The notes under the pieces are model-generated. The model worked only from the letters and a program-made list of their open reading frames with translations, did no database searches and was not told the origin of the DNA. From Escherichia coli (GTDB taxonomy: Bacteria > Pseudomonadota > Gammaproteobacteria > Enterobacterales > Enterobacteriaceae): DNA of 350 bases. How positions within the stretch are numbered: the stretch's first letter is position 1; each line of letters opens with the position of its first letter. The position numbers and the translations under genes are program-made. The DNA lies in NCBI RefSeq assembly GCF_003334765.1, contig NZ_QOWT01000131.1, one strand, 5' to 3'. This document shows, one piece after another, positions 1 through 350 of the stretch.

Positions 1-348
1 CGGGAATGGCTGATTCTGAACATGGCGGGACTGGAGCGTGAAGAATTCCGGGTGCTGTATCTGAATAACCAGAATCAGCTGATTGCCGGTGAAACCCTCT
101 TCACCGGCACCATCAACCGCACGGAAGTCCATCCCCGGGAGGTGATTAAACGCGCCCTGCACCACAATGCCGCTGCCGTGGTGCTGGCACACAATCACCC
201 GTCCGGTGAAGTCACACCCAGCAAGGCAGACCGCCTTATCACGGAACGTCTGGTACAGGCACTGGGCCTGGTGGATATCCGGGTACCGGACCATCTGATA
301 GTCGGTGGCAGCCAGGTTTTCTCCTTTGCGGAACACGGTCTGCTTTAA
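1..348 (+). CDS. yeeS: RadC-like JAB/MPN+ (JAMM) domain protein, UPF0758 family (YeeS/YkfG/YfjY-like); 5'-partial, C-terminal ~115 codons plus stop
   Basis: Seen in sequence: frame +1 has no stop from nt 1 to the TAA at 346..348 (nt 1..21 read R-E-W-L-I-L-N before the first Met at 22). The translation contains the JAMM signature [14 protein letters not shown] and a C-terminal ...[24 protein letters not shown] typical of RadC-like proteins. CTG-rich codon usage fits Enterobacteriaceae. Established knowledge: the H-x-H-x7-S-x2-D motif defines the JAB/MPN+ metalloenzyme fold. The symbol yeeS is from recalled similarity to the E. coli cryptic-prophage paralogs; I cannot separate yeeS from ykfG or yfjY without an alignment, so read the symbol as family-level. 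Confidence 0.88.
85..108. repeat. Perfect 9-bp inverted repeat (gccggtgaa / ttcaccggc) with a 6-nt spacer (accctc); potential stem-loop within the coding region
   Basis: Read directly: 85..93 gccggtgaa; 100..108 ttcaccggc is its exact reverse complement. It lies in frame over codons A-G-E-T-L-F-T-G. Its existence is certain; any function is unknown. Confidence 0.5.
190..231 (+). other. JAMM/MPN+ metal-binding motif H-x-H-x(7)-S-x(2)-D (predicted Zn2+ ligands His57, His59, Asp70, numbered from the Met at nt 22)
   Basis: Codons 190..192 CAC (H), 196..198 CAC (H), 220..222 AGC (S), 229..231 GAC (D), giving [14 protein letters not shown]. Spacing matches the canonical JAMM signature exactly. Candidate upstream glutamates (E35 or E40 in RTEVHPRE) could supply the catalytic Glu, but which one cannot be decided without a structural alignment. 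Confidence 0.85.
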
Positions 349-350
349 CC

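Follow-up and report, generated by a model that had tools for sequence, protein, structure and literature searches.

The closest described relatives of the gene analysed here are proteins of Escherichia coli K-12: YeeS (b2002), annotated in the CP4-44 cryptic prophage as a 'RadC-like JAB domain-containing protein', YkfG of CP4-6 and YfjY of CP4-57. In the RefSeq annotation of K-12, yfjX and yfjY are now called lfgA and lfgB, the latter a 'CP4-57 prophage protease', following Fernandez-Garcia et al. 2024 (PMC10846083). According to that paper, deletion of lfgB causes sensitivity to H2O2, acid and heat, a phenotype that was complemented, and MqsA binds upstream of lfgA; purified LfgB degraded the antitoxin MqsA in vitro during an overnight incubation, and alpha-casein too. 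Its authors remark that LfgB was barely soluble and that contaminating proteases were not strictly excluded, and in the text consulted we found no catalytic-site mutant control for the proteolysis. The paper also cites a mutator phenotype of multicopy yfjY (Yang et al. 2004). Protease activity is reported for LfgB only, with the caveats just given, and not for YeeS, and the LfgB paper was the sole biochemical study of RadC that we found in the literature. Iyer et al., from the Aravind group, describe RadC as a JAB clade without a ubiquitin-tail groove (PMC3239186, PMC5512222), and a 2025 review names only metalloproteases as structural neighbours of RadC and calls its function open (PMC11981726).

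We analysed a 350-nt stretch of E. coli DNA, here called the window. Frame 1 of its plus strand has no stop from base 1 until a TAA at 346–348 and is truncated by the 5' edge, the missing 5' 129 nt lying outside. At the 100%-identical locus of E. coli D8 the gene starts 129 nt upstream and its product has 158 aa; the window therefore encodes residues 44–158, approximately the 3' two thirds of the gene, with the entire JAB domain. Its features are as follows.

1..345, plus strand: partial coding sequence, codons 44–158 of a 158-aa yeeS-type RadC-like JAB protein (translation, Pfam RadC)
40..42, plus strand: codon of E57, the water-activating catalytic glutamate of the JAMM motif (invariant column; aligned to the conserved Glu of 2qlc)
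136..138, plus strand: codon of R89, a RadC-specific invariant residue of the PRE motif (invariance among homologues)
190..231, plus strand: HxHx7Sx2D segment with H107, H109, S117 and D120 (direct reading, invariant columns)
190..192, plus strand: codon of H107, zinc ligand
196..198, plus strand: codon of H109, zinc ligand
220..222, plus strand: codon of S117
229..231, plus strand: codon of D120, zinc ligand
289..294, plus strand: codons of D140 and H141, the pair of invariant, RadC-specific residues of the LDH motif, lying outside canonical JAMM (invariance)
346..348, plus strand: TAA stop codon, equal to the annotated gene end in locus L001 (12348)

The 115 residues match Pfam RadC (PF04002) at E=3.4e-44 (150 bits, model positions 11–121 of 121) and, with E=1.8e-25, the Chlorobium RadC homologue whose crystal structure is 2qlc. 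They are 100% identical to WP_001186181.1 of E. coli D8, annotated as 'JAB domain-containing protein', and chromosomal genes 100% identical to the window occur in 12 complete E. coli genomes. The window almost certainly holds a yeeS-type RadC-like JAB gene, one that is already known and annotated in E. coli and named in K-12. No RNA family was matched within the window or close to it when the locus was scanned against Rfam with a permissive threshold. Antisense ORFs in the window do not exceed 39 aa, and their apparent conservation upon ORF clustering merely mirrors the sense gene; the only repeats are inverted repeats of 10–11 nt, a size expected by chance.

Read directly from the sequence, the JAMM motif E...HxHx7Sx2D is complete, within HNHPSG...PS..D. 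The original prediction had numbered the residues H57/H59/D70, counting from an internal Met at nt 22 rather than from the real start; the correct numbers are H107/H109/D120, equivalent to H97/H99/D110 in the 148-aa YeeS annotation of K-12. E57, H107, H109, S117 and D120 are invariant in an alignment of 48 diverse homologues, and so are R89, D140 and H141; all eight are at least 95% conserved both in core RadC and in short RadC forms. The true substrate may become apparent from R89, D140 and H141.

The window's protein passes the NCBIfam model TIGR00608 (radc subfamily; 149.1 bits, cutoff 133.85) but fails the core RadC/YicR equivalog PRK00024 (161 bits, cutoff 180), with an alignment confined to profile positions 88–211 of 212, that is, to the C-terminal 124 positions. 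The helix-hairpin-helix (HhH) N-terminus is absent from the 158-aa protein, core RadC having a total of ~224 aa; where core RadC/YicR (UPF0758) carries the HhH module, there is a short helical segment at the N-terminus of the window's protein, and the ELLAILLRTG-type N-terminal motif of core-type loci is not found in it. It has the fold of a solved RadC homologue. Both the assignment to the C-terminal JAB domain of a RadC-like protein and the assignment to the island type rather than to core radC, as originally predicted, thus stand.

In the wider family, 40,763 clusters at 50% identity match the query (E<=0.001), and a scan taking one genome per species gave 80 RadC loci. Long, HhH-bearing core RadC accounts for 62 of them (53 by N-terminal motif scan, and 9 by manual assignment on sequence and neighbourhood), the other 18 being short forms. 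The core loci adjoin coaBC, dut, rpmB (L28), rpmG (L33), or ispH and slpA; the housekeeping neighbours coaBC, dut, rpmB and rpmG are absent at window-type loci. A common set of 19 positions reaches 95% conservation or more in the core and short groups alike, no alignment position separates the two, and the JAB domain of the window's protein is ~50% identical to each. Because the conserved positions are shared, the island protein is best described as the catalytic domain of core-type RadC without its DNA-binding HhH module, and judged by these residues its chemistry is very probably the same as that of core RadC. Two betaproteobacterial variants of 189–208 aa (L027 7812–8438, L059 7851–8420) carry a 'DLELLGKLLGV'-like N-terminal motif; the motif looks like a shorter version of the HhH N-terminus of core RadC, and these variants may stand between the core and the short form.

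Among K-12 proteins, the window's protein is 98.6% identical to YeeS (over 148 residues), 82.3% to YkfG and 72.4% to YfjY, and the catalytic residues of YfjY/LfgB and YkfG are identical to its own. The loci compare as follows. In three loci 100% identical to the window (D8, SCU-301 and VTB96959v) the order is Ag43, (DUF905), DUF932, antirestriction, JAB, DUF987 (yeeT-like), CbeA, CbtA, so that the expected yeeT/cbeA/cbtA-like genes downstream and antirestriction and Ag43 genes upstream were seen in all three. The D8 and VTB96959v arrays go on with DUF5983, DUF957 and DUF4942; beyond these come an IS110 remnant and the kps capsule cluster. Pseudogenes (DUF5983, IS110, AAA ATPase fragments) are common among the neighbours. 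CP4-6 and CP4-57 of K-12 share the order antirestriction, JAB, DUF987, antitoxin, toxin. The yeeS locus of CP4-44 likewise has yeeT, cbeA and cbtA downstream and Ag43 (flu) upstream, and yeeS is close to the window's gene (dS 0.11, dN 0.006), but yeeR there takes the place of the upstream DUF932 and antirestriction genes, both of which the window-type locus retains, and the window-type locus, unlike yeeS, adjoins the kps cluster. The 1.5-kb yeeR overlaps the start of yeeS (L004 6780–8755), which is why YeeS is annotated with 148 aa, 10 codons shorter than 158. The window's gene belongs to an integrative island of the CP4-44/CP4-6/CP4-57 type. Profile match and mobile-island neighbours alike place it inside the RadC-like JAB family and away from a core radC locus. 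Across the island block that runs from the GTPase gene to cbtA (L001 6001–13500), G+C is 55–57%, above the flanks, and it falls to 40% at the IS110 remnant/kps junction (15001–16500).

Only 15 nt separate the end of the antirestriction gene from the JAB start. Strong terminator-like hairpins lie 3' of Ag43 and of DUF957, and none was found in the DUF932–DUF957 interval. This spacing and hairpin layout fits the lfgABCDE operon reported for CP4-57, and the JAB gene is probably co-transcribed with the ArdB/KlcA-like antirestriction gene upstream and with DUF987 and the CbeA/CbtA type IV pair downstream. In SCU-301 the cbeA-like antitoxin gene is interrupted by a stop codon and the cbtA-like toxin gene is cut short (L095 5801–6336); the JAB, antirestriction and DUF987 genes beside them are intact, so retention of the JAB gene is independent of the toxin-antitoxin pair. 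PADLOC matched neither the JAB protein nor the genes directly beside it to a defence system; a distant YeeP-like GTPase gave only a weak match to LeoA/LeoBC-type models. Many singleton database proteins (e.g. P0022, P0023, P0040, P0071) join the JAB domain to antirestriction (PF03230), DUF987 (PF06174), YeeU (PF06154), DUF932 or GTPase sequences; they match at 96–99% identity and most likely reflect frameshifts or misassembly across adjacent genes rather than real fusions.

The gene is widespread within the species. Of 5426 complete E. coli genomes, 4797 (~88%) contain the window sequence, with a median of 3 and a maximum of 13 copies, nearly all chromosomal; in 4358 of the 5426, the five genes between and including antirestriction and cbtA form a contiguous block. 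Paralogue pairs have diverged to dS 1.1–1.6 (saturated) with dN of only 0.12–0.20, giving dN/dS of 0.05–0.13: the gene is under strong purifying selection. The earlier proposal that the intact motif implies an active enzyme is supported by residue invariance and by these dN/dS values.

Beyond the chromosome, 2319 plasmid records (1648 typed as conjugative) and only 34 phage records carry RadC-like JAB homologues; carriage on plasmids is therefore as originally described, and carriage by phages is rare. The pOXA-48 (IncL) homologue WP_004187369.1 is 53% identical to the window's protein. Its array, like the chromosomal island, also includes antirestriction and DUF4942 genes, but the JAB gene is paired with DUF3085, ssb is in the array, and DUF987 and CbeA/CbtA are missing. 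In L002 (pOXA-48 type, 8433–9366) DUF3085 lies directly upstream of the JAB gene in a co-directional array, and an HTH regulator and a split, IS1-interrupted DGQHR-domain gene lie downstream. A DUF3085–RadC pairing on broad-host-range plasmids was noted in a 2026 paper (PMC12826799); the leading-region paper of Samuel & Burstein mentions RadC marginally, in a supplementary table only. The pOXA-48 array is oriented toward the mobA/relaxase genes ~10 kb off and lies across the oriT region from the relaxase, a position that corresponds to the standard definition of the leading region. From this gene layout we infer a link of the RadC-like JAB to establishment after transfer. A 550-kb Klebsiella replicon carries WYL, DUF932, antirestriction, RadC, YeeU and CbtA genes (53% identity), and given this array and that of pOXA-48, the antirestriction association extends beyond E. 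coli.

The contexts of short RadC elsewhere were mobile-element-like among the short forms examined, 12 of the 18 short-form loci. A CP4-type block surrounds short RadC in E. albertii and Enterobacter. Outside Enterobacteriaceae, a seed search for CP4-module proteins near short RadC found DUF4942 alone, at one locus; the exact CP4 module is therefore enterobacterial. An integrase is directly adjacent in L022, L073 and L091, and further neighbours are a transposase and DUF4942 (L027), a RecE-like exonuclease, a DUF932-like protein and a RusA-like protein (L059), and a helicase/primase (L073). In Vibrio the conserved partners differ from the enterobacterial set: short RadC is followed by two tandem paralogues of ~147 aa (phrog_13741; L038 8423–9346, and L060 and L066 8366–9302), with a gene of 246–272 aa, from one shared cluster, close by. 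In L091 (1560–4722) short RadC is followed by three consecutive paralogous ORFs of one cluster, the first matching tyrosine integrase families, which suggests an element of the recombinase-trio type. Three diverse representatives gave anecdotal contexts: adjacent to an integrase, in an array with DUF5906, and solitary among metabolic genes. On three metagenome contigs (L010–L012, 5001–5447; P0193) a 148-aa short RadC sits among a GntR regulator, a lactonase, a CitMHS transporter and an aconitase, with no mobile-element genes within 5 kb.

What might the protein do? In structure comparison it scored 9.4 against PfJAMM1, 8.8 against BRCC36, 8.7 against Rpn11, 8.5 against CSN5, 7.9 against Cap3, 7.7 against AMSH, 6.7 against BilC and 6.3 against BubCD; its fold neighbours are peptidases without exception. 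We regard a Zn-dependent JAMM metallopeptidase as the best reading of the protein, with peptide-bond hydrolysis as the most probable chemistry, at somewhat better than an even chance. The stand-alone 158-aa RadC-like JAB/MPN+ domain, its JAMM catalytic set being complete, would act as a Zn-dependent hydrolase and be expressed together with the antirestriction gene of the island, in a module common to the leading regions of conjugative plasmids. We infer further that its substrates, one or a few, would be DNA-associated or regulatory proteins of host or element, and that cleavage would follow activation of the module at entry or under stress; the reported action of LfgB on the HTH antitoxin MqsA would, if so, be one example. 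The identity, motif, fold class, synteny, ubiquity and purifying selection behind this reading come from the present analysis, and the paralogue's protease activity from the literature, where it is weak.

Several observations stand against peptidase activity. The sole biochemistry, on LfgB, involved an overnight incubation, a poorly soluble protein and possible contaminating proteases. The original prediction had called the function uncharacterised and the substrate unknown; this no longer holds for the 72%-identical paralogue LfgB, given the MqsA and alpha-casein report of 2024 (PMC10846083), and since the LfgB evidence is weak the substrate question is only partly closed. The gene mqsA is present in 2299 of the 5426 E. 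coli genomes as against 4797 for the yeeS-type gene, so at least half of the yeeS-type carriers lack it, and MqsA is therefore not a general target. The upstream region of K-12 lfgA shows no similarity to the region 5' of the antirestriction gene in L001, where both reported MqsA-site motifs are absent; the region with the MqsA sites has no counterpart at the window-type locus. MqsA cleavage, if real, is a special case of K-12 CP4-57 and not the function of the RadC family. Iyer et al. deny a ubiquitin-tail groove and propose nucleic-acid processing instead (PMC3239186, PMC5512222), and the invariant R89, D140 and H141 are not explained by a JAMM peptidase model.

This last proposal forms the main rival, possible but on present evidence rather unlikely: a nuclease or other nucleic-acid- or nucleotide-processing enzyme, acting for instance on ssDNA ends or intermediates of the element during establishment. 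RadC JAB domains are fused to HhH, ArdC-N, DnaG-type primase and DinG/Rad3 helicase domains, and in such fusions the Aravind group infers that the JAB stands in for a 3'-5' exonuclease (PMC3239186, PMC5512222). The JAB domain is ~50% identical to that of HhH-bearing core RadC, with every conserved residue common to both; the neighbours at other loci include the RecE-like exonuclease, the RusA-like protein, the helicase/primase, ssb and antirestriction genes; and the mutator phenotype of multicopy yfjY, as cited in PMC10846083, points the same way. R89 and the D140–H141 pair could bind phosphate or a second metal.

A bolder form of the metallopeptidase reading, which we consider doubtful, is that the stand-alone RadC-like JABs from islands and plasmid leading regions form a protease class of their own, for establishment or anti-defence, clearing particular DNA-bound host proteins (repressors, antitoxins, defence sensors and the like) upon entry or induction; MqsA would then be an incidental target, and R89, D140 and H141 would serve DNA- or nucleotide-dependent activation. 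Still less probable is a counter-defence deconjugase, an isopeptidase stripping ubiquitin-like or Cap2/Bil/Bub-type immune conjugates and so shielding the element on entry. Identity to the JAMM/MPN+ isopeptidases (PfJAMM1, Rpn11, BRCC36, CSN5, AMSH, Cap3, BilC) is only 8–19%, similarity to the Ubl-type enzymes is no stronger than to any other JAMM enzyme, and RadC differs from them in its own invariant R89, D140 and H141. The missing ubiquitin-tail groove (Ins-1 region) described by Iyer et al. (PMC3239186, PMC5512222) speaks against it as well. No Ubl, E1/E2 or CD-NTase partner gene was present in any neighbourhood examined, PADLOC gave no match, and core chromosomal RadC has the same active site in a housekeeping context (coaBC, dut, rpmB, rpmG). 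A reading of the gene as the functionless remnant of a decayed prophage, kept only through its linkage to the toxin-antitoxin pair, would suit islands termed cryptic prophages and the adjacent DUF5983, IS110 and AAA ATPase pseudogenes, but is highly improbable: selection data contradict it (dN/dS 0.05–0.13 between paralogues at dS >1), every catalytic residue is invariant, SCU-301 keeps an intact JAB gene despite pseudogene cbeA/cbtA, and the yfjY deletion phenotypes of K-12 were complemented (PMC10846083).

The window itself is routine annotation and adds nothing new on the RadC question. Among bacterial protein families whose biochemical activity is not settled, RadC ranks with the largest, and its mobile-element form accompanies antirestriction genes on pOXA-48 and other major resistance plasmids. 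For this family the analysis sharpens three points: the island and core forms have one active site, the fold neighbours are all peptidases, and MqsA is not a general substrate.

Follow-up and report, generated by a model that had tools for sequence, protein, structure and literature searches.

A RadC-family JAB domain encoded in an Escherichia coli island keeps an intact JAMM motif under purifying selection and is probably an active zinc-dependent hydrolase

The window analyzed here, a stretch of 350 bases of Escherichia coli DNA, encodes what is, judged from its sequence, probably the catalytic domain of a YeeS-type RadC JAB/MPN+ protein maintained as an active zinc-dependent hydrolase. The presence of the motif is not itself new: E. 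coli RadC was listed in 2003 among the prokaryotic JAMM-motif proteins, with its function given as unknown (PMC300881), and in the RefSeq annotation of E. coli K-12 the paralogs YeeS and YkfG each carry the description "RadC-like JAB domain-containing protein," whereas YfjY is called a "CP4-57 prophage protease." The intact JAMM motif reported in an earlier note on this DNA thus restates the literature since 2003 and the RefSeq annotation, and it does not narrow the substrate. What is added here is the strength of purifying selection, a set of five catalytic and three RadC-specific invariants, the rank of the JAB gene in conservation among its neighbors, and a bias of its homologs toward plasmids over phages.

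Frame 1 of the plus strand is open from the first base of the window to a terminal TAA, and the window is 100% identical to part of gene RG41_RS26370 (NZ_CP010151.1; protein WP_001186181.1) of E. coli D8, a 477-bp gene encoding a 158-aa protein annotated as JAB domain-containing. The entire D8 ORF is intact, and the statement in the earlier note that frameshifts and internal stops are absent holds for both the window and its source gene. Since the window represents the 3′ two-thirds of the D8 gene, it covers residues 44–158, which comprise the whole JAB domain and, ahead of it, the final helix of an N-terminal extension; the protein as a whole consists of a minimal JAB core of ∼110 residues that follows a short helical N-terminal extension. 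An ATG at base 22, offered as a start in a list of open reading frames, was rejected because it is internal Met51 of the 158-aa protein. The window was also scanned for other features: no match to PADLOC defense models was obtained, Rfam matches were at chance level only, and no promoter or terminator was found.

Family membership was assigned with profile searches. The translation matches Pfam RadC (PF04002) over model positions 11–121 of 121 with E = 3.4e-44 and Pfam Prok-JAB with E = 1.2e-4, and it scores 149.1 bits against TIGR00608 (NCBIfam, radc subfamily), above the cut-off of 133.85, placing it in the RadC family. Against NF000642, the equivalog profile of the housekeeping RadC/YicR protein (∼212–224 aa), the score of 161 falls below the cut-off of 180, and the match is confined to profile positions 88–211 of 212; because the N-terminal ∼87 profile positions are unmatched, the helix-hairpin-helix region is absent. 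The JAB domain is what the two types have in common, and they differ also in setting, housekeeping RadC/YicR being a core gene whereas the type found in the window is island- or plasmid-borne. More distant genome loci, with 45–60% identity and a length of 224 aa, are of the housekeeping RadC/YicR type. Of 5426 complete E. coli genomes, 4797 carry the gene; the median copy number is three, and nearly all copies are chromosomal.

The four residues of H-x-H-x7-S-x2-D that the earlier note had read with canonical spacing are exact in the frame 1 translation (codons cac aat cac ccg tcc ggt gaa gtc aca ccc agc aag gca gac), and the pattern H.H.{7}S..D has this single match across all six frames of the window (Table 1). 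Shuffling the bases of the window produced the bare motif 25 times in 20,000 trials (∼0.1%), and shuffling the residues produced it 68 times in 200,000; a chance motif is excluded by the E value of the Pfam RadC match together with that of the alignment to the solved RadC homolog 2QLC in the PDB (E = 1.2e-25). A catalytic glutamate, which the earlier note had left to be located, is present as E57 and completes the signature E-x[n]-H-x-H-x7-S-x2-D. The protein accordingly has the full JAMM/MPN+ set, E57 and H107-N-H109-x7-S117-x2-D120, with the histidine and aspartate spacing of the AfJAMM zinc ligands H67, H69, and D80, which lie on the β4-to-α2 segment of that protein (PMC300881). The RadC-specific invariants, namely the G-T, P-R-E, N-A, and D-H segments, are likewise all present in the window.

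Table 1. Features of the 350-base window (positions counted from its first base; residue numbers are those of the 158-aa D8 protein)
Feature	Position	Strand	Basis
RadC-family JAB/MPN+ (YeeS-type) codons, residues 44–158 of 158 aa	1..345	+	translation; 100% identity to WP_001186181.1; Pfam
E57 (gaa), predicted catalytic Glu/general base	40..42	+	invariance; aligned to 2QLC Glu
G79-T80, RadC-conserved, outside JAMM motif	106..111	+	G79 in 93/93, T80 in 89/93 relatives listed
R89 of the P-R-E segment, RadC invariant outside JAMM motif	136..138	+	93/93 relatives listed; 84/84 loci, six Arg codons
JAMM signature; H107 (190–192), H109 (196–198), and D120 (229–231) predicted Zn ligands	190..231	+	invariance; 2QLC and Rpn11 alignments
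S117, predicted oxyanion-stabilizing Ser	220..222	+	invariance; 2QLC and Rpn11 alignments
D140-H141, RadC invariant pair outside canonical JAMM motif	289..294	+	93/93 relatives listed for each; 84/84 loci, both synonymous codons
TAA stop codon of the gene	346..348	+	translation; annotated CDS end

Searches of the PDB with the single sequence and with a profile returned 2QLC as the sole match, and further JAMM structures were found by fold comparison only. The 2QLC entry, the sole RadC-family structure solved, is a structural-genomics structure of a Chlorobium tepidum RadC homolog without assigned function, a fragment of a longer RadC of the housekeeping type, and its HNHPSGDVQPSNAD matches the window motif residue for residue. 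An AlphaFold2 (AF2) model built without an alignment had a pLDDT of 44.8 and was discarded as unusable; with an alignment of 117 homologous sequences the mean pLDDT was 86.9, and Foldseek comparison of this model with 2QLC gave a TM-score of 0.88. In the model, H-x-H closes a strand (102–108), S-x-x-D begins a helix (118–132), and E57 immediately precedes the opening strand of the JAB core (58–64), a predicted arrangement consistent with the JAB/MPN (deaminase-like) α/β fold. The zinc ligands of AfJAMM occupy the corresponding strand-to-helix segment (PMC300881). When the protein was aligned by hhalign with the single yeast Rpn11 sequence (checked against PDB 3JCK), H107, H109, S117, and D120 paired with Rpn11 H109, H111, S119, and D122, with an E value of 0.3 that is not significant alone. 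These Rpn11 residues are the ligands of that enzyme. The comparison with solved JAB proteins proposed in the earlier note thus sets the motif against its counterpart in 2QLC and, ligand to ligand at that nonsignificant E value, against that of Rpn11. Identity between the window's protein and AfJAMM, PfJAMM1, Rpn11, CSN5, AMSH/Sst2, BRCC36, CBASS Cap3, and BilC is 11–18%.

An exhaustive and unbiased phmmer scan of 1.84 billion protein representatives recovered 40,763 clusters (50% identity) at E ≤ 1e-3. From the matches listed, a distant set of 93 relatives with <62% identity and with the domain covered was taken, and among these E57, H107, H109, S117, and D120 are each invariant (93/93). The free variation across orthologs that, according to the earlier note, would have spoken against an active metallohydrolase is consequently absent from the five catalytic positions in the relatives listed. 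A codon alignment was also built from 84 sources: the window gene, its three K-12 paralogs, one pOXA-48-type plasmid, and 79 genome loci. The 80 genome loci had been found partly through the peptide pattern AHNHPSGE, and conservation of the motif among them is biased for that reason; invariance is claimed here from the phmmer set, which this bias leaves unaffected, as it does the dN/dS values given below. Within the 84 partly motif-selected sources, every catalytic codon is used in both synonymous forms while the residue stays constant, as with E57, which is encoded by both GAA and GAG and kept in 84/84. A MAFFT alignment seemed to show four exceptions at the catalytic residues, but these were rejected, being attributable to an error-ridden sequence, a truncation by IS110 fusion, and C-to-T hypermutated reads.

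This pattern bears on whether the motif might be kept for structure or binding alone, the protein acting as a metal-stabilized scaffold or as a binder of DNA or protein without catalysis. The noncatalytic MPN scaffolds Rpn8, CSN6, Abraxas, Prp8, and eIF3f/h are among the structural neighbors of the model, and no activity has been demonstrated for the RadC family, both of which are compatible with such a role. However, MPN− domains typically lose the motif, and the general-base glutamate and the oxyanion serine, which a structural metal does not need, are as invariant as the ligands (93/93 of the relatives listed), so a purely structural role is unlikely and we give it little weight beside that of an active hydrolase.

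Conservation extends beyond the canonical motif. Among the same matches listed, G79, R89, D140, and H141 are each found in 93/93 relatives and T80, N99, and A100 in at least 89/93. R89, D140, and H141 are therefore as invariant in the 93 distant relatives listed as the zinc ligands are, and their codons vary synonymously. Canonical descriptions of the JAMM motif omit equivalents of these three residues, and R89 and D140-H141 are extra invariants that distinguish RadC from the canonical JAMM isopeptidases. R89 together with D140-H141 may form a putative RadC-specific substrate site, within which D140-H141 may be a substrate or second-shell site.

The closest of the K-12 paralogs is YeeS (b2002, in CP4-44), which shares 113 of the 115 residues encoded in the window (98% identity; the differences are H98Y and S147N) and is followed, as is the window gene, by genes for the DUF987 protein YeeT, CbeA, and CbtA. 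YeeS is annotated as 10 residues shorter at the N terminus and has yeeR as its upstream gene, whereas the D8 copy has an ArdB-like gene there and lies in a different island, beside the kps capsule genes. The K-12 yeeS gene (L002 6219–6755) is annotated from the methionine corresponding to Met11 of the D8 protein; the in-frame sequence upstream of it has stop codons and overlaps the end of yeeR, which indicates that K-12 yeeS has lost the first 10 codons and the upstream ArdB-like gene. YkfG (CP4-6) is 83% identical over the window part. YfjY/LfgB (CP4-57) is 78% identical over the same part and has an identical JAMM layout and the same antirestriction-JAB-DUF987-antitoxin-toxin gene order, but its N-terminal 40 residues differ from those of the window's protein.

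The D8 locus runs from genes for a GTPase and the Ag43 adhesin through DUF932, ArdB-like antirestriction protein, JAB, DUF987, CbeA, CbtA, a DUF5983 fragment, and DUF957 to DUF4942, and then to a fragment of IS110 and the kps capsule genes. Its core, ArdB-JAB-(DUF987)-CbeA-CbtA, is found in that order on one strand in 32 Enterobacterales loci, whose genera include Escherichia, Citrobacter, Mixta, Siccibacter, Kluyvera, Franconibacter, Buttiauxella, Yersinia, Serratia, Rahnella, Cedecea, Kosakonia, and Tatumella. The module of DUF932, ArdB-like, JAB, DUF987, CbeA, and CbtA genes is found in P4-integrase-type islands of Enterobacterales and is kept in 15 genera or more. JAB is the best conserved gene of the module: across loci L007–L022 its product shows ∼78–82% identity, compared with 57–75% for the neighboring ArdB, DUF987, CbeA, and CbtA.

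Homologs of the protein are encoded by 2319 of 72,556 plasmids (3.2%), 71% of which are conjugative, and by 34 of 50,697 phage records (0.07%). Since the frequency in plasmids far exceeds that in phages, "cryptic prophage" is a loose description. The premise of the earlier note that the gene belongs to a cryptic prophage therefore survives in part, in that the K-12 islands are so labeled, and gives way in another part, in that the module looks derived from a conjugative or integrative element. These data suggest a conjugative-element ancestry for the modules of CP4-type "cryptic prophages" that carry a JAB gene. On the IncL pOXA-48-type plasmid, the JAB gene adjoins a DUF3085 gene, a pairing of DUF3085 with RadC that is also noted in a 2026 paper, and lies near DUF4942 and an antirestriction gene. 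Regions flanking the plasmid homologs are too variable or too poorly annotated for placement in the leading region, and RadC is not mentioned in the leading-region anti-defense paper or the genomic-island preprint. The DUF4942 gene (L001 10016–10858; L005 10660–11520) is common to the island and the pOXA-48-type plasmid, near JAB in both, and shows a weak match to a PHROG annotated as a DNA methyltransferase (E = 3.6e-15). Island and plasmid may thus have another gene for establishment in common.

Selection on the JAB part of the gene was estimated by the Nei-Gojobori method. The median dN/dS is 0.057 (182 pairs with dS of 0.05–1.0, among 35 copies from Enterobacterales and K-12), compared with 0.11 for the N-terminal extension, and in pairwise comparison the JAB part of the window gene gave 0.07 with yeeS, 0.10 with ykfG, and 0.13 with yfjY. 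The ratio across paralogs and orthologs that the earlier note had called for is accordingly low, and the catalytic codons vary only synonymously. Its proposal that conservation of the active site is a sign of selection is well supported by the invariance and the dN/dS, which in turn would point to an active enzyme. That the gene is instead a decaying remnant of a cryptic element, with a motif left intact by recent acquisition and not by selection, is very improbable. Such decay would fit the labeling of the K-12 islands as cryptic prophages, the pseudogenes and IS fragments near the D8 gene, and the existence of rare truncated, IS-fused, and in-frame-deleted copies, some of the E. coli deletions removing catalytic residues. 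It is contradicted by the low dN/dS, which is ∼0.06 even among paralogs with near-saturated synonymous sites, by the retention of the module across genera with JAB as its best-conserved gene, and by the abundance of the two forms: clusters of the intact 158-aa protein have thousands of members, whereas the damaged forms are singletons.

Among near-identical E. coli variants, 13 carry in-frame internal deletions, and six of these lose a catalytic residue; two lack E57 and four lack the H-x-H region (P0048, P0049, P0081, P0089, P0095, and P0107). All six are singletons and could be rare inactivated alleles or assembly artifacts. Two odd copies from other sources were also seen. In Tatumella saanichensis (L052 3900–4360), a deletion has taken the ArdB-like gene and JAB codons 1–50, so that the remnant ORF directly follows the DUF932 stop codon, begins at the methionine equivalent to base 22 of the window, and retains the full JAB domain and motif. 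In a metagenomic homolog of 108 aa (P0163), V, I, S or F, and Y stand systematically in place of A, T, P, and H, the pattern of C-to-T change throughout a genome; it looks like bisulfite-treated or deaminated DNA entering the protein database.

By homology with AfJAMM, Rpn11, and AMSH, we infer that H107, H109, and D120 would hold one Zn2+, that E57 would activate the zinc-bound water, and that S117 would stabilize the tetrahedral intermediate. As the substrate we tentatively favor a peptide or isopeptide bond of a protein target. To our knowledge, all biochemically characterized JAMM enzymes cleave peptide or isopeptide bonds, and this preference rests also on the isopeptidases among the structural neighbors of the model and on the YfjY/LfgB report. 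In that report, the antitoxin MqsA and casein were broken down in vitro by YfjY/LfgB, and cells with the gene deleted became sensitive to H2O2 (PMC10846083); the assay employed overnight incubation of a poorly soluble preparation without an active-site mutant, and its authors state that contaminating proteases cannot be strictly excluded (PMC10846083). The JAB isopeptidases that are coupled to a ubiquitin-like protein (Ubl), of the Rpn11, Cap3, BilC, and Mec+/QbsD type, are associated, in the genome or in function, with a β-grasp Ubl and with E1/E2-like enzymes. No Ubl, E1, or E2 gene is annotated near the JAB gene in the D8 locus or the Enterobacterales loci, and a classic Ubl-coupled role is therefore unlikely.

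The same zinc site could act instead on a nucleic acid, a nucleotide, or a protein-DNA adduct, for example as a nuclease or DNA-end processor for the incoming single-stranded DNA (ssDNA) of the element, and this is a credible possibility, if one we do not favor. Aravind and colleagues have argued that the RadC JAB domain is without the ubiquitin-tail groove, and RadC is found fused to HhH, ArdC-N, DnaG-primase, and DinG helicase domains at positions usually occupied by nucleases (PMC3239186, PMC5512222). JAB domains have the fold of deaminases, and cytidine and DNA deaminases are among the fold matches of the model; the extra invariants R89, D140, and H141 lie outside the JAMM motif; an ArdB-like antirestriction gene is directly upstream; and the distribution of homologs is weighted toward conjugative plasmids over phages, as given above. 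A passage in PMC10846083 further cites overproduced YfjY as a mutator. Against this, nuclease activity has been reported for no RadC protein, and proteolysis is what the single experimental study of a paralog describes (PMC10846083). For the protein of the window, cleavage of a peptide or isopeptide bond remains our preferred, and conditional, assignment.

We propose that the gene would benefit the element, either as it becomes established or when it conflicts with the host. A more specific suggestion, which we advance speculatively and regard as rather unlikely in full, is that the short RadC proteins (YeeS, YkfG, YfjY, and the pOXA-48-type JAB protein) are enzymes of establishment or anti-defense that act with the adjacent ArdB-like protein at the entry of ssDNA and are not general proteases. 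They could possibly hydrolyze a protein linked to DNA, the end of a nucleic acid, or a factor of host defense.

RadC is among the most widespread bacterial families without an accepted biochemical function, and in nearly 90% of complete E. coli genomes island copies lie beside genes for antirestriction and for toxin-antitoxin systems. The strong purifying selection on the active site implies that the enzyme is useful to the element or the host, and biochemistry with active-site mutants as controls is therefore justified. If true, the establishment or anti-defense reading would give a substrate to the RadC family, with its 40,763 clusters.

Follow-up and report, generated by a model that had tools for sequence, protein, structure and literature searches.

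Short inverted repeats are abundant in the genes of Escherichia coli, and 233,730 of them have been counted in the coding regions of strain K-12 (PMC5941160). The palindrome studied here lies in a 350-nt stretch of E. coli DNA (hereafter, the window). It resembles these repeats in being short, perfect and located within an open reading frame, and in having arms built from reverse-complement codon pairs. Like coincidental inverted repeats of coding sequences, it is restricted to one lineage and is not accompanied by covariation. With a stem of 10 bp it belongs to the long end of the distribution, the mean arm length being 5.75 bp for non-coding repeats (PMC5941160). Template switching has been linked to repeats of this kind: (i) quasi-palindrome-associated template-switch mutation is documented in E. 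coli (PMC7202029); (ii) imperfect inverted repeats of proteobacteria have been suggested to become perfect through template switching (PMC5941160); (iii) the same process has been proposed to account for multi-nucleotide nonsynonymous changes in yeast genes (PMC8604942); (iv) the creation of RNA hairpins by this process has been described (bioRxiv 10.1101/2021.04.15.439925). The locus can also be compared with RadC-like JAB/JAMM proteins, whose conserved A-x-E-x-L-F-x-G-T segment is encoded by the palindrome; this likeness, however, concerns the identity of the gene and not the hairpin. One such protein, the E. coli paralog YfjY, has been renamed LfgB and was reported to be a protease that cleaves the antitoxin MqsA (PMC10846083). 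The palindrome in yeeS is very probably a lineage-specific, non-selected by-product of the codons for this conserved protease motif, a reading that draws on direct observation of its anatomy, its restriction to one clade, its ancestral state, free wobble variation and the lack of compensation.

The window carries, on the plus strand and in frame 1, the 3' two-thirds of a yeeS-type RadC-like JAB domain gene (positions 1 to 348, stop codon at 346-348). It is 100% identical to the corresponding DNA of E. coli strain D8, where the full-length gene occupies positions 5872-6348 of the extracted locus (L001). At a threshold of at least 90% identity, 12,910 matches to the window were found; they came from 4,797 of the 5,426 complete E. 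coli genomes searched and were annotated as JAB domain protein, yeeS or radC. In D8 the gene is part of a CP4-44-type genomic island (gene order: GTPase, Ag43 adhesin, DUF932, antirestriction protein, JAB gene, DUF987, cbeA/cbtA toxin-antitoxin). Residues 38-157 of the protein matched Pfam family PF04002 (RadC-like JAB) at 7.3e-45, and a match to Prok-JAB was found too. The NCBIfam RadC model TIGR00608 scored 146 bits against a cutoff of 133.85, and the solved RadC homologue 2QLC matched the host protein at 1.8e-25. By these profile matches the host gene is a clear member of the RadC-like JAB/JAMM family.

The JAMM/MPN+ motif consists of an upstream conserved Glu followed by HxHx7Sx2D. The latter, a metal-binding motif of 14 residues, was read from the sequence and from the Pfam RadC and Prok-JAB matches at positions 190-231 on the plus strand. 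In the alignment with 2QLC, the segment RHETITIGT of that protein stands opposite AGETLFTGT of the host protein; over a longer stretch, ILRHETITIGTL stands opposite a partner segment of 12 residues. The Glu encoded by GAA at positions 91-93 (plus strand), within the 5' arm of the palindrome, aligns with a Glu of 2QLC and recurs in at least 90% of the 93 distinct segments taken from homologues. It is probably the upstream Glu of the JAMM motif, and a catalytic role is likewise probable. The residue before this Glu is Gly in the yeeS clade and His in ykfG, yfjY/lfgB, most enterobacterial relatives and 2QLC; Gly in place of His beside the probable catalytic Glu might alter protease activity or specificity.

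The sequence-only reading that preceded this work had noticed a 9-bp inverted repeat, gccggtgaa (85-93) and ttcaccggc (100-108), which was recovered letter for letter inside the open reading frame. A repeat search of the window extended it by one pair (T84-A109). The resulting arms, TGCCGGTGAA at 84-93 and TTCACCGGCA at 100-109 on the plus strand, are 10 nt long, 100% complementary and separated by 6 nt. The 5' arm comprises the third base of an Ile codon (ATT) and the codons for Ala (GCC), Gly (GGT) and Glu (GAA). The loop ACCCTC (94-99, plus strand) codes for Thr (ACC) and Leu (CTC), and the 3' arm comprises the codons for Phe (TTC), Thr (ACC) and Gly (GGC) and the first base of a Thr codon (ACC). 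Positions 82-111 accordingly read att gcc ggt gaa acc ctc ttc acc ggc acc. This stem is the longest perfect hairpin of the 350-nt window. Among 20,000 dinucleotide-preserving shuffles of the window, searched for perfect stems with loops of 3-10 nt, 0.98% contained a stem of 9 bp or more and 0.23% one of 10 bp or more. The earlier estimate of one in a hundred windows was hence accurate for 9 bp, and at these rates some 30-140 such hairpins are expected by chance per 5-Mb genome when counted in 350-nt windows.

The isolated hairpin was predicted to fold at -16.7 kcal/mol. Its 56-nt neighbourhood reached -20.2 kcal/mol, corresponding to z = -3.5 relative to dinucleotide shuffles and to z = -2.8 to -3.1 relative to synonymous recodings. 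In folds of the whole window (z = -1.9) the hairpin was predicted in both the minimum-energy and the centroid structure. Ribosomes in translation, like replication forks, are generally considered able to unwind hairpins of about -17 kcal/mol.

The reading frame and the peptide A-G-E-T-L-F-T-G proposed at the outset were correct. The arms code for Ala-Gly-Glu (GCC GGT GAA) and Phe-Thr-Gly (TTC ACC GGC), and the stem is composed of the reverse-complement codon pairs GCC/GGC, GGT/ACC and GAA/TTC, in which first codon positions pair with third positions and second with second. The Ala, Glu, Phe and Gly of the arms are part of the conserved x-A-x-E-x-L-F-x-G-T motif. Synonymous recodings were generated in two ways, from the codon usage of the island and by shuffling the codons that the window itself contains. 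Of these recodings, 0.6-2.6% had a Watson-Crick stem of 9 bp or more at the exact site, or 7-10% with G-U pairs allowed, compared with a random expectation of 4^-9 (about 4e-6) for such a stem at a fixed site. The peptide thus accounts for most of the effect, but suitable codon choice was needed as well. Only 0.3-0.8% of the synonymous recodings folded locally as well as the real sequence, which in the proposed free-energy comparison with codon-shuffled controls thus surpassed 99.2-99.7% of them.

To compare the site across the family, codons from about 160 homologous loci, taken from species-representative genomes and IMG/VR, were threaded onto the protein alignment. All 12 copies with 96-100% protein identity had AGE..FTG, with TTC replaced by TTT in two. 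At 77-82% identity, every one of at least 41 copies (from Citrobacter, Kluyvera, Mixta, Siccibacter, Franconibacter, Yersinia, Buttiauxella and others) had His, encoded by CAT or CAC, opposite ACC, AGC, AGT or GCC. The eight copies at about 71% identity all read L-A-H-E-T-L-F-T-G-T with His encoded by CAC. These His-bearing copies had two to three central mismatches, and compensation was found in none of them. The perfect stem is therefore confined to the yeeS clade, and all sister clades in other Enterobacterales carry His. Deeper relatives had S, N, R, W, T, L, F, V, M, C, Y or Q at this position, while A, E, F, G and T of the motif were largely conserved.

The same picture emerged within E. 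coli K-12 MG1655, whose yeeS contains the perfect palindrome. The corresponding codons are ATT GCC CAT GAA ACG CTC TTC ACC GGC ACG in ykfG and ATT GCC CAC GAA ACC CTG TTT GCC GGT TCT in yfjY/lfgB. When the site was thus compared in paralogs and orthologs, as had been suggested at the outset, the middle of the stem was absent, and uncompensated, in two of the three K-12 paralogs and in every sister clade. The islands that harbour the three K-12 genes share the same gene order; given this shared order, a hairpin needed for operon expression would be expected in all three.

A neighbour-joining tree grouped the yeeS clade with the His-82 clade, and both with the His-71 clade. With this topology, parsimony places His as the ancestral state and Gly as derived on the stem branch of yeeS, so that the Gly codon GGT at 88-90 (plus strand) is a derived state that differs from the ancestral His codon (CAT/CAC) by CA->GG at 88-89. 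The ancestor, GCC CAT GAA/TTC ACC GGC, was a quasi-palindrome of 4 + 4 pairs with two adjacent central mismatches. Restoring CAT in the window weakened the predicted local fold from -20.2 to -10.3 kcal/mol.

These data show how the palindrome probably came about as a by-product. Ala (GCN) and Gly (GGC), as well as Glu (GAA) and Phe (TTC), have reverse-complement codons and occur together in the conserved motif; owing to these codons, any family member with the residues already possesses a 4 + 4 bp quasi-palindrome. Only in the yeeS lineage did the variable residue before Glu go from His (CAT) to Gly (GGT). As GGT happens to be the reverse complement of the opposing Thr codon ACC, the two central mismatches closed to give the perfect 10-bp stem. 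The hairpin should be able to form in mRNA or single-stranded DNA (about -17 kcal/mol predicted); nothing points to its being read by any machinery, and we infer that it is without function. Of the three readings offered from the sequence alone (structure in the mRNA, a palindrome bound by a protein, or the outcome of peptide and codon choice), it is the last that the comparative data support, while the first two were not borne out. The feature is an ordinary one and matters little in itself. It illustrates how long perfect palindromes arise inside genes from conserved residues whose codons are reverse complements of one another (here Ala/Gly, Glu/Phe and Gly/Thr; elsewhere in the window Leu/Gln, Ile/Asn and His/Val). 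Such palindromes can seem significant relative to shuffles and yet fail comparative tests.

The step from His to Gly might also have occurred by a quasi-palindrome template switch, in which, during replication, the nascent strand folds back and copies the opposite arm. Two adjacent substitutions within a single arm by which an imperfect repeat becomes perfect are the mark attributed to this process. The perfect stem would then have been made in a single step, with CA->GG and the replacement of His by Gly as a side effect. This explanation, which we consider unlikely, concerns origin only: the resulting hairpin would be equally non-functional, and the explanation is compatible with the preferred reading on function. 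It would account for an imperfect ancestral repeat next to a perfect derived one, for an adjacent dinucleotide change confined to one arm, and for the finding that neither of the intermediates GAT and CGT occurred at 88-90 among 102 yeeS-clade sequences; the mechanism, moreover, is established in E. coli (PMC7202029). However, the perfect palindrome was the criterion by which the site had been selected, and a change towards complementarity was thus guaranteed and is not independent evidence. The yeeS branch is long, with 36 parsimony-inferred substitutions in 345 nt, and undivided, as there are no sequences between 82% and 96% protein identity. Six adjacent pairs of substitutions fall on it compared with 3.7 expected at random (P = 0.14), and family members differ widely at this residue (H, G, S, N, R, W, T, L, F, V, M and others). 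On a branch of this length, with so many substitutions and this P value, a double hit in one weakly constrained codon is unremarkable, and two ordinary substitutions explain CA->GG equally well. The event shares with documented template-switch mutations an imperfect ancestor, a perfect derivative and a multi-nucleotide change of one arm that alters an amino acid, but differs from them in that it is deduced from a long branch with frequent double substitutions, whose number does not exceed expectation. If true, a template switch would have forced His to Gly beside the probable catalytic Glu, and the change would afterwards have been carried into most E. coli along with the yeeS-type island. It would be a natural bacterial example of template switching that drives an amino-acid change in a conserved active-site motif and, if shown, would extend to a bacterial coding sequence a mechanism known until now mainly from non-coding bacterial DNA, yeast and primate genomes.

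Variation within the yeeS clade was then surveyed. Metagenome contigs were scanned with a DNA pattern anchored on the flanks at 67-78 and 130-140, which yielded 120 loci; together with the earlier loci, the yeeS-clade set comprised 102 sequences and 91 haplotypes. Two synonymous changes disrupted the stem while leaving the peptide intact: ACC->ACA in three contigs (G.A mismatch) and GCC->GCG in one (G.G mismatch). Three further changes with unchanged peptide, ACC->ACT in three contigs, TTC->TTT in two and GGC->GGT in one, keep a G.U pair in RNA and break the symmetry of the DNA. Four nonsynonymous singletons were also located in the stem. Compensating changes beside these stem variants were not detected among the 102 sequences. 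Hence, identical peptides with uncompensated synonymous changes that destroy the complementarity (ACA three times, GCG once) do exist, the very observation that had been named in advance as speaking against selection on the stem.

Five of the seven wobble sites of the stem were polymorphic in the yeeS clade. Diversity at these sites averaged 0.031; over all third positions the mean was 0.087 and the median 0.022 (permutation P 0.15), although the exact flank anchors at 67-78 and 130-140 may depress diversity nearby; wobble sites throughout 60-140 were as quiet as those of the stem. The stem-breaking variants were all rare, none exceeding about 3% of haplotypes, and the exact 40-mer with the palindrome occurred in 4,489 of the 4,878 E. 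coli records that matched, counted as presence per record and not per copy. In view of these rare variants and the nearly fixed 40-mer, the yeeS-clade hairpin might, as far as this sample goes, be under weak purifying selection. As a separate observation, synonymous diversity in the yeeS clade was uneven, with many high-frequency polymorphisms in the 3' half of the window, and DNA identity to the sister clades was uneven as well (0.82-0.83 over 22-140, 0.66-0.74 over 142-345). Such a pattern is typical of mosaic or gene-converted paralog families; part of it perhaps stems from pattern-based sampling.

A hairpin specific to the yeeS clade could in principle serve as a pause site, as a site of RNase III/E processing or stability control, or as a modulator of yeeT-cbeA-cbtA expression. 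Its predicted stability (-16.7 kcal/mol alone, -20.2 in context), its retention in predicted whole-window folds, its rarity among synonymous recodings and its near-fixation in the yeeS clade would agree with such a role. Nevertheless, a functional mRNA hairpin is highly improbable given its absence from paralogs and sister clades despite the same operon layout, the uncompensated synonymous variants that break it, a wobble-site diversity no lower than that of neighbouring sites, covariation that does not exceed slid-register controls and the lack of an Rfam match. Among the 93 distinct segments, the three central pairs were unpaired in 71, 42 and 52, respectively. The outer and inner pairs track the conserved Ala/Gly and Glu/Phe codons, whose wobble positions vary freely: the third base of the Gly codon was C in 62 segments, U in 10 and another base in 20, and that of the Ala codon was C in 45, U in 9 and another base in 39. 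Double changes numbered 52 in the true register and 22-61 in registers slid by one to three columns, i.e. there was no excess. A covariation signal obtained by pair shuffling (65.7% versus 63.2% paired; a value as high in 0 of 500 shuffles) was not accepted as evidence because the effect is small, the sequences share ancestry, one of them had supplied the structure, and slid registers gave equal or higher values. Over the 93 distinct sequences, pairs were thus neither maintained nor compensated above controls, contrary to what is expected of a conserved structured RNA, and the comparative data do not support an mRNA structural element.

Complementary middle codons have arisen independently in distant homologues from two Methylotenera MAGs (L037 and L042) and a Citrobacter sp. 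(L069), namely Thr ACT with Ser AGT, and Ala GCT with Ser AGC. At the RNA level the stem has the full 10 pairs in L037 and L042, and nine of 10 with one mismatch in L069. Stems of this kind evidently recur in the motif by way of different residue pairs, without excess over the slid-register controls. A peak of conservation specific to the stem was also considered and rejected: sliding-window DNA identity between yeeS and 20 sister loci was 0.82-0.83 over 22-140 and 0.66-0.79 elsewhere, a plateau far wider than the stem, and a similar peak in identity to the sister clades (0.80-0.81) was found in the upstream antirestriction gene.

The window was also inspected for known RNA elements and expression signals. 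A scan against Rfam 15 with a permissive E-value gave best scores of 16.7-18.3 bits (E 0.4-0.9) compared with gathering thresholds of 34-47, and these sub-threshold matches (a snoRNA, a lncRNA and Pseudomonas P26) were regarded as chance hits. Neither terminator-like nor promoter-like sites were predicted on either strand of the window. Like rho-independent terminators and attenuators, the palindrome has a G+C-rich stem of about 10 bp and a short loop; unlike them, it is situated in the middle of an open reading frame and is not conserved. On the plus strand the stem is followed by CCATCAACC, and the T/U run that accompanies the G+C-rich hairpin of an intrinsic terminator was found on neither strand.

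The perfect dyad symmetry with its 6-bp spacer also raises the question of a role at the DNA level, as the site of a dimeric regulator, or as a cruciform or single-stranded hairpin used in recombination or transfer of the island. We regard such a role as extremely improbable: the palindrome occupies a mid-gene position without a promoter-like signal close by, is the sole copy in the 12-23 kb of each island and in all loci, is not kept in related islands of identical gene order, and has its symmetry broken by the TTC->TTT, ACC->ACT/ACA and GGC->GGT variants. No copy was found outside this gene in the islands or in the 284 loci, and confinement to a single gene argues against an operator or a repeated (REP-like) element. 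The arrangement GGTGA-N8-TCACC presumably bears a loose similarity to CRP-type half-sites and was taken as a lead only; the CRP-like site was dropped in view of its non-canonical spacing, its mid-ORF position and its unconserved sequence.

Further repeats were observed in the window. A second perfect inverted repeat of 10 nt, GCTGATTCTG at 9-18 and CAGAATCAGC at 70-79, has 51 nt between its arms, and a direct near-repeat of the arm at 9-18 is present at 54-65. The arms code for L-I-L and Q-N-Q and likewise derive from reverse-complement codons, in this case Leu CTG/Gln CAG and Ile ATT/Asn AAT. At least two pairs of 10-mer inverted repeats were present in about 10% of codon-permuted windows. 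A third repeat, with nine of 10 positions complementary, consists of CCTGCACCAC at 156-165 and GTGGTGCTGG at 178-187, where His-His (CACCAC) faces Val-Val (GTGGTG). The yeeS-branch substitutions at 163, 164, 181 and 183 (Phe->His, Ile->Val) all create complementarity, and their reversion led to a predicted loss of about 6 kcal/mol of folding energy. Together with the main stem, this repeat explains the advantage of about 12 kcal/mol in predicted folding that the yeeS clade has over its sister clades, whose G+C content is similar. A branch-wide gain of RNA structure was not significant: relative to the inferred ancestor the minimum free energy changed by -2.1 kcal/mol, compared with +10.3 +/- 7.6 kcal/mol for random substitutions of matching type (z = -1.6, P ~0.06), a result that depends on how ambiguous ancestral sites are filled.

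The sequence CCGGTGAA(G) at 203-211, in the part of the JAMM motif that encodes P-S-G-E, recurs from 86-93. Positions 203-211 are a 9-nt perfect complement of 99-107 and thus an alternative long-range partner for the 3' arm; sister clades have TCC GGC GAG at this site, so that the pairing is not conserved. Finally, the yeeS gene of K-12 (positions 2826-3272 of L284) is annotated 30 nt shorter at its 5' end than the D8 gene, at 447 as opposed to 477 nt. Upstream of the JAB gene lies yeeR in K-12, where it abuts or overlaps yeeS, and the antirestriction gene in D8; these different neighbours indicate that island content upstream of the JAB gene varies between strains.

Follow-up and report, generated by a model that had tools for sequence, protein, structure and literature searches.

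An ATG at an internal methionine codon of a YeeS-type RadC-like gene in a CP4-44-like island of Escherichia coli

The reading frame in the window and its genomic setting

By direct reading, frame +1 of the 350-nt stretch of E. coli DNA analysed here (the window) has no stop codon between nt 1 and the TAA at 346-348, and nt 1-21, which lie ahead of the ATG at 22-24, translate as REWLILN. An earlier note on this DNA had claimed that a gene runs off the 5' edge, with frame +1 open from the first nucleotide and REWLILN continuous with the downstream protein, and the direct reading bears this out. The probability of a 115-codon open frame by chance is ~0.004 under uniform codon use. The window translation matches the Pfam RadC family (PF04002) with E = 3.4e-44 and the match begins at model position 11, which indicates that the frame is real coding sequence already truncated on its 5' side at the edge of the window. 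The ORF list nevertheless contains 22..348 (108 aa) as the sole entry for frame +1, because ORFs that run off an edge cannot be listed by the tool.

Several E. coli chromosomes carry a sequence 100% identical to the window, and we inspected 4 of the at least 12 such loci. In strain D8 (locus L001), it corresponds to L001 5001-5350, and the CDS annotated there spans 4872-5348 (WP_001186181.1, "JAB domain-containing protein", 158 aa). All 4 identical loci, D8 and three others, have an annotated CDS of 477 nt and 158 aa with its start 129 nt 5' of window nt 1, so that codon 44 begins at nt 1 of the window and Met51 is encoded by the ATG at 22. The window thus covers the 3' 73% of a RadC-like gene (Table 1), and the 5' 129 nt of the gene (codons 1-43), its ribosome-binding site, and its promoter fall outside. 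The window ends 2 nt past the TAA, within the 68-nt spacer before a DUF987 (yeeT-like) gene.

Table 1. Positions of the features of the RadC-like gene that fall in the window
Feature	Position (nt)	Strand	Basis
RadC-like JAB-domain gene, codons 44-158 (R44 to L158) of 158	1-345	+	L001 annotation, Pfam RadC E = 3.4e-44
Codons 44-50, REWLILN, part of the predicted first JAB helix (residues 40-51); no leader or ribosome-binding-site region	1-21	+	AlphaFold model, alignments
ATG, read as internal Met51 and not as a start codon	22-24	+	Background anti-SD pairing, Leu in 4 distant homologs, annotated starts upstream
Glu57 codon, invariant acidic JAMM residue, begins the first β-strand	40-42	+	Alignment; model strand 57-64
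JAMM metal-binding motif H-x-H-x7-S-x2-D, intact (H107, H109, S117, D120)	190-231	+	Direct reading; residues invariant in the alignment
TAA stop of the RadC-like gene	346-348	+	Direct reading

The gene order in L001 is Ag43 adhesin, DUF932, antirestriction, RadC-like, DUF987, CbeA antitoxin, CbtA toxin, DUF5983, DUF957, and DUF4942, and the locus is a CP4-44-like integrative island module. Of the 5426 complete E. coli genomes, 4797 contain a match at 90% identity or more. The 12,910 places found in all correspond to a median of 3 and a maximum of 13 copies per genome, and only 7 of them are on plasmids. The same-direction neighbours are tightly packed, with spacers of 91 and 15 nt. Between the Ag43 terminator (L001 3154-3180) and the RadC-like gene, scanning with the consensus gave no sigma-70-like site on the + strand, including just upstream of the gene, where a promoter of its own was considered and rejected. 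From this we infer that one transcript would carry the gene together with the DUF932 and antirestriction genes that precede it. The homologous K-12 genes have been described as an apparent operon that includes the toxin-antitoxin pair, and they were found not to neutralise the toxin (PMC5371832). In the D8 island there are also a DUF5983 (yeeW-like) pseudogene, which is truncated, and a fragment of an IS110 transposase (L001 6509-6685 and 8189-8371); the island directly adjoins the kpsF/kpsE capsule locus (L001 9170 onward).

Two further observations concern the window itself. Codon 97 (window 160-162, CAC) encodes His97, in the context ALHHNAAA; K-12 YeeS and six other E. coli paralogs have Tyr97, and His is also present at this column in a Klebsiella plasmid homolog. 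On the - strand, a 303-aa ORF (L001 4425-5336) covers window positions 1-336 and spans the antirestriction and RadC-like genes. We rejected it as a gene, as it is unannotated in every record inspected, has no PADLOC match, and lies in a region explained by the + strand genes; it is most likely a mechanical antisense ORF.

Domain architecture and named relatives

Residues 38-157 of the full protein match positions 2-121 of the 121-position Pfam RadC model (E = 7.3e-45). The protein passes the cut-off of the TIGR00608 RadC subfamily (149.1 bits, cut-off 133.85), falls below that of the NF000642 equivalog (161 bits, cut-off 180; profile positions 88-211 of 212 matched), and lacks the N-terminal region of the latter. 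On this profile evidence, it is a RadC-family JAB member and not the housekeeping RadC. The JAMM/MPN+ motif consists of E57 and H107-N-H109-PSGEVTP-S117-KA-D120, and its five residues are invariant in a 6-sequence alignment.

In an AlphaFold model of the full protein (pLDDT 79.3, pTM 0.73), predicted helices at residues 13-30 and 40-51 precede the first β-strand (57-64), and Met51 closes the first helix of the domain. The model has the α/β fold of the JAB/deaminase-like type and matches the RadC domain of the Chlorobium tepidum homolog 2qlc (Foldseek E = 2.8e-13, target-normalised TM 0.87, 124-126 aligned columns; rmsd ~2.1-2.5 Å, 38% identity), to which the sequence also aligns over residues 54-158 (E = 1.8e-25) with an identical HNHPSG...PS.AD motif. 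The 2qlc structure is the domain alone (~125 residues), whereas the E. coli protein adds an N-terminal segment of ~30-35 residues that includes the predicted helix 13-30. Weaker fold matches were obtained with archaeal JAMM1 and Rpn11-type MPN domains. The best fold match after 2qlc was Citrobacter BubCD, 9ea4 (bacterial ubiquitination-like; E = 3.9e-3); this match is weak, with a TM of 0.45 by query length and 0.19 by target length, and may reflect just the common JAB fold.

Compared to K-12 YeeS (b2002, NP_416506.1; CP4-44 cryptic prophage), the protein is 99% identical over the common 148 residues. The two genes are alike in their RadC-like JAB domain and in their downstream synteny (DUF987/yeeT, cbeA, cbtA, yeeW), but differ in length, as YeeS has 148 aa counted from the equivalent of Met11 and the window gene has 158. 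YeeS starts there because, where the D8 island has the DUF932 and antirestriction genes, K-12 has yeeR directly adjoining yeeS. In CP4-44, the yeeR junction has replaced those genes together with the first ~24 nt of the RadC-like gene; similarity to K-12 begins at L001 ~4896, yeeS occupies L002 5309-5755 in the K-12 locus, and yeeR and yeeS overlap by 4 nt. YkfG (CP4-6) and YfjY (CP4-57) are K-12 paralogs of YeeS, and the K-12 paralogous modules have been described as yafX-ykfG-ykfH-yafW-ykfI and yfjX-yfjY-ypjJ-yfjZ-ypjF (PMC5371832). Near-identity to K-12 YeeS and the CP4-44 gene order downstream place the window gene in the YeeS/YkfG/YfjY group.

The chromosomal RadC/YicR type (NF000642/PRK00024, ~212 profile positions) shares the C-terminal JAB domain with the island protein. 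It differs in its N-terminal ~87 profile positions, which are missing from the island protein, and in location, as the island gene lies on a mobile element. The N-terminal part of the RadC/YicR type is a helix-hairpin-helix region (PMC3239186). Closer in build are the short RadC-like proteins of plasmids and phages (149-170 aa, 41-54% identity), which likewise consist of an N-terminal helical segment and the JAB domain: those of a Klebsiella IncFII plasmid (WP_032440561.1, 149 aa), Salmonella pESI (170 aa), a Pseudomonas plasmid (164 aa), and the Pseudoalteromonas phage KB12-38 (ASV43963.1, 152 aa). They differ from the island protein in having Leu at the Met51 column and in their gene neighbourhoods, the Klebsiella plasmid gene being flanked by ParM/stability genes, Hha, and DUF4942. 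A match was found in 2319 plasmid records, 1648 of them predicted to be conjugative. On the Klebsiella aerogenes IncFII plasmid (L003 2917-5432), the RadC-like gene lies near DUF4942, as it does in the E. coli island (L001 7016-7858). To judge from this comparison, conjugative plasmids may share part of the island module.

The start of translation

The questions of length and start were answered from annotated genome, plasmid, and phage collections. Six more divergent paralogs have the homologous start annotated with the length unchanged, and in 10/10 full-context loci the annotated start lies 129 nt 5' of the window; that of K-12 yeeS lies 99 nt upstream. In L001, Met1 (4872) is preceded by the Shine-Dalgarno (SD)-like sequence AAGGGGG, which pairs with the anti-SD at -10.7 kcal/mol and a 7-nt gap, and other paralogs have GGAGG or GGAGA at this position. 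An in-frame TGA, that of the antirestriction gene, lies 15 nt before Met1 in L001, and the first in-frame stop is 15-18 nt before Met1 in all 7 loci analysed. The earlier note had placed the start and promoter beyond the window, suggested that ~300 bp of upstream sequence be obtained, and given ~150-225 aa as the length of full-length family members; the ATG with its AAGGGGG lies inside that distance and the 158-aa product inside that range. An in-frame stop immediately before nt 1 would have spoken for a start at the ATG at 22, and in the 100%-identical loci the frame instead continues for 129 nt to the upstream ATG.

We compared the codons upstream of the window with those inside it in seven paralogs. 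Variable sites at codon positions 1/2/3 numbered 3/1/10 in codons 1-43, with 71 synonymous versus 34 non-synonymous codon differences, and the pattern was similar in codons 44-158 (4/1/18; 151 synonymous versus 40 non-synonymous). Codons 1-43 are under purifying selection. Alignments with the plasmid and phage relatives (149-170 aa) begin at residues 7-38, upstream of Met51, and include the stretch homologous to codons 44-50. At the Met51 column, Leu was seen in 4 of the 5 aligned relatives, the fifth, with Met, being the 99% identical paralog K-12 YeeS. Together, these results indicate that the ATG at 22 is almost certainly internal Met51 of a 158-aa YeeS/YkfG/YfjY-type RadC-like gene of a CP4-44-like island, translated from an ATG 129 nt upstream. 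Met1 is likely to be the exact start, given the annotation, the strength of the SD, and a few substitutions at third codon positions. RefSeq already records the gene with this length, start, and family, and nothing in this is new. In L001, the antirestriction TGA and Met1 are in frame, 15 nt apart, with the SD between them (L001 4854-4874), a layout compatible with translational coupling. At another locus (L008), the spacer between the antirestriction and RadC-like genes is 1 nt shorter, and the in-frame relation is not conserved.

We weighed two readings in which the ATG at 22 would itself serve in initiation. As the genuine and sole start of a 108-aa protein, it has in its favour that it is the first ATG visible in the window, opening the only frame +1 ORF that the list could report, and that the 108-aa product would retain all JAMM catalytic residues. 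However, the frame is open for a further 129 + 15 nt upstream of window nt 1, homology and purifying selection run on upstream of the ATG, and a start there is used by no annotation inspected. Nor is the ATG preceded by an SD: nt 12-17, which lie 5-10 nt 5' of it, read gattct and are not purine-rich, and the 20 nt before it pair with the 16S anti-SD at no better than -4.4 kcal/mol, across an 11-nt gap; this is a background value, as 29% of all 20-mers in the CDS reach -4 kcal/mol or better. The earlier note had made the same point by quoting tgattctg; the string is present and the argument holds, although its position is nt 11-18 and not 10-17. The note had further argued that 108 aa would be too short for a complete JAB fold. 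Initiation at Met51 would indeed cost ~13-18 domain residues (the predicted helix 40-51, the first helix of the solved RadC domain) as well as the N-terminal helix, but the β-sheet core and all metal-binding and catalytic residues would be kept; the argument points in the right direction, is not decisive alone, and is weaker than it was stated. Upstream sequence, SD energetics, homology, and annotation thus rule out the ATG at 22 as the true start, and the chance of its being so is negligible. Some E. coli genes do have internal starts, and a shorter isoform initiated at Met51 alongside the full-length protein might be proposed because each of the 7 E. coli paralogs compared retains this ATG. 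Codons 44-50 are, however, invariant in DNA and protein in the 7 paralogs, like the rest of these recently duplicated genes, so that conservation of the Met51 ATG tells little, and the more distant relatives have Leu at this column. As the anti-SD pairing is moreover at background level and badly spaced, such an isoform is extremely improbable.

Two other readings concern the upstream end and the state of the gene. Translation could begin at the second in-frame ATG, Met11 (L001 4902, 99 nt upstream of the window), to give a 148-aa protein. Its equivalent is the annotated start of K-12 yeeS, a GGAG lies just 5' of it (-6.6 kcal/mol), alignable similarity to distant homologs starts near it, at TPxE, and residues 1-8 have a pLDDT below 50 in the AlphaFold model, as would fit a start at Met11. 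Against this, Met11 is simply the first ATG remaining in K-12, where the yeeR junction stands in place of the Met1 region; only 1-2 nt separate the GGAG from the Met11 ATG, which is too little for normal SD spacing, whereas the SD of Met1 has a canonical 7-8 nt gap and is stronger than that of Met11 in 4/7 paralogs. In the remaining paralogs, pairing is slightly stronger for Met11 than for Met1 in L008 (-7.4 versus -7.0) and about equal in L011 and L012 (-6.6 versus -6.4). RefSeq picks Met1 and not Met11 in 10/10 full-context loci, and the variable sites in codons 1-10 (1/0/4 by codon position) suggest that these codons are translated, although the numbers are small. A start at Met11 is therefore unlikely, and since either start lies outside the window, the conclusion of the earlier note would be unchanged. 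The gene might, on another view, be a decaying remnant of a cryptic island without a functional product, as suggested by its cryptic-prophage-like setting with nearby pseudogenes, among them the DUF5983 and IS110 fragments, and by the loss of the native 5' end from K-12 yeeS. The RadC-like ORF is nevertheless intact in 11/11 loci inspected, as is the JAMM motif, the excess of synonymous over non-synonymous differences in codons 44-158 argues against decay, and the module is kept in the large majority of complete genomes (4797/5426), often in several copies. Decay is thus highly unlikely, and translation of an intact 158-aa protein from upstream of the window remains the preferred reading.

Possible function on mobile elements

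In the mechanism we propose, the 158-aa RadC-like protein, translated from the ATG 15 nt past the antirestriction TGA, is a putative metal-dependent hydrolase that would be produced together with the antirestriction protein. The putative hydrolase may act for the mobile element during establishment, with a nucleic acid or an (iso)peptide bond as candidate substrates. A role in nucleic-acid processing, as a nuclease, has been proposed for the RadC-like family from domain fusions by Aravind and colleagues (PMC3239186, PMC5512222), and the resemblance of RadC-like proteins to metallopeptidases and their set of catalytic residues have been described (PMC11981726). Among the structural neighbours of our model, only JAMM (iso)peptidases were found besides RadC. 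As a name, "DNA repair protein RadC" has been called misleading (PMC3239186, PMC5512222, PMC11981726), and the literature on YeeS, YkfG, YfjY, or plasmid RadC function offers contextual hypotheses only, with no experimentally defined function. In PHROGs, the RadC-like protein is assigned to "DNA repair protein" (phrog_10276) and its left neighbour to "anti-restriction protein". The RadC-like protein matched no defence family in PADLOC-DB v2 at E ≤ 0.01, and membership in a defence system was rejected on this basis.

The short RadC-like JAB protein could be an establishment or counter-defence enzyme, for example one that removes a protein or ubiquitin-like conjugate or processes nucleic acid soon after entry. 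We regard this as a speculative and rather improbable reading, put forward because in these islands an antirestriction gene of the ArdB/KlcA type always directly precedes the RadC-like gene and because relatives occur on ~2300 plasmids, mostly conjugative. The sole hint of a conjugate-cleaving role is the weak BubCD fold match described above. The counter-defence reading has no bearing on the start-codon finding, for which the only unconventional reading left is a minor Met51 isoform, and the start-codon finding in turn does not advance what RadC-like JAB proteins do on mobile elements. Its relevance is one of annotation hygiene only, as a 350-nt cut makes a naive ORF caller report a 108-aa gene where the real product has 158 aa. 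The earlier note, which reasoned from the letters alone (a frame open to the edge, no ribosome-binding site, and too short a product for the domain), was correct in its conclusion.

Follow-up and report, generated by a model that had tools for sequence, protein, structure and literature searches.

The window analysed here, a stretch of 350 nucleotides of Escherichia coli DNA, carries the 3' part of a single gene. Frame 1 on the plus strand is uninterrupted from base 1 to a TAA stop at positions 346-348, and positions 1-348 correspond to codons 44-158 and the stop of a 477-bp gene for a RadC-like JAB-domain protein of the yeeS type. In the E. coli chromosomes that match at 100%, the 350-mer equals bases 130-477 of the 477-bp coding sequence together with two bases past the stop, which is the 3' 73% of the gene; the 5' 129 bases lie outside the window. 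The assignment of positions 1-345 (plus strand) to residues 44-158 of the 158-aa protein is supported by the open frame, by the annotated CDS, by the Pfam match PF04002 and by a pN/pS of about 0.05, and in all matching genomes examined the annotated CDS ends with the TAA at 346-348 (plus strand). In D8, TUM9803, FDAARGOS_1261 and AR13438 the product is WP_001186181.1, with 158 residues, and in complete E. coli chromosomes the matching gene is annotated either as "JAB domain-containing protein" or as "RadC family protein". Three ORFs of 20-43 aa in other frames are without support and overlap the strongly constrained coding frame. An RNA element in the window was rejected as well, since an Rfam search of both strands with E values up to 10 returned three chance-level matches to eukaryotic and Pseudomonas families, all far under the gathering scores.

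Family searches used all 158 residues of the protein, as encoded in a genome that matches the window at 100%. The protein matches the Pfam RadC family (PF04002) with an E value of 7.3e-45 over model positions 2-121 of 121, scores 149.1 bits against TIGR00608, which is above the cut-off of 133.85, and matches the solved RadC homologue in PDB entry 2qlc with an E value of 1.8e-25. With canonical RadC/YicR it shares the JAB domain, as a full-length PF04002 match, and the HNHPSG..PS.AD block. Canonical RadC/YicR, however, has a helix-hairpin-helix (HhH) N-terminus and a core-genome location, whereas the 158-aa protein is missing the HhH region and its gene resides on mobile islands. Consistent with this difference, the score against NF000642, the equivalog model for canonical RadC/YicR, was 161 bits as compared with a cut-off of 180, and the match covered only profile positions 88-211 of 212.

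In JAMM enzymes, a Glu residue and a His/His/Asp set hold the zinc and the attacking water, and a Ser residue stabilises the intermediate. Translation of positions 190-231 (plus strand) gives the JAMM/MPN+ motif H107-N-H109-P-S-G-E-V-T-P-S117-K-A-D120 (HxHx7Sx2D), which contains the residues predicted to act in zinc binding and catalysis. Glu57, the acidic residue that precedes this block in the motif, is encoded by GAA at 40-42 (plus strand). In an alignment of six homologues, which includes YeeS, YkfG, YfjY/LfgB, the E. albertii copy and the homologue from pOXA-48, E57, H107, H109, S117 and D120 are all invariant, and the block HNHPSG(E/D)..PS.AD is also kept in 2qlc. As read from the translation, the JAMM zinc-site motif E...HxHx7Sx2D is complete in the protein encoded by the window. 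By analogy with other JAMM enzymes, Glu57, His107, His109 and Asp120 would form the site for the zinc and the attacking water, with Ser117 stabilising the intermediate, and the protein would be a single-domain zinc metallohydrolase. One residue distinguishes the window allele. Codon 160-162 (plus strand) reads CAC for His97, the sole amino-acid change as compared with the commonest yeeS-type protein (TAC, Tyr), and the other eight yeeS-type alleles have Tyr at this position. The window differs from the YL03 allele at the CP4-44 site by one base, and this base falls in the same codon. Because the same His is present in YkfG and in the pOXA-48 homologue, the protein probably tolerates the Tyr to His97 change, which might have come in from another subtype.

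The three K-12 paralogues ykfG, yeeS and yfjY had been described in the first-pass annotation as near-identical copies of this gene, a common assumption that the comparison corrects. Only yeeS is close to the window, with 96.9% identity in DNA (11 mismatches over the whole window) and 99% in protein. The other two are only about 75-77% identical in DNA: 76.9% in DNA and 82% in protein for ykfG, and 75.4% and 72%, respectively, for yfjY. Published protein identities among the three K-12 regions range from 65 to 84% (PMC5371832). YkfG, encoded in CP4-6, and YfjY/LfgB, encoded in CP4-57, have the same domain, length class and JAMM residues as the window protein, and their genes are likewise flanked by an antirestriction gene on one side and a DUF987 gene on the other. 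Unlike the yeeS type, both are missed by megablast, and by these identities they are a separate subtype that has diverged from it. The 13 other yeeS-type copies that we retrieved are 94.3-100% identical to the window in DNA. The high-identity repeats are therefore not the K-12 trio but the several yeeS-type copies in island-rich genomes, as in strain 536, which has five.

To quantify the abundance of the yeeS type, 5,426 complete E. coli genomes were searched by megablast with the 350-base window as the query. The search, which according to a local control detects yeeS-type copies only and leaves the diverged ykfG and yfjY types out of the counts, located 12,910 places. These are spread over 4,797 genomes, each of which has up to 13 (median 3). 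Nearly all of these places are chromosomal. The best place in each record had at least 99% identity in 57 records and 95-99% identity in 4,690. The exact 350-mer was found in 12 listed complete E. coli records, each of which holds 2-8 places; a single unique hit, which would have spoken against a multi-copy family, was thus never seen in a candidate source genome. Two or more copies with over 90% identity in one chromosome were confirmed directly in 536, from which five were retrieved, and in AR13438, from which two of three were retrieved. These counts bear out the earlier assignment of the window to a multi-copy paralogue family, and the yeeS-type gene is a dispersed repeat carried on several islands per genome. 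A dispersed island repeat of this sort is already familiar, and the K-12 trio, the RadC-like JAB domain and the island module have all been documented. What the present analysis contributes to this familiar kind of repeat are its own measurements, namely the copy-number census, the mismatch between allele and locus and the recombination signal described below.

How similar are the copies within one genome? The similarity search gave the best place per record, and the further copies in 536 and AR13438 were traced by walking along the conserved gene order. E. coli 536 has five copies, located in PAI III at thrW, at the CP4-44 site by tmaR/sbmC, in PAI V at pheV/kps, in PAI I at selC and in PAI II at leuX. 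Over the stretch equivalent to the window they differ pairwise by 6-17 substitutions per 350 bases, which corresponds to 95.1-98.3% identity, and the longest exact run that they share in the window region is 244 bases. The modules around them in 536 can be aligned over 3.2-5.4 kb; identity there is 88-94%, and the exact runs measure 83-432 bases. AR13438 carries the exact window allele beside kps and a second copy at selC that differs by 20 bases, these being two of its three copies; its CP4-44, leuX and thrW sites were probed and showed no JAB module. Within-genome copies in these two strains are thus about 94-98% identical over the window-equivalent stretch. Among the copies compared in 536 and AR13438 none were identical over the 350 bases, a result that concerns these two genomes. 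Since no two of the examined copies are identical over this length, the full 350-base fragment can be placed in these two strains. The earlier statement that a 350-bp fragment cannot be placed at a specific locus therefore holds for the sequence taken by itself, the allele being found at differing loci, but it does not hold once the complete genome is available and the 6-17 differences in 536, or the 20 in AR13438, can be read. Pieces of short-read length can be ambiguous in their placement, and tangles will arise in k-mer graphs. A short read or k-mer derived from the gene can end up on the wrong island, and at the 3-5 kb module an assembly from short reads will probably break or become tangled. 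These are matters of practical caution for mapping and assembly, not of biological novelty.

A repeat of this kind also raises the question of whether the window itself could be an assembly artefact, that is, a consensus of collapsed paralogues that is absent from any real genome. The family is repetitive enough for such a collapse, given the exact runs of up to 244 bases in the window region and 432 bases in the module. The exact 350-mer, however, occurs in 12 independently assembled complete genomes, which effectively refutes an assembly chimera, and the gene context was consistent in all five genomes examined. We give the artefact practically no credence.

We then compared the position of each allele with its sequence. 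The window allele was found with no mismatch beside the kps capsule cluster (the pheV island) in D8, TUM9803, FDAARGOS_1261 and AR13438, and again with no mismatch in SCU-301, where the island lies by yjhU-yjhI in the leuX region. An allele with one mismatch sits at the CP4-44 site of YL03, and one with two mismatches sits in the thrW island of 536. Copies that occupy the same site in different strains are less alike, with 14 differences between D8 and 536 at kps, 9 between SCU-301 and 536 at leuX, and 10-11 among YL03, K-12 and 536 at CP4-44. In other words, the closest allele pairs are not those that share a site, and between strains same-site copies show 9-14 base differences. The SCU-301 copy departs from the kps-site copies in the N-terminal part of its protein and in its upstream antirestriction gene. 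The allele does not identify the island, and the locus is unreadable from the fragment without its genome. As a consequence, an allele of this gene is unusable as a marker of a particular island or integration site.

The gene is embedded in a module that stands near one end of tRNA-associated E. coli genomic islands, with the order GTPase, Ag43, DUF905, DUF932, antirestriction protein, JAB, DUF987, CbeA antitoxin, CbtA toxin, DUF5983, DUF957 and DUF4942. The island sites found to carry the module are thrW, the CP4-44 site, pheV/kps, selC and leuX. The immediate synteny, with the antirestriction gene upstream and DUF987, cbeA and cbtA downstream, was seen in five of the five exact-350-mer genomes examined and in all five copies of 536. 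On the downstream side, DUF987 followed by the type IV toxin-antitoxin pair CbeA/CbtA was present in all islands examined. On the upstream side, the DUF932 and antirestriction genes precede JAB in every island examined except CP4-44 of K-12, where yeeR is found in their place. Because these upstream genes are absent there, unlike in the other yeeS-type modules examined, the K-12 yeeS copy is a rearranged version of the module. K-12 YeeS (b2002, CP4-44) therefore resembles the window gene in sequence and in the genes downstream (yeeT/DUF987, cbeA, cbtA and yeeW), whereas it differs in what precedes it and in being 5'-truncated. The truncated yeeS measures 447 bp as compared with 477 bp and overlaps the end of yeeR (L004 6780-8755). 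The two also differ in location, as the exact window allele in the five genomes examined is at kps/pheV or leuX and not at CP4-44. In the leuX island of SCU-301, cbeA has an internal stop and cbtA is truncated, while the adjacent JAB gene is intact and equal to the window over 350 bases (L006 9801-10336); decay of the toxin-antitoxin pair therefore need not involve the JAB gene.

The suggestion that such paralogues serve as substrates for recombination between islands is supported, the module being a mosaic. In a sliding-window comparison, copies at four loci show 98-100% identity over the window and just beyond it on either side, whereas identity falls to 57-90% in adjacent 100-base blocks. 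The mosaic structure was quantified on an alignment of eight copies over 3.5 kb with 285 informative sites. The four-gamete test was failed by 49% of all informative site pairs in this alignment, and the PHI-like statistic was 0.327 versus 0.492 +/- 0.006, with none of 1000 permutations as low. Compatibility was much higher between neighbouring than between distant sites. Inside the window, 26 of the 66 pairs among 12 informative sites were incompatible. For the D8 copy, the nearest relative switches every 200-400 bases among copies of different loci. The JAB gene is among the best conserved parts of this otherwise mosaic module. These results support exchange between module copies, within or between cells, and the signal fits gene conversion in one cell, recombination with imported DNA or the acquisition of already mosaic islands alike.

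The last point matters for a different account, in which related islands were acquired independently at different tRNA sites and no exchange took place between copies inside a genome. Each island does sit at its own tRNA site, with its own integrase where an integrase was seen (leuX), and occupancy is strain-dependent, as illustrated by the CP4-44, leuX and thrW sites of AR13438, which are without the JAB module. In 536, moreover, there is no identical pair of copies (6-17 differences per 350 bases) and the modules are only 88-94% identical; because identical pairs are lacking there, recent homogenisation within 536 is not seen. Against purely independent acquisition stand the fine-scale mosaic, with nearest relatives switching across loci every 200-400 bases, and the identical or near-identical 350-mers at four loci. 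A mosaic together with identical or near-identical alleles at four loci means that exchange between module copies, within or between cells, was needed at some stage. Independent acquisition without exchange inside a genome is, in our judgement, a possible account but a somewhat doubtful one, and exchange between copies is retained as the reading of the mosaic.

The nine distinct alleles differ from one another almost only at synonymous positions. Over all allele pairs the differences add up to 312 synonymous and 46 non-synonymous ones, which gives the pN/pS of about 0.05; although synonymous divergence is as high as 0.17, the 115-residue segment differs by only 0-3 residues. Because the allele differences are almost all synonymous, every copy is under strong purifying selection. 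This result bears directly on the view that the gene is a cryptic-prophage relic in decay, without present function. Such a view would be in keeping with the K-12 annotation, which places the paralogues in the "cryptic prophages" CP4-6, CP4-44 and CP4-57, with the 5' truncation of K-12 yeeS, and with neighbours that are sometimes broken, as are the cbeA and cbtA genes of SCU-301 and the DUF5983 genes found as fragments. The gene itself, however, has an intact frame and a complete catalytic motif, its protein is nearly invariant over 115 residues at a pN/pS of about 0.05, and it is virtually absent from 50,697 phage records. A phenotype has also been reported for deletion of the paralogue yfjY (PMC10846083). 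We consider the relic reading very improbable, and the pseudogene reading was rejected on the pN/pS over the nine alleles. Since purifying selection acts on each copy, genes that carry the "cryptic prophage" label here are not junk.

The label "cryptic prophage" is itself weak for this gene. Only one of the 50,697 phage records matches the window, an unannotated entry of 3.2 kb, whereas a protein search found homologues in 2,319 plasmid records, 1,648 of which are typed as conjugative. Because the gene is near-absent from phage records and its homologues are common on conjugative plasmids, the gene behaves as cargo of integrative or conjugative elements and not as a phage gene. The sole matching "phage" record, OR844783.1 (Escherichia phage ECO111 5-P), is 96.6% identical at positions 587-936 and is probably a fragment of the island module rather than a phage genome. 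Related JAB genes do occur in some phages, judging from the match of the JAB protein to PHROG phrog_10276 (E=3e-36). PADLOC anti-phage defence models gave no match for the JAB protein or for three of its neighbours.

Beyond E. coli, a scan of species-representative genomes with a conserved 22-mer yielded 10 loci, none of them from the E. coli representative. Homologues with about 75-77% identity were found in Enterobacter, Citrobacter, Hafnia, Cedecea and others, and the copy in E. albertii is 97.7% identical. Enterobacter sp. Bisph1 has two JAB copies on separate contigs, about 75-76% identical to the window (L010 2151-2492 and L011 12316-12646); multi-copy carriage therefore extends beyond Escherichia. 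Among the plasmid homologues, the JAB protein of pOXA-48 (IncL/M) has 53% protein identity and retains all catalytic residues. In the pOXA-48-type plasmid NZ_CP085864.1, the JAB gene (L027 6917-7366) has DUF4942, Hha-like and antirestriction genes nearby, so that the JAB neighbourhood of this conjugative carbapenemase plasmid echoes the chromosomal island module. JAB genes of conjugative plasmids differ from the window gene in having about 75% DNA identity over part of the window, in being plasmid-borne and in lacking an adjacent CbtA/CbeA pair.

Taken as a whole, the window is, with high confidence, best explained as part of a yeeS-type RadC-like JAB gene in a conserved island module, hence a dispersed repeat, with the zinc metallohydrolase activity as a putative component of this explanation. 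The JAB gene would be expressed within an operon together with the antirestriction and toxin-antitoxin genes. For the CP4-57 paralogue, the operon yfjXY-ypjJ-yfjZF has been described (PMC10846083). The same study renamed YfjY as LfgB and reported that the protein breaks down the antitoxin MqsA as well as casein and protects cells against peroxide, acid and heat (PMC10846083). The authors themselves pointed to very poor solubility, overnight incubation and contaminating proteases that were not strictly excluded (PMC10846083). By their own account the protease evidence is weak, and it concerns a 72%-identical paralogue and not the window protein, to which a protease activity could be extended only by analogy.

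Could the protein act on nucleic acids or nucleotides instead, as a nuclease or processing enzyme that aids an incoming mobile element? Iyer, Aravind and colleagues proposed such a role for RadC-type JAB domains, citing fusions to HhH, ArdC-N, primase and DinG-like helicase domains and the missing groove for a ubiquitin tail, and they recorded these domains in conjugative elements (PMC3239186, PMC5512222). The position of the JAB gene directly after the antirestriction and DUF932 genes and the frequency of homologues on conjugative plasmids point in the same direction. On the other hand, the only experimental report on a close paralogue, that on LfgB, describes a protease activity, and the window protein has no N-terminal HhH region, with a match to NF000642 limited to positions 88-211 and, at 161 bits, below the cut-off of 180. 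A role on nucleic acids is in our view a real candidate, although one that we think less than probable. A further idea combines the purifying selection on every copy with the antirestriction neighbour, as is found on conjugative plasmids. On these grounds the JAB protein may be an element-autonomous establishment or counter-defence factor, and not a host stress protease or a relic; it could, for example, cleave a host immune or regulatory protein as the island enters a cell or is activated in it. We offer this only tentatively and regard it as unlikely.

The sites inspected in the course of this work gave several further observations on the islands. In AR13438, the CP4-44 site by tmaR has no island and contains an intact cob-pdu (propanediol) operon (L029 17412-41221). 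In 536 (L021 33458-34070) and YL03 (L009 11349-11961), only a short EutP/PduV remnant is found beside the island. Since the operon is intact in the island-free AR13438 and only a remnant is left in the other two strains, the CP4-44-type island appears to have replaced most of the pdu operon. At the thrW site of AR13438 lies an element about 13 kb long (L035 23634-36468) with genes for an integrase and a major capsid protein, few other recognisable phage genes and no JAB module; it looks like a phage satellite. At leuX, the same strain has a type I restriction-modification system, a TIR-domain protein, restriction endonucleases and AAA ATPases (L032 1-14778 and L033 41184-45000), a defence-type island in place of the JAB-bearing pathogenicity island. 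Finally, at about 1.932 Mb of the AR13438 chromosome (NZ_CP097170.1), a copy of an IS110-family element joins dusC, located at about 2.23 Mb in K-12, to aqpZ, located at about 0.915 Mb (L028 2478-3503). The direct junction of dusC and aqpZ, with which the position of sbmC fits, implies that roughly 1.3 Mb of the chromosome is inverted in AR13438.
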